64,000 nucleotides of DNA from Squalus acanthias (taxonomy: Eukaryota): positions 87,360,001 through 87,424,000 of the forward strand of contig CM059432.1 in assembly GCA_030390025.1 (NCBI GenBank), given 5' to 3'. A program made the position numbers and the translations under genes. Below the pieces are notes generated by a model. The model had not been told where the DNA came from, did not search any database, and saw nothing but the letters and a program-made list of their open reading frames with translations. Below, piece after piece: positions 1 to 64,000 of this stretch. How positions within the stretch are numbered: the first letter of the stretch is position 1; each line of letters starts with the position of its first letter.

Positions 1-792
1 AAGACCTTCACGCATCTGCAGCAGAGCTCGTCTACGGTCAGCCGCTGCGCGTACCCGGCGAGTTCCTGCCCACCGCCACGACACCCTGGTCAGCCGACCA
101 GCAACGCCACGACTTCGCCTCACCGGCGCTGCAGTTCGCCCCGGTGCCCATTGGCCGACACGGCGAATCCACCTCACACATCCCACTAAGCCTGCACCAG
201 GCACGGTTTGTTTTCGTCCGGCACGACGCCCACCGCGGACCCCTTCAACCCCCGTACGACGGGCCCTACAAGGTGCTACAGGCTGGGGACAAATTTTTCA
301 CCCTGCAGGTGGGCGACAGGACCGAAAAAGTGTCGGTTGACCGACTCAAGCCAGCACACTCGGAGCCCGGTGAGCAGGTCCCTGTAGCTCGTCCACCTCC
401 ACGCGGCCGACCTGCCCTCAAGCCGGTTCACCCGGCTGCTCCACGCCCGGCCGTTCCACGTCCACCGGCGTCCTACAAGAGCCGCTCCGGCTGGCCCATC
501 AGACCGCCGCACCGTCTCGTCCACACCTCCTAAGCGGATTCTGGGGGGAGCTGTGTGGCGGATCGCCACCTAAACGGGCATTATCCACTTTTCCGTCCGT
601 GGACAAATATCGAGCACCTTGCCTTTAAGGCACTTTACCTTTAAGGCAGGAGTGGGTGGGGCCTCAGGGTTTTTCCAGAGAATTCTGGGAGCAGTCTGTT
701 CAGCCTTTTTCGACCATGCAGTTGTACTAAAAAGTCTCTCGTTTTCCACACATGGATTCAGTCTTAATTCGTGTTTTGCGGCAGCCTCAACA
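1..792 (+). mobile_element. 3' end of a Gypsy LTR retrotransposon (integrase C-terminus, polypurine tract, 3' LTR about 554-792)
   Basis: Open frame <1..533 (DLHASAAELVYGQPLRVPGEF...LQPPYDGPYKV...VSVDRLKPA, GPY/F module); GGGGGGAG tract at 543-550; TG at 554, CA at 792, after which the other element's integrase resumes. Confidence 0.88.
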
Positions 793-1276
793 ATACCATT
801 TCTTGTACTTAACGCCCTTTTCCCCCGGTAACTGAATCAAATAAACCACGGGGTTCAATCTATAATCGTATGCGGTCCCCACCACCTGGGCTCAAAGGCA
901 TGCTTCTTTTTCCCATAATTTGGAATCATTACGGTGTCCCCCACCTGATACTTGTCAAAGTACCTTTTAATTTGTCTTTTTGACTTTCCCAATTTCGTGG
1001 CCACAAATTGATTCATTTGATCGGTGTGATCTACCACTTGTTCCAGCCACTTGGAACTACATGGTTCCATTGTCAAGGGGCTCATCCCCGTTGGTGTTAG
1101 CTGGCCTGGCGTTCTCATGAGTCTGCCCGTCATGGCCTGATATGGGGAGACTCCTGTTGTTTTATGAGGTGTGGACCTCATTGCCATTAAGCACATTGGT
1201 AGCATGTTAGCCCATTGAGTGGGGTGGTCTGCACACAATTTTTTTAACATTAACTTGAGGGTCCTGTTCCCCCTTT

Positions 1277-2946
1277 TGTAGAATTCGCAATATTATCGCG
1301 ATTTTATATAATAAGGAGGAGACACATAGTTTCGTACAAACAGCTTTATTTCAGCAGAATGCTGTCAGGTTGTCAAAGTGGACACAAGCAGCCTGTAAAA
1401 TGGCCGCCACGCCGCGTGGCAGAACGTTCTAGACTTTTCGATAAGCAGACAAGATGGCGTTCCAATAAACATTTGTGCGAGATCGGACAAGACTCAGCAC
1501 ATTTAAGATAATTCACAAGACATAATGGGTTTGCATTTTACACATAAATACTGGAATCGGTCTCCCAGGTGCGAATAAGGGCTATTGTACCAAGCGATCA
1601 AGAACCCATCCAAAGACATTAATATGCAAAATCCCCACGACTCTACGATGAGAGAGCCGTTTGCGGGTAGTTACAGAAACATCTGGAAGCCCCAAAACCC
1701 CTCTAGGGAGAATACTGACCGGTTACACAATGGGAGAAGTATTAACGGGTACTCAGGCAGTTACAAGTATCACCGAAACCCATTAAACGGAGATCACCCT
1801 ATACAAGAAGTTTGAGCGCCAAAACCCTGACAAAAGAAAGACATTAAGATTGGGCGGGAAAAGAGGAATTACAGCACTATAACTGTAAGGTACAACCGTC
1901 CATCTGTCTCTTGACTCCTTGCCGCTTACCTCGTGTCTCTGCCTCTTGCAGCTCTTGCTGTTTGACTTGCTGGAAGACTATTGAACTTTCTGATCCGCCA
2001 GGATCAACCTCGTGGCTTGCCGCGAAGATCCGTGTAGAACTGGGCTGTGAGGCCTTAACACGGGCACACCATCCCGAAAGGTCGGTAAATGGTGTTGGAA
2101 CCGAAGGCCCGAGATGAGATGAGATGAGATGAGATGAGAAGAGAAGAAGACGACAATACGTATCGCCACGGTCAGTAAGCCCCGACCGCGCCTGTAGGTC
2201 GAATAAACACTTTCCTTGCCCAGGAAGACTATTCTTTGAGTTTTACAAACTGGCATGAGGGCACAGGAAGACCATTCTTCGAGTTTTATCGCATCAGGGC
2301 GAGGGCACAGGAAGACTATTTTTCGAGTCGTGTCGGAACTCCGAGGACAACACAGATCTTCATGACAGCAGACGGTCCAGCCTGCTAGCCGGAGCAGAAA
2401 CGAGTAAACAAGTGGGGTACAGAGACCCCTGATCAACACGTGGGTGGTCAGGTGCTGCGGTAAAAACATCCGAGCAGAGTTTCGGAATTCTCCGAGTTAT
2501 CACGAGTGGTGAGCATGAGTCTCGATCCTACAAATCTAGTTTAGGACAGGTATTGATAGGGGAGGGTTTAAGTTTTAAGGATAATTGTAATGTGTGTCCC
2601 CTTTTACGATGTGTCGTGCGCTCCTCGTTTCCCTAAAATTAGCTACATAACTGCGTGTAAGATTGTACTGTCATTAATCTGTGCTTATGACATGTATTTC
2701 GTAATCTTGAATAATATGCAATAAAGATTTTCCATTTCGCACTATTCAACCGGGTCTACCTGAGTTTTCTCTGCATTATTGCTCTCGCACCTAAGTCCAG
2801 TGTCAGAACCGTAAGGGCGAGTGGGTCGAACCACTCACAGGTGTCTAGTGTTACCAGGCTGGCTGGAGACCAGAACAGGCAACAAGGCCTAACCTCGCAC
2901 TAGCACCCAGGCTACGCACAGAGCCTCAGGCGTGTCACCCCTTACA
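1277..2946. mobile_element. 1670-bp solo-LTR-like insertion in the integrase
   Basis: TG..CA ends; 4-bp TSD CTTT (1273-1276, 2947-2950); removal restores QSSGGVE-R-GNRTLK; internal (GAGAT)n and AATAAA. Confidence 0.85.
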
Positions 2947-3101
2947 CTTTCGACCCCTCCAGACGACTGGAGGTGGTGAGCAATATGTAGTTTGTGTTTT
3001 ATCCCCAACATTTCCTGCAGGTGGGTAAAAATCTTACCGGTAAAGTGCGAACCTTGAACACTGTCCACTTGTACTGGTACTCCCCACCTACAAAACACAT
3101 G

Positions 3102-3845
3102 GGCCCAGAAATTGATCTCGCTCTGTTCCCGCGGGGGTAAGCCTTCCCCGCGATGTCTCACCTCGCTTATGCTTTTTCTGATCCAGCTCACACGAAATTG
3201 ATGTTCCAGACATCAGCTGTGCTGGGCTTGCGTATCCCAGCGGCGTAGTTAATTCGTGCGAGCTGTGGGATCACGTGACTCAGTTAGAGCCAATGGCAGC
3301 ACACCATCTTCCATTCATAAGTCTCACAGCATGGCTGTGAGACTTATGAATCTTACACCCCCCCAAAATAACAGCTAAACCTCAATTAAATTTAAAAAAA
3401 ACCCCATCACATTAATAAAATAAGTATAGTTAATTAAATTAACCATTTTAAATAAAAAATTAAATTTTTGAAAAAATTTAAAATCTTTTAAAAAGTTATA
3501 AAAATAAACTTACCTGTCTTTAAAGTCTATAAAAAAGATATACCTGTAAAAAAAAATTCAAAAAAATACTTAATTCACTACTTACCTTCTTAAAAGCGGG
3601 TCTTACTCCTCCTTTTTACATTTCCAAAATCTTCCCTACTTACCTGCGCGTCCAAAGCATGAAGTGCACAGCGTGCGCGCAGCCTGTAGTGCGCACGCGA
3701 TGCAGCCAGGCCCCGCCCCCTTTTCGGAAGAGCAATTGCCGGTTTTCAGCGCATGCGCAGGGCATGCAGAAAACCGGCAATTGGAGTGGGAATACGCGAG
3801 AGTATGCAGTGCGTACTCTCGCGTCCCGGGATCAATTTTCGGCCC
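3102..3845. mobile_element. Non-autonomous Harbinger-type MITE (744 bp) in the integrase
   Basis: 16-bp imperfect TIR GGCCCAGAAATTGATC / GGGCCGAAAATTGATC; 3-bp TSD ATG; removal restores AKTLLNH-VFCRWGVP; AT-rich core. Confidence 0.85.
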
Positions 3846-5410
3846 ATGATTTAATAGTGTTTTGGCTGCCGTGATTGCGGTGTTGGAGCGGCAGGGGAAT
3901 GCTTCGATCCATTTAGTGAACTGATCCACTACCACTAGGGCATGCTGAAAATTGCCTTGCGCCTGTGGAAGTGGCCCAATGAAGTCTATCTGGAGGTGAG
4001 TCCATGGCCCTTGAGGTGGGGGCGCGCTTTGAAGCAAGGCTCGGTTAGTGCACGTGGGAGGATTGTGCTGCAGGCACGGTAGGCATCGTGCCACATATAG
4101 GTTGATTGTTTCGCTCATGGAAGGCCACCAAGCTGTGGATGCTACCTTATAGAAGGTTACCAGGGCCGAATAGTGCCCTGCCGTGGGGTGGGAGTGAAAG
4201 AGGGAGAGCAGTTCCTGACCCACCTCTGGTGGAACACACACCACCGGGCAGGCGTATGGCTTTCTTTTGAACATCAGCAACTGCTCCGCTGAGTCAGGGG
4301 CAGTGGCTAGTATGGTATTGGGGGCCCAGGCTGTCGGTTGAGGAAGGGGTCTGCCTTCCTCGTGCCAGGTGCTTACAACGGCATATGGCCAGTATCGCTG
4401 CTGCAGGGATTTTAAATCTAGGTGATCTGTTGGTGAGCCCTTGCTAACAGCATTGCAGGGCTCAACAACTATATCCTCTATCTCCCCATCAATCGCAGCG
4501 TCCTTGGCTGCTCTGTCTGCTCTGGAATTTCCCTCACTATGTGGACCCCCTTTTCGATGGGCTGCTGTCTTTCCTATGAAGCAGGGCTGGGATCGCTGTT
4601 TAAGGTATGACCAGAGCAGGCGTAACCAGGGCCCATGGACCAGGGCCTTACCGTCTATTGTACGGTAGTCATTTTTGTGGTATAGGGGCAAGGAGAGCAT
4701 GGTGTTTATAGCATAGGCACTATCAGACCAAATAGTCACGGGTCTATCTGAGGTTTATTTCACGGCGGTAAGAATTGCGGCGATTTCCGCATATTGTAAG
4801 GACTGTCGGTTGCATTGTCACTGGATGGTTCTCTCTGGCAATACCACAGCAACCCGGTGTGGGGGGATCCCTTGATGTGATATGAGGACCCATCGATGTA
4901 GACATCTGGGTCTCCCTGTATGGGCTCTTTCTGCACAGGATGGGTCTCAAAGTTAATCAGGGGTAGCGGACATTCATGCGGCTCCCTCTCATAAACCAGA
5001 AATTGTGGCAGCAATGTGGTGGGTTTGGAAATGATACTAATGTCTCTTTCCATAAATTCCAATGTCCATTTGCTGAGGCGCGGCGAGGAAACTAGCGAAT
5101 CTCCAGGTTTCATCAGTAGGTTCAAAGGCGTGTGAGCGCTGTGAAGGATGGTAGCTTGTAGCCCGGAGATAAAGGTAAAATGATGTACCGCCCAGAAGAC
5201 AGCCAGCAGGTGGCGCTCGCACGCGGTATACGTCTTTTCTGCCCCCTGCAGGAGTTGAGACGCATATGCAATGGGTTGTCGTCGATTAGCTCATGTTTGG
5301 CACAGAACTGCGGCGAGGCTTTGTTCTCTGGCCCCGACCTCCAAATGGAAGGGCTGCGTGGGATCCGGAGGAATCAGACATGTGGCCTGTGTCACTGCAG
5401 TTTTTAATTT

Positions 5411-5514
5411 GAGAGGTCGCACAACACCAGGTTATAGTCCAACAGTTTTATTTGAAATCACAAGCTTTCGGAGCTATCGATTTGCTCCTTCCTCAGGTGA
5501 AGTAAATTAGATCA
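5411..5514 (-). mobile_element. Short Penelope-type terminal fragment with hammerhead motif, inserted in pol
   Basis: Flanked by TTTTTAATTT direct repeats; removal restores MAKLK-TAVTQATCL; nearly identical to 55437-55540. Confidence 0.8.
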
Positions 5515-6957
5515 TTTTTAATTTTTAATTTTTAATTTGGCCATGGACTGGGTGTGAGCATCAGTCCATGCCGGGCGTATGTCATCACCCTGCAGTTTTA
5601 TCAAATCATACAGGGGCTTTGCGCACTCTGCAAAGCCTGGGATAAAGTTCCTTTGGTACCCCACCAAACCCAAGAATGATCGTAGGGCTGTTTTGGAAGT
5701 GAGTAATGGTAGTCGCTGTATTATCTCCACCTTGTGGGAGTTGGGGGATGGTCCCTCTGGAGAAATGGACACTCCCAGAAAGGTGACCCGTTCTTTTACC
5801 AACTGAGCCTTACGGGGATTCACCTTTAGCCCCACCTGAGCCAACAATATCAACAGTTTGTGCAAAAGGGACAGATGCTCCTCCATGCTATCGGTTGCCA
5901 GCAGAAGATCGTCTACGTACTGTAGCAAGCAGGTAGGGCGGGAAAAGTCTTTTAAAACTGCAGCCATTCTTTAGTGGAAGATCGTGGGGGCATTGTGGAA
6001 CCCCTGAGGCAGGCATGTCCAGGTGTAGCTCTGGTCCTCAAATGTGAACGTGAATTTGTACTGGTCCTCTCTTTTAACAGGGATACTCCAGAATCCATTG
6101 GCGATGTCGATGGTTGAGAAGTACTTGGAACCAGCAGGAATTTGAAATAATATGGTGGGAGCTTCTCTTACTACCGGTGAGCAGGCTGGCGTTACAGAAT
6201 TTAACTTTCTGTAATCAATAGTCAGTCACCAGCTGCTATCAGGCTTTTTAACCGGCCATGTGGGTGAATTGGTTGTGAAAGTGCCTGTCCTAACAACACC
6301 CTTCTCGACTAGAGATTTTATGGTGTCTCGGATGTAAGGGTGACTCTCCCTTGGGATGGGGTATTATTTGGTGAATGAGTGCGGGGGTCCCTCAATAGAC
6401 TCTTCGCCTGCCATTTTTCCACAATCGTGCTTGCAAGTGGCAAACACCGCGAGGTGTTCCTGAATTAGTTTTGCCACAGCTTCATTTTCGCTCCCCGGAT
6501 GGTCATACTCGGATGGCTTTTTAATAGCAAAAACAGAGTGAGCATCTGAAATTTCTATCACTTTTGCATTATTTCTCAATCCCATTCAAACACAGTCCCG
6601 ATTGTAATCTATTACCGCGCCATACTGATCCAACACACCAGTCCCTAAAATTCCCCTTCCGTCGGGGGTGGTCATCAGCATCGGCGCTGGGACCTTGCAG
6701 GTGAGGCCTCCCAACTGAAGTTCAGAGGTCTTCCCCGTATACGCGGTGGTTGTATCACCATTAAACCCTTTAAGGGCCATACAACCCTTGCCCGCTGCTG
6801 CATGGCATTCAGGGTTTGGGATGATGGTAACGGCTGAGCCAGTGCCTATAAGCATAATCTGCTGCCGGCCCCCTTTTAAGACAACAAGGACTACTGGTCT
6901 CCCGCTACCATCACATAGGAACCCCACTTCCGACCAATCTTTGGGGGCCAAACGCTG

Positions 6958-8670
6958 TCATAGGGTGGATCCTTGGAGGGGTCCCTCCAATGGGTGTGCA
7001 TTGACAATAGGATTTTGCATTCCCAATGGGTGTGCATTGGCGATTGCGTGCACCGGTAAATGATTTTGCATCCCCCCCGTGACAATTTGGGCTTTCATGA
7101 GGGTTATCAACTGGTCCAATCGTTCATCCGTCCCAGAGGACTTGGATTCGTCCTTTTTTAGAAGGGTAACTAACTGAGCCAATTGTTGTTCCATCCCAAA
7201 GGGTTTGGGTTCATCCCTCGGGAGGTATCTATGCGTAGCATCGTGGTCCCGTGCCTGTCTGGGTCTCCTGCAGTGTTTTGCTAGGTGACCTTCCTTCTTA
7301 CAATTAAAGCACTGTCCCCTAAAGGGGTAGTACCTAGATCCCTCCACTGCTGACACTGGTTTCTTTGCGGTGGGTGGTGACTGCACCTTTAACTGGTCTT
7401 TTACCATCTCCCAGGCTCTTTGAACGTTAGTCTCTGTATCTATCCACTGATCGGTGGGCCTCACGGCTATGCCCAGGGTGGTTTTAACTAAAGAGTGGAG
7501 TTGGGTCAGGAACATCGTTTTGAATTGTTCCCGATTCTTTCCTGCTGCAGCATGTGCGGGTGCCTGGTTCTGGGGACGTTCATAGATATCGTACAGGCGA
7601 TTACTGAAGGCTCTAGGGGTCTCATCTGGGCGCTGTTTGGTCTGACTAAGCATAGCCACTAAGTTTAAGTTTTGGATTCCTAAATGGTTTAGGATCTCGG
7701 TCACGACTACACTGGTCACTGTGCCACGCTGGAGGATCGCGTCTGGCAGATTATTCTTTAAAGAAGTGGAACAGGCCAAGAGGAGGACTCGTGTTAAGCC
7801 TCCCTCTTCTAACTCGAGGTGACCCCTCCTGAAATCTGCCCACCTCCTATTAACTACCAGTGAGTCATCCCCATCATTAATGGGCCCCAACTCGTGGCTA
7901 CATGCCGTGGCATCAGTACCAGATATGGACCGTGAGTCGGTATGGTTACTAGTGATGTGACCATGCACATTACGCCGTAAAGAGGTGGTCACTACTGCTA
8001 CGGTTGGCCCTTGTGTCTCCAAGGTATTCAATCCTTCACTGCCCTCCTGGGGATTATACTGACTGCCTTCCTCTTCCCAATCTGTCTCCCCCTCGTCCCT
8101 TTCTGTTGTCTCTGTTATGGCTCCCCGTGTTACTGCGGATACTAGAGCTTGTTGCTGCCTTAATTTACTTTTTAGCCGCACTATTTCTAGGTGGCACTGG
8201 GAGTGGTCTGCCTCCCTATGTGGCTTCTTAATTGCTTCCCTTAATGCACCCCTAATGTCGTCTACTTCCGGCCGGAGCCCCAGGTTTTCCAATTTATATT
8301 TTTTGAGCTCTAATCTTGTTTCATTTGCTGCCGCGACAGCTGCTCCTGCATTTAAATTTGAGAGGCTTTGTTGCTGTAACAACAAAGCTGCCTGCTCGGC
8401 TCCTCTTTCTAGTTGCCTGATACTGTGGCCTAATCGATCGATTTCTTGTCTCAAATGTTGTATTTCTCCCTCCTTTAACTGCCTAACAAGCTGGATGCCT
8501 TCTTCTTTCTGTTCTTTCATACTTTGAATTTCCTTTTCTTTTAGTTGAATCTCTTTGACTTTTAGTTCTTTTAAATCTTGTATCTCTCCCTTTAAATCTC
8601 GAATCTCTTTTGCATCCTGCCTCATTAATTCCTCATCTCTCCGAGCACAGTAATGTGCCCCGAACGCCAA
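6958..8670 (-). CDS. gag: Gag-like ORF (570 aa open; true N-terminus degraded, probably near 8885)
   Basis: N-terminal heptad coiled coil; capsid-like QRPDETPRAFSNRL; zinc knuckle CFNCKKEGHLAKHC. Confidence 0.85.
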   Translation of the reverse strand: MAFGAHYCARRDEELMRQDAKEIRDLKGEIQDLKELKVKEIQLKEKEIQSMKEQKEEGIQLVRQLKEGEIQHLRQEIDRLGHSIRQLERGAEQAALLLQQQSLSNLNAGAAVAAANETRLELKKYKLENLGLRPEVDDIRGALREAIKKPHREADHSQCHLEIVRLKSKLRQQQALVSAVTRGAITETTERDEGETDWEEEGSQYNPQEGSEGLNTLETQGPTVAVVTTSLRRNVHGHITSNHTDSRSISGTDATACSHELGPINDGDDSLVVNRRWADFRRGHLELEEGGLTRVLLLACSTSLKNNLPDAILQRGTVTSVVVTEILNHLGIQNLNLVAMLSQTKQRPDETPRAFSNRLYDIYERPQNQAPAHAAAGKNREQFKTMFLTQLHSLVKTTLGIAVRPTDQWIDTETNVQRAWEMVKDQLKVQSPPTAKKPVSAVEGSRYYPFRGQCFNCKKEGHLAKHCRRPRQARDHDATHRYLPRDEPKPFGMEQQLAQLVTLLKKDESKSSGTDERLDQLITLMKAQIVTGGMQNHLPVHAIANAHPLGMQNPIVNAHPLEGPLQGSTL

Positions 8671-8989
8671 GAGACCGTTTGCCTGTTTTGGGCCTTAGCT
8701 TTCCCTCATCTACCCTCTCCTGGATAAATGACACGAGCTCCCAAAAGGACGCATGTTGGCCCTTACAGATGCATCATGCCCATAACTCTTGTAAGTCCCT
8801 TATGGACACCTTTTCGTATATTTTTTCATGGTAGGCTACAACTACGTCTTTCACTGGCATTTTGTATGCCCCTGATCCCTTCATCCTGTGTCTTTTGAAT
8901 TTACTTTTAAACTTCGCACCACAGGTTAGAATCGCAACTCCCGAAATTTTCCAATTGTTTAAAAGAATGATCTAAAGCTGTCTCGCCAG

Positions 8990-9007
8990 ATCCCGGACGA
9001 GCCCCCA
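8990..9007 (-). promoter_or_regulatory. Primer-binding site complementary to tRNA-Pro
   Basis: Minus strand reads TGGGGGCTCGTCCGGGAT, the canonical 18-nt PBS-Pro. Confidence 0.95.
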
Positions 9008-9011
9008 GTTT

Positions 9012-9677
9012 TGTAAGCTTTTTATTTCGACTGGCATTAAATTGACAGCAAGACCAGTTCTTTTGAAACAATTTGGAATAAGTTTATTAAACACACACAC
9101 TCATGCACATCAAAACAATAGCCTACTGGTATTTATGGACTCTACTCGATTACAACACGTAAGGTAATGGGTTAGATTTACAGAGACTGGTACTTCCCTG
9201 AGTCAAGCAATGCACGCGACCTTTTTCCTTGCTTCTTGGTCTGGTCTGTAGAGGGAGGGCTTCTTGTTTTTCCACGTGGTTGTCCAGAGAGAGAGAGAGA
9301 GCCTTTGGGTTCCTTGTTTTATATCTTTTTAAGTCCATTGTCTCTACTCTAAATTGCTAAGACCCCATGATTGGGTCTCAGATTCATGGCAGTTCTTGAT
9401 TGGCTTTCCTTTGAACATGTGTCTGTCTGCAGTGGCTGGTGCCATTTCTTGCTTAAGTTAATTGTTTGTTGACACCTTTTAGTGGCTCTTGAGTTTCGAT
9501 GGTGAGTTTCGATGGTGTCTCTGTGGGGGGTTATCCTGTTATACAGGTTTCCTTTGTTAAGTTTCGCGCCGTTGCCTTACCCAGGGGAGATCCATACACA
9601 TCAAATTTATCTTTATTACATACATCTTACATTAATAGTCTCGAGTCACATACAAAACATATATTTTTATTCTTACA
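9012..9677 (-). repeat. 5' LTR (666 bp) of the retrovirus-like element
   Basis: 6-bp terminal inverted repeat TGTAAG/CTTACA; minus-strand TATAAAA near 9317-9323 and AATAAA at 9083-9088; PBS 4 nt downstream; LINE sequence begins at 9678. Confidence 0.85.
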
Positions 9678-10420
9678 GCTGTTCACTGATGACTGCACAG
9701 TGTTCAGCTCCATTCACAAATCCTCTGATAATAAAGTAGCCCAGCAGAAATGGACAACATTCAGGCTTGGACTGACAAGTGGCATATAACATTTGCATAA
9801 GTGCCAGGCAATGAAAAAAGCAAAATTCCCTGATCTTCAATGACACTACCGTCACTGAATCCCCTATCATCAACATTTTGGCGGTTATGGTTTAACTGGA
9901 TGGTGCTCTGTGACAAATGACTAACCACCTGACCCCTCAAAGCCCTTTGACCATCTACATGGCTCATGTCAGGAGTGTGATGGAATACTCACTACTCTCC
10001 TGGATGGGTGCAGCTGCAGTGACATTTCAGAATCTCAACACCATCCAAGACAGAGCAGTCATTTGATTGTCACCCTTTGCACTGGACTCAGTATCTATCC
10101 TCCTCCATCACAGTGCACTGTGGCTGCAGTATGTATTAGCTACAATCTACAGGATACACTGCAGCAACTCATTATGCTAACTTTTATGGTACTTACCTCC
10201 TCGTGATCTCTAGCACCGTGAAGGACAAGGGCCACATGTTGCGGGAACACCATCACCTCCAAGTTCCCTTCCAAGGTACACACCATGCTGACATGAACAT
10301 GTATCTCTGTTTCTTCATCATCACTGGATCTGTATCCTGGCTTTTCCTAACACCATTGTGGGAACACCATCACTACAAGGACTGCAGCATTTCATTAAAA
10401 GGCCCATCACAACCTTCTTT
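9678..10420 (+). mobile_element. Degraded 3' fragment of CR1-group LINE (same family as 20035-23140)
   Basis: LFTDDCTVFSSIH motif; similar to 22300-23100. Confidence 0.7.
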
Positions 10421-10649
10421 AGTTTCCAGCAATAATCACATCTAGGGAACAAATGAAAAAAAAGACTCCTGTATTGACATATTGGGATAAATGTCTCTTG
10501 CAGCAGCAACTGGTTGTGTTCTGTATCCTCTTCATGCCCCTGCTGCCCTTTAGAGCCTTCTTTCTCTGAGCATTCAATGACAAGGCCTTTTTGTAAGTCA
10601 AAATTATGCAACATGCAATACAGCACTATTATCTGAAGTACAATTAAAA

Positions 10650-11588
10650 AATTTGTGGACGACACCAAATTGGGAGATAAAGTTAATACAAAGGAAGAAT
10701 GCGACAAAATACAGGAAGACTTTAATAAACTTGCAGAATGGGTGTGTAATTGGCAAATGAATTTCAATATAGATAAGTGCAAGGCGGTGCATTTTGGTAG
10801 GAAGAATAAGGAGGCCACATACTGCTTGAATAATAAGAGTGTAAATGGGGTAGAGGAGCAAAGGGATCTAGGGGTACAGATACACAAATTACTAAAACTA
10901 GCGACGCAGGTAAATAAGGCCATTAAACAAAACAAACTAACCACTGGGGTTTCATTTCTGGAGGGATAGAATCGAAAAGCAGAGAAGTTATGGCAAACTT
11001 GTACAGAATCTTGGTAAAATCACACTTGGAGTACTGTGCACAGTTCTGGTCTCTATTATAAAAAGGATATAGAGGCATTGGAGAAGGTACAAAAAGGATT
11101 CACAAGCATGATACCAGAACTGAAAGGATATACTTATCAGGAAAGACTGAACAGGCTGGGGCTCTTTTCTCTAGAAAAGAGAAGGCTGAGGGGTAACCTG
11201 ATAGAGGTCTTTAAGGTAATGAAAGGGTTTGATAGGTTAGATGCATAGAAAATGTTTCCACTTGTGGGGCTGTCCAAAACTAGAGGACATAAATATAAGA
11301 TAGTTATGAACAAATCCAGTAGGGAATTCAGGGGAAACTTCTTTACCCAAAGAGTGGTAGGAATGTGGATCGTGCTGCCACAAGGAATAGTTGAGTCAAA
11401 TATCATAGATGCATTTAAGGGGAAGCTAGATAAACACATGAGAGAGAAAGGAATATAAGGATATGCTGATAGGGTTAGGTGACGAGGGGTGGGAGGAGGT
11501 TTGTGTGGAGCATAAATAATGGCATAGACAAGTTGGGGCAAATGGCCTGTTTCAGTGCTGTAGACTCTATATAACTCTATGTAACTAT
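10650..11588 (+). mobile_element. CR1 LINE 3' fragment
   Basis: DDTKLG..WQMNFNIDKCK..RLGLFSLEKRRLRG..FFTQRVV; ACTCTAT-type tail repeat. Confidence 0.88.
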
Positions 11589-11599
11589 CCTTGAGACCT

Positions 11600-12080
11600 T
11601 AGCCCGACTATATTGCAAAGCACCCTCAGATTGATCCAAGCACCTGAAGCATGCTGTCAAAATTTCAGTAGTGGTTTATCATGACTCTGGTGGCAGAATG
11701 GATCTAGTTGCAGCAGTGCTTAGTAAGTGTCCTGAGAAAGTGCATAATATCACCATTCTTGATTCTTCAGGATCCATCCAGACACCTGCCTTTATGCTTG
11801 AAAAAGTCCAGGCACAGTGAATTGTCCTAAAATGAAGGCACCTTGACAGCTGCCAGGAAAGTGACTATTTACTTGTATGATGCAGTGATCCTGGTCATAA
11901 ATGAGCTGAACATTGATTGAGTGGAATCCTTTCCTGTTGATGTATATGATGGGACTGATGAAAGGAGCACATATGGTCATGTGGGTACACTCTATGACTC
12001 CTTGTACTTTGGAGAATCATATCACTCAGTAAAATTGCAGTGTTATGTCCTGCTTGTGCCTGTTGTCTACAAGCATTATA
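11600..12080 (-). pseudogene. Old PIF/Harbinger transposase relic
   Basis: YINRKGFHSINVQL..IIQVNSHFPGSCQGAFIL resembles the HARBI1-family core. Confidence 0.7.
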
Positions 12081-12802
12081 CACTTTAATGGAAAGAAATA
12101 TCGGACACGGTGCATAATGGATGGACGATCCACAATTGTCAGTTTTCTGCCCTCACCCAAAGTGAAAATTATCCCTGGAGAAACAAGATCCAATGCAGTC
12201 CTCATGTGAATTGGGGTTAGACGGTGGAGGATAATTAGATCAGGGTCGAGGGAAGACTGTGATGCTGGAAGACTGTGATGCTGGAAGAGGCTAGAAGGGG
12301 AATGTAGAGCTGGGCTGAGGAGCGAGGGAACTAGGGAGAGAAGGGGTGTAGAGGGCCAGAGGAGGCCAGAGGAGGAGGAGAGGGGCAAAAGGAGAAAAAT
12401 AGTGAAGAAGGCAACTTTAAAAAAAATACTAACATTATAAATCATGACATAAAGATATAAAGAAATTATAATTGAAAAAATTAAAAACATTGGGGGCAGG
12501 AAGCAGAGAGTGACCTGGAGGCCCGATCTAGCAACATTTAAAGAGAAATATATAATTATATAGATAATAAAAAGCTATGTAAATGTTTATTTTTATACAT
12601 ATATACATTTAATAAACTCAGTATCTACATTTAAGTTATAGGGTTGCACTAAAATATTGCATAAATTGTGGACTTGCCTAATATTGAGCCTTCACAGTAT
12701 GAACAAAAATCTGCAGATGCTCGAAATTTGAAACAAAAACAGAAAAGCTGGAAACTCTCAGCAGGTCAATCAGCATCTATGGAGAGATCGGACAAGTCAA
12801 TA

Positions 12803-12950
12803 GAGGTAACTTTCAACTTCGGTGGGAGCAGAAAACTGGCAGCATCGGATTGGCTATCCGTTATGGAAAGGAAAATGTAGTGGGGTGTATAATGGGTGAC
12901 CGATCTGATCCTGCCAGTTTTCTGCTGTCTCTGAAGTTCAAAGTTACCCC
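12803..12950. mobile_element. 148-bp palindromic MITE inside a Penelope-type terminal fragment (about 12700-12985)
   Basis: 18-bp TIR (16/18), 3-bp TSD ATA, inner arms GCAGAAAACTGGCAG also inverted. Confidence 0.8.
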
Positions 12951-13004
12951 ATATATTTCAGGTGTAGATCCTTTATCAGAGCTAATGGGAGTAATTTACA
13001 AGCA

Positions 13005-13938
13005 CGACCTCACCTCCACTTCTCTCGACCCCTGCACAGTCTCTAAATTGTTAGACTGCTTGTCCGACATCCAGTACTGGATGAGCAGAAATTTTCTGCA
13101 ATTAAATATGGGGAAGACCGAAGCCATTGTTTTCGGTCTCCGCCACAAACTCTGTTCCCTAGCCACTGACTCCATCCCTCTGTCTAACATCTGTCTGAGG
13201 CTGAACCACACTGTTCGCAACCTTGGTGTCATATTTGACCCTGAAATGAGCTTCCGACCACATATCCGCGGCATAACTAAGATCGCCTATTTCCACCTCC
13301 GTAACATCGCCTGTCTCCACCCCTGCCTCAGCTCATCTGCTGCTGAAACCCTCATCCATGCCTTTGTTACCTCTAGACTTGACTATTCCAACTCACTCCT
13401 GGCTGGCCTCCCACATTCTACCCTACATAAACTTGAGGTCATCCAAAACTCAGCTGCCTGTGTCCTAACTTGCACCAAGTCCCGTTCACCCATCACCCAT
13501 GTGCTCGCTGACCTACAGTGGCTCCCGGTTAAGTAACGCCTCGATTTCAAAATTATCATCCTTGTTTTCAAATCCCTCCATGGCCTCACCCCTCCTTATC
13601 TCTGTAATCTCCTCCAGCCCCACAAACCCTCCTGAGATATCTGCGCTCCTCTAATTCTGCCCTCTTGAGCATCCCTGATTATAATCGCTCAACCATTGGT
13701 GGTCATGCCTTTTGTTGCCTGGGCCCTAAGCTCTGGAATTCCCTGCCTAAACCTCTCAACCTCTCTTTCCTCCTTTAGATGCTCCTTAAAACCTACCTCT
13801 TTGACCAAGCTTTTGGTCACCTGCCCTAATTTCTTCTTATGTGGCTCAGTGTCAAATTTTTTGTCTTATAATACTCCTGTGAACCGCCTTGGCATGTTTT
13901 ACTATGTTAAAGGTGCTATATAAATACAAGTTGTTGTT
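13005..13938 (+). mobile_element. L2-clade LINE 3' fragment
   Basis: WMSRNFLQLNMGKTE..AETLIHAFVTSRLDYSNSLLAGLP; tail GCTATATAAATACAAGTTGTTG. Confidence 0.88.
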
Positions 13939-14151
13939 TGCCAGCTGGGTGGTAACCTGGCGGAGCAGATCGGATTGGATTGGATTGCCTACCTGTTGTA
14001 GAACCCACCCAACCAGGTGGCTTGTATAAAGGGTGGGCAATCCGTTCTGCCAGGTTACTGCCAGTTGGAGAAGTTTAAAATGACTCCCAATATTTTTTTT
14101 TCTATTGCCCAGGATAACATAAGATTATGTGCAGTCTGTTTTTGAAAGAAA

Positions 14152-14240
14152 ATGAGAAGTCGCACAACACCAGGTTATAGTCCAACAGATTTATTTAAAA
14201 TTACAAGCTTTCGGAGCTGTCGCCCCTTCGTCAGGTAAAG
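14152..14240 (-). mobile_element. Penelope-type terminal fragment with hammerhead motif, about 270 bp upstream of the GDAP1 ATG
   Basis: Same family as 5411-5514; CTGACGA..GAAAGCTT on minus strand. Confidence 0.75.
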
Positions 14241-14369
14241 GTGCAATGAAGGAATCTACAATATTACACAGCACATGTTTTTGAATGAGCCCTGATACTG
14301 CTACCAGTTCTCAATCTTTCCACAAGACAATGCCATTGCTCCCACCAGCCTACTCAGTGTTTGCATGCC

Positions 14370-14503
14370 ACCTGGCCCTCGCGTTGAATTGTGGGGATTG
14401 TAGTTTTTAAGGCCGTGCTAATGGGATGAGGATGACGTGTGCGTTCCATTGGACTACATCATCCAGAGTGTCTCGGGCGGCGCAGGCAGGACAGGGAAGC
14501 ACA
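14370..14503 (+). promoter_or_regulatory. Probable GDAP1 promoter / 5'UTR
   Basis: Locally CpG-rich; two ACTACA-type ZNF143/THAP11-like motifs (about 14379-14405 minus, 14452-14475 plus); half-CRE TGACGT near 14433; YY1-like AATGGCGGC over the start codon. Confidence 0.6.
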
Positions 14504-14668
14504 ATGGCGGCTGCTGCGGGGGAGCAGGATAGTGATGGAAGGTGCCGAGATATGGAAGTGCAGAGGCCGGAGCAAGGTGACAGGTCACTGCAGGTCGTCC
14601 AAAAACCAGAGAATACTCGCGTCAAACTGGTTCTGTATCACTGGTCCCAGTCTTTCTGTTCACAGAAG
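14504..14668 (+). CDS. GDAP1: GDAP1 coding exon 1 (55 codons)
   Basis: ATG in acaATGg context; encodes ...VKLVLYHWSQSFCSQK (human KLILYHWTHSFSSQK); donor AAG|gtgagt at 14669. Confidence 0.93.
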
Positions 14669-15239
14669 GTGAGTTCGTGCGAATAACGCGGAGTGAGTGG
14701 TGGGAGGATTCGCCGGTTGATGTTGGGGTGGGGTTGATGTTGTGGGTTGGGGTTAGACATGTCACTTACAGCCCACTCTACGATTTTGGGGACACGGTTA
14801 ATGGTGCCTAGTTATGTTTTCCCCCCATGCGGTACAATGAAACGAGGTGACCGACCTAGATATCCGATAATCCACCCCAAGGACTTCAAACCTGGGTCGA
14901 GCTTATTGTCACAAGGGGGCTGATTATTTTATGCACACATTCATGCTTGTGGTGACAGCTGATATGTAGCATAGGAATGAACATGAGGACCGCCCTCATT
15001 GGTAGCGTGTAGAAACAGACCATTTTGGTCTTTTGAGTATTACACTCTCATATGCTGTAACTTGAGAAATTGAGTTCACAAAGAAGTACAGATGAGGCAG
15101 GCCGTCTGATTACGTCTTGAATTAGTCTAGAACGTTTTCTCAACTGCTCTACTCGGAAGACCACTCCAAGTGTTGATTACATGGATTTTGTTGTCACTGT
15201 TCAATTTTGTCTTTTAACAATTTCTCAATGTTGTGAAGG

Positions 15240-15605
15240 ATGTCAAGGCCTTAGAGAGGGTGCAGAGGAGATTTACTGGAATAGTAGCAGGGATAAGGGA
15301 CTTCAGTTATGTGGGGAGACTACAGAAGCTGGGGTTTTTCTCCTTAGAGCAGAGAAGATTGAGAGATTTAAGAGGTGTTCACAATTTATGAAGGGTTTTG
15401 ATAAAGTAGAGAAACTGTTTCCACTGCCAGGAGGGTCGATAACCAAAGGATATAGATTTAAGGTAATTGGTAAAAGAACCTGAGGGGAGATGATGAGAAT
15501 TTTTTATGCAGCGAGTTTTGGTCTATAATGCACTGCATGAAAGGGTGTTTGAAGTATATTCAATAATAACTTTCAATGGGGAATTGTGTATATATACTTG
15601 AAAAG
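15240..15605 (+). mobile_element. Degraded CR1 3' fragment
   Basis: MKGFDKVEKLFPL..TKGYRFKVIGKR. Confidence 0.7.
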
Positions 15606-15644
15606 GATCTATAGGAACACTAAACAATACCGTAAAACATCAAA

Positions 15645-16043
15645 AAGAAAAGAAAGATTTGCATTTATATAGCGCCTTTCACGACCACCTCAGCGCTTTA
15701 CAGCCAATAAAGTACTTTTGAAATGTAGTTACTGTTGTAATGTGGGAAACACTGCAGCCAATTTGCGCTCAGCAAGGTCCCACAAACAGCAATGTGATAA
15801 TGACCAGATAATCTGTTTTTGGTGATGTTGGTTGAGGGATAAACATTGGCCAGGACACCGGGGATAACTCCCCTGCTCCTCTTCGAAATAGTGCCATGGG
15901 ATCTTTTACGTCCACCCGAGAGAGCAGACGGGGCCTCAGTTTAACGTCTCATCCAAAAGACGGCACCTTCAACAGTGCTCAAGTCCCTGGAGTGGGACTT
16001 GAACCCACAACCTTCTGACTCAGCGGCGAGAGTGCTACCCACC
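15645..16043 (-). mobile_element. tRNA-derived SINE with L2-like tail (DeuSINE-like)
   Basis: Minus-strand B-box GGTTCAAGTCCC near 15995-16007; 3' AAAGGCGCTATATAAATGCAA tail shared with the L2 copies; family name from recognition only. Confidence 0.7.
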
Positions 16044-16379
16044 CATCAAAGTAACTATTGAAATGCACGTGATAGAAATTTGACTACTAGACAAGTTGTG
16101 CAATGCAAAGTGCGAAATACTGGAGTTTGCTTCCTACTGACAGCATATCTGTCCATAGGGAAAACTTGCATTGGGATATCTGGGTCAGTTGTTGGCTACT
16201 TCCACAGCAATTGCACCTAATTGAACACCATGGCCATAGTAGGGGTTGGTTCCTCTATTTCTATCTATCTGCTGGATCCACTTGCTTGCGCCTCTTCCTC
16301 ACTGCCACACCCAAAGCAGCAGCATACTTCTGGAGATTTTCAACAATCTTTGTGTTGGTTAGTGATTTGGATGTCATAA

Positions 16380-17330
16380 CTTCTTAACAACATTGACTGG
16401 ATTAAACTCTGCTAATAGTTGCAACAGAGAAAACATACTTAGTTGGCCTTCGATCTTTGACGATGCCACATGTAGCTGTTTCCTCTGCTTGTGTGTTGAA
16501 TTTGCAGTGCAGAAAGCAGTTGGCAATGGTCTTTGCTTTCAACTCCTCCCATGATTAATGAATCATGTAGATTGCCTGTAGAACATCCATTGAAAATGGC
16601 ATGCCAGCATCCTGTGTGACAATCACTTTTTGCGCCAACCATTTCTTGTAGTGCTGTTTCATAACATAAATCATGCCAATATCCATTGGCTGGATCACAG
16701 ACATTATATTAGCTCTATCACACTTAGATGCAGACACTTCATGTTGGTCGCACAGTTGTCAACTATTGGGTGGCTTTTCTAGATGTCTTGCTTCAGTCAG
16801 AGAGATGCAGCTGCTCCTCAAAGAACACCAGTCATCCATGCATTGTTTTGTGAGTTACCAGCAGAATAACACCACCATTAGAAGTTTTCGGAATTCCCCA
16901 TCGCAAGCTGCTTTCTTTGTTCCCTATTCATGCCAGCATAAAGCATGGTGGTAATTCATAGGTTAACCTTTCTCCCCACCTGAGCATTTTTTAATGTTTG
17001 GGCACAGCTTGTTTTTTTTGGGGGAAAAAAAGGTCCCATTTCATCAGCATTAAAGATGTCGTCGTGCTTATAACGAGACAAAACTTCAGGAATTTGGTCA
17101 CGTGTGCTGTTGCTGACATTTTCTGCGGGAATGCCGCTAGCTTCCCCTTATGTGGACCTGCACTTGATTACGTGGCAGTTTTTGAAGTGATTGATCGATG
17201 AAGCAGAAATGGGGTCGGTTCCAAATTCTTGTGAATTAATTTTCCTTTTCTAGCAAGATGAGGTCAGATACCCCAGGTAGGATTGCTGTTCTCTTCTGCC
17301 TCAGCTAGCTCAACAGCCTGATATAACATT
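16380..17330 (-). pseudogene. Old pogo/Tigger transposase relic
   Basis: IFNADE motif near 17040-17057; IQPMDIGMIYVMKQHYKKWL near 16640-16700. Confidence 0.65.
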
Positions 17331-17944
17331 GAGACATCCTGTTCCTTTCGCTGCTGAAATTCTGCTGGTAGTCAGTGGTGATTCTCTTTGTTTTTCAGGC
17401 CGTTGGAGAATGTGGTGGGAGCTATGTTATATTTCTGTGCAACAATTTTCTTCATTTCTCTGGAGTGCTCTTTTACATATTTGATCTTCTATTTTTCCCC
17501 CATTGGTAAAGTTCTTGTACTTCTGGCTAGCCATGTTCTTAAGCTTTTCTGCATCTCTACTTGATAATGCACTGCACCAAGGTGATTGAAGCCTGCAGCA
17601 CCTGATGGTGATCATTAGGTTGAATGCAAATTAAGTGGTGGATTTCTCCAGGTATGGGAATTTGAATTAATTAAGCAACATATAGTCAGTTTTTTAATGC
17701 TATTTTGCTTCAAATTAACAATTAAATTAAAGGAACTTTGAATTAAGAAGGATATTCTCTATGAATCGAGCAGCTTATGTCTGGTTAGTAACAAATTGCA
17801 ATCAATACAACTGACTGGATGTTTTCATTCTCTGCTGTCCTAAATTTTCCAAGTTGTCAAGATATAGTGGAAAATGTTGGGTGGATTTTTTTCTTGAGTT
17901 TAAAATCCACCCAAAAAGCCTTTCTGAAACATGAGTTTGATAAA

Positions 17945-18245
17945 CTGTAGATCAGAAGCAAGGTTCCAGGTTCAATCCACACTGCTGAGCTAGCTTATCT
18001 CAGTTAGAGGAGCTGTGAGCCTGAGTTAGTGTTACTGATTGCTGTACAGTGCTTCCTGTTGGAAATGTGCTTGTGTGGATGTAGGACATTGACAGGATTT
18101 GGCTCAGTTGTGATGTTCTCCACAGTCAGATAGTCAGCTGGCACTGACTAGTAAGGATCACATATGAATAATAGCTTCTGGGGCAAAGTACCGGAGGCAG
18201 CTGTCCCCCATGGAATTATCAGTGCCTTTAGAAGAAGTGAAGAAA
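17945..18245 (+). mobile_element. Old tRNA-derived SINE (LF-SINE-like); related copies at about 24130-24340 (-), 28130-28240 plus 29345-29520 (+, split by a CR1) and 39320-39680 (-)
   Basis: B-box GGTTCAATCC; shared body GTGTGGATG..GACAGGAT..GGCTC..TGTGATG among the copies. Confidence 0.55.
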
Positions 18246-18630
18246 ATTCATGTGAAAAATAAGAAAAGAGAAACTGCTGATTTAGAAATAGTAAGTCTTG
18301 GTATTGTATCCAATTTAGTCACTTATTCTAAAATTAAATTAAATCTTAATAAAGAACTCTGTGTAGAAACATTAATTCTGAGCAAAAATAATTAGACTTT
18401 CAAAATGTGTGGCCATGTTGTGACAAAATTCAGACCTTTTTATAAGTGAATTAGGAATATGGAATACTTTGAAACTATGAATTGTAATTGGAATATGCAT
18501 TTCGCTGGAATTGACTGTCATTAAGAAAGGAGCACTCTCCTGGGAATTATATTAATGACCTTAGATCTTTGCACTGTAGTGCCTGGCACAAAAGTTTAGT
18601 GAATCAAACTGATTATGCAACAATCACATT

Positions 18631-19327
18631 GGGCCGGATTTTTCGATTAGAGGTTTCCTATGTGCGGATGCCTCTGATCAGGAAAAATCTACGAACTTAC
18701 CTGCTGGGTCCCGAGACTGCCGATCCTGGGCCTCTGCTCTCTGAAATGTGCAGAGGCCCAGGTATCCCAGGAGCGCATGCAGTTCGCACGCGCCCCTGGG
18801 ATCACGTTGGCCATGGGGAACCAAAGAAGGGACTCCCCCTTCACACTTTTGACAGGTCTCTACGCACGGATCTGTCAAAAGTATGAATGGGGATCACTTA
18901 ATTTAATGCTTAACTTTTTTTTAAATCGTGTATTTAAAATTAGTTAAAATTACATGAAATTAAATATTTTAAACAATTTAATTTATTGAAAAAAATAATT
19001 AAGTCTTTTACGGGGCTAAAAATAAACTTGCCTTTTAAAGTATTTTAAAATTATAAATGACTTTTTTTTAAAAACTCTTATGCTGGTAAAAGCAGGCCTT
19101 ACCAGGCGTAAGATTTTTAAAGGTTTTCAGCGGGCGGAAGTTGTGCAGAAAGCGGAACTCCCAACCCGCAGAGGCCCTTTTCCTGGGCAGGCGGATGATC
19201 TGTCAAGAGAATTCTTGACGGTTCAGAAGTGCCGAGTTTTAGCATATGCGCTTCGCATGCCTAAACCCGGCACTTGCGAGGCCCCTACGGGTGCGTAAGT
19301 ACTCGTGGGGGTCGGAAAATCCGGCCC
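18631..19327. mobile_element. Harbinger-type MITE (697 bp)
   Basis: TIR GGGCCGGATTTT; 3-bp TSD ATT; AT-rich core resembling 3102-3845 (AAAATAAACTT.CCT). Confidence 0.85.
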
Positions 19328-20034
19328 ATTATTTGATATGACTTAGGACATTGTTGCAAAATTACACTACTCTTTAGTGAGTTGCAAGTATATTTCAGAA
19401 TCAACGAATAGGAAGTAAGCTGGATAGGGAGGCAGTAGATTATTGTGATGCCTTTATACAATGGCTAGAGTTTAAAGATGCGCAGGTTTTTCCAAAAGGA
19501 TGGTAAGTAATATAAATTTGTTTGTCCCTCAACATAAACAACAACTCGCATGTCTAACAGTCCTTGTGTGCAGAGAAAGACATCTCAAAGCACTTTACAG
19601 GTCAGAGAAATGAATAGACCATGCCAAGCAGGAGGGAATAAAGGAGATGATGGAATGGTTAGGAGTGGGACACCGAAGGTATGGTTGAAGAGAAGAGTTT
19701 CTATGGTGCTTTTGAAAGCAGGGGATAGCGTGCCGAGAAGAGGGGCTTGGGGGGTGGGGGGGAAGTAGGGAGTCCCTGAGGGCGGGGATATATTGGCTGA
19801 ATGCCCACTGACGGCAAGTCAAAGGGACCGGGAACAAAGCATTGTTGGAAGAGTGGAGAGTGGGTGCAGGGACATATGGCTGGGTAGGTACATAAGAACA
19901 AAGAAATAGGAGCAGGAGTAGGTCATATAACCCCTCGAGCCTGCTCCACCATTCAATAAGATCATGGCGGATCTTCTACCTCAACTCCACTTTCCCACCC
20001 TATCCCCATTTCCTTTGATTTTTTTACCATAGTT

Positions 20035-23000
20035 GGGGTATGGTAGTATAGTGGTTATGTTACTGGACTAGTAATCCAGAGGCCTGGATGAATAATCTGG
20101 AGATGTCAGTTCAAATCCCACCATGGCAGTTTGTGAATTTGCATTCAGTTTAAAAAAATTCAATGAACCTGGTATCAGTAATGGTGACCATGAAGCTATC
20201 TGATTGTTGTAAAAACCCAACTGGTTCACAAATGTCCTTACGTGGTCTGGTCTATATGTGACTCCAGACCCACATTAATGTGGTTGACTCTTAACTGCCC
20301 TCTGAAATGGCCCAGCAAGCTTGCATCAAACCACTACAAAGAAGTATAATAAGAATAAAACCAAACAGACAACTTGGTTTCGACCTAGGCATCAGATTTG
20401 GATACGGCAAAGTCACACCCAGCCCAGTCGACTCTGCAAAATCCTCCCCACTAACATCTGGGGACTTGTGCCAAAGTTGGGAGAGCTGTCCTGCAGATTA
20501 GTCAAGCAACAGCCTGACATAGTCATACTCAAAGAATCATACCTATCGGCCATCGTCCTAGACTCCTCCATCACCATCCCATGGTATATTCCATCCCATC
20601 GGCAGGACAGATCCACCGGAGGTGGCGGCACAGTGGTATACAGATGGGAGGGAGTGGCCCTAGGTGTCCTCAACATTGACTCCGAATCCCATAAAGTCTC
20701 GTGGCAGCAGGGGTCAAACATGGGCAAGGAAAGCTCCTGCTGATTACCACCTACTGCCCTCCCTTAGCTGATTAATCAATACTCCTTCATGTTGAACACC
20801 ACTTGGAAGAAGCACTGAGTGTAGCAAGGGCACCGAATGTACTCTGGCTGGGTCCATCACGAATAGTGGCTCGGTAGTACCACCATTGACCAAGCTGCCC
20901 GAGTTCTGAAGGTGGTGAGAGAACCAACACGAGGGAAAAATTTACTTGACCTCATCCTCACCAAACTACCTGTCGTAGATGCATCTGTTCTTGACAGTAT
21001 TGGTAGGAGTGACCACCTCTCAGTCCTTGTGGACACCCTCCATCGTGTTGTGTGGCACTACCACTGTGCTAAATGGGATAGATTCAGAACAGACCTAGTA
21101 GCTCAAAACTAGGCATTCGTGAGGCACTGTAGCCATCAGCAGCAGCGGAACTGTATTCCACCACAATCTGTAACCTCATGGCCTGGCATATCCCTCACTC
21201 TACCATTACCATCAAGCCAGGTGACCAACCCTGGTTCAATGAGGAGTGTAGAGTATGCCAGGAGCAGCACCAAACGCACCTGAAACTGAGGTGCCAACCT
21301 GGTGAAGCTACAACACAGGACCACGTGAATGCTAAACAGCGGAAGCAGCATGCTGTAGACGGGGCTAAGCGATACCACAATCAACAGATCATATCAAAGC
21401 TCTGCAGCCCTGCCACATTCAGTTGTGAATGGTGGCGGACAATTAAACAACTAATGGGGGAGGAGGAGGCTCCATGAACATCCCCATCCTCAAAGATAGC
21501 GGCCCAGCATGTATATGCAAAAGACAAGGCTGAAGCGTTTGCAACCATCTTCAGCCAGAAGTGCCGAGTGGATGATCCATCTTGGCCTCCTCCTGAGGTC
21601 CCCACCATCACAGATAACATTCAGCCAATTTGATTCACTCCACGTGCTATCAAGAAATGGTTGAGCGCACTGGATGCAGCAAAGGCTATGGGCCTGACAA
21701 CATCCCGGTTGTCGTGCTGAAGACTTGTTTCTAGCCAAGCTGTTTCAGTATAGCTACAACACTGGCATCTACCTGACAAAGTGGAAAATTGCCCAGGTAT
21801 GTCCTGCCCACAAAAAGCAGGACAAATCCAAACCGGCCAATTACCACCCCATCAGCCTACTCTCAATCATCAGCTAAGTGATGGAAGGTGTTGTCGACAG
21901 TGCTATCAAGTGGCACTTGCTCACAAATAACCTGGTCACCGATGCTCAGTTTGGGTTCTGCCAGGACCATTTGGCTCCAGACCTCATTACAGTCTTGGTC
22001 CAAACATGGACAAAGAATTGAATTCGCGAGGCGAGAGTGACTGCCCTTGACATCAGGGCAGCATTTGACCGAGTGTGGCACCAAGGAGCCCTAGTAAAAT
22101 TGAAATCAATGGGGATCAGGAGGTAAACTCTCCTGGCTGGAGTCATACCTAGCACAAAGGAAGATGGTGGTGGTTGTTGGGAGGCCAATCATCTCAGCCC
22201 CAGGACATTGCTGCAGTAGTTCCTCAGGGCAGTGTCTTAGGCTCAGGCATCTTCAGGTGCTTCATCAATGATTTTCCCTCCATCATAAGGTCAGAAGTGG
22301 GGATGTTTGCTGATTAGTGTACAGTTCCATTCACAATTCTTCAGATAATGAAGCAGTCCGTGACTGCATGCACCAAGACGTGGGCAGCATCCAGGCTTGG
22401 GCTGATAAGTGACGAGTAACAATCATGCCAGGCAATGTCCATCTCCAACAAGAGAGAATCTAACCACCTTCCCTTGATATTCAGTGACATTACCTTCATC
22501 TAATCCACCACTATCAACATCCTGGGGGTCACCATTGACCAGAAACTAACTGGACCAGCCACATAAATACTGTGGCTATAAGAGCAGGTCAGAGGCTAGG
22601 TATTCTGTGGCGAGTGTCTCACCTGACTCCCCAAAGCCTTTCCACCACCTACAAGGCATAAGTCAGGCGGTGTGATGGAATACACTTCACTTGCCTGGAT
22701 GAGTGCAGCTCCAACAACAAGCAAGAAGCTCAACACTATCCAGGACAAAGCAGTCCGCTTGACTGGCACCCCATCCACCACCTTAAGCATTCACTCCCTC
22801 CACCTCCGGCGCTCTGAGGCTGCAGTGTGTACTATGTACAAGATGCACTGCAGCAACTCGCCAAGGCTTCTTCGACAGGACCTCCTAAACCTGTGACCTC
22901 TACTACCTAGAAGGGCAGCAGGCGCATGGGAACACCTCCCAAGTTCCTCTCTATATCACGCACCATCCTGACTTCGACATATCGCCATTCCTTCATCGTT

Positions 23001-23140
23001 GCTGGGTCAAAATCCTGGTGCTCCCTACCTAACAACACTGTTAGGAGTATCTTCAAGCGGACTGTAGCGGATATAGAAGGCGGATCATCACCCTTCTCAA
23101 GGGCAACTAGGGATAGCCAACGACTCCTACATCCTGTGAA
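20035..23140 (+). mobile_element. Near full-length degenerate CR1-group LINE (APE endonuclease plus RT) with tRNA-like 5' head
   Basis: A/B boxes at 20044-20118; TNIWGL..PDIVILKESYL..EPTRGKNLLDL..SDH; RT remnants; AWMSAAPTTSKKLNTIQDKA. Confidence 0.85.
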
Positions 23141-23851
23141 TGTATGGGGTGGGGCAATGCCATGGAGGGATTTGAAATGAGATTGAGAACCGTTAAATCA
23201 ATTTGTTTGGGCACTGGGAGGCTGTGGAACTTGGGTAGGATGCGATACTTGCAATGTGGGACTTTGTGCATGCGAAGACACAAGCCGTGGAGTTCTGAAT
23301 GAATTGTAACTTGGTGGATAGAGATGTGGGTGCTGACCAGAAGAACATTAGAGAAGGCAAGCCTTCACCTGATAAAGACGTGGATCAAAGTTTGGGCAGC
23401 AGGGGGTAGATGGGCTGTTTATGGAGGTCTAAGAGTGTGGTCTTGGGAATGGAATAGAATGAGGAAAGCATTCCTTTGAGGATGGAATCGCTGCTCAAAC
23501 TCCATTATGGTTCTGTATCTCTGAACTTAGCCTGAGGTGGCAGGTGGGGAGCTTGATGATCTCCAGGACACAGAGATGTAGGTGGCAGCAGGAGTAGGCT
23601 GACTTTGGTATTACCAACGTCCTTCTTAAATGATTTGCTTGCTTTTGAATACTCTGTTTCTTGCATGTATGCTTTTAGACGTAACTTAGTATACATTGCA
23701 TTTATCTTAGTGTGAATGCTAGTTAATTAATAAAAGTAGAAATTGAGCATATCTATACAGTAACAAATAATGGAAGTGTTTCTGATGAATACCATAATGT
23801 GAAAGGGTTAAAATGTGAGGTGGTATTGATCGCTTTGTTGCTGCATTTCAG

Positions 23852-24044
23852 GTTCGTTTGGTTATTGCAGAAAAGGGTCTAAAATGTGAGGAATATGACG
23901 TTAACCTACCATTAAGTGAGCACAATGAACCTTGGTTTATGCGTTTGAACCCAGCAGGAGAGGTGCCTGTATTAATTCATGGAGACAACATTATCTGCGA
24001 ATCTACTCTCATCATTGACTACCTGGAGAACACCTTTGAAGATG
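23852..24044 (+). CDS. GDAP1: GDAP1 coding exon 2 (193 nt, GST N-domain)
   Basis: tttcag acceptor; VRLVIAEKGLKCEEYDVNLPLSEHNEPWFMRLNPAGEVPVLIHGDNIICES...; donor G|gtaaca; 193 nt as recalled for human exon 2. Confidence 0.97.
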
Positions 24045-26541
24045 GTAACATTAAGGAAATACTTTGTGGTAGTGAAACTGTGGTGTGTGTGTGTGTGTGC
24101 GTGTGTGTCCTCCCTCCCACCACCCTTATTAGCTGATTTGCTTTCTTCCCCTATCTCCTCTCCTGAAGGTGTTGACTCCTCACTGCGGGCCCTGAGGGTA
24201 CAAATGATCTTCCACAGGTGGCTATTTTTCATGTTTGAGCTTGGACAGCGAATATCGGCAGGTTGTTTAATTGTGATGGCATCAGAGCCAAGCCCTATCC
24301 TGTGCTCATCTGTGGTCCACACATGCACACTTCTGGCAGAGGCTTCCCCTTCCTAACCACGCGGCATGAGGCCACTTGTCATAGCCTGCCACAATCTTGG
24401 CAGGTCCTAGAAGGGAACTATTAAAGACATTCAGTACTTGAGCCAATCACTACACAGAGTACTGATTGGCTCAAGCACTTAATGTCTTGACCAGCTGAGG
24501 CATTGCAGGAATCCTATAAATTGGGGTTTTCAAGCACTGATCAAAGTGTGAAATTTTCAATCAAGACTTTAATGGAAAACAAATTTAACTTGTAATTGCA
24601 GTTATAAATATAAATTACAGAATCTATTCCATTTAAGTAAGTAATAGAGCCTGGAGTTACTGCAAAAACAGTAAGGTGTACGGAGGCCTATGTGGATGGG
24701 CTGTCTGTTGATGGCTTGACTTGGTTTGGCTCAGCTTCTAAAGTCTGATAGTATGAGTATCAACAATCCCAGTTCTGATGTAAATATAGAGTACAGCACC
24801 CCCTGCTGTAACAATGTGAGTGTTTCTATTTCCCACAGCAGTCTCCCCTATGGTTTCTCTAAGTGAGATTGACAACAATGCTGAGTTGAAGGCAGTTTTG
24901 TGCAATGCGTGCATTCCCATTGGGAGGGACATCCGAATCCTAAGTATTAAGCAAGTGAATGATCAGGGAATTTAGAACTACATTTTTATCAAGCATCATT
25001 TTATTTGGCAAAACTAAAACTATATTCATTGCATTCAAGAATCAATCACCAATTACAATATTTTTGATAATCTGATGTGATATTGAAGGTGTGGGAGGTA
25101 TTTTGGGACCTAGGAAGCAGTATTGATGTGTTCATTTTTTTTTAAATGTGCAAATTTTCTAAGGGAAGTAACAATGTAGAACTGGCATGGTTCATAGAAC
25201 TGAAGAAAGCATTTTAATTTCTGGTGTTCTTGGTACTGTATATACAAAAATAATCTTTTGGTGCAGAATTCAGCAGGCCAGGAGTGGGAACTCTAGCTCT
25301 TTTTTCACTCTACAGCCTGTGGATGTTAGTGCAGCAGTGGGTGCATTGCAATTGACTATCAACTAACTCAGCATGGACTAGGCATTGTTTCTGGGACTTC
25401 TCTGGGCTCCCTCCCTTACTACACAATACACTTAACCTCTGGGTCTACTATCGTACTCCTCAGTGCATTTAAACTCTGGGCTCCCTACCATACTACACAG
25501 AACCACTGAACTATTAAGAGAACCCATCTGATCTCTTACTTTTAACCAAGAAGAAATTATATCCTTGTGCAGGATTTAAATTAGACTAAATTTTTCAGAT
25601 AAATCTCAGCTGCCTCAATTCAGCTGCTTTAGCACCATTGCTAGCTCTTTTATGTTTCTTGGAAAGAAAGACTTGCATATATTTGTGATTTTGTTATTTC
25701 AAGTTGAATATAAATTGAAAATATGTCTGAGTATATGTACTTTACATATTAGAATTTTACATATTTCTTTTTATTTCACATTTGAACATTTATTTTCACA
25801 TTTTCATATTAAGTTAAGGGTTTATAAATTAGATTATTTGATTTCCTGAATAAATTTACATATTTATTTTGTCTTTTTCTTTACAGTTATTCCTTTGTTA
25901 CATCAAATCATAGTGATTTTGAACTAATGTACAATATATAGAGCTAGCAGACTCCACAGCTGGAATGTTTCAGTTTCTGAGGTAACATGTTCTGAGATAT
26001 GTTTGAAATGTTCTGTTTCAATGTCTAACCAATTACTTCATGGAGATTTGAGATATTTGGTATAGTATGCATTCTTTGTTCAAAGCAATTTAGGGTTGAA
26101 ATCATACTGGGATGTTAGATATTAAAATAAATGGATTACTGCCTCTGTTAAGTAGTAGACAAAGAAATTAACCAACATGAAATTCATTGATGCGGAGATT
26201 ACATATTTTAATTAAATTAATTAGCTTGTAATTTTAAATAAATCTGTTGGACTATAACCTGGTGTTGTGCGACTTCTCATTTTTATGAAATTCATTAGCA
26301 CACTGTGTATGTCCAATTCTTTGGTATTGGAATTTAGAAAAATCCAAGAACCATAAAAGGTTGTAGCCTTGTTACGCTGTGTTTACTTGTAGTATAAATC
26401 TTGCTGACATTCCGTTTGGAAGAGAAATGTCAAGTTTAAAAAAAAAAAGAAAAAGAAATTGCCTGTAAAATTGCCCCGTTTACTTTTCTCGTCAATTTTT
26501 CTGCTTTAATAAGAGTGCCCTTTGTGTGCTTGTACTTTTAG

Positions 26542-26715
26542 CAAACATCCCCAAATTGATGCCAGAAGAAGGAAGCCTGTATTATCCACGAGTACAACAT
26601 TATCGAGAACTACTAGACTCTCTCCCTATGGATGCCTATACCCATGGCTGTATTCTTCACCCAGAGTTAACTTTGGACTCCATGATTCCTGCATATGCAA
26701 CCACTAGAATTCGTA
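26542..26715 (+). CDS. GDAP1: GDAP1 coding exon 3 (174 nt)
   Basis: ttttag acceptor; PKLMPEEGSLYYPRVQHYRELLDSLPMDAYTHGCILHPELTLDSMIPAYATTRIR; donor A|gtaagt; phase consistent. Confidence 0.97.
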
Positions 26716-26799
26716 GTAAGTAGAATCTACCATCACAGTTGTGTTAGGGTAGATAGTTGTTTTTCCCCTTTTGTTGCAATCCTAATTGGCTGACAATTC

Positions 26800-27440
26800 A
26801 TAGGATTACATAAAATATACAGCACAGAACCAGTCCATGCTGGCATTTATGCTCCACTCGAGCCTCCTCCTGTCTTTCCTCATCTAACTTGATCAGCATA
26901 ACCCTCTATTCCCTTCTCCCTCATGTGCTTATCTAGCCCCCCCCCCTTAAATGCATCTATACTATTCGCCTCAACTACTCCCTGTGGTAGTGAGTTACAC
27001 ATTCTCACCAATCTGTATAAAGAAGTTCCTTCTGAATTCCCTATTTGATTTCTTGGTGACTATCTTATATTGATGGCCTCTAGTTTTGCTCTTCCCCACA
27101 AGTGGAAACACTCTCTGTATCTGCTCTATCAAAACATTTCATAATTTTGGGTTACCTCTCAGCCTTCTCTTTTCAAGAGAAAAGAGACCCACCCTGTTCA
27201 TCCTTTCCTCGCATTTCTGGTTTCATCCTTGTAAATCTTTTTTGCATCCTCTCCAGTGCCTCTATCCTCTTTATAATATGGCGACCAGAATTGTACGCAG
27301 TACTCCGAGTGTGGTCTAACCAAGGTTCGATACAAGTTTAGCATAACTTCCCTACTTTTCAATTCAATCCCTCTAGAAATAAACCCTAGAGCTTGGTTTG
27401 CATTTTTTATGGTCTTGTTAACCTATGTCACTACTTTTCA
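26800..27440 (-). mobile_element. CR1 3' fragment
   Basis: Reverse complement of CR1 RT C-terminus and 3'UTR, similar to 10980-11560. Confidence 0.75.
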
Positions 27441-27699
27441 GCAAACTTAACAGTTTAAATATTTCTGTAGTTTGAATCTTGATGGGAACTACTTTTCTTG
27501 CAATGGTTTATTCTGTTGTGCCTTTAACCCAAATGGAGCTATGTAAAATTTAGTGTGTTTACAAATGTCTAAGTTAATCTGCAGATGACAAAGAGACCTA
27601 TTTTGCACATTTTCACTAAACCAAGAGTGATGTTACATTATCCTCACATAGCATAAGAAAGGTGACTTAGGAAAGCTGCATATTTTAAAACATGTAGAC

Positions 27700-27826
27700 C
27701 AATGTTCCCTGTAATAATTTTTGGCGTTGGGGCTACGCGTAGCCATTCAAAATACAGTGTATGTGCGGTTTTTGTATTGAAAAGCCGGCTGCGTGATTTC
27801 GACCATGCAGCTTAATAGGAACATTG
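27700..27826. mobile_element. 127-bp hAT-like MITE
   Basis: TIR CAATGTTCC; degenerate 8-bp TSD ATGTAGAC / AAGTGGAC. Confidence 0.6.
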
Positions 27827-28249
27827 AAGTGGACCCATTTTTGGTTGAACATGGGGCCACACGTTTTACATCCCACATGAAATTGTGAGGTGTGTAAATG
27901 ATGCATCTTGGTCTCCTACATGAGAGACAACTGATGTTTGTGTTGCTTCAAGGATAGGACAAGCTAATGCTAATGTAGACCCAGAGGCACCACTGATTAT
28001 TAGAATTTAGTGTCACATTGCCCCTGTGGCGTGTATTGTCTTTTGGGAGTAGGTTATAAGAGATACAAGCCAGATTTGTACCTGAGTATATTTTTGAAAA
28101 AAACAAAAAAAGCATGAGGGTGGTAGGGTGCTACAATTGGCTCCAGTTTCTCTGGGCTAGAGGAGGAAACAATCAGCCAGGAGTTCCCAATACTGCTTGT
28201 AATCCACTGATATCTGTTGTCAGGTGTGTGTGTACAAGTTGTGAATATT

Positions 28250-29345
28250 CATAGAAACTTACGGCACAGAAAGAGGCCATTCGACCCGTTGTGTCTGTGC
28301 CAGCCGAAAGAGCTATCCAGCCTAATCCCACTTTCCAGCTCTTAGTCTGTAGCCTTGTAGGTTATGGCGCTTCAGGTGCATATCCAAGTACTTTTTAAAT
28401 GTGATGAGGGTTTCTGCCTCTACCACCCTTTCAGGCAGTGAGCTCCAGAACCCCATCACCTTATGGGTGAAAAATGTTCTCCTCAACTTCCCTCTAATCC
28501 TTCTACCAATTACTTTAAATTTATGACCCTGGTTATTGACCTCTCTGCTAAGGGGAAAATGGTCCTTCCTATCCACTCTAGGCCCCTCATAATTTTATAC
28601 ACCTCAATCAAGTATCTCCTCAGCCTCCTCTGTTCCAAAGAAAACAACTCCAGCCTATCCAATTTTTCCTCATAGCTAAAATTCTCCCATCCTGGCAACG
28701 TCCTTGTAAATCTCCTCTGTACCCTCTCTAATGCAATCACATCTTTCCTGTAATGTGGTGGCCAGAACTGTACACCGTACTCTAGCTGTGGCCTAACTAG
28801 TGTTTTATACAGTTCAAGCATAACCTCCCTGCTCTTGTATTCTATGGCTCAGCTAGTATGCCGCCTTAACCACCTTATCAACTTGTCCTGCTACCTTCAG
28901 GAATCTGTGGACATGCACTCCAAGATCCCTCTGTTCCTCTACACTTCTCAGTATCCTACCATTTATTGTGTATTCCCTTGCTTGTTAGCCCTCCCAAATG
29001 CATTACCTCACACTTCTCCGGATTGAATTCCATTTGCCACTTTTCTGCCCACCTGACCAGTCCATTGATATTTTCCTGCAGTCTACAGCTTTCTTCCTCA
29101 CCATCAATCACACGGCCAATTTTTGTACCATCTACAAACTTAATCATACCCCTATAATGAAGTCCAAATCATTGATGTAAAGCAAGGGACCTAGTACTGA
29201 GCCCTGCAGAACTCCACTGGAAACCGCTTTCCAGTCACACAAACATCCGTCGACCGTTGCCCTTTGATTCCTGCCACTGAACCAATTTTGGATCCAACTT
29301 GCCACTTTCCCTTGGATCCCATGGGCTTTTACGTTTCTGACCGGT
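28250..29345 (-). mobile_element. CR1 3' fragment
   Basis: LYKTLVRPQLEY..LFSLEQRRLR; WAEKWQMEFNPEKCEV. Confidence 0.88.
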
Positions 29346-30588
29346 TAGAACAGGGCCAGGTCTTGCTGCAATTCACCTCCCACTCAAATAGCTTGCTGGT
29401 ACTTGCTATCTAGGCTCATGTGAAGAAAGGCCATGTGGCTGATATACTGACACCTGTGAAATCATACCCCAGCATGATCTAAAGGCTTCAAGAGAAGAGG
29501 GAAGAAAATTGGAGAAGGGATATAAATTTTAAAAATGTACAGAAAGATGTTAGGGTTTCCAAAGATCATGCTGCTTCCATGCATGTTTGACTTAGTGACT
29601 GCTACAAGGTCTGGGAAGAAATGGCTTATTTAATATTTCTGTGCATCATAAAGCTGTTCCCTGCCTTGGCCTCAGTTGTAATTATTCAGTGGAATTTTAA
29701 TGCTAAATATAATTGCAGCCATTATGAACAGAACTATTTAATGCAGCAGTATTAAAGCTGATGCCCAGTTTTTAAATGGTTCAACATGTCTAATTTAAAA
29801 AAAAATCTAAAAGCTTGACTAATTATTGCAGTCTGGAATTACTAAATTGTTGTGAATTACTACCTGAAATGTGTGTTATATTGAGAAATGACCAGTAACT
29901 TTTCAGTTTATTCAGAACACCAATTATAAAGAAGGGCTCTGTTAATTTTAATCTATGAATCGGATTTTGCGTTAGAAATAATGGTGAACCTATCTGCGCT
30001 GACCGTTATTATGGAGTAAATAGGACAGCAACTTCTGGTGTCGGCACATGCACACTTCAACATGGAAATCCGGAATTGCTGTCTGATTTGCCCTGCTCCT
30101 CCACAAGCTTTGCTACACCGGTACCTCACCATAGATTCGGCATTAAAATACATGCAATAGCGTGAAGTTGCTGTTCCCATTAAACACGCCAGAAAAAGTT
30201 AGGGCTGGTGCATTCAAGCGCAAGTAAATTTTTAACTGCGTGATGAGTCTTAATTACTGTCAAACAACCTCTCTGGCACTGAAAATGTAATGTCTCTTTT
30301 TTCAGAATTTAATTATTGTTGGAGGTTTTTTTTTAAACTTTCTTTCTGTCTCTTATTTCGTTAATCCCATCTTTCTTTCCCTCTCTTATTTTGCTTTCTG
30401 TACATGATTTTACATTGAATTAAATATTCTAATTTATACTTCCTGGTTTAGACTCTGTGGGCAGCTATACAGTGAGCGCCGTTCCTTTGACGCTGACCGC
30501 CTCTTCTTAATCACACCTACATTTACATTTTAAAATACAATTTAACAATTACTGAAATTATTTTGGACAGTTTTATGATATAGATATA

Positions 30589-32630
30589 CAGGGATCCCTC
30601 CCCAACCGCGGGGGATACGTCCTGAAAACCCGTAGTTGGTAAAACCGTGGTTGGCAAATACTGGACCCTATGGGAAAAATGGGGTTAGGGGGAACGAGGC
30701 CGCATTTAAACTCTTCAGAGCCTGTGTAAGTTGCTTGTTCTTTTATTAAACACAAATAAAATACACTAACGTAACAAAAACAATAAATGTTCAAATACTG
30801 TAACACAATAAAAAAGATCAACTGGGCGGTTTCTTAAAGAATTCTGCAATGGATGGTTGACTTTTTTTTTCTGAATATCTTTCTGGACCTGCTTGTATGG
30901 TCTCATTAAATCCTCCAAACCTTGCTTGAATTTTAAACTACGCTCCAAGAATGGGTCAATCTCCATAAAGAGGTCAGAGAGATTAGTAGCAAGGAGCATT
31001 GCCTTGCTAAGGTTGGCACTTGTCATCTTCGACTTCTCCACCATATCCTCGTCTTCGTCCTCGTCCTCTGCCTCACTAGAATGCTGTATCAGCTCATCAA
31101 GGTCCTCCTCCGTCAACTCCTCACCGTGCAACTCAAGGAGCTCCTTGATGTCATCAGGCTGTATGTCGGCCAGCCCCTCGCCTCCCAAACGTTGTGCAAC
31201 CTTCACAATGCGATCAACTTCATCGTCATTCACTGCCTCCTTCCAAAGTTTACCCCAGCAGGCGTTGATTGTAATCCTCTTCAGTTCATCCATCGATTCT
31301 TTTATGTTGGTGATGCAGTCAGCGATGGTGTAATCCTTCCAACAAGTTTTCACCGTCAGTGTTGCATCATCCTCCATAGCCTCCATCATGCTGCGTCGTA
31401 TGTAGTATGCCTTGAAGGTGGCTATCACACCTTGGTTCATGGGTTGAAGGAGTGAAGTCGTGTTGGGAGGCAGGAAGACGACTTCAATATTAGGGCGGGC
31501 AAATTGGATTGCCGGCGGGTGGCCGGGGGCATTGTCGAGGATGAGTAGGACCTTGAAGGCCAGATTTTCTCTCGCAAGGTATCGCTCCACGTCATGCACA
31601 AAACAGTTATGAAACCAGTCCATGAAGACTGCAGCAGTAACCCACGCCTTGCGGTTAGAACGCCAAAAGACAGGTAGATAGTTTTTGTTTTTGCCCTTCA
31701 GAGCGCGGGGATTAAGAGAGCAGTAGAGCAGCATCGGCTTCACTAAACAGTCTCCCTCGGCGAAAGCACAAAGGAGAAGGGTCACCCTATCCTTAGCCAC
31801 CTTGAATCCCGAAGCATGCTTCTCGGCCTTCGCGATGAAAGTTCGGGAAGGCATCCGCTTCCAGAAGAGACCAGTCTCATCCGCATTAAATACCTGCTCC
31901 GGCAGGTAACCCTTCTCGGCGATCAACTTCTTCAGCTCCTCCAGGAACTTGGCAGCGGCCTCGTGATCGGCTGAGGCCGATTCCCCCACAACCTTGAGGT
32001 TAGTCAAGGCGAACCTCTTAAAATTTTCCAACCAGCCCTTACTCGCTTGAAACTTTGTCATTTACACTTTCCCCGGCAGCCACAGTAAGATGCTTGTAGA
32101 TACTAAGGACCTTCTTACGTACCCATGCGGAAGTAACATTCGCTTGTTTCTGGTTCTGGTCTTCCAACCAGATATTAAGTGCCTTCTCCATTTTTTTGAA
32201 GCTTATGGTCCTGTGGCATAAATGACACTTTAGCACTTTTCGAAGAGCCACCCGCAATACTAGCCCTTATCGACACCTCACTTTTTTTAATGGTGGACTC
32301 GTTGACCCCCATTAGTCGTCCAACCGACGCTGTACTTTCACCACGGGCAAGTCTATTAACGACATCTAATTTCCTATCTAAGGTTAGTACATTCCTTGCC
32401 CTTTTCGCTATTGATTCGCCTTTACCACTGAGATTACGCTTGGGCGCCATGATTAATGGCTGAACGTTCACACACGTGGTTGTTATTATGCTGATGGATG
32501 CAGTCTCGTGCTTGGCAAACCGCGTATACGTGAAATTCACTGCCGTGGTTGGCAAAAATTGCCGCAGAGATGAAACCGTGTATACGTGAATTCCGCGTGT
32601 GGCAAAACCGCGGTTGGGGCGGGATTTCTG
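30589..32630 (-). mobile_element. Complete Tigger/pogo DNA transposon (2042 bp) with frameshifted transposase
   Basis: TA TSD on both sides; 23-bp TIR (20/23); ATG at 32450 MAPKRN..HTH; FNADETGLFW, LILDNAPGHP, LQPMNQG. Confidence 0.95.
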
Positions 32631-34239
32631 TATATGAATTAGTTTCTTAAAGATTGTTCTTCTCAAGGCCAGAATTACTTGACTGCAGCTCTTCAGATTT
32701 TGGTAGTTTGTGCTGTAAAAGCCTTGCACTTCTCAAATTTACAGTAATAAATATTTCCAGAAAAAATTTGCTTAATTTTCATTGCCAGGTGGAAATGGCC
32801 TTTTTGATAAATTGAGATTATATCCTTTATTAAATTACTACATTCTAAATATTGTGGTAGTGGGTGTATTTGCTGTAACATTAACATACCCCCAGTACCT
32901 TTACCAAAGGGAAACATAAGATGCTGTTGCGTGACCTATTCAGTAGGTGGCACTGTTTTTTTTAAATTTGCACTGCTGTGTAGAGAATTTTTTTGAGAGA
33001 GATTTAACAGATTAAAGAATCAGAAGACATTTCCAAAGAAACATCAATATATTTATTGCTTCTATCATGAATTCAAAATCATCCTCATTTACAAATCTCT
33101 CCACAGCCTATTTCATTCTAACTCTACAACTTGTTCCAGACATGCCCTTTGATCCGCCAACACTGGCATCCTGAGCATCTTCCCCATCCCCTTCCTCTGG
33201 ACTTCCATTGGTGACGGAGCCTTCAGCTGTCTTAGCTTCGCTTTGGAACTCTGTCCTAAAACCACTCTCCTCTGCATCCAATTTCTTCAGTGAAGTGCCC
33301 TGGGGCATTTTCTATGCTAAAGGTGCTATATAAATGCAAGTTATTAAAACAAAAAGGCTGATAAATCAAATAATTGCAGAATGCTTTTACATACTGTAAA
33401 CCTGCTAAGTGTGTGAAAACTATTTAAGGTAGACACAATAGCTAATTATTCCAGGGTAGTTTTAGATTTGGGTACAGTTGAAATATGAAGGGCAATTATT
33501 AATATAGCTCTGATTTCAGGGAAGTATATCCGTTTTTCCTCTATTAGATCTGCAGTTATTTCGAAATTTGAATTGATCAGAATGTGGCCTATTGCAGATC
33601 ACAAGATTGATAAATGAGGTGGACCATTCAGTCCACCTAGGCTCATCCATTCAGCAATAACCTACAGTTCCAAATTCACAACATCCAACTGTTAAACGGT
33701 TTTTACTTTTGCACCCACTATCTAGTTCATATTCTCTCACTCGCTCTCTCTGTCCTTCATGCTTAATGATCATTGCCACACTCTTCTGGCTGTGTCCCGC
33801 TCCAATACGGCCTCTTGCCATTTCTGTATACTCAACCCCTCCCCCCTTTGCGGACTTTAAATAGGTCTCTCACGTCAGCTCAAGCTTTGTTACACACACC
33901 CGTGTCTGTCTCTCCCTGGCTCTTGCTCTGTAGTTCCCGGCTCCATTCCTTGCATCCCTCCTGCACTTTCTTATTTACTCACTGCCTAGCACTAAGGGCC
34001 AGTCTGGAACTGGAAGCAGCCTTAGGCAAACTTATTTTGTAAATTTTGGCTGTCTCCTCAAATTCATTGCCCCTCATATTTTGGTATCATCTGTGAATTT
34101 GACCAGTTTGCCTTGAGCTCTGAATCCAAGTTGCTAATTCAAGTTAGAAACTGGAGTCACCGTGCCAATCCCTAGGACACACCATGTGGTTCTGCTAACT
34201 ATCGTAAGAACTATTTGCTGCTTCAGCTATTTGATCCTG

Positions 34240-34860
34240 AGCAGAGCTTCCGACCTGATATCCTCTCCATCACCAAGATCGCCTACTTCTTACCTCCGTA
34301 GTGTCGCCCATCTCCATCTCTGCCTCAGCCCATCAGCTGCTGAAACCCTCATCCATGCCTTTGTTACCTCCAGACTTGACTATTCCAACGCACTCCTGGC
34401 TGGCCTCCCACTTCCACCCTACGTAAACTTCAGCTAATCCAAAACTCTGCTGCCCGTATCCTAACTCTCACCAAGTCTGTTCATCCATCACCCCTGTGCT
34501 TGCTGACTACATTGGCTCCCGGTTAAGCAACGCCTCCAATTTAAAATTCTCATCCTTGTGTTCAAATTCTTCCATGGTCTCGCCCTGCCCTATCTCTGTA
34601 ACCTCCTCCAGCCCTGCAACCCTCAAGATCTTTGTGCTCCTCCAATTATGGCCTCTTGTGCATCCCCGTTTCCCCCCACCCCACCATTGGTGGCCGTGCC
34701 TTCAACTGCCTAAGCCATAAGTTCTGGAATTCTCTCTTCCTTACCTCACCTGTCCTAATATTTTTGTGGCTCGGTGTTGATTTTTTTTTTTCATAACGCT
34801 CCTACTAAGCGCCTTGGCGCATTTTACTATGTTAAAGATGCTATATAAATGCAAGTAATT
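34240..34860 (+). mobile_element. L2-clade LINE 3' fragment
   Basis: AAETLIHAFVTSRLDYSNALLAGLP; L2-type tail. Confidence 0.85.
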
Positions 34861-35202
34861 GTTATCCATGCCCACTACTTTTAAGTGTAAATATTAGTCT
34901 ATTGTGTGGAATTTTATCAAATTATTTTTGGAAATCTAAGTAAACCACCTTGTAGAAGTTTCCACTGTACAGGTGGGATATTTATTGGGATGGTTCTGAA
35001 CTTGTCCTGTTTTATTGTTGTGGTCAGTGCAGTTTCAGATTTTTTTGATTCAATGTGCTGAAATGTAAAAAGCTGCATTATAGAAAATTAGTGGTATGAT
35101 TTTGAAATTCCAAATCCCAACTATTGAATTTGAATCCCATGTCCCTTCTCCCCCCCCCCACCCATCTCTTCAAATCTAATGTGCACTTTCATTTACTATC
35201 AG

Positions 35203-35297
35203 GCCAAATTGGAAACACTGAATCTGAATTAAAGAAGCTTGCTCAGGAGCACCCAGAATTGCGTGAAGCATATTTAACAAAGCAGAAACAAATAAAG
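35203..35297 (+). CDS. GDAP1: GDAP1 coding exon 4 (95 nt)
   Basis: tatcag acceptor; SQIGNTESELKKLAQEHPELREAYLTKQKQIK; donor AAG|gtaagt. Confidence 0.97.
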
Positions 35298-36156
35298 GTA
35301 AGTGCTTTTTATAATTAACTTAAATGTTTTTTCTTGATTAATTTCTAGTGTTTGCATTACGGGTGTTACTTCATTAAAATGGATTTTTAAATTGTAAGTT
35401 TACTAACAAAAAACAGTAACACAAAACCAAACTGATTTGCACTTCAAAAAATGCAAACCTGCAAATGTACCAAGGAAAACCGTTACCAAAATCTAAATAT
35501 AATATACCCCTGTCCTGAATAAAACCATTTGTTAATCACCCAATTTTGAGCCCTTTGCTTTCCATGACCACTGTTTTCCAAAATGAGACCACAAATGATC
35601 CTTTTTTTTTGTCTGTTACTACTGTTTAGCTTGTAATAAATCAGCCTTTCAAAAACTAGTTTGTAGCATTTCCAGCAATCTTATTCTTGAACAGGTATGT
35701 ATTTTGGAACCAAAATCTGTTTCCATATTAATGCTGTATTGTCACAGGGAATGCTATCCACTTGAAAATCCCCAAAAATATAAAGTTCAATTACAAATGG
35801 TATCCATCCCTATTCCATCCCAAAAATCTTTTGAATATAAGATCTGCCTATAAATTATAATGTTTGCAGTTGGTGTACATCCACGGACCAAAATTTGTCT
35901 CTAGGGTGTGGGAAATGTCCAGAGTGCAGGAAGCATGCTGATATGGCACAAATATCCCATTTGCTGAAAACACCACATTATTCCCTGCCTCACTATGAAC
36001 AATACCAGGGAGATCCACTGGTTTTACTTCATTTAATCCCTTTGCCCCATCCACCACTCCTACTCTCCTTTTTAGACATTTACAGATTATTATTCAACCT
36101 ATGTTCTCCTGTATATAAACCAAATTCCCCTTTTTAATAGATTTTTCTATCTTCAG

Positions 36157-36271
36157 TCCAAGATACGGGACCATGATAATGTAAACTATCTGAAAAAAAT
36201 ATTTCGTGAGCTGGAAAATGTTCTGGATCAGGTGGAGACTGAGCTACAGAGAAGGATTGAAGAAACTCCAG
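36157..36271 (+). CDS. GDAP1: GDAP1 coding exon 5 (115 nt)
   Basis: cttcag acceptor; SKIRDHDNVNYLKKIFRELENVLDQVETELQRRIEETP; donor G|gtctgt. Confidence 0.96.
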
Positions 36272-36649
36272 GTCTGTATCAAATAAATTACATGTGGACA
36301 CTGTTTTTTGCTTTTGCTTTCAGTTTGTCCCTCATTCCTTTATTCCTCTTTAGCTTGTCTTATGGCAATCATTATACCTCACCATGGCAGGAGCAGGCAA
36401 CCTGCTGTCTTGGGGTTTTCTTTGCGGTGCTCCAGGAGATCCTCAAGCGTATACTCAGCCTGAGGTGTCTTGTCTTCTGATTTTCTTCACCTCCTGTTGG
36501 GAAGCACCTCTCCATAATGGCCTGGCTGAGATCAGAAATCTATCACATGTGGTAGGTTATGTGTAAGTGCCCGGCTCCGAATTGGAGGATGAGTGCACTA
36601 CACTACTGCTCTGTTCAGTATATGCATTTGAAATACTGTAATATGTCAG

Positions 36650-38898
36650 CAGAGGGTGAGAAACTTGGGTCTCAAACTAGTGACCTGAACTTAAATAAAG
36701 GCAATTACAAAGGTATGAAGACAGAGTTGGCTAAAGTGGACTGGGAAAATAGATTAAAGGGTAAGACGGTAGATAAGCAGTGGCAGACATTTAAGGAGAT
36801 ATTTCATAACTCTCAGCAAAGATATATTCCAGTGAGAAAGAAAGACTCGAAGAATGAACCATCCGTGGCTAACTAAGGAAGTTAAGGATGGTATCAAATT
36901 GAAAACAAAGGCATACAGTGATGCGAAGATTGGTGGTAGGCCAAAGGATTGGGAAATTTTTAGAAACCAGCAAAGGACGACTATAAAAAAAAAATAATAG
37001 AGAAGATAGATTACGAGAGTAAACTAGCAAGAAATATAAAAACGGACAGTAAGAGCTTCTACAAGTATATAAAAAGGAAGAGAGTAACTAAAGTAAACGT
37101 TGGTTCCTTAGAGGATGAGACTGGGGAATTAATAATGGGAAATAAGGAACTGGCAGAGACATTGAACAAATATTTTGTATCGGTCTTCACAGTAGAAGAC
37201 ACTAAAAGCATCCCAGTAATAATAGATAATCAAGGGGCTATAGGGAGGGGAGAACTTAAAACAATCACCATCACTAGAGAAAAAATACTAGGCAAACTTA
37301 TGGGACTAAAGGTGGACAAGCCCCCTGGACCTGATGGCCTGCATCCTAGGGTCTTAAAAGAAGTGGCTGCAGATAGTGGATGCATTGGTTGTAATCTACC
37401 AAAATTCCCTGGATTCTGGCGAGGTTCCAGCGGATTGGAAAACCGCAAATGTAACACCCCTATTCAAGAAAGGAGGGAGACAGAAAGCAGGAAACTATAG
37501 ACCAGTTAGCCTAATATCTGTCATTGGGAAAATGCTGGAGTCCATTATTAAGGAAGTAGTAGCAGGACATTTAGAAAATCATAATACAGTAAGGAGAGTC
37601 AGCATGGCTTTATGAAAGGGAAATTATGTTTGACAAATTTGCTAGAGCTCTTTGAGGATGTAACGAGCAGGATGGATAAAGGGGAACCAGTAGATGTAGT
37701 GTATTTGGATTACCAGAAGACATTCGATAAGGTGCCACATAAAAGGTTACTGCACAAGCTAAGAGCTCACTGGGTTGGGGGTAATATATTAGCATGGATA
37801 GAGGGTTGGCTAACTAACAGGAAACAGAGTCGGGATAAATGGGTCATTTTCCGGTTGGCAAACTGTAACTAGTGGGGTGTCACAGGGATCAGTGCTGGGG
37901 CCTCAGCTGTTTACAATCTATATTAATGACATAGATGAAAGGACCAAGTGTAATGTAGCCAAATTTGCTGATGATCCAAAGATAGGTGGGAAAACAAGTT
38001 GTGAAGAGGACACACAGAATCTGCAAAGGGATATAGATAGGTTAAGTGAGTGGGTGAAAATTTGGCAGATGGAGTATAATGTGGGAAAATGTGAGGTTAT
38101 CCACTTTGGTAGGAAAAATAAAAAAGCAAATTATTATTTAAATGGAGGGAGACTACAAAATGCTGCAGTACAGAGGGATCTGGGGGTCCTTGTACATGAA
38201 ACACAAAAAGTCAGCATGCGGGTACAGCAAGTAATTAGGAAGGCAAATAGAATGTTGGCCTTTATTGCAAGAGGGATGGAGTATAAAAGTAGGGAAGTCT
38301 TGCTACAGCTGTACAGGGTGTTGGTGAGACCACACCTGGAGTACTGCGTATAGTTTTGGTCTCCTTATTTAAGGAGGGATATACTTGCATCGGAGGCATT
38401 TCAGAGAAGGTTCACTAGGTTAATTCCTGAGATGCAGGGGTTGTCTTATGAAGAAAAGTTGATCAGATTGGGCCTATACTCATTGGTGTTTAGAAGAATG
38501 AAGTGATCTTATTGAAACGTATAAGATTCTGAGGGGGCTTGACAGGGTAGATACAGAGAGGATGTTTCCCCTCGTGGGGGAATCTAGAACTAGGGGGCAT
38601 AGTTTCAGAATAAGGGGTTGCCCATTTAAAATGGAGATGAGGAGGAATTTCTTCTGAGTCGTAAATCTTTGGAATTCTCTACCCCAGAGAGCTGTGGAGG
38701 CTGGGTCATTGAATATATTTAAGGTGGAGATAGACAGATTTTTGAACGATAAGGGAGTCGAGGGTTATGGGGAGTGGGCAGAAAAGTGGAGTTGAGGCCA
38801 AGACCAGATCATCCATGATCTTATCGAATGGTGGAGCATGCTCGAGGGGCCAAATGGCCTACTCCTGCTCCTATTTCTTATGTTCTTATGTTTTTATG
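36650..38898 (+). mobile_element. 5'-truncated CR1 LINE in GDAP1 intron 5
   Basis: PGPDGLHPRVLKE, GNYRPVSL, SQGSVLGP..KFADD; TTCTTATG-repeat tail. Confidence 0.92.
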
Positions 38899-39930
38899 TT
38901 CAGAGATTTCAGCCTCCATGTTCCTGTGCTGTGGAACTCTTTTTTTTCTAAATCCTTCTGTCTTGCTACCTCTCTCCTCACCTTCAGTCACTGCCCATAA
39001 CTTTGCTTACAGTTCCTGCTTGGTGTCCTCCAATCTCTTAAGTGCTTTGGGATGTTTTTTTATACATATGGTGCTATATAAATTTAAGTTTTTGTTGTGT
39101 TCATGAATTTTATGATTTGACTCTAGTTTAAAAGTTTTTCTGCTTGGTGAGATTAGACTGAAAAAGCTAAAGCTGTTTCCTCCACTGCCTCTTATCATGC
39201 ATTTTTTGTTGTGTGGTTGCAGGAAAAACTTGCAGTTCCATAATGCTACAGCAACTCAATTAAGTCATTTTGTATTGGAAGACGCAAGCACTTTAAAAAA
39301 ATAAATAAATAAATATTTTCCTTGCCAATTTTGTCTGTTCGACTGTTCACTGGGGTACGGTTCCGCAGAAGCCGGTTACATTGTCCCTCTCTCGTGAGTG
39401 AATGTCTGCAGGTCATTTGACCGTGAGGGACATCACAGCTAAGTCTCGTCCTTGCCCAACATCCATATCTGCATACTTTCAGTAGAGGTTGCTAGGTAGT
39501 GATTAGGAGTAGGAACCCTGGCTGAATTTTCCTTTTGCTGATGTGGGTTACTGAGGCCAATTATAGTGCCTGTACTGCATCCCAATTGGGATTAGCTAAT
39601 TTAACACCTGTTGAAGTTGGGAGCGTCCTGGTCTGAATCTCACAGCGACTCATATGATAAACATACTAAGCCATCGCGGAACTCTATTATCTACAAATCG
39701 GAGTTAAATGCTACAGTTATACCCTGGTGAAAGCTTGTACTTCAAATCAGTAAGATGAATGTCTGTGGTAGTCCCATAGCATTTACATTTTTTTGCTATC
39801 TTAAAAAGTCATGTGTTCATTTTCTACAATGTCTGATTAAATCCTAAACTAGTGGTTGTAGTAGTTCAGCATTGGATTCTAAACATTGGAGTGACAGTTC
39901 AAATTTCAGCCTCAACTTGTATTTGTAAAT

Positions 39931-41074
39931 AACAACAGAAAACGCTGGAAAAACTCAGCAGGCCAGGCAGCATCCGTGGAGAGAGAAACAGAGTTAACGT
40001 TTCAGGTCGAAGACCTTTTGTCAGAACTGGAAAAAAGCAGGAAATGAAATAGATTTAAAGCAAGGATAAAGCTGGGAAAAGGGGGAGGGGATGAAAGAAC
40101 AAAAGGAGAGATTAAGAGACATTGAGAGACATTAAGAGATGATCAAGGCAAGAGGTGGTGTTAATGTGACAGTTTGAGGCTAAAAGAAGTGTGAAATGCA
40201 CTGGCAGAATGAAGGACAGCTGCCAGTTTCTGGGGGGGGGGGGGAAAGGTGGGGGAGGGGCAAACAAAAGGGTGGATGAAAAAATAAAATAAAATATAAA
40301 TGTGATAGGGGCTGAGGTTATGATCTAAAATTGTTGAACTCGATATTGAGTCCAGAGGGCTGTAGGGTGCCTAAACGAAAGATGAGGTGCTGTTCCTCGA
40401 GCTTACGCTGCGCTTCCGTGGAACAGTGTAATAGGCCGAGGACGGTGAGGTCAGAGTGGGAGTGGAGCGGAGAATTAAAGTGACAGGCCACCGGGAGCTC
40501 GGGGTCCCCCTTACGGACTGAACGGAGGTGTTCCGCAAAGCGGTCACCCAATCTGCGTTTGGTCTCCCCAATGTAGAGGAGACCACATCGTGAGCAGCGA
40601 ATACAGTATACTAAATTGCAGGAAGTACAAGTAAATCGCTGTTTCGCCTAGAAGGGGTGTTTGGGGCCCTGGACAGTGGGAAGAAGGGAGGTATAAGGGC
40701 ATGTGTTGCATCTCCTGCGCTTGCACAGGAAGGTGCTGGACGAAGGGGAAGGGGTGCTGGGGGTGGTAGAGGAGTGGACTAGGGTGTCGTGGAGGGAGCG
40801 GTCCCTGCGGAATGCTGAAAGGGGAGGTGAGGGGAAGATGCATGTCTCTCAATGTCTCTTAATCTCTCCTTTTGTTCTTTCATCCCCTCTCCCTTTTCCC
40901 AACTTTATCCTTGCTTTAAATCTATTTCATTTCCTGCTTTTTTCCAGTTCTGACGAAAGGTCTTCGACCTGAAACGTTAACTCTGTTTCTCTCTCCACGG
41001 ATGCTGCCTGGCCTGCTGAGTTTTTCCAGCGTTTTCTGTTATTTTGGATTTCCAGCATCCGCAGTATTTTGCTA
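39931..41074 (-). mobile_element. Truncated Penelope element (GIY-YIG end) with inverted terminal copy
   Basis: LGDRFAEHLRSV..LEEQHLIFRLGTLQPSGLN; 14-bp TSD TTGTATTTGTAAAT (39917-39930, 41075-41088); 39931-40130 inverted at 40840-41040. Confidence 0.92.
40944..40985 (+). ncRNA. Minimal type I hammerhead ribozyme motif (Penelope type)
   Basis: AGTT-CTGACGA-A-AGGTC(TTC)GACCT-GAAA-CG-TT-AACT: intact core boxes, stems I and II, palindromic AACGTT stem III. Confidence 0.75.
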
Positions 41075-41812
41075 TTGTATTTGTAAATGTTTGGGCTAGT
41101 GCTGGGGTTATTGAGACCTCCGGGAAGGAAACCACTTTTGTTCATTCGCTGTATATCTTTACATTTGGGTTAATTTAATTGTCAGAATTCAATAGCAACC
41201 ATGCTGAGTACAGGTATTTGGTATTTTTTTTGTTTGGTCCTAATTCTTAGGTGTTTGGGAACTTCTAGGGCACAGGCCTGTAGGCTCATCAAACTGCTCC
41301 TGGAAATTGCCATCTCTTGTCTCGTGAAATTTCACTAGCGTGTGCTCTGTAACATTAGTATATGCTCCATTTTGAGGGTGGGGAGGAAAAATTAGCATCA
41401 ATACTTATGTCCAACCATCTGTTGGCTGATTAACTGAATGGTAATGTTGATTGTGAAGTATATGATCCACATTATCCTTCCCAACTGAAGTAGGTAGTCT
41501 GGTCTCGGGAGGTAGCACATTTGGCCAGAAATTAGGAAAAAGTGGACAATTAAATAAAATCTAAAATGGGCTTTTAAAAAGAACCTGTATTTCTGGTGTT
41601 ACAAGCTATATTAAAAAAATGAATTCTGAAAATCAGCTGGAATCTTTGTTTTATTGATCAGTACCTTTTATTGGCAGGAAGATTTGCAATGGTTGAATCA
41701 TAGAGCAACTTGTTTTGTCTTGTAATAATTTGTAGTAAATATTAAAGTAATACAGCTTGCAATATATGGTAATTAATGGAAATATTGATGTGAGATTCTT
41801 TTTCTTGAACAG

Positions 41813-42156
41813 AAGAAGGACATCAGCCATGGCTCTGTGGTGAGTTCTTTAGTCTTGCAGATGTATCTCTCAGTGTAACATTGCATCGGCTGAAGTTTCT
41901 TGGACTTGCCAGAAAATACTGGGGAAATGGAAAACGACCAAATTTAGAATCGTATTATGACCGTGTGTTACAGCAAAGGACTTTCCGAAAGGTCTTGGGG
42001 AATGTGAACAACATTTTACTATCAGCAGTACTGCCTACTGCTTTTCGGGTTGCTAAAAAACGCGCTCCCTCATTTTTGGGAGCTAGTTTTATAGTAAGCC
42101 TGCTGGGAGGAATAGGGTATTTTGCTTTCTTGTTCCTTAAAAAGAGACTGTCATAG
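41813..42156 (+). CDS. GDAP1: GDAP1 coding exon 6 (GST C-domain, hydrophobic domain, tail anchor, stop)
   Basis: gaacag acceptor; EEGHQPWLCGEFFSLADVSLSVTLHRLKFLG...AKKRAPSFLGASFIVSLLGGIGYFAFLFLKKRLS*; spliced CDS 1086 nt = 361 aa; residues favour GDAP1 over GDAP1L1. Confidence 0.97.
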
Positions 42157-42259
42157 ATTTTTTTCATCATGAGCTTAATATGTCATTCTCCAAGAATTTG
42201 ATTGAGGAAGAGCTGTGGTTTCTACAATCTCATTGCAGTTATCAAGCTAAAAATAGCTG

Positions 42260-42296
42260 AATAAAGAAAGTTGCAGTAACTTGTTCTGTTAATAAA
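42260..42296 (+). terminator. Candidate polyadenylation signals for GDAP1
   Basis: AATAAA at 42260 and 42291 followed by T-rich sequence; more AATAAA near 42765-42778; usage unknown. Confidence 0.4.
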
Positions 42297-42929
42297 GAAA
42301 CTTACTGTCACTTTGGTTAATCTTTTATTTTCAAAGACAGCAAGTTTGCAATATGTGGAAATTTTAAAGAAATGTGTGCACAATGCAACCCATTTATTAT
42401 AACAATTCTAAAACCCATCTGTTCACTTTTATATTCCAATCCATTCTAGGTAGTAGACTATGCTGTCGTGTCCTAATGTTTCTGGGTTACTGCATGTTAA
42501 CAAATCTATAATGTACCTGAATAATCTTCAGTCTAGATGTGAATCCCTTGGGTTCAAAGGTTAATCAAAAATCTATTCTCTAACCTTTACGTACCGAACT
42601 ACTAGTCACGCGTCCTTCTTTTGTGTCTAGCCTCTTACTATAACATGAATATGTAAGTTTGTCTACACTGCACAGTCTGGAGGTGGTGAGCACTGTGTTG
42701 ATCTTTACGGGCTGTTTGTGTTACCTTGGGAATACCATTTCTATGTCAAATACTCTTGTGCTTAAATAAAGGAATAAAAAGAACAACTGTGTAATACACT
42801 TTTTGATATAGATATAGATATTGTTTTTGAAATTTAGAATGGTAAAGTTTAACATTTACCTTCACCTGGTAACAGCTTTCAATATTTATTTCTTGGATGC
42901 ATAAAAACATCATGATGGGCAAAAGATCA

Positions 42930-43030
42930 AAGGACGAAGGGTCATCGACCCGAAACGTTAACTCTTTCTCTCTCCACAGATGTTGCCTGACCTGCTGAGT
43001 GTTTCCAGCATTTTCTGTTTTTATTTGAAA
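42930..43030 (+). mobile_element. Penelope-type terminal fragment (hammerhead core 5'-truncated)
   Basis: GACGAAGGGTCATCGACCCGAAACGTTAACTC..CCTGCTGAGTGTTTCCAGCATTTTCTG. Confidence 0.7.
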
Positions 43031-45199
43031 CATTCAGTGATGCCCTTGCCATAAATAATTCATAAGAGTAGGAAACTCCTTTATTTGTTTATTATCCCTA
43101 TATCTTTTTAGGATAGCTCCACCATTCACCAGGAAGCAATATCATACAGGAAGTACTTCCATAAAGAGTGTTCTGCTCCCAGAAGTCATGAACTGTATGA
43201 TCTTCCCCTTTATCCATAATGCTTAAAAGGGACAAAGCCGATCATTCCCCATATCTCTTTCCCCCCACCCCCCTCCCATTGACTTCTGCTGAGCTAACTG
43301 ATGCTTTCTCAGTAGAAAAATTCCAAATAATCCATTTAAAAAAGCTGCTTAGTATTTTTTGGTCAATGAGAGGGACACCGTGCTGGGGAACGGCACACTT
43401 TCCCATTTTGGGTATCCAGTGTTGATGTCACGCAAATCCTGGTCAGGTGTACTGCCAGATGCTCATTCTACACTGCCTGAACAGCATTCTCCTGCCCCAA
43501 CTTGAAAAGAGTGACATCTGTTCCAATTTGAATTTTTACACTGCTTAAACTTAAATCACACTTGTAGCCTCAGTGAAATTTCCAATTTGTCCTGGAATTA
43601 TATGCAGTTGTGCTTCTTAACCAGTTCTCAATTAGAATGGGTCATGGCTGCACTCTCTCTTTCTATTGACTCATCTCTTTTACTATGGAGTTTTAATTAT
43701 CCTTAATTGACTTTTAAATGATTTACCAGATGGTGAGTTAGAAATCTGAGCAGAAGCTAGGTGCATCTTGAGGGAGAGGGTTGGAAAATCATTATCTGAG
43801 TCACTGTGTGCTAATCTCCCTCACCTCTTGTATAGAATATATCTGTCAATCCTTGGAATATTGAGATGGATGCATTCTAGCTCCTGTATTAAGGAAGTTT
43901 TATGTGTTTTTTGTGTTTTTAAGCTATACTCCTTTGGTTCATTGTCCCATACCACTCCTGGAAGTGTCCATTACAAGCTAGAGTGCCTTTACCTGCCCAG
44001 TATCTGGGCAAATGTGGCATGAGCAAGGAATCAAATAGCTGTGTCTCAGTACTCCGGCTTACAAGGATTTATCTAATGCCCCCACATGATTTCCTTGACT
44101 TCAGTAGTTGGATGCTCAGGCTATAAGCCAATAGACATTTATTCAACATTAAATAGATAAATGAACAGTAGTCAGAAGGAACAGTATATTTACAAACTAT
44201 TATTCTACTCAATGTCAAAATAGTAAAGATACTTTTTCTGCCCTAACCCTCAACATAATATTCACCCTTGAAACATGGTTGCTACTTGCGTGGCTATCTG
44301 GTATCACAGAGCCCTGTTATTAGCTTTGTGCTGCTTGTGGCCTCAGGCTGACTGTTGTCTGATTACAACACAGCCAAGATATAACTCTAGATTTCTTTAG
44401 AGGTATTCCAGAACAGAGGGCATTAAAGTGGGCATTTCCTAACTCCATTTAAGTGACTGAAAGTTCACAGGCTTCAAAACCACATTTGCGTGCACAATCA
44501 GCTCCCCAACAAATAGCCCCACAGGATGCTTGTAATTGAATGGAATGGCTTGATCCATTTAAACACTTTGTAAGATGGGTCCCATCCAAGGACACTGGTG
44601 ATTTTTTTATAGTTACAGATGCCTAGTAATAGATAAAAAAATATAGCAAGCCAATAAACATCGGTGCCTTTGAAATGGAAGAAATGCAGCGTTCTCAATT
44701 ATGATGCACATTCTCTTCAAATGGTACGGTACTTTGCGCAGCACACTTTGGAGCAGCAGAGCATTGAAGTCCCTTCATCAATCATTGTAAGCATAGAGGT
44801 GGATGGTGGTAGTGCGGAAGGGATTTCTTGTTTGGAGACTTAAAAGTCCAGGTACAGCAACTTAATGCTGTATTTGTGCTTTCTGTTGGAGAAGATCATT
44901 GCAAGAAGTGTTGGAAAATGATTACAAAGTCAGACAATTTCCAGGGTGCAGATAAGACTGCTGCTTTTAGTAACAGAGCCTTGAAAGTCATGTTGAAGGC
45001 GGTGCTGGCAAGAAAGCCTATCACCTTTGTGTAAGAGGGGCACCCATCCTCAACAAAATGTGAGGGCTACGTGGGAAGAGGTGGCGGAGCAGGTGGATTT
45101 AAACAGCTCCTCTGATGAGAAAGAAATACAGCACTCTCGGGAAGTTTTCTCTGTTAATGGAGTTCTCTGCGTATCTGTTTTCACTTTAATCAGTTACAT

Positions 45200-45700
45200 A
45201 CTCCTCGGAACAGGAGTAGGCTATTTAGCCCTTCAGGCCTGTTCTAACATTCAATGAGATCATGGTTGATCTGTATCTTAAATCCATCCACCTGCCTTGG
45301 CTCCATATTCTTTTATACCATTGACTAGCAAAAATCTATCAATCTCTGATTCAAAATAATTAATTGAGCTAGCATCTACTGCTTTTTGTGGGAGAGTTTT
45401 CCACACTTCTCCCACCCTTTTGTGTGGAAAAAGTGTTTTTTAACTTCTCTCCTGAATGGCCTGGCTCTGATTTTAAGATTATGCCCCCTTGCCCTAGACT
45501 CCTTTTAGCAGTGGAAAAAGTTTCTCTCTACCCTATCAATTCCTTTCAAAAGCATCAATCAAAATCACCCCTTAACCTATATTCCAGGGAATACAAGCCT
45601 GATTTATGTAATCTCTCATAATCTAACCCTTGGGGCTCTGGTGAATCTGCGCTGCACTCTTTCTAAGGCCAATATTTCCTTTCCAAGTTGTGGTCCCGAG
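45200..45700 (-). mobile_element. Degraded CR1 3' fragment
   Basis: GGAACAGGAGTAGGC tail and RT C-terminal remnants. Confidence 0.65.
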
Positions 45701-46590
45701 AACATGGAATGCTATCATCCTTGCACACCCCTTGCATGAAGCTCACTATTAGTGGGTAGGCTGATTATAAAGACCACCTCACTGTCCTTTTGTATGCTGT
45801 TGGAAGCGCAGTAGCAAGTTGCACACCTCTGATACAATTCAGGAAGCTGCCAGTCATTCATTGCTGTCCTGTCATTTTGCCAAGAGCAAGAAACTGCAGA
45901 TACTCTATAGAGGAGCTGATCCTTGACATTGTGACGAGCTTCTTGGTTGAGACAATTGGTGAGGCAAGCAGGTGGTGGCCTTGAGACTCGATTTCATCAA
46001 AGAATGTTTCTCTCAAATATACATTCTGCCAATTGCAAACTTACCTGACACCACTGCCTCTTTTCAGCTGTTACTGAAAAGGTATTGCAAGGAAAGTCTT
46101 CCATATTCCAATAGAAACTTTTCCTATTATGTCTTTGTAGGGCAGTTTGAGGGCCAGAGGCCACCTTATCCACTTCCCACCACAGTGCATTAACAACTCC
46201 ACATGCTGCAAGCATCAGCCCAGGAACATCCACGCCAGGGGATGAATTAGAGTTTGAGTGGGGAGCACTAAGTGAAGTACACAGCACAAGTGCAACTTGC
46301 AGCAGAGGAGCAGCCTGAAGAAGGTTGCAGCACATGCTCTAGGTCACACTATGATTCTGAGTTCTAGGACCTGCCTATAAAAGGTTACTTGCTCAGCACC
46401 ATCAACACATCTAGGCCGTGAAATTCGGGAGTTTAGCGCCGGCCATTAAGGACAGTTTTACTTCCACCCACTTCCAGCGGATCCTGCGGCGGCCGCCATT
46501 TTGGGGAGTTCGGTAGCACTGCTGTTGCCAGTGCTCCACGTATTTAGATGAGGCAGATCGTGACGTCAATCTGTGTACAACCCTGATTTG

Positions 46591-49238
46591 GCTCATGGAC
46601 TTCTTTGTCTCTAAGATTGAGACTATCTGTTCAGCTGCCTCTGCACTTTCCTTCCTGCCCCTAGCCCATTGGGCCAAACTTCCTCTAAGGTTCCCCCCTG
46701 CCCTAGCCCTGAACTCACATCTGTCTCCAGTTTCTCTCCGATCTCCCCTCGTGACCTCTCCGCGCTCATCTTGTCCATGAGACCCATTTCCTGCTCCCTC
46801 GACCCTATTCTCACCAAACTGCTGACCACCCAACTTCCTTTTCTGGCTCCATGTTAGCTGACATTGTTAATGATTCTCCCTCAAATCTGCCGTCATCACC
46901 CCTCAAAAAACCAACCTTTGACCCCCTCCGTCCTTGCAAACTACCGCCTCATCTCCAACCTCCCTTTCCTCTCAAGTCCTTGAGTGTGTTGTCGCCTCCC
47001 AAATCCGTGCCCATCTTTCCTGCAATCAGGTTTCCGCCCTTGCCACAGTACCGAAACGGCTCTCATCAAAGTCACAAACGACATCCTTTGCGACTGTGAC
47101 AAAGGTAAACTATCCCTCCTCGTCCTTCTTAACTTGTCTGCAGCCTGTGACACGATTGACCACTCCATCTTTCTCCAATTCCTCTCTACCGTCGTCCAGC
47201 TGGGTGGGACTGCACTCGCCTGGTTCCATTCTTATCTATCTAATCGTAGCCAGATGAATCACCTGCAACGGCTTCTCTTCCCGCTCCCGCATAATTACCT
47301 CTGGTGTCCCCCAAGGATCTATCCTTGGCCCCTTCCTATTTCTCATCTACATGTTGCCCCTTGGTGACATCATCCAAAAACACAGCGTCAGTTTCCACAT
47401 GTACACTGACGACACCCAGCTCTACCTCACTACCACTTCTCTCAACCCCTCCACGGTCTCTAAATTGTCAGACTGCTTGTCCGACTTCCAGTTCAGGATG
47501 AGCAGAAATTTTCTCCAATTAAATATTGGGAAGACCGAAGCCATTGTTTTCGGTACCCGCCAAAAAAACTCCGTTCCCTAGCCACTGACTCCATACCTCT
47601 CCCTAACATCTGTCTGAGGCTGAATCACACTGTTCACAACCTTGGTGTCATATGTGACCCTGAAATGATAAGAGCATAAGAAATAGGAGCAGGAGTAGGC
47701 CAATTGGCCCCTCGAGCCTGCTCCGCCATTCAATAAGATCATGGCTGATCTGATCCTAACCGCCAATCTACTATCACAGAACCATCTCCTGAACCTAACA
47801 GAATTGGACACACGAAATAGGAGCAGGATCAGGCTACACGGCCCCTGGGCCCGCTACGCTACCCACAGGGCCGTGACCGATCCGAACCTAGACTCATGTC
47901 CAAATTCCTGCCCGCTCCCCGTAACCCTTAATTCCCTTTACTTCTAGGAAACTCTCTATTTCTGTTTTAAATTTATGTAATGATATAGCTTCTACAGCTT
48001 TTTGGGGCAGCATATTCCATGGACCTACCACCCTCTGAGTGAAGTAGTTCCTTCTCATCTCAGTTTTGAAAGAGCAGCCCCTTATTCTAAGACTATGCCC
48101 CCTAGTTCTAGTTTCACCCATCATCGGGAACATCCTCCCCGCATCCACCCGATCCAACCCCTTCACAATCTTATATGTTTCAATAAGATTGCCTCTCATT
48201 CTTCTGAACTCCAATGAGTAGAGTCCCAATCTACCCAACGTCTCCTCATATGTCCATCCCCTCATCCCCGGGATTAACCGAGTGAACCTTCTTTGTACTG
48301 ACTTGAGAGCAAGTATGTCTTTTCTTAAGTATGGACACCAAAACTGCATGCAGTATTCCAGGTGCGGTCTCACCAATACCTTGTACAACTGAAGCAATAC
48401 CTCCCTATTTTTATATTCTATTCCCCTAGCAATGAAAGCCAACATTCCATTGGCCTTCTTAATCACTTGCTGCACCTGCATACTAACCTTTTGAGTTTCG
48501 TGCACCAGGACCCCCAGATCCCTTCCGTACATATCCGCAGCGTAACTAAGAACGCCTATTTCCACCTCCGTAACATCGCCCGTCTCTGCCCTTGCCTCAG
48601 CTCATCCGCTGCTGAAACCCTCATCTGTGCCTTTGTTACCTCTAGACTTGACTATTCCAACGCACTCCTGGCTGGCCTCCCACATTCTACCCTACGTAAA
48701 CTTGAGGTGATCCAAAACTCGGCTGCCCGTGTCCTAACTCGCACCAAGTCTTGTTCACCCATCACCCCTGTGCTCACTGACCTACATTGGCTCCCGGTTA
48801 AGCAGCGCCTCGATTTCAAAATTCTCATCCTTGTTTTCAAATCCCTCCATGGCCTTCACCCTTCCTATCTCTAATCTCCTTCAGCCCTACAACCTCCACC
48901 CCCCCACCCCCCCCCCCCGCCCCGAGATATCTGCACTCTTCTAATTCTGCCGTCTTGAGCATCCCTGATTATAATCACTCAACTTTTGGTGGCCGTGCCT
49001 TCTGTTGCCTAGGCCCTAAGCTCTGGAATTCCCTGCCTAAACCTGTCCGCCTCGCTACCTCTCTTTCCTCCTTTAAGACGCTCCTTAAAACCTACCTCTT
49101 TGACCAAGCTTTTGGTCATCTGCCCTAATTTCTCCTTATGTGGCTCGGTGTCAAATTTTTTGTCTTTTAATACTTCTGTGAAGCGCCTTGGGACATTTTA
49201 CTACTTTAAAGACGCTATATAAATATAAGTTCTTGTTG
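46591..49238 (+). mobile_element. L2-clade LINE inserted in the Harbinger element
   Basis: [36 protein letters not shown]2 tail ends GTTCTTGTTG. Confidence 0.9.
47669..48521 (-). mobile_element. CR1 3' fragment inserted in the L2
   Basis: RDLGVLVHETQKV..LEFRRMRG; interrupts L2 at GAAATGA|..|CTTCCG, which is contiguous at 13242-13256. Confidence 0.9.
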
Positions 49239-49515
49239 ACCTGCCATTTTGGACGTCGCCGCTCCATTTAATGACCTCTCCTAATCACAACCAGCTGACC
49301 ATGTGTTCAACAGCAGGAAGGACACCCCCAGCAGCGCGATTTAAAGGGATCATTAACAACTTGTGGCTGACTTGCTTTTTCAATTCTACTGGCTTTGTCT
49401 AAGTTTGTGCAACTTTTTAGAGCTTTCTAGAATTTAAAGTTGCAGAGGTGAAGGAGTGTGATGGTGCAAGTGGAGAACGCCTTGATTCTCATTTAAAGGG
49501 TTCTGTTCATGCCAC

Positions 49516-50337
49516 TTGCTCACAGCCATATGGGCTCTACTTGCAGTCCCCCTCGCGCTCGAGTATGACAGGGAGAGGGAGCGGAGGCAGCAAAGAAGAG
49601 GACAAGATGCTCGCAGAGGGAGGTGGAGGAGGGGCAGGAGGGCTCTCAGCAGGAGGCTTTTCCCACCTAGGGTCTTCCGAGAGCACTTCTCTTATATCCA
49701 CTTAGGTGTATTTGGAGGCTCCGCTTCACAAGGTGGTCACAGAACTCTGCCGCCTCCTGCCACCAGACCTGCAGCCCCAGAGCAGGGCAACCATGGCTCT
49801 CCCAGTGGCCCTCAAGGTCACTGTTGCCCTCAATTTTTTCACCAGCGCATCCTGATGGTCAATGCCCGCTATCCTGGCAGCAGTCATGATGCCTTCATCC
49901 TGTGCCAGTCCGGTGTGCCAGCAATCTTCCAGCTACCATGTCAAACCCGAGGGTGGCTGCTCGGAGACCAGGGCTATCTGCTCTGCACTTGGCTGCTGAC
50001 TCCCCTCCGCAACCCCACCACTCATGGCCAGCAATCATATAATGAGAGCCATGCTGCCACGAGGAATGTCATCGAGCAGACCATCAGGGTGCTCAAGCAA
50101 CAGTTCTGCTGCCTTGACCGCTTGGGAGGAGTCCTCCAGTACTCGCCAGAGCGGGTGTCCCATTCCGTGGTGGTCTGCTGCATGCTCCACAACTTGGCCA
50201 TCATGAACGCACAGCCCTTGCCACCACAGGTTCCAGGACCACCGGAGGAGGAGGAAGAGGAAGGGAGGAGGCAGCACATCCCCGTTGCAGATGGGCTGTC
50301 CGTGAGAGCCTCATCAGACTCCGGTTCCAGTGAATGA
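49516..50337 (+). pseudogene. Harbinger transposase, internally deleted
   Basis: VNARYPGSSHDAFIL..WLLGDQGY..YNESHAATRNVIEQTI..LQYSPERV..CCMLHN; first catalytic Asp region absent. Confidence 0.85.
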
Positions 50338-50539
50338 AACCCCAGATCCCCATTGCTCAGCACTTCCCCATCTTACTATCCCTCTGTCATGGAACATCAC
50401 AGCGTCCTCCTGGGGATAAAACTGAACCACAATAGACACATTCCAAACATAATTTATAAATTTGATCAAATTCAAATCAAAAGAACAAAGTCAACTAATC
50501 ACCGTTGTGCATTCTCTTAGTGTCTGTCTTTCGTGTGCC

Positions 50540-52370
50540 TTTTCCTACTCTAGTGCTGTTACAAAGTGCTTCCCCAGTGGCTGCACCATGTCTGGTGGAA
50601 GGCTGACTTTACGTGTGGGAGACTACAGATGGCCTTGCAAGATGACCTGGAGCAGCTCTGAACCTAGAAGGCCTGGTTGTAGACTGTACCACCTTGGCAT
50701 AGGCAGCAGCAGTCTGGACTGGCTGGATGACAGGCAGCAACAAGGGCACTGGTGGAGTGGCAGTGGTGGGAGGAGGAATGCTGTCATCCTGAGAGAGTAC
50801 AGCAGGTTTTTGCACCACGGAGCCACTGCCACTCCCCTGGGTCGGCGCCTCAGCATCCCTAGCCATCTGTTGGAGGACAGATTGCTGAATGCTGTGACAA
50901 CCTGCAAGCCCCTTTCGACACTCGGAAACCCAGCGACGATGGCAGCAGTCTGAACTTGAGTGGCAGCAAGCTAGACTGCAGGAGAGCAGTCTGCGCTTCC
51001 ACTGCAGCACTGAGACGTTGGGTTGCTTTCGCCTGTGCTACAATGGAAGCTGCGAGATCGCCCATTACACCCAGCATCATCTTTGGGTCCACAAGATCTC
51101 ATGGAGTTGCCCATCATTTCCACCCTGGAAATCATGGGCTCCAAGCTCTGTGCAAAATCCCATGCAATGTTGGAGCCGTTCTCCTCCATGCTCTTTGACA
51201 TTGACAAGAGGCTCTTTGGCAGGCTTGCCATTGTACCTAGCATTTCTGTGTTTATGCCCATCACCCTTCTTTTGAAGGCCGCCCCATTGAGGTCATCATC
51301 TGAGTCGTGTGGAGCAGAACATGTGCGCCAACACGCCCTCTGGGGAGCTGGCACCCGAGCTACCCTTTCCCCCTGGCCTGGCTGCAGCCCACTCGTGCCC
51401 GATGACTCACCATCTGCAATTTCCGCTTCTATACTACCCTCTAAAGTACATGTAGTGCCATTTTCTGAGCTGGCGTCTGCGAGTGTCAGAAGCAGTAGTG
51501 TCTTCTCCTCCATCACTCTCCTCCACAACTTCAGGGACAGGATGGCTAGGTTGCAGTTGTGTATCTGAAAGCAGAAAGGCACAAGGGTGTTGTGGTGAGG
51601 GGAGGGGGTAAAGCAAGATATCCATGCATACACTATCAGCAGATTGTAAGTGAGAAGAGATTGGGGGATGAGGTGGAAGTGGGATGTGAGAAGAAGGATT
51701 AGGTATGAGCATACCATCATCATTAGCAATGCTTTCCCCTTCTCCGTTCGCCACGGACTCTCACAGTCCGTCCAATAATGTCCAGCACTGCTTCCTCCAG
51801 GTCCATCAGGTTGTCAAGTCTTGCTTGGCCGCCTCCCGTCTGCTGCTGCTCTCTCCCGTTCTGTGCCACCTTGGCCTACAAGAGAAAGGGAAGTGTGTCA
51901 GTGAGTGTGGTACAATGTGTTTGGGTGATGGTTGAATAGCTGGCAGTGTGTGCAAGGTGTGAGTGTTGCAGCAGTGGTAAGTGTGTGAGGGTGAAGTGAA
52001 GCTATGATTGTGAGGATAACTAGAAATTGTTGGTAGGCGAGTGATGGGGGTGTGGTGCAGTGTGTGAGGCTTACGGTGCAGATGGTGGGATATGGCATTT
52101 GCTGGCGCATTCACTCACCTTGACCAACCATGTGAGGTTATTAAACTTTTTGCAGCACTGGATCCAGGTCCTGGGGACAACATTCGTCGCAGTGTCGGAT
52201 TGAGCAATCTCCTCCCAGATTCTTCTTGTGGTCAAACTATGAAGGCCTCTTGCCTCCCTGCGGGTAAAGGACGTCCCGGCATCGTTGGACCCCCAGGACC
52301 AAGGCCTCCAGTGCCGCATCAGAAAATAGTTTCGCCCTTTCTCTCAGTTGTTGGACCATGGCTTTCTTTC
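50540..52370 (-). pseudogene. Harbinger Myb/SANT-like DNA-binding gene with introns
   Basis: FSDAALEAL..WEEIAQ..RTWIQCCKKFNNL; donor AAG|gtgagt at 52118; acceptor tgtag|GCC at 51875 (QQTGGG); further acceptor tttcag near 51565. Confidence 0.75.
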
Positions 52371-52959
52371 ACCTGACAATGAGGTGCTTCTGCAACGAAG
52401 CATTTTCCCTGTAAGTAGTGGAGAGAGCCTTTGGCCAGTAGACATTGGCCGATATTGCCCCCCCCCCACCCTGTTGAGTGCTAAGCCAATCAGCAGCGCG
52501 TTTAGCGGTGAGATCAGTGCTGTAATCATGTAAATGAGCAGGCAGCATGAATTTTACGAGCTGCCTGCACCACTTAGAACGGGCGCAGGCAAATAGCACT
52601 GGGCAAAGACCCCACCCATTTTTGGACCTTATCCAATTTCTAGGCCCTAGTCTTTTGAAAGTATGGAAGTAACTCTATATGGTATGAAGTTAATATGGAG
52701 GCTTTCACTTCCCACATTTGTGCAGTCATCTTTGGGCAATTGGCAGAAATGTAGTGCACCCTGGAGTGCATGGCTCCTCCAGGGCACTCTCCAGAGGAAT
52801 CCCATTACCCGAGGTCCTAGCACAGCTATGGGATCTCTCAAGACTGCCATAACTGATGTCATGGAAACCAGGGCTCTGAATGCTGAGCTCATTCTCTGAG
52901 GAATACTTCATTCTAGGAGATCATCTGGACCAGATCTTAACCCACGCCTTCCTTAGGCT

Positions 52960-53600
52960 TTTGTATTTGTTCTCAGGATGTGGACAACGGAGGCAAGGCC
53001 TTATTTGTTGCTCTTATTGTCGTGTAGATGCCAGTATTGTAGCTGTACTAGAACAGCTTAGCTAGGGGTGAGGCTAGTTCTGGAGCACAGGTCTTCAGCA
53101 CAACAGTCGGGATATTGTGGGGCTGATAGACTTCGCTGTGTCCAGTGCACTCAGCGTTTGTCACATGGAGTGAATCGAATTGATGGAAGACTGGAATCTG
53201 TAATGGCAGGGACTTCAGTAGAAGGCCGAGAAGGATCATCCACTCAGCACTTCTGGATGAAGATGGTTGCAAATGCTTCAACCTTGTCTTTTGCACTCTC
53301 GTGATGGGGATGTTCATGGGGCCTCCTCCTCTCATCAGTTGGTTAATTGTGCACCACCATTCATAACTGGGTGAAGCAGGGTTGTAGAGCTTTGACCTGG
53401 TCTGTTGGTTGTGGAGTTGCTTAGCTTTGTCTATAGCATGCTGCTTTTGCTGTTTAGCAAGCATGTAATCCTGTGTTGTAGCTTCACTAGGTTGGCACCT
53501 CATTTTCAGGTATGCCTGGTGCTACCTCCAAGTGATGTTCGACATGGAGTAATACTGATTCATCAGCTGAAGGAGGGCGGTAGATGGTAATAAGCAGGAG
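52960..53600 (-). mobile_element. Internally deleted fragment of the 20035-23140 LINE family
   Basis: RCQPSEATTQDYMLAKQ..LKTCAPELASPLAKLF joined to a 3' tail remnant. Confidence 0.75.
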
Positions 53601-53779
53601 GCTAATTAATAGCTCATAATGTTGATGGGGAAGATTTTCCTGACTTCTGTCCGTGAGGAAATTCTTGTCCCTGGTTACAAAGGTCAGAATTTTCTGGGGC
53701 TTTCTTCCCCCCAGGGAATGGCTGGGCCCCCAGATTCAGGCACAGCTTGGCCTAGACAGATGGAGTGCAGTTCGGGCAT

Positions 53780-56700
53780 AACAACAGAAAACGCTGGAAA
53801 AACTCAGCAGGCCAGGCAACATCCGTGGAGAGAGAAACAGAGTTAACGTTTCAGGTCGAAACCCTTCGTCGGAACTGAGAGAAGAGCAGGAAATTAAACA
53901 GATAAAAATGCAAGGGGGAGGCTGGGGGGAGGAATAAAAGAACAAAAGGGGTGGTCTATGGTAAGTAGAGACATTAAGAGATGCTCAAGGCAAGACGAGA
54001 TGGTAATGGGACAGGTTAAGAAACAAAAGGTGAGGTGTGAAATGCTGGCAGAATGAGAGACAGCTGCCGTAGGGGGAGAGAGAGAAAAAAAGGAAAAAGG
54101 CACGGACCAAAAGGGTGGATAAAATGTATATATATGTGGTAGGGGTCGGGGTTATGATCTGAAATTGTTGAACTCGATATTGAGTCCGGAAGGCTGTAAA
54201 GTGCCTAAACGAAAGATGAGGTGCTGTTCCTCGAGCTTACGCTGAGCTTCCGTGGAACAATGCACGAGGCCGAGGACGGTGAGGTCTGAGTGGGCGTGGA
54301 GAGGTGAATTAAAATGACAGGCGACCGGAAGCTCGGGGTCACCCTTACGGACTGAACGGAGGTGTTCCGCAAAGCGGTCACCCAATCTGCGTTTGGTCTC
54401 CCCAATGTAGAGGAGACCACATCGTGAGCAGCGAATACAGTATACTAGATTGCAAGAAGTACAAGTAAATCGCTGTTTCACCTGGAAGGGGTGTTTGGGG
54501 CCCTGGAGAGTGGGAAGGGGGGATGTATAAGGGCAGGTGTTGCATCTCCTGCGCTTGCACGGGAAGGTGCCGGGTGAAGGGGAAGGGGTGCTGGGGGTGA
54601 TAGAGGAGTGGACTAGGGTGTCTCGGAGGGAGTGGTCCCTACGGAATGCTGAAAGGGGAGGTGAGGGGAAGATACGTTTGGTGGTGGGGTCACGTTGGAG
54701 GTGGTGGAAATGGCGGAGGATGATCCGTTGAATGTGGAGGCTGGTGGGGTGAAAGGTGAGGACAAGGGGAACTCTATCGTGGTTCCGGGAGGGAGGGGTC
54801 GGGGTGAGGGCAGAAGTGCGGGAGATGGAACGGACACGGTCGAGGGCCATGTCGACCACGGAAGAGGGGAATCCTCAGTTGAGGAAAAAGGAAGACATGT
54901 CGGAAGCACTGGTATGGAAGGTGGCATCGTCGGAGCAGATGCGGCGGAGACGGAGAAACTGGGAGAAAGGAATAGAGTCCTTACAGGAGGCGGGGTGGGA
55001 GGAAGTGTAGTCCAGGTAGCTGTGGGAGTCAGTGGGCTTGTAGTGAATGTTGGTCAATAACCTATCCCCAAAGATGGAGATGGAGAAGTCAAGGAAGGGG
55101 AGGGAAGAATTGGAGATGGACCATGTGAAGGTGAGGGAAGGGTGGAAATTGGAGGCAAAGTGAATGAAATTGTCTAGTTCAGGGCGAGAGCAGGAAACGG
55201 CACCGATACAGTCGTCAATGTACCGGAAAAAGAGGTGAGGGAGGGGACCCGAGTAGGACTGGAACAAAGAGTGTTCCACATATCCCATGAAAAGGCAGGC
55301 ATAGCTAGGACCCATGCGGGTACCCATAGCAACACCTTTGATTTGGAGGAAATGAGTGGAGTCAAAGGAGAAGTTGTTCAATGTGAGAACAAGTTCATGA
55401 TGCGGAGATGCCGGTGTTGGACTGGGGTGGACAAAATTGAGAGGTCGCACAACACCAGGTTATAGTCCAACAGTTTTATTTGAAATCACAAGCTTTCGGA
55501 GCTATCGATTGCTCCTTCCTCAGGTGAAGTAAATTAGATACAGAATCGCCAAAGCATATATAGATAGAGAACAAAGCATGTGTACCTTACAATTGCAGAC
55601 CACTATTCAACTATTGAACAAGTTCAGCCAGGCGGAGGAGGGTGGTGGTGGATGGGGACTGGTTGGGCCTCTGTTCAAGGAAGAAGCGGAGCGCCCTCAG
55701 GCCATCCTGGTGGGGGATGGAGGTGCAGAGGGATTGTACGTCCATAGTGAAAAGGAGGCGGTTGGGGCCAGGAAACTGGAAACTGTTAAAGTGGCGGAGG
55801 GCATCGGAAGAGTCGCGGATGTAGGTGGGAAGGGACTGGACAAGGGGAGAAAAAATAGAGTCGAGATAGGAAGAGGTAAGTTCCGTGGGGCAAGAGCAGG
55901 CTGAAACGATGGGTCTACCAGGGCAGTCCTGTTTGTGGATCTTGGGAAGGAGGTAGAAGCGGGCTGTGCGGGGTTGGGGAACTATGAGGTTGGCGGCCGT
56001 GGGGGGAAGATCTCCAGAGGAGATGAGGTCAGTGACAGTCTTGGACACGGTGGCTTGATGTTCGGTAGTGGGGTCATGGTCCAGGTGGAGGTAGGAGGAG
56101 GTGTCGGAGAGTTGGCGTTCAACTTCCGCTAGGTAGAGGTCGGTTCGCCAAACAACAACAGCACCACCCTTGTCAGCAGGTTTAATGACAATGTCGGGGT
56201 TGGATCGGAGAGAATGGAGTGCTGCAAGTTCAGAGGGAGGTAGGTTGGAGTGAGTGAGGGGAGCAGAGAAATTGAGATGGCCGATGTCACGGCAGCAGTT
56301 AGCAATGAAAAGATCTAGAGAGGGTAAGAGGCCAGAGGGAGGGGTCCAGGTGGAACGGGAATTCTGAAAGCGGGAGAAAGGGTCAGCCGTGCAGGGGGAA
56401 GACTCCTGGCCAGAGAAGTGGGCACGGAGACGGAGGCGGCGGAAAAAGAGCTCAGCATCGTGCCGAGCTCGAAATTCATTGAGGTGGGGGCGTAAGGGGA
56501 TGAAGCTCAGGCCTTTGCTGAGGACTGATCGTTCGGAGTCAGAGAGGGGAAGGTCAGAGGGGATAGTGAAAATGCGGCAGGGGGTGAGATTGGGAGAAGG
56601 GGGGTCAGAGGAAAGTGAAGGGGAAGAAGGTTCCGGAGGGGTGTTAGTGTCCAAGAGTTGTTGAAGCTTGCGATCCTTGACATCGGAAAGGAAGAAGAAA

Positions 56701-56848
56701 AGTTTTTTGTTGAAGCGTCGGATGAGTCTAAGGATGAAATGGAACTGTGGACCCGGACAGCTTTGAGATAGAGTGCGTCGGTGCTGCTGAAGAGAGATGT
56801 CGAGAGTGTTCATGTGGCGCCGCATGGCGTTGAGCGTGGATCTCAAGA
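53780..56848 (-). mobile_element. Penelope-like retroelement (RT plus GIY-YIG), 5'-truncated
   Basis: KPADKGG, LPKIHK..RPIV, GVAMGT..FFRYIDD, VYCIRC..YIGET; 14-bp TSD TGCAGTTCGGGCAT (53766-53779, 56849-56862). Confidence 0.95.
55398..55615 (-). mobile_element. 218-bp hammerhead-bearing Penelope-type terminal fragment nested in the Penelope RT
   Basis: 11-bp TSD GAACAAGTTCA (55387-55397, 55616-55626); removal restores LAELVLTLNNF. Confidence 0.88.
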
Positions 56849-57239
56849 TGCAGTTCGGGCATGCTGTGCCCATTCAGCCACCAGGCAAGGGCTGGGTGCA
56901 GGAAAATCATCTCTGACAAATTTAAGAATTAATGGAAGGAAAATCCAGTTTGTTCTGTAAGAGACATGCAATACTCCCCATTAGATTTTCATTTTTACTT
57001 TCTGCCTAGGCGATGCTCGACACTCAGGTGGTAAAGATGAAAATCTGCCCCAATTTCTTTTTCTCCAGATCTAAATGTTCCCATTATTGTGAAAATGTTG
57101 CCACTAGATGTCAGTATTTTACTAATACTGACTCTTTAAAGGACTGACATATGCAAGAAGTAGGAAATCTGCAAGAGGAGGGATTGCTTGCTATAAAAAT
57201 CAAAGATTGAATTGATGTCGTGAATGCAATGATTTTAAT

Positions 57240-57610
57240 ACTATGACCTCTGGTTATTGACCCACTCGCCAGAGGGAACAGCCTTTATCTACTCTATGAA
57301 AACCCCTCATCATCTTGACAACCTCTATTGAGTCACCTTCTCTGTTCCAAGGAGAACAGTCTTAACTTTTCCAACTTCTCCTCATAACTGAAGTCCTCAT
57401 CCCTGGTAACATCCTGGTAAATCTCCTCTATAGCCTTTCTAAGGCCTTTATATCTTTCCTGAAGTGTGGTGCCCAGAATTGTCCACAATACTCCAGCTGA
57501 GGCCTAACCAGTGATTTATAAAGTTCCAGCATGACCGCTTTGCTTTTATATTCTATGCCTCTATTTATAAACCCAAGTAACCAATATGCTTTTTAACCAC
57601 CTTATCAACA
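57240..57610 (-). mobile_element. CR1 fragment
   Basis: Similar to 61790-62170. Confidence 0.75.
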
Positions 57611-58029
57611 ATTAAAAAACAAAAGTAGATTTATGCGCCATTGTCCTTAGGCTGATAGCATTGTAACAAGACCTTGATGGAATGTTATCAGTATTGCATT
57701 CCATTGTAGTGAGAAAAGAGGGAGCAATAAAATACTGGAAGTGTGCTTTTGGTAAAACTAATTAAAAATCTGGCAATTATAGTTTCTGAAACTTGTCTGA
57801 TTAGTTAAATGAAATTCTGAAAGTGAGCCACATAGCTGAATAGGTCAGTATAATTGGCCAGGTCACCTGAAGTGGGATTTTGTGTCGTAATTTAAGGCCA
57901 GAAATTGTTCACCAACATTCAGAAGTTTTTGAGGGTGATTAGAAAGCTTAAGAATGTTTTTCAAAAGGTGAGAAAATGTTGAAGAATATAAAATTTTATG
58001 GTATAGAAGAATTAAGAGTCTTGTTAGAA

Positions 58030-59330
58030 AAATTCAAGTGTATGATACAAGAGGAAATATAACAGAATGGATGGATAGTTGGTTGATAGACAGGAAAGAA
58101 AGAGCTAGGATGAATGGATGTTGATTGGATTGAAGAAGGGTTGGAAGTGGTGTAACCCAGGGGTCAGTACTAGGCCCACTTTTGTTTTCAGTGAATATAA
58201 ATGATTTGGATTTGGAATAGGGAGCACAATATTGGCCCGGAATTTGCGGTCAGGATGACGGCAAACTGGCAGCGTTCTCCGTCATTCCGCCTTTGAAACT
58301 GACCGCAACTTTGGGATTTGGCGCATGCACAGGCGCATGCGGAAATCCCAAAGTTGCGGTCTGTCATTCACAGCTCCGACACAGGCTGCTCGAGATCTTG
58401 TGCCAAGCGTACTGTGGGGCCAGTGGCGAATGCCTTCACTTATCCGCTGATTGCAAATTCCGGGCCAATATAATTTGCTGATGACACAAAAGTGAAAGAT
58501 TTTGTAAATAGCGTGGAGGACTGTAAAATACGTCAGGAAAACAGACATGTTAGTGGAATGAGCAGACAAGTAGCAGATGGAATTTAATGTGGATAAGTGT
58601 GCAATAAAATATTTTGAGAACTGCAAGAAATGGGAGTATACACTCAATGGAAGGACGATGAAGGATGTGGAAGAACAAAGGGACTGAGGGATTCAAATAC
58701 ATTTGTATAAAAAAATAGCTGAGGATAACTAAACCAGTATTAGGAGTACTAAAAAGGCATTAGAAAAAGGGATTGTGGAAAATGTAGCTGTGATGGCAAG
58801 GCTTTTTTAAATTATGTTAGAAATCAGGAAATAATAAAAGACTATGTTGCATCTTTGAGAGATTTGTCAGGGCACGTTAGGTGGAAAAAATAAATATATG
58901 GCTTTTGAACCAAATAGATATTTTCATTGCCTTTACTTCTGAAGATAACACTACAGTCCCAGTTGTACAGGGTGGGAATGCAGCTAAAATTGCTCCAATT
59001 GAAGTTACAGCAGAAATGGTATTAGCTAAGATTAAGGTACTTAAAGCTCATGATGCCACAGGGCCCAATTCCAATTACGTCAGAGTGCTAAAGGAAATGG
59101 GAGATACAGTATGTGAGTCATTGGCTGATGTTTTCATTAGCTCATTGAAGTCTGGGCTGCTGCCAATAGATTGGAGGAAGGCTAATATAATCCCATCATT
59201 TAAGAAGGGGAAGAAATTGGACCCTGTTAATTATAGGCCTGTGTGTTTGATATTGATAGCATGGAAACTGTTGGAAAGCATATAGGGTGTTATTTATGAT
59301 CACTAGAAAATTTGGGAGTTATTAGGGATA
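58030..59330 (+). mobile_element. Old rearranged CR1 fragments
   Basis: GVTQGSVLGP..FADDTK (58150-58490); DWRKANIIP..NYRPVCL (58881-59285). Confidence 0.7.
58234..58466. mobile_element. 233-bp MITE inside the CR1; related truncated copy at about 29955-30300
   Basis: Perfect 14-bp TIR GGCCCGGAATTTGC. Confidence 0.8.
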
Positions 59331-59834
59331 TCCTAGGGCCATACTGAACTCAGTGGGGATCAGGGCACAAACTCTCCAGTGGCTAGAGTCATACCTGGTA
59401 CAAGGGAAGATGGTTGTGGTTGTTGGAGGCCAATCATCTCAGCCCAACGACATTGCTACGAAATTTCCTATGGGCAGTTTCCATCACACTCCTGACTTGT
59501 GCCTTGTAGATGGTGAAAAGGCTTTGGGAGTCAGGTGTGAGACACTCGCCGCAGAATACCCAGCCTCTGACCTGCCCTTGCAGCCACAGCATTTATGTGA
59601 CTGGTTCAGTTAAGTTTCTGGTCAATGGTGACCCCCAGGATGTTGATGGTGGGGGATTTGATGATGATAATGATATTGAATGTCAAGGGGAATGATACCT
59701 AGTCCAAGACTTCTTAATTATGTAGATAGGCTCCAAGAATCAGCTATTTACTTCTGATAAATGCAGATTTAGAGGGGATATTATTGATGATTTTAAAATG
59801 ATGAAGAAATTGGGCTCAGTTGGACAGGTTTTTT

Positions 59835-61500
59835 AAATTCATTCATGGGATGTGGGCGTCGCTGGCAAGGCCAGCATTTATTGCTTATCCCTAATTGCCC
59901 TAGAGAAGATAGTGATGAAGGAACGGCGATACATTTCCAAGTCAGGATGGTGTGTGACTTGGAGGGGCACTTGTAGGTGTTCCCATGCACCTGCTGCCCT
60001 TGTCCTTCTAGGTGGTATAGGTCACGGGTTTGGGAGGTGCTGTCGAAGAAGCCTTGGTAAGTTGCTGCAGTGCATCTTGTAGATGGTACACACTGCAGAC
60101 ATGGTGCACTGGTGGTGGAGGGAGTGAATGTTTAAGGTGGTGGATGGGGTGCCAATCAAGTGGGCTGCTTTGTCCTGGATGGCGTCGAGCTTCTTGAGTG
60201 TTTTTGGAGCTGCACTCATCCAGGCAAGTGGAGAGTATTCCATCACACACCTTACTTGTGCCTTGTAGATGGTGTAAAGGCTTTGGGGAGTCAGGAGGTG
60301 AGACACTCGCCGCAGAATACCTAGCCTCTGACCTGCTTTTGTTGCCACAGCATTTATGTGGCTGGTCCAGTTATGTTTCTGGTCAATGGTGACCCCCAGG
60401 AATTTGATGGTGGGGGATTCGACGATGGTAATGCCATTAAATGTCATGGGGAGGTGGTTAGACTTTCTCTTGTTGAAGATGCTCATTGTCTGGCACTTGT
60501 GTGACGCGAACATTAGTTGCCACTTATTAGCCCAAGCTTGAATGTTGTCCAGGCCTTGCTACATGTGGTCATGCACTGATTCATTATCTGAGGAGTTGTG
60601 AATGGCACTGAACACTGTGCCGTCATCAGCAAACATCCCCACTTCTGACCTTATGATGGAGGGAAGGCCATTGATGAAGCCGCTGAAGATGGTTGGGCCA
60701 AGGGCACTGCCCTGAGGAACATCTGGAGCGATGTCCTGGGGCTGAGAAATTGACCTCCAACAACCACAACCTTCTTCTTTTGTGCTAGGTATGACTCCAG
60801 CCGGTGGATAGTTTTCCCTCTGATTCCCATTGACTTCAGTTTTACTAGGGCTCCTTGATGCCACACTTGGTCCAATGCTGCCTTGTTGTCAAGGGCAGTC
60901 AGTTTCACCTCACCCCTGGATTTCAGCTCTTTTGTCCATGTTTGGACCAAGGCTGTCATGAGGCCTGGAGCCGAGTGGTCCTGGCGGAACCCAAATTGGG
61001 CATCAGTGAGCAGGTTATTGGTGAGTAAGTACCACTTGATAGCATTGTCGACGACACCTTCCATCACTTTGCTGATGATTGAGAGTAGACTGATGGGGCG
61101 GTAATTGGCCAGATTGGATTTGTTCTGCCTTTTGTGGACAGGACATACCTGCGCAGTTTTCCACGGTGTCGGATAGATGCCAGTGTTGTAGCTGTACTGG
61201 AACAGCTTGGTTAGAAGCGCGGCTAGTTCTGGAGCACAAGTCTTCAGCACAACAGCCGGGATGTTGTCAGGTCCCATAGCCTTTGCTGTATCCAGTGCAC
61301 TCAGCTGTTTCTTGGTATCATGTGGAGTGAATTAAATTGGCTGAAGACTGGCTTCTGTGATGGTGGGGTCCTCAGGAGGAGGCCGATATGGATCATCCGC
61401 TATGTCTTTCAGAACTCGGCCAGCCTTGGTGCTACCGAGATACTCTTGGTGATGGACATTGAAGTCTCCCACCCGGAGTACATTCTGTGCCCTCAGTGCT
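59835..61500 (-). mobile_element. CR1-group LINE (20035-23140 family), RT plus 3' tail
   Basis: GPDNIPAVVLKTCAPELA..NYRPISLL..VPQGSALGP..MFADD; tail CCCATGAATGAAT. Confidence 0.9.
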
Positions 61501-64000
61501 TAGAGTCATAGAGTCATAGATTTATACAGCACAGAAAGAGGCCCTTTGGCCCATCGTGTCCGCGCCGGCCATCAAGCCCTATCTATTCTAATCCTATTTT
61601 CCAGCACTTGGTCCGTAGCCTTGTATGCTATGACATTTCAAGTGCTCATCTAAATGCTTCTTGAATGTTGTGAGGGTTCCTGCCTCTACCACCCTTTCAG
61701 GCAGTGAGTTCCAGATTCCAACCACCCTCTGGGTGAAAAAGTTTTTCCTCAAATCCCCTCTAAATCTCCTGCCCCTTACCTTGAAACTATGCCTCCTAGT
61801 TATTGACCCCTCTACTAAGGGGAAAAGTTCCTTTCTATCTACCCTATCTAAGCCCCTCATAATTTTGTACACCTCAATCAGGTCCCCCCTCAGCCTTCTC
61901 TGCTCTAAGGAAAACAACCCCAGCTTGTCCAGTCTCTCTTCATAGCTGAAGCGCTCCAGCCCAGGTAACATCCTGGTGAATCTCCTCTGCACCCTCTCCA
62001 ATGCAATCACATCCTTCCTATAGTGTGGCAACCAGAACTGCACACAGTATTCCAGCTGTGGCCTAACTAGCGTTTTGTACAGCTCCATCATAACTTCCCT
62101 GCTCTTATATTCTATGCCTTGGCTAATGAAGGCAAGTATCCCATATGCCTTTTTAGCCACCTTATCTACCTGTCCTGCTGCCTTCAGGGATCTATGTACA
62201 TGCACACCAAGGTCCCTCTGATCCTCTGTCCTTCCTAGGATCCTACCATTCATTGTGTATTCCCTTGCCTTGTTAGTCCTCCCAAAATGCATCACCTCAC
62301 ACTTTTCAGGGTTAAATTCCATTTGCCACTGTTCTGCCCCTCTGACCAACCTGTCTATATCGTCCTGTAGCCTGAGGCTTCCCTCCTCGCTATTTACCAC
62401 TCCACCAATTTTCGTGTCATCTGCGAACTTACTGATCATACCTCCTACATTCATATCTAAATCATTAATGTACACTACAAACAGCAAAGGACCCAGCACC
62501 GATCCCTGGACACAGGCTTCCAGTCACAAAAACAACCTTCGACCATCACCCTCTGCCTCCTGCCACTAAGCCAATTTTGGATCCAATGTGCCAAATTGCC
62601 CTGGATCCCATGGGCTCTTACCTTCTTGACCAGTCTCCCATGTGGGACTTTGTCAAAAGCCTTACTGAAGTCCATGTAGACTACATCAACTGCACTACCC
62701 TCATCCACACACCTAGTCACCCCCTCGAAAAATTCAATTAAATTGGTTAGACATGATCTCCCCCTGACAAAGCCATGCTGACTATCCTTGATTAATCCTT
62801 GCCTCTCCAAGTGAAGACTAATTCTGTCCCTCAGAATTTTTCCAATAATTTTCCTACCACTGATGTTAGGCTCACTGGCCTGTAATTCCCTGGTTTATCC
62901 CTACTACCCTTCTTGAATAATGGTACTACGTTAGCTGTCCTCCAGTCCTCTGGCACCTCCCCTGTGGCCAGAGAGGTTCTGAAAATTTGTGTCAGAGGCC
63001 CTGCAATCTCCTCCCTTGCCTCACACAGCAGCCTGGGATATATCTCGTCTGGGCCTGGGGATTTATCCACTTTTAAGCCCGCTAAAACCGCTAGTACCTC
63101 CTCCCTCTCAATACTAATTTGTTCAAGTATATCACAATCCCCCTGCCTGATTTCTATGCCTACATCGTCCTTCTCCATAGTGAACACAGTTGCAAAATAT
63201 TCATTTAAAACCTCACCCACATCTTCCGGCTCTACACACAGATTGCCACTTTGGTCCCTAATGGGCCCTACTCTTTCCCTGGTTATCCTCTTGCCCTTAA
63301 TATACTAATAAAACACCTTGGGATTTTCCTTTATTTTGCCCGCCAGTGTTTTTTATGCCCCCTCTTCGCTCTCCTAATTTCTTTTTTAAGTATCCCCCTG
63401 CACTTTCTATACTCCTCTAGGGCTTCCACTGTTTTCAGTCCTTTGTATCTGCCAAAAGCCTCCCTTTTTTTCTAATCCATTCTTGTATATCCCTTGACAT
63501 CCAGGGTTCCCTGGGCTTGTTGGTCCCACCCTTGACCTTTACGGGAACATGTTGGCGTTGTACTCTCTCTATTTCCTTTCTGAAAGACTCCCACTGCTCT
63601 GATGTGGATTTTCCTACAAGTAGCTTATCCCAATACACTTTGGCCAGATCCTGCCTTATCATATTAAAATCGGCCTTCCCCCAATTTAGAACCTTTATTT
63701 CCGGTCCATCCTTGTCCTTTTCCATGACTACCTTATATCTCACCGAATTATGGTCACTGTCACCAAAATACTCTCCTACTGACACTTCTACCACTTGCCC
63801 GGCCACATTCCCTAGAATTAGGTCTAGTACCGCCCCCTCTCTTGTAGGACTTTCTACATGCTGGCTCAAAAAGCTCTCCTGGATGCACTTTAAGAATTCC
63901 GCACCCTCTAAGCCTTTCACACTCTGACTATCCCAGTTAATATTGGGGAAGTTGAAATCCCCTACTATTATTACCTTATTATTTCTACACTTCTCTGAGA
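61501..64000 (-). mobile_element. Young CR1 LINE (endonuclease end plus RT), runs off the right edge
   Basis: PTREGAVLDL..SDH; SPGPD; QHGF; KFADDTK; long ORFs; ATGACTCT-repeat tail. Confidence 0.95.

Follow-up and report, generated by a model that had tools for sequence, protein, structure and literature searches.

The element described here is, with a probability of about 0.8, a dead, multi-copy shark provirus of the CmiERV-I lineage, likely of class III and primed by tRNA-Pro, in which Pol would be reached by UGA readthrough and Env is predicted to have an F fold. It is a canonical member of the Retroviridae, as seen in the position of its RT within the retrovirus clade, the full LTR-PBS-gag-pro-pol-env-LTR organization, the tether followed by an RNase H and the target site duplication (TSD). 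An earlier note had taken it for a true retrovirus that is neither Gypsy, gamma/epsilon nor foamy, and this was borne out.

Provirus organization and copy family

The window, that is the whole stretch of DNA analysed, comprises 64,000 nt of Squalus acanthias contig CM059432.1 (87,360,001-87,424,000), so that the host is a cartilaginous fish, as had been supposed. The element occupies 793..9677 on the minus strand and is a broken fossil retrovirus copy; the window carries the 5' two thirds of the provirus, roughly 9 kb, and the rest lies in L011 (G000:C8:87350001-87360000), the stretch directly to the left. The layout is a simple LTR-gag-pro-pol-env-LTR. The 5' LTR (9012..9677, minus strand; 666 nt, TG...CA) matches the 3' LTR in L011 (3974-3013), which contains two insertions, and a 4-bp TSD was identified at 9678..9681 with its partner copy flanking the 3' LTR at L011 3009-3012. 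The primer binding site (8990..9007, minus strand) is 18 nt long and complementary to the 3'-terminal sequence of host tRNA-Pro genes, in agreement with the earlier note, and reverse transcription would likely be primed on tRNA-Pro.

The gag gene (6958..8884, minus strand) has a broken 5' end followed by a 578-aa open frame (8694-6961) and a TGA stop (6960-6958). This frame contains an N-terminal coiled coil (about 8640-8320), the capsid region and a single CCHC knuckle (7314-7267), all on the minus strand; the coiled-coil Gag with one CCHC had been recognised before and is confirmed by the open frame and by Pfam zf-CCHC. Protease and RT (5529..6957, minus strand) are in frame with gag and interrupted by four in-frame stops, the active-site motif of the protease being degenerate in the window copy. 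They are followed on the same strand by the tether, a degenerate Ty3-type RNase H (5051..5365; Pfam RT_RNaseH, E 6.5e-21), and by a second RNase H with a frameshift near its N-terminus (4494..4900; Pfam RNase_H, E 1.3e-9). The Pfam order on the element is zf-CCHC, aspartic protease, RVT_1 (1.7e-32), RT_RNaseH, RNase_H, Integrase_H2C2, rve and MLVIN_C, matching the previously proposed Pol order PR-RT-tether-second RNase H-IN, and the motifs quoted for it are all present in place on the minus strand.

The integrase (793..4235, minus strand) is split into three pieces (4235-3845, 3101-2947 and 1278-793) by an inserted element with inverted ends (about 3102..3844) and a 1.7-kb insertion (about 1279..2946). 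With a further short insertion (about 5412..5528) in the connection region of the RT, missing from siblings L030, L031 and L032, these are the three insertions inside 793-9677 that were delimited against four sibling copies. At 793 the integrase end is interrupted by a complete, unrelated Gypsy element with a 4-bp TSD and LTRs 1.9% apart, whose 3' end (integrase, PPT and LTR 554-792) occupies 1..792 on the plus strand and which extends back to L011 6442. Contrary to what had been thought, the provirus does not end at 793: the integrase tail, env and 3' LTR continue left of the window, beyond the Gypsy insertion (G000:C8:87353013-87356441). The env of this copy is found in two frames (L011 6065-5349 and 5362-4298) followed by a broken tail, and it extends to the PPT, with no room for accessory genes. 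After integration the copy decayed and gained at least seven further insertions. An Rfam search of 793-9700 gave nothing of note (a single chance snoRNA match, E 0.74).

The LTR-based search of the assembly that the earlier note had proposed recovered a multi-copy family, comprising 40 scored places at 90-100% from 519 candidates. Sister families with Pol at 57-70% were also identified in the Squalus acanthias genome.

Phylogenetic position

The RT tree comprises 72 rows and 264 columns and the AU tests 33 rows; fish and amphibian foamy-like ERVs, ERV-L and Odin were absent from the RT, RNase H and integrase trees. In the RT tree the canonical retroviruses form a clade (100/99) with the element inside it, the lokiretroviruses being a separate side (100/99). 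The element forms a clade (95/94) with the proviral Pol proteins P0001-P0006 of Xenopus tropicalis, coelacanth and frog; RT identity to the elements of these hosts is 53-65%, with 50% for one further coelacanth fragment, and the closest named protein to the element Pol is from Xenopus tropicalis. Viral contigs searched with the Xenopus Pol yielded no relative. RT identity is 43% to SnRV, 36-40% to lokiretroviruses and 36-39% to foamy viruses. The earlier description of the RT as foamy-like holds only against PDB, where the best matches are foamy Pol because PDB contains no closer kin.

Three identities were considered and rejected. The RT is not among Gypsy and a second RNase H is present, which removes Ty3/Gypsy (Metaviridae); placement in an ordinary Gypsy clade had been named beforehand as one of the outcomes that would overturn the earlier reading. 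Odin retrotransposons have a dual RNase H without env, and an env is present in this provirus. Spumaretrovirinae lack a CCHC, have pol in its own frame and carry accessory genes 3' of env; the element has a CCHC, gag and pol in one frame and an env running to the PPT, and its RT falls outside the mammalian foamy clade, the AU test rejecting element plus foamy at p 0.0103 with mammalian foamy viruses only. These same features, with the tRNA-Pro PBS, make it improbable that the element is a basal shark/frog foamy-like ERV at the base of the foamy clade, of the kind named CmiFLERV/XtrFLERV. This reading is favoured by the PDB matches to foamy Pol, by an F-like Env and an RNase H type common to foamy viruses, and by the closest named protein being from Xenopus tropicalis, Aiewsakun and Katzourakis (2017) having reported a cluster of shark and Xenopus elements. 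CmiFLERV and XtrFLERV (the latter CX312570) are known here by accession only, and the element clade may fall under that label or outside it.

The element is likely related to SnRV (class III, clade Huo), its clade joining SnRV and turtle/frog class III-like rows at 94/87, and at 86/65 in the 33-row tree. Both of these values are unstarred and the RNase H and integrase trees set the element apart from SnRV; together with the absence of accessory genes and an Env just 20% identical to that of SnRV, this would suit a shark/Xenopus/coelacanth/frog clade that is its own deep canonical branch, loosely near SnRV and to be named apart from clade Huo. We consider such a separate branch unlikely, since Han (2015) groups the close member CmiERV-I with SnRV (PMC4422223), the Gag layout, in-frame stop and furin region of Env are SnRV-like, and the two trees that separate them are short and partly open. 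In the RNase H tree the element lies outside the pair of lokiretroviruses and foamy viruses (95/91) and within the next clade (98/97), so that the second RNase H is retroviral, as had been claimed, and adjoins the foamy/loki type. In the integrase tree the element and Xenopus form their own clade (100/99) at an open fork and the coelacanth and frog relatives are nearer to lokiretroviruses (CGIN1 not included).

Judged by its sequence, the element is not a lokiretrovirus. The earlier note had proposed a lokiretrovirus-like element or a new lineage that could carry the group into cartilaginous fishes, a reading that has become very improbable. The element does share with lokiretroviruses the dual RNase H, an F-like Env and a related type of RNase H, and its coiled-coil N-terminus recalls their smc region, but it differs from them in RT position and RT motifs and in having a stop that separates gag from pro (PMC7947760). 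The AU test rejects element plus loki (p 0.0101), the loki RT motif W/F.RCPFGY.NSPAEFN is WTCLPQGFHNAPTIF in the element, the loki consensus entries examined carry the label of a fused gag-pol polyprotein, and in the integrase tree the element is not placed with lokiretroviruses, its clade sitting at the open fork. Wang and Han (2021) identified lokiretroviruses in 0 of 6 chondrichthyan genomes (PMC7947760). SnRV also has a coiled-coil Gag, one CCHC and a tether plus RNase H, which are therefore no pointer to lokiretroviruses. A false extension of the lokiretrovirus range is thus removed, and a canonical lineage turns out to share the dual RNase H, the coiled-coil Gag and the F-like Env by which the group has been recognised.

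Gag-pro junction

The stop between gag and pro does not stem from decay and is conserved among the copies: it is TGA in 29 of the 30 matched junction copies and TAA in one, mostly as UGA-CGG, in a survey where 11 of 41 sources were without junction match and the pattern demanded C/T/A-A/G-G after the stop. A putative readthrough signal (6867..6960, minus strand) comprises the UGA, a spacer of 8 nt and, as predicted, a forked stem-loop in which a closing stem (6949-6943 with 6873-6867) encloses inner hairpins. The closing stem is 92% paired across copies and shows nine C-G to U-A double changes, confined to two of the seven pairs and representing few independent events. At least four of the seven closing pairs are predicted in 22 of 30 copies as compared with 28 of 200 background pol windows, by a statistic chosen after the folds had been seen. 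The same criterion fails in the sister family L014, L021 (0 of 2), and the SnRV junction passes it in a 102-nt window and fails in a 115-nt one. No such stem was identified at the WDSV junction (1.0 of 7 pairs), and two other epsilon loci yielded no junction.

Gag-Pol was likely made by UGA readthrough aided by this conserved, predicted RNA stem. VEEV and Colorado tick fever virus have Type II readthrough signals with the same UGA-CGG, 8-nt spacer and extended or forked stem-loop from +12 (PMC13517186); that of the shark family differs in being predicted only and in lying at the gag-pro boundary of a retrovirus. The retroviral case in that 2026 review is UAG with an H-type pseudoknot, and the readthrough cis-elements of epsilon and unclassified aquatic retroviruses are said there to remain unclear (PMC13517186). 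A signal of the alphavirus/coltivirus type, UGA-CGG with a forked stem-loop, was not found described for a retrovirus in the literature. The shark family provides one specific candidate open to testing, whose +12 geometry agrees with that of known signals.

Envelope

A paramyxovirus-F-like Env whose N-terminus is Ig-like is predicted for the family, the fold being taken from a sister family. The top six PDB rows of the family Env profile are paramyxovirus F0 (best E 0.0087). The core model of the sister-family Env (mean pLDDT 59) matched hPIV3 F in Foldseek (E 1.4e-9), with Z 10.9 for NDV F and Z 8.1 for foamy Env; a first model, full length and from 14 rows, had a mean pLDDT of 34. Cell entry would use this Env, and its Ig-like N-terminal domain would be the receptor-binding part. 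An F-related Env is not diagnostic of lokiretroviruses because foamy Env and WEHV-1 Env match the same model. The family Env and SnRV Env align weakly around the furin site (hhalign probability 25%, E 8e-4), and a search of the Squalus acanthias genome with SnRV Env gave no match. Word-index searches with the window env fragment and the 14-row env alignment found no relative, and neither Pfam nor PDB, the latter searched with single sequences, gave a match for the window env fragments.

It has been argued in print that lokiretroviruses and canonical retroviruses acquired their envelopes independently, and the presence of loki-like traits in a canonical lineage bears on that argument. Tentatively, the shark-frog-coelacanth branch of canonical retroviruses may have kept a foamy/loki-type RNase H and an F-type Env (with a gamma-type swap in some members) together with an alphavirus/coltivirus-type UGA-CGG forked-stem-loop readthrough for Pol. 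The F-type Env would then be ancestral to retroviruses and no peculiarity of lokiretroviruses.

Closely related elements

Lineage and cartilaginous host were already known, since the RT of the element is about 65% identical (88 of 135 residues, hand count) to that of CmiERV lineage I of the elephant shark, published in 2015 and reported to cluster with SnRV (PMC4422223). The comparison used the sequence in the supplement of Han, translated and counted by hand only, with the junction read by eye. The tether motifs are the same, and a coiled-coil Gag, one CCHC, an in-frame TGA and a simple genome are common to both; in CmiERV-I the TGA is likewise followed after 8 nt by what appears by eye to be a self-complementary closing stem (PMC4422223). 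In contrast, the Env of CmiERV-I is gamma-type (ISD and CX6CC visible) whereas that of the spiny dogfish family is predicted to be F-like, with an N-terminus of Ig-like type (PMC4422223). Two members of one lineage with unrelated Env types represent a clear envelope swap. The PBS of CmiERV-I is not tRNA-Pro and presumably resembles tRNA-His. On this comparison the element family is assigned to the CmiERV-I lineage, hence one already described.

SnRV (genome L049) shares the coiled-coil Gag, the single CCHC, the in-frame gag-stop-pro arrangement and the tether plus RNase H, and its Gag matches the CA-NC part of the element (25% over 133 aa, E 2e-8); it differs in a UAG gag stop, where the element family has UGA, in a longer Env and in extra ORFs. 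In XtERV-S, gag and pro-pol are likewise one frame divided by a stop. The element family may already have a curated name in Repbase or Dfam, and published work may already describe an SnRV-type F-like Env or the spiny dogfish family itself. P0001-P0006 are annotated as NYNRIN-like or Gypsy-integrase-like proteins only, and P0004 reads on into an Ig-like Env start.

Structure of the provirus

At 793..9677 stands a genuine but decayed provirus, one of a kind already known. It lies on the minus strand and comprises, from 9677 inward, an LTR of 666 nt, a PBS (18 nt, just inside the LTR, complementary to the 3' end of tRNA-Pro), gag, protease, RT, tether, second RNase H and integrase, with protease and RT sharing the reading frame of gag. 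All the motifs quoted in the earlier note were confirmed. The genome contains 517 occurrences of the PBS pattern matching tRNA-Pro; of three such loci analysed with ARAGORN, one was called as carrying tRNA-Pro genes. Three insertions were identified within the element coordinates by alignment with four sibling copies.

Position 793 had been taken for the end of the element, wrongly: integrase tail, env and 3' LTR continue left of the window, past a complete Gypsy element that interrupts the integrase tail. This insertion (about 4.35 kb, two long pol frames, two LTRs 96% alike, 4-bp duplication) occupies G000:C8:87356442-87360792 of the shark genome, that is, 6442-10000 of the adjoining locus L011 and 1-792 of the window. 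Beyond it are the final integrase codons, a short insertion, env in broken frames and, after the polypurine tract, a 3' LTR that carries two insertions; the whole provirus is bounded by a 4-bp duplication. The env reaches almost to the polypurine tract and therefore leaves no room for accessory genes.

Placement and published relatives

The best PDB matches of the RT were foamy Pol, but far nearer relatives emerged from the protein search, Xenopus tropicalis at 59% over the query and coelacanth and frogs at 47-51%. The RT tree comprised 72 rows chosen from 300 available. Foamy, SnRV (snakehead retrovirus), WDSV and delta-type rows came from viral contigs and were labelled by matching RT rows in the lokiretrovirus supplement, and nine lokiretrovirus proteins by the RT motifs of the same supplement; for Gypsy and gamma rows the labels rest on Pfam content, on names and on position in the tree. 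The placement trees contained no Odin, ERV-L or fish foamy-like sequence. In this tree the element falls within the canonical retroviruses (100/99), where proteins of Xenopus, coelacanth and frogs share a clade with it (95/94); this clade adjoins SnRV and turtle and frog class III-like rows (94/87, unstarred). The SnRV grouping is also contained in the best 33-row tree, at 86/65. The RNase H tree (39 rows) joins the single-frame piece of the element to its own family and Xenopus; a 98/97 clade contains the element, foamy, lokiretrovirus and turtle-type rows, with SnRV outside and the element outside the lokiretrovirus-foamy pair. The integrase tree (44 rows) has a shark and Xenopus clade (100/99) at an open fork.

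The earlier note had proposed a lokiretrovirus-like element or a new basal lineage, a lokiretrovirus being one that could extend the range of that group to cartilaginous fishes. Lokiretrovirus identity is contradicted by the RT tree, where the element lies outside that clade, and by the AU test on 33 rows, which rejected grouping with lokiretroviruses (p 0.0101) and likewise with the mammalian foamy virus clade (p 0.0103). SnRV shares the traits that had suggested lokiretroviruses: its Gag likewise has a coiled coil and a single CCHC, and its stop is in frame. Wang and Han (PMC7947760) found lokiretroviruses in none of six chondrichthyan genomes. Neither does novelty of lineage or range hold, an elephant-shark member being in print: Han 2015 (PMC4422223) places CmiERV lineage I with SnRV. 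Its supplement sequence, translated by eye, is identical to the window element at 88 of 135 RT residues and shares the tether motifs, the coiled-coil Gag with one CCHC and the in-frame TGA before protease, whereas its PBS is different and its Env is of gamma type. Clade Huo of Xu et al. 2018 is described as the SnRV-related class III group present in all major vertebrate lineages. The element likely belongs to this class III lineage related to SnRV, of which an elephant-shark member has been published. What sets it above the routine is the combination of a predicted F-type Env, where the described member of the lineage has a gamma-type one, with an RNase H adjacent to foamy viruses and lokiretroviruses and a gag-pro junction bearing a candidate readthrough signal of type II.

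Envelope

The env, left of the window, comprises a signal peptide, an N-terminal part, a basic furin site, a heptad region, a cysteine-rich domain and a membrane anchor. Atlas calls an Ig domain in the N-terminal part (0.94, a lead only). In a profile of 44 env pieces the top six PDB rows were paramyxovirus F0 (best E 0.0087), and Pfam Fusion_gly was matched by four of the 44 (best E 0.003, below the Pfam cut-off). Structure was modelled for the core of a sister-family Env (506 aa, mean pLDDT 59). With this model Foldseek matched hPIV3, henipavirus and RSV F (best E 1.4e-9), VIA-align gave Z 10.9 and rmsd 18.4 for NDV F (297 aligned) and Z 8.1 and rmsd 5.2 for foamy Env (271 aligned), and BFVD returned WEHV-1 Env and feline foamy Env. 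The family of the window element is thus predicted, from a modelled relative, to carry an F-type Env. F-like envelopes are described for lokiretroviruses (PMC7947760) and foamy viruses (PMC11468914); for SnRV-type viruses no such statement was found in the literature search, key papers lying outside its reach.

Env frames of the sister-family loci L014, L015, L020 and L026 have the F-like core in common and very different N-terminal domains, as would be expected of a swappable receptor-binding module; the env of the L026 family is only about 20% identical. In P0004, a frog protein annotated as NYNRIN-like, the integrase is followed within residues 1185-1331 by a signal peptide and an Ig-like domain, which seem to begin a related env.

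Gag-pro junction

The junction scan covered 41 sources and gave 30 true matches, with three spurious ones dropped and 11 sources without a match. The gag-terminal stop, left free in the search pattern, is TGA in 29 of 30 junctions and TAA in one. The next triplet, at whose three positions the pattern fixed the allowed bases, is CGG in 17, CAG in 6, TGG in 4, AGG in 2 and TAG in 1; CAG and TGG would be the products expected from CpG decay of CGG. After the stop and an 8-nt spacer, the predicted fold has a 7-bp stem that encloses two hairpins and closes about 85 nt further downstream. Pairing across the 31-row alignment is 92% for the closing helix, in which 9 rows carry a double change from C-G to U-A; in slid controls the whole structure reached no more than 59%. 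In the synonymous-shuffle test five of seven representatives scored at or below 3/100, one 8/100 and one 48/100. A stricter stem measure, chosen post hoc with the folds already seen, was passed by 22 of 30 copies vs 28 of 200 background windows, and not by one sister family (0 of 2 copies), SnRV or WDSV. Read by eye, CmiERV lineage I from the elephant shark also has TGA and 8 nt, then an arm of perfect complementarity that carries one more double change.

A review of 2026 (PMC13517186) describes UGA-CGG with a stem-loop from +12 in VEEV and Colorado tick fever virus and UAG with a pseudoknot from +12 in MLV, and states that the readthrough cis-elements of epsilon-type retroviruses remain unclear. 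The literature search found no description of a stem-loop readthrough signal of UGA type in an ERV. Judged from sequence, Gag-Pol of the window family was likely made by UGA readthrough, with a candidate type II signal.

Age, copies and genome neighbourhood

The LTR pair differs at 12 of 644 aligned columns (K2P 0.019, 23 gap columns excluded), which would correspond to an age of about 19 Myr if the rate assumed in PMC10699275 holds, and of about 43 Myr under the one assumed by Han (PMC4422223). Copy counts are lower bounds. The 3.7-Gb genome has at least 519 LTR candidates, the 40 that were scored all being at least 90% identical over most of the LTR length. At least 114 RT matches were scored, 47 of them with at least 86% identity (window copy counted) and most of the others from sister families (57-78%); the env fragment gave at least 123 matches from 114 scored candidates.

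Three near copies one megabase apart (G000:C19:17584604, 18124997 and 18313287) have gag fused directly to pol, a junction arising by internal deletion, as observed in locus L082. Long tandem arrays with a period of about 1623 nt and a tRNA-Pro 3' end per unit were identified at G000:C26:40518143-40570092 and 40847383-40892835. Just beyond the 5' LTR, window 10321-11600 contains LINE reverse transcriptase fragments, which we take to be CR1-like. A transposase-like and a Myb/SANT-like frame adjoin LINE fragments in locus L012 (147-2059 and 3861-4851), presumably Harbinger-like DNA transposon remnants. VNAR-type (shark antibody) V segments, which mark the host as a cartilaginous fish, were identified at G000:C29:16711755, 17108127 and 18020441 (L098-L100). 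A ten-residue VNAR motif occurs at four places in the genome vs none for the control. The translated V segment has a frameshift after about 30 residues, and at one place the first 29 residues have 30 matches in PDB, every one named as a shark VNAR.
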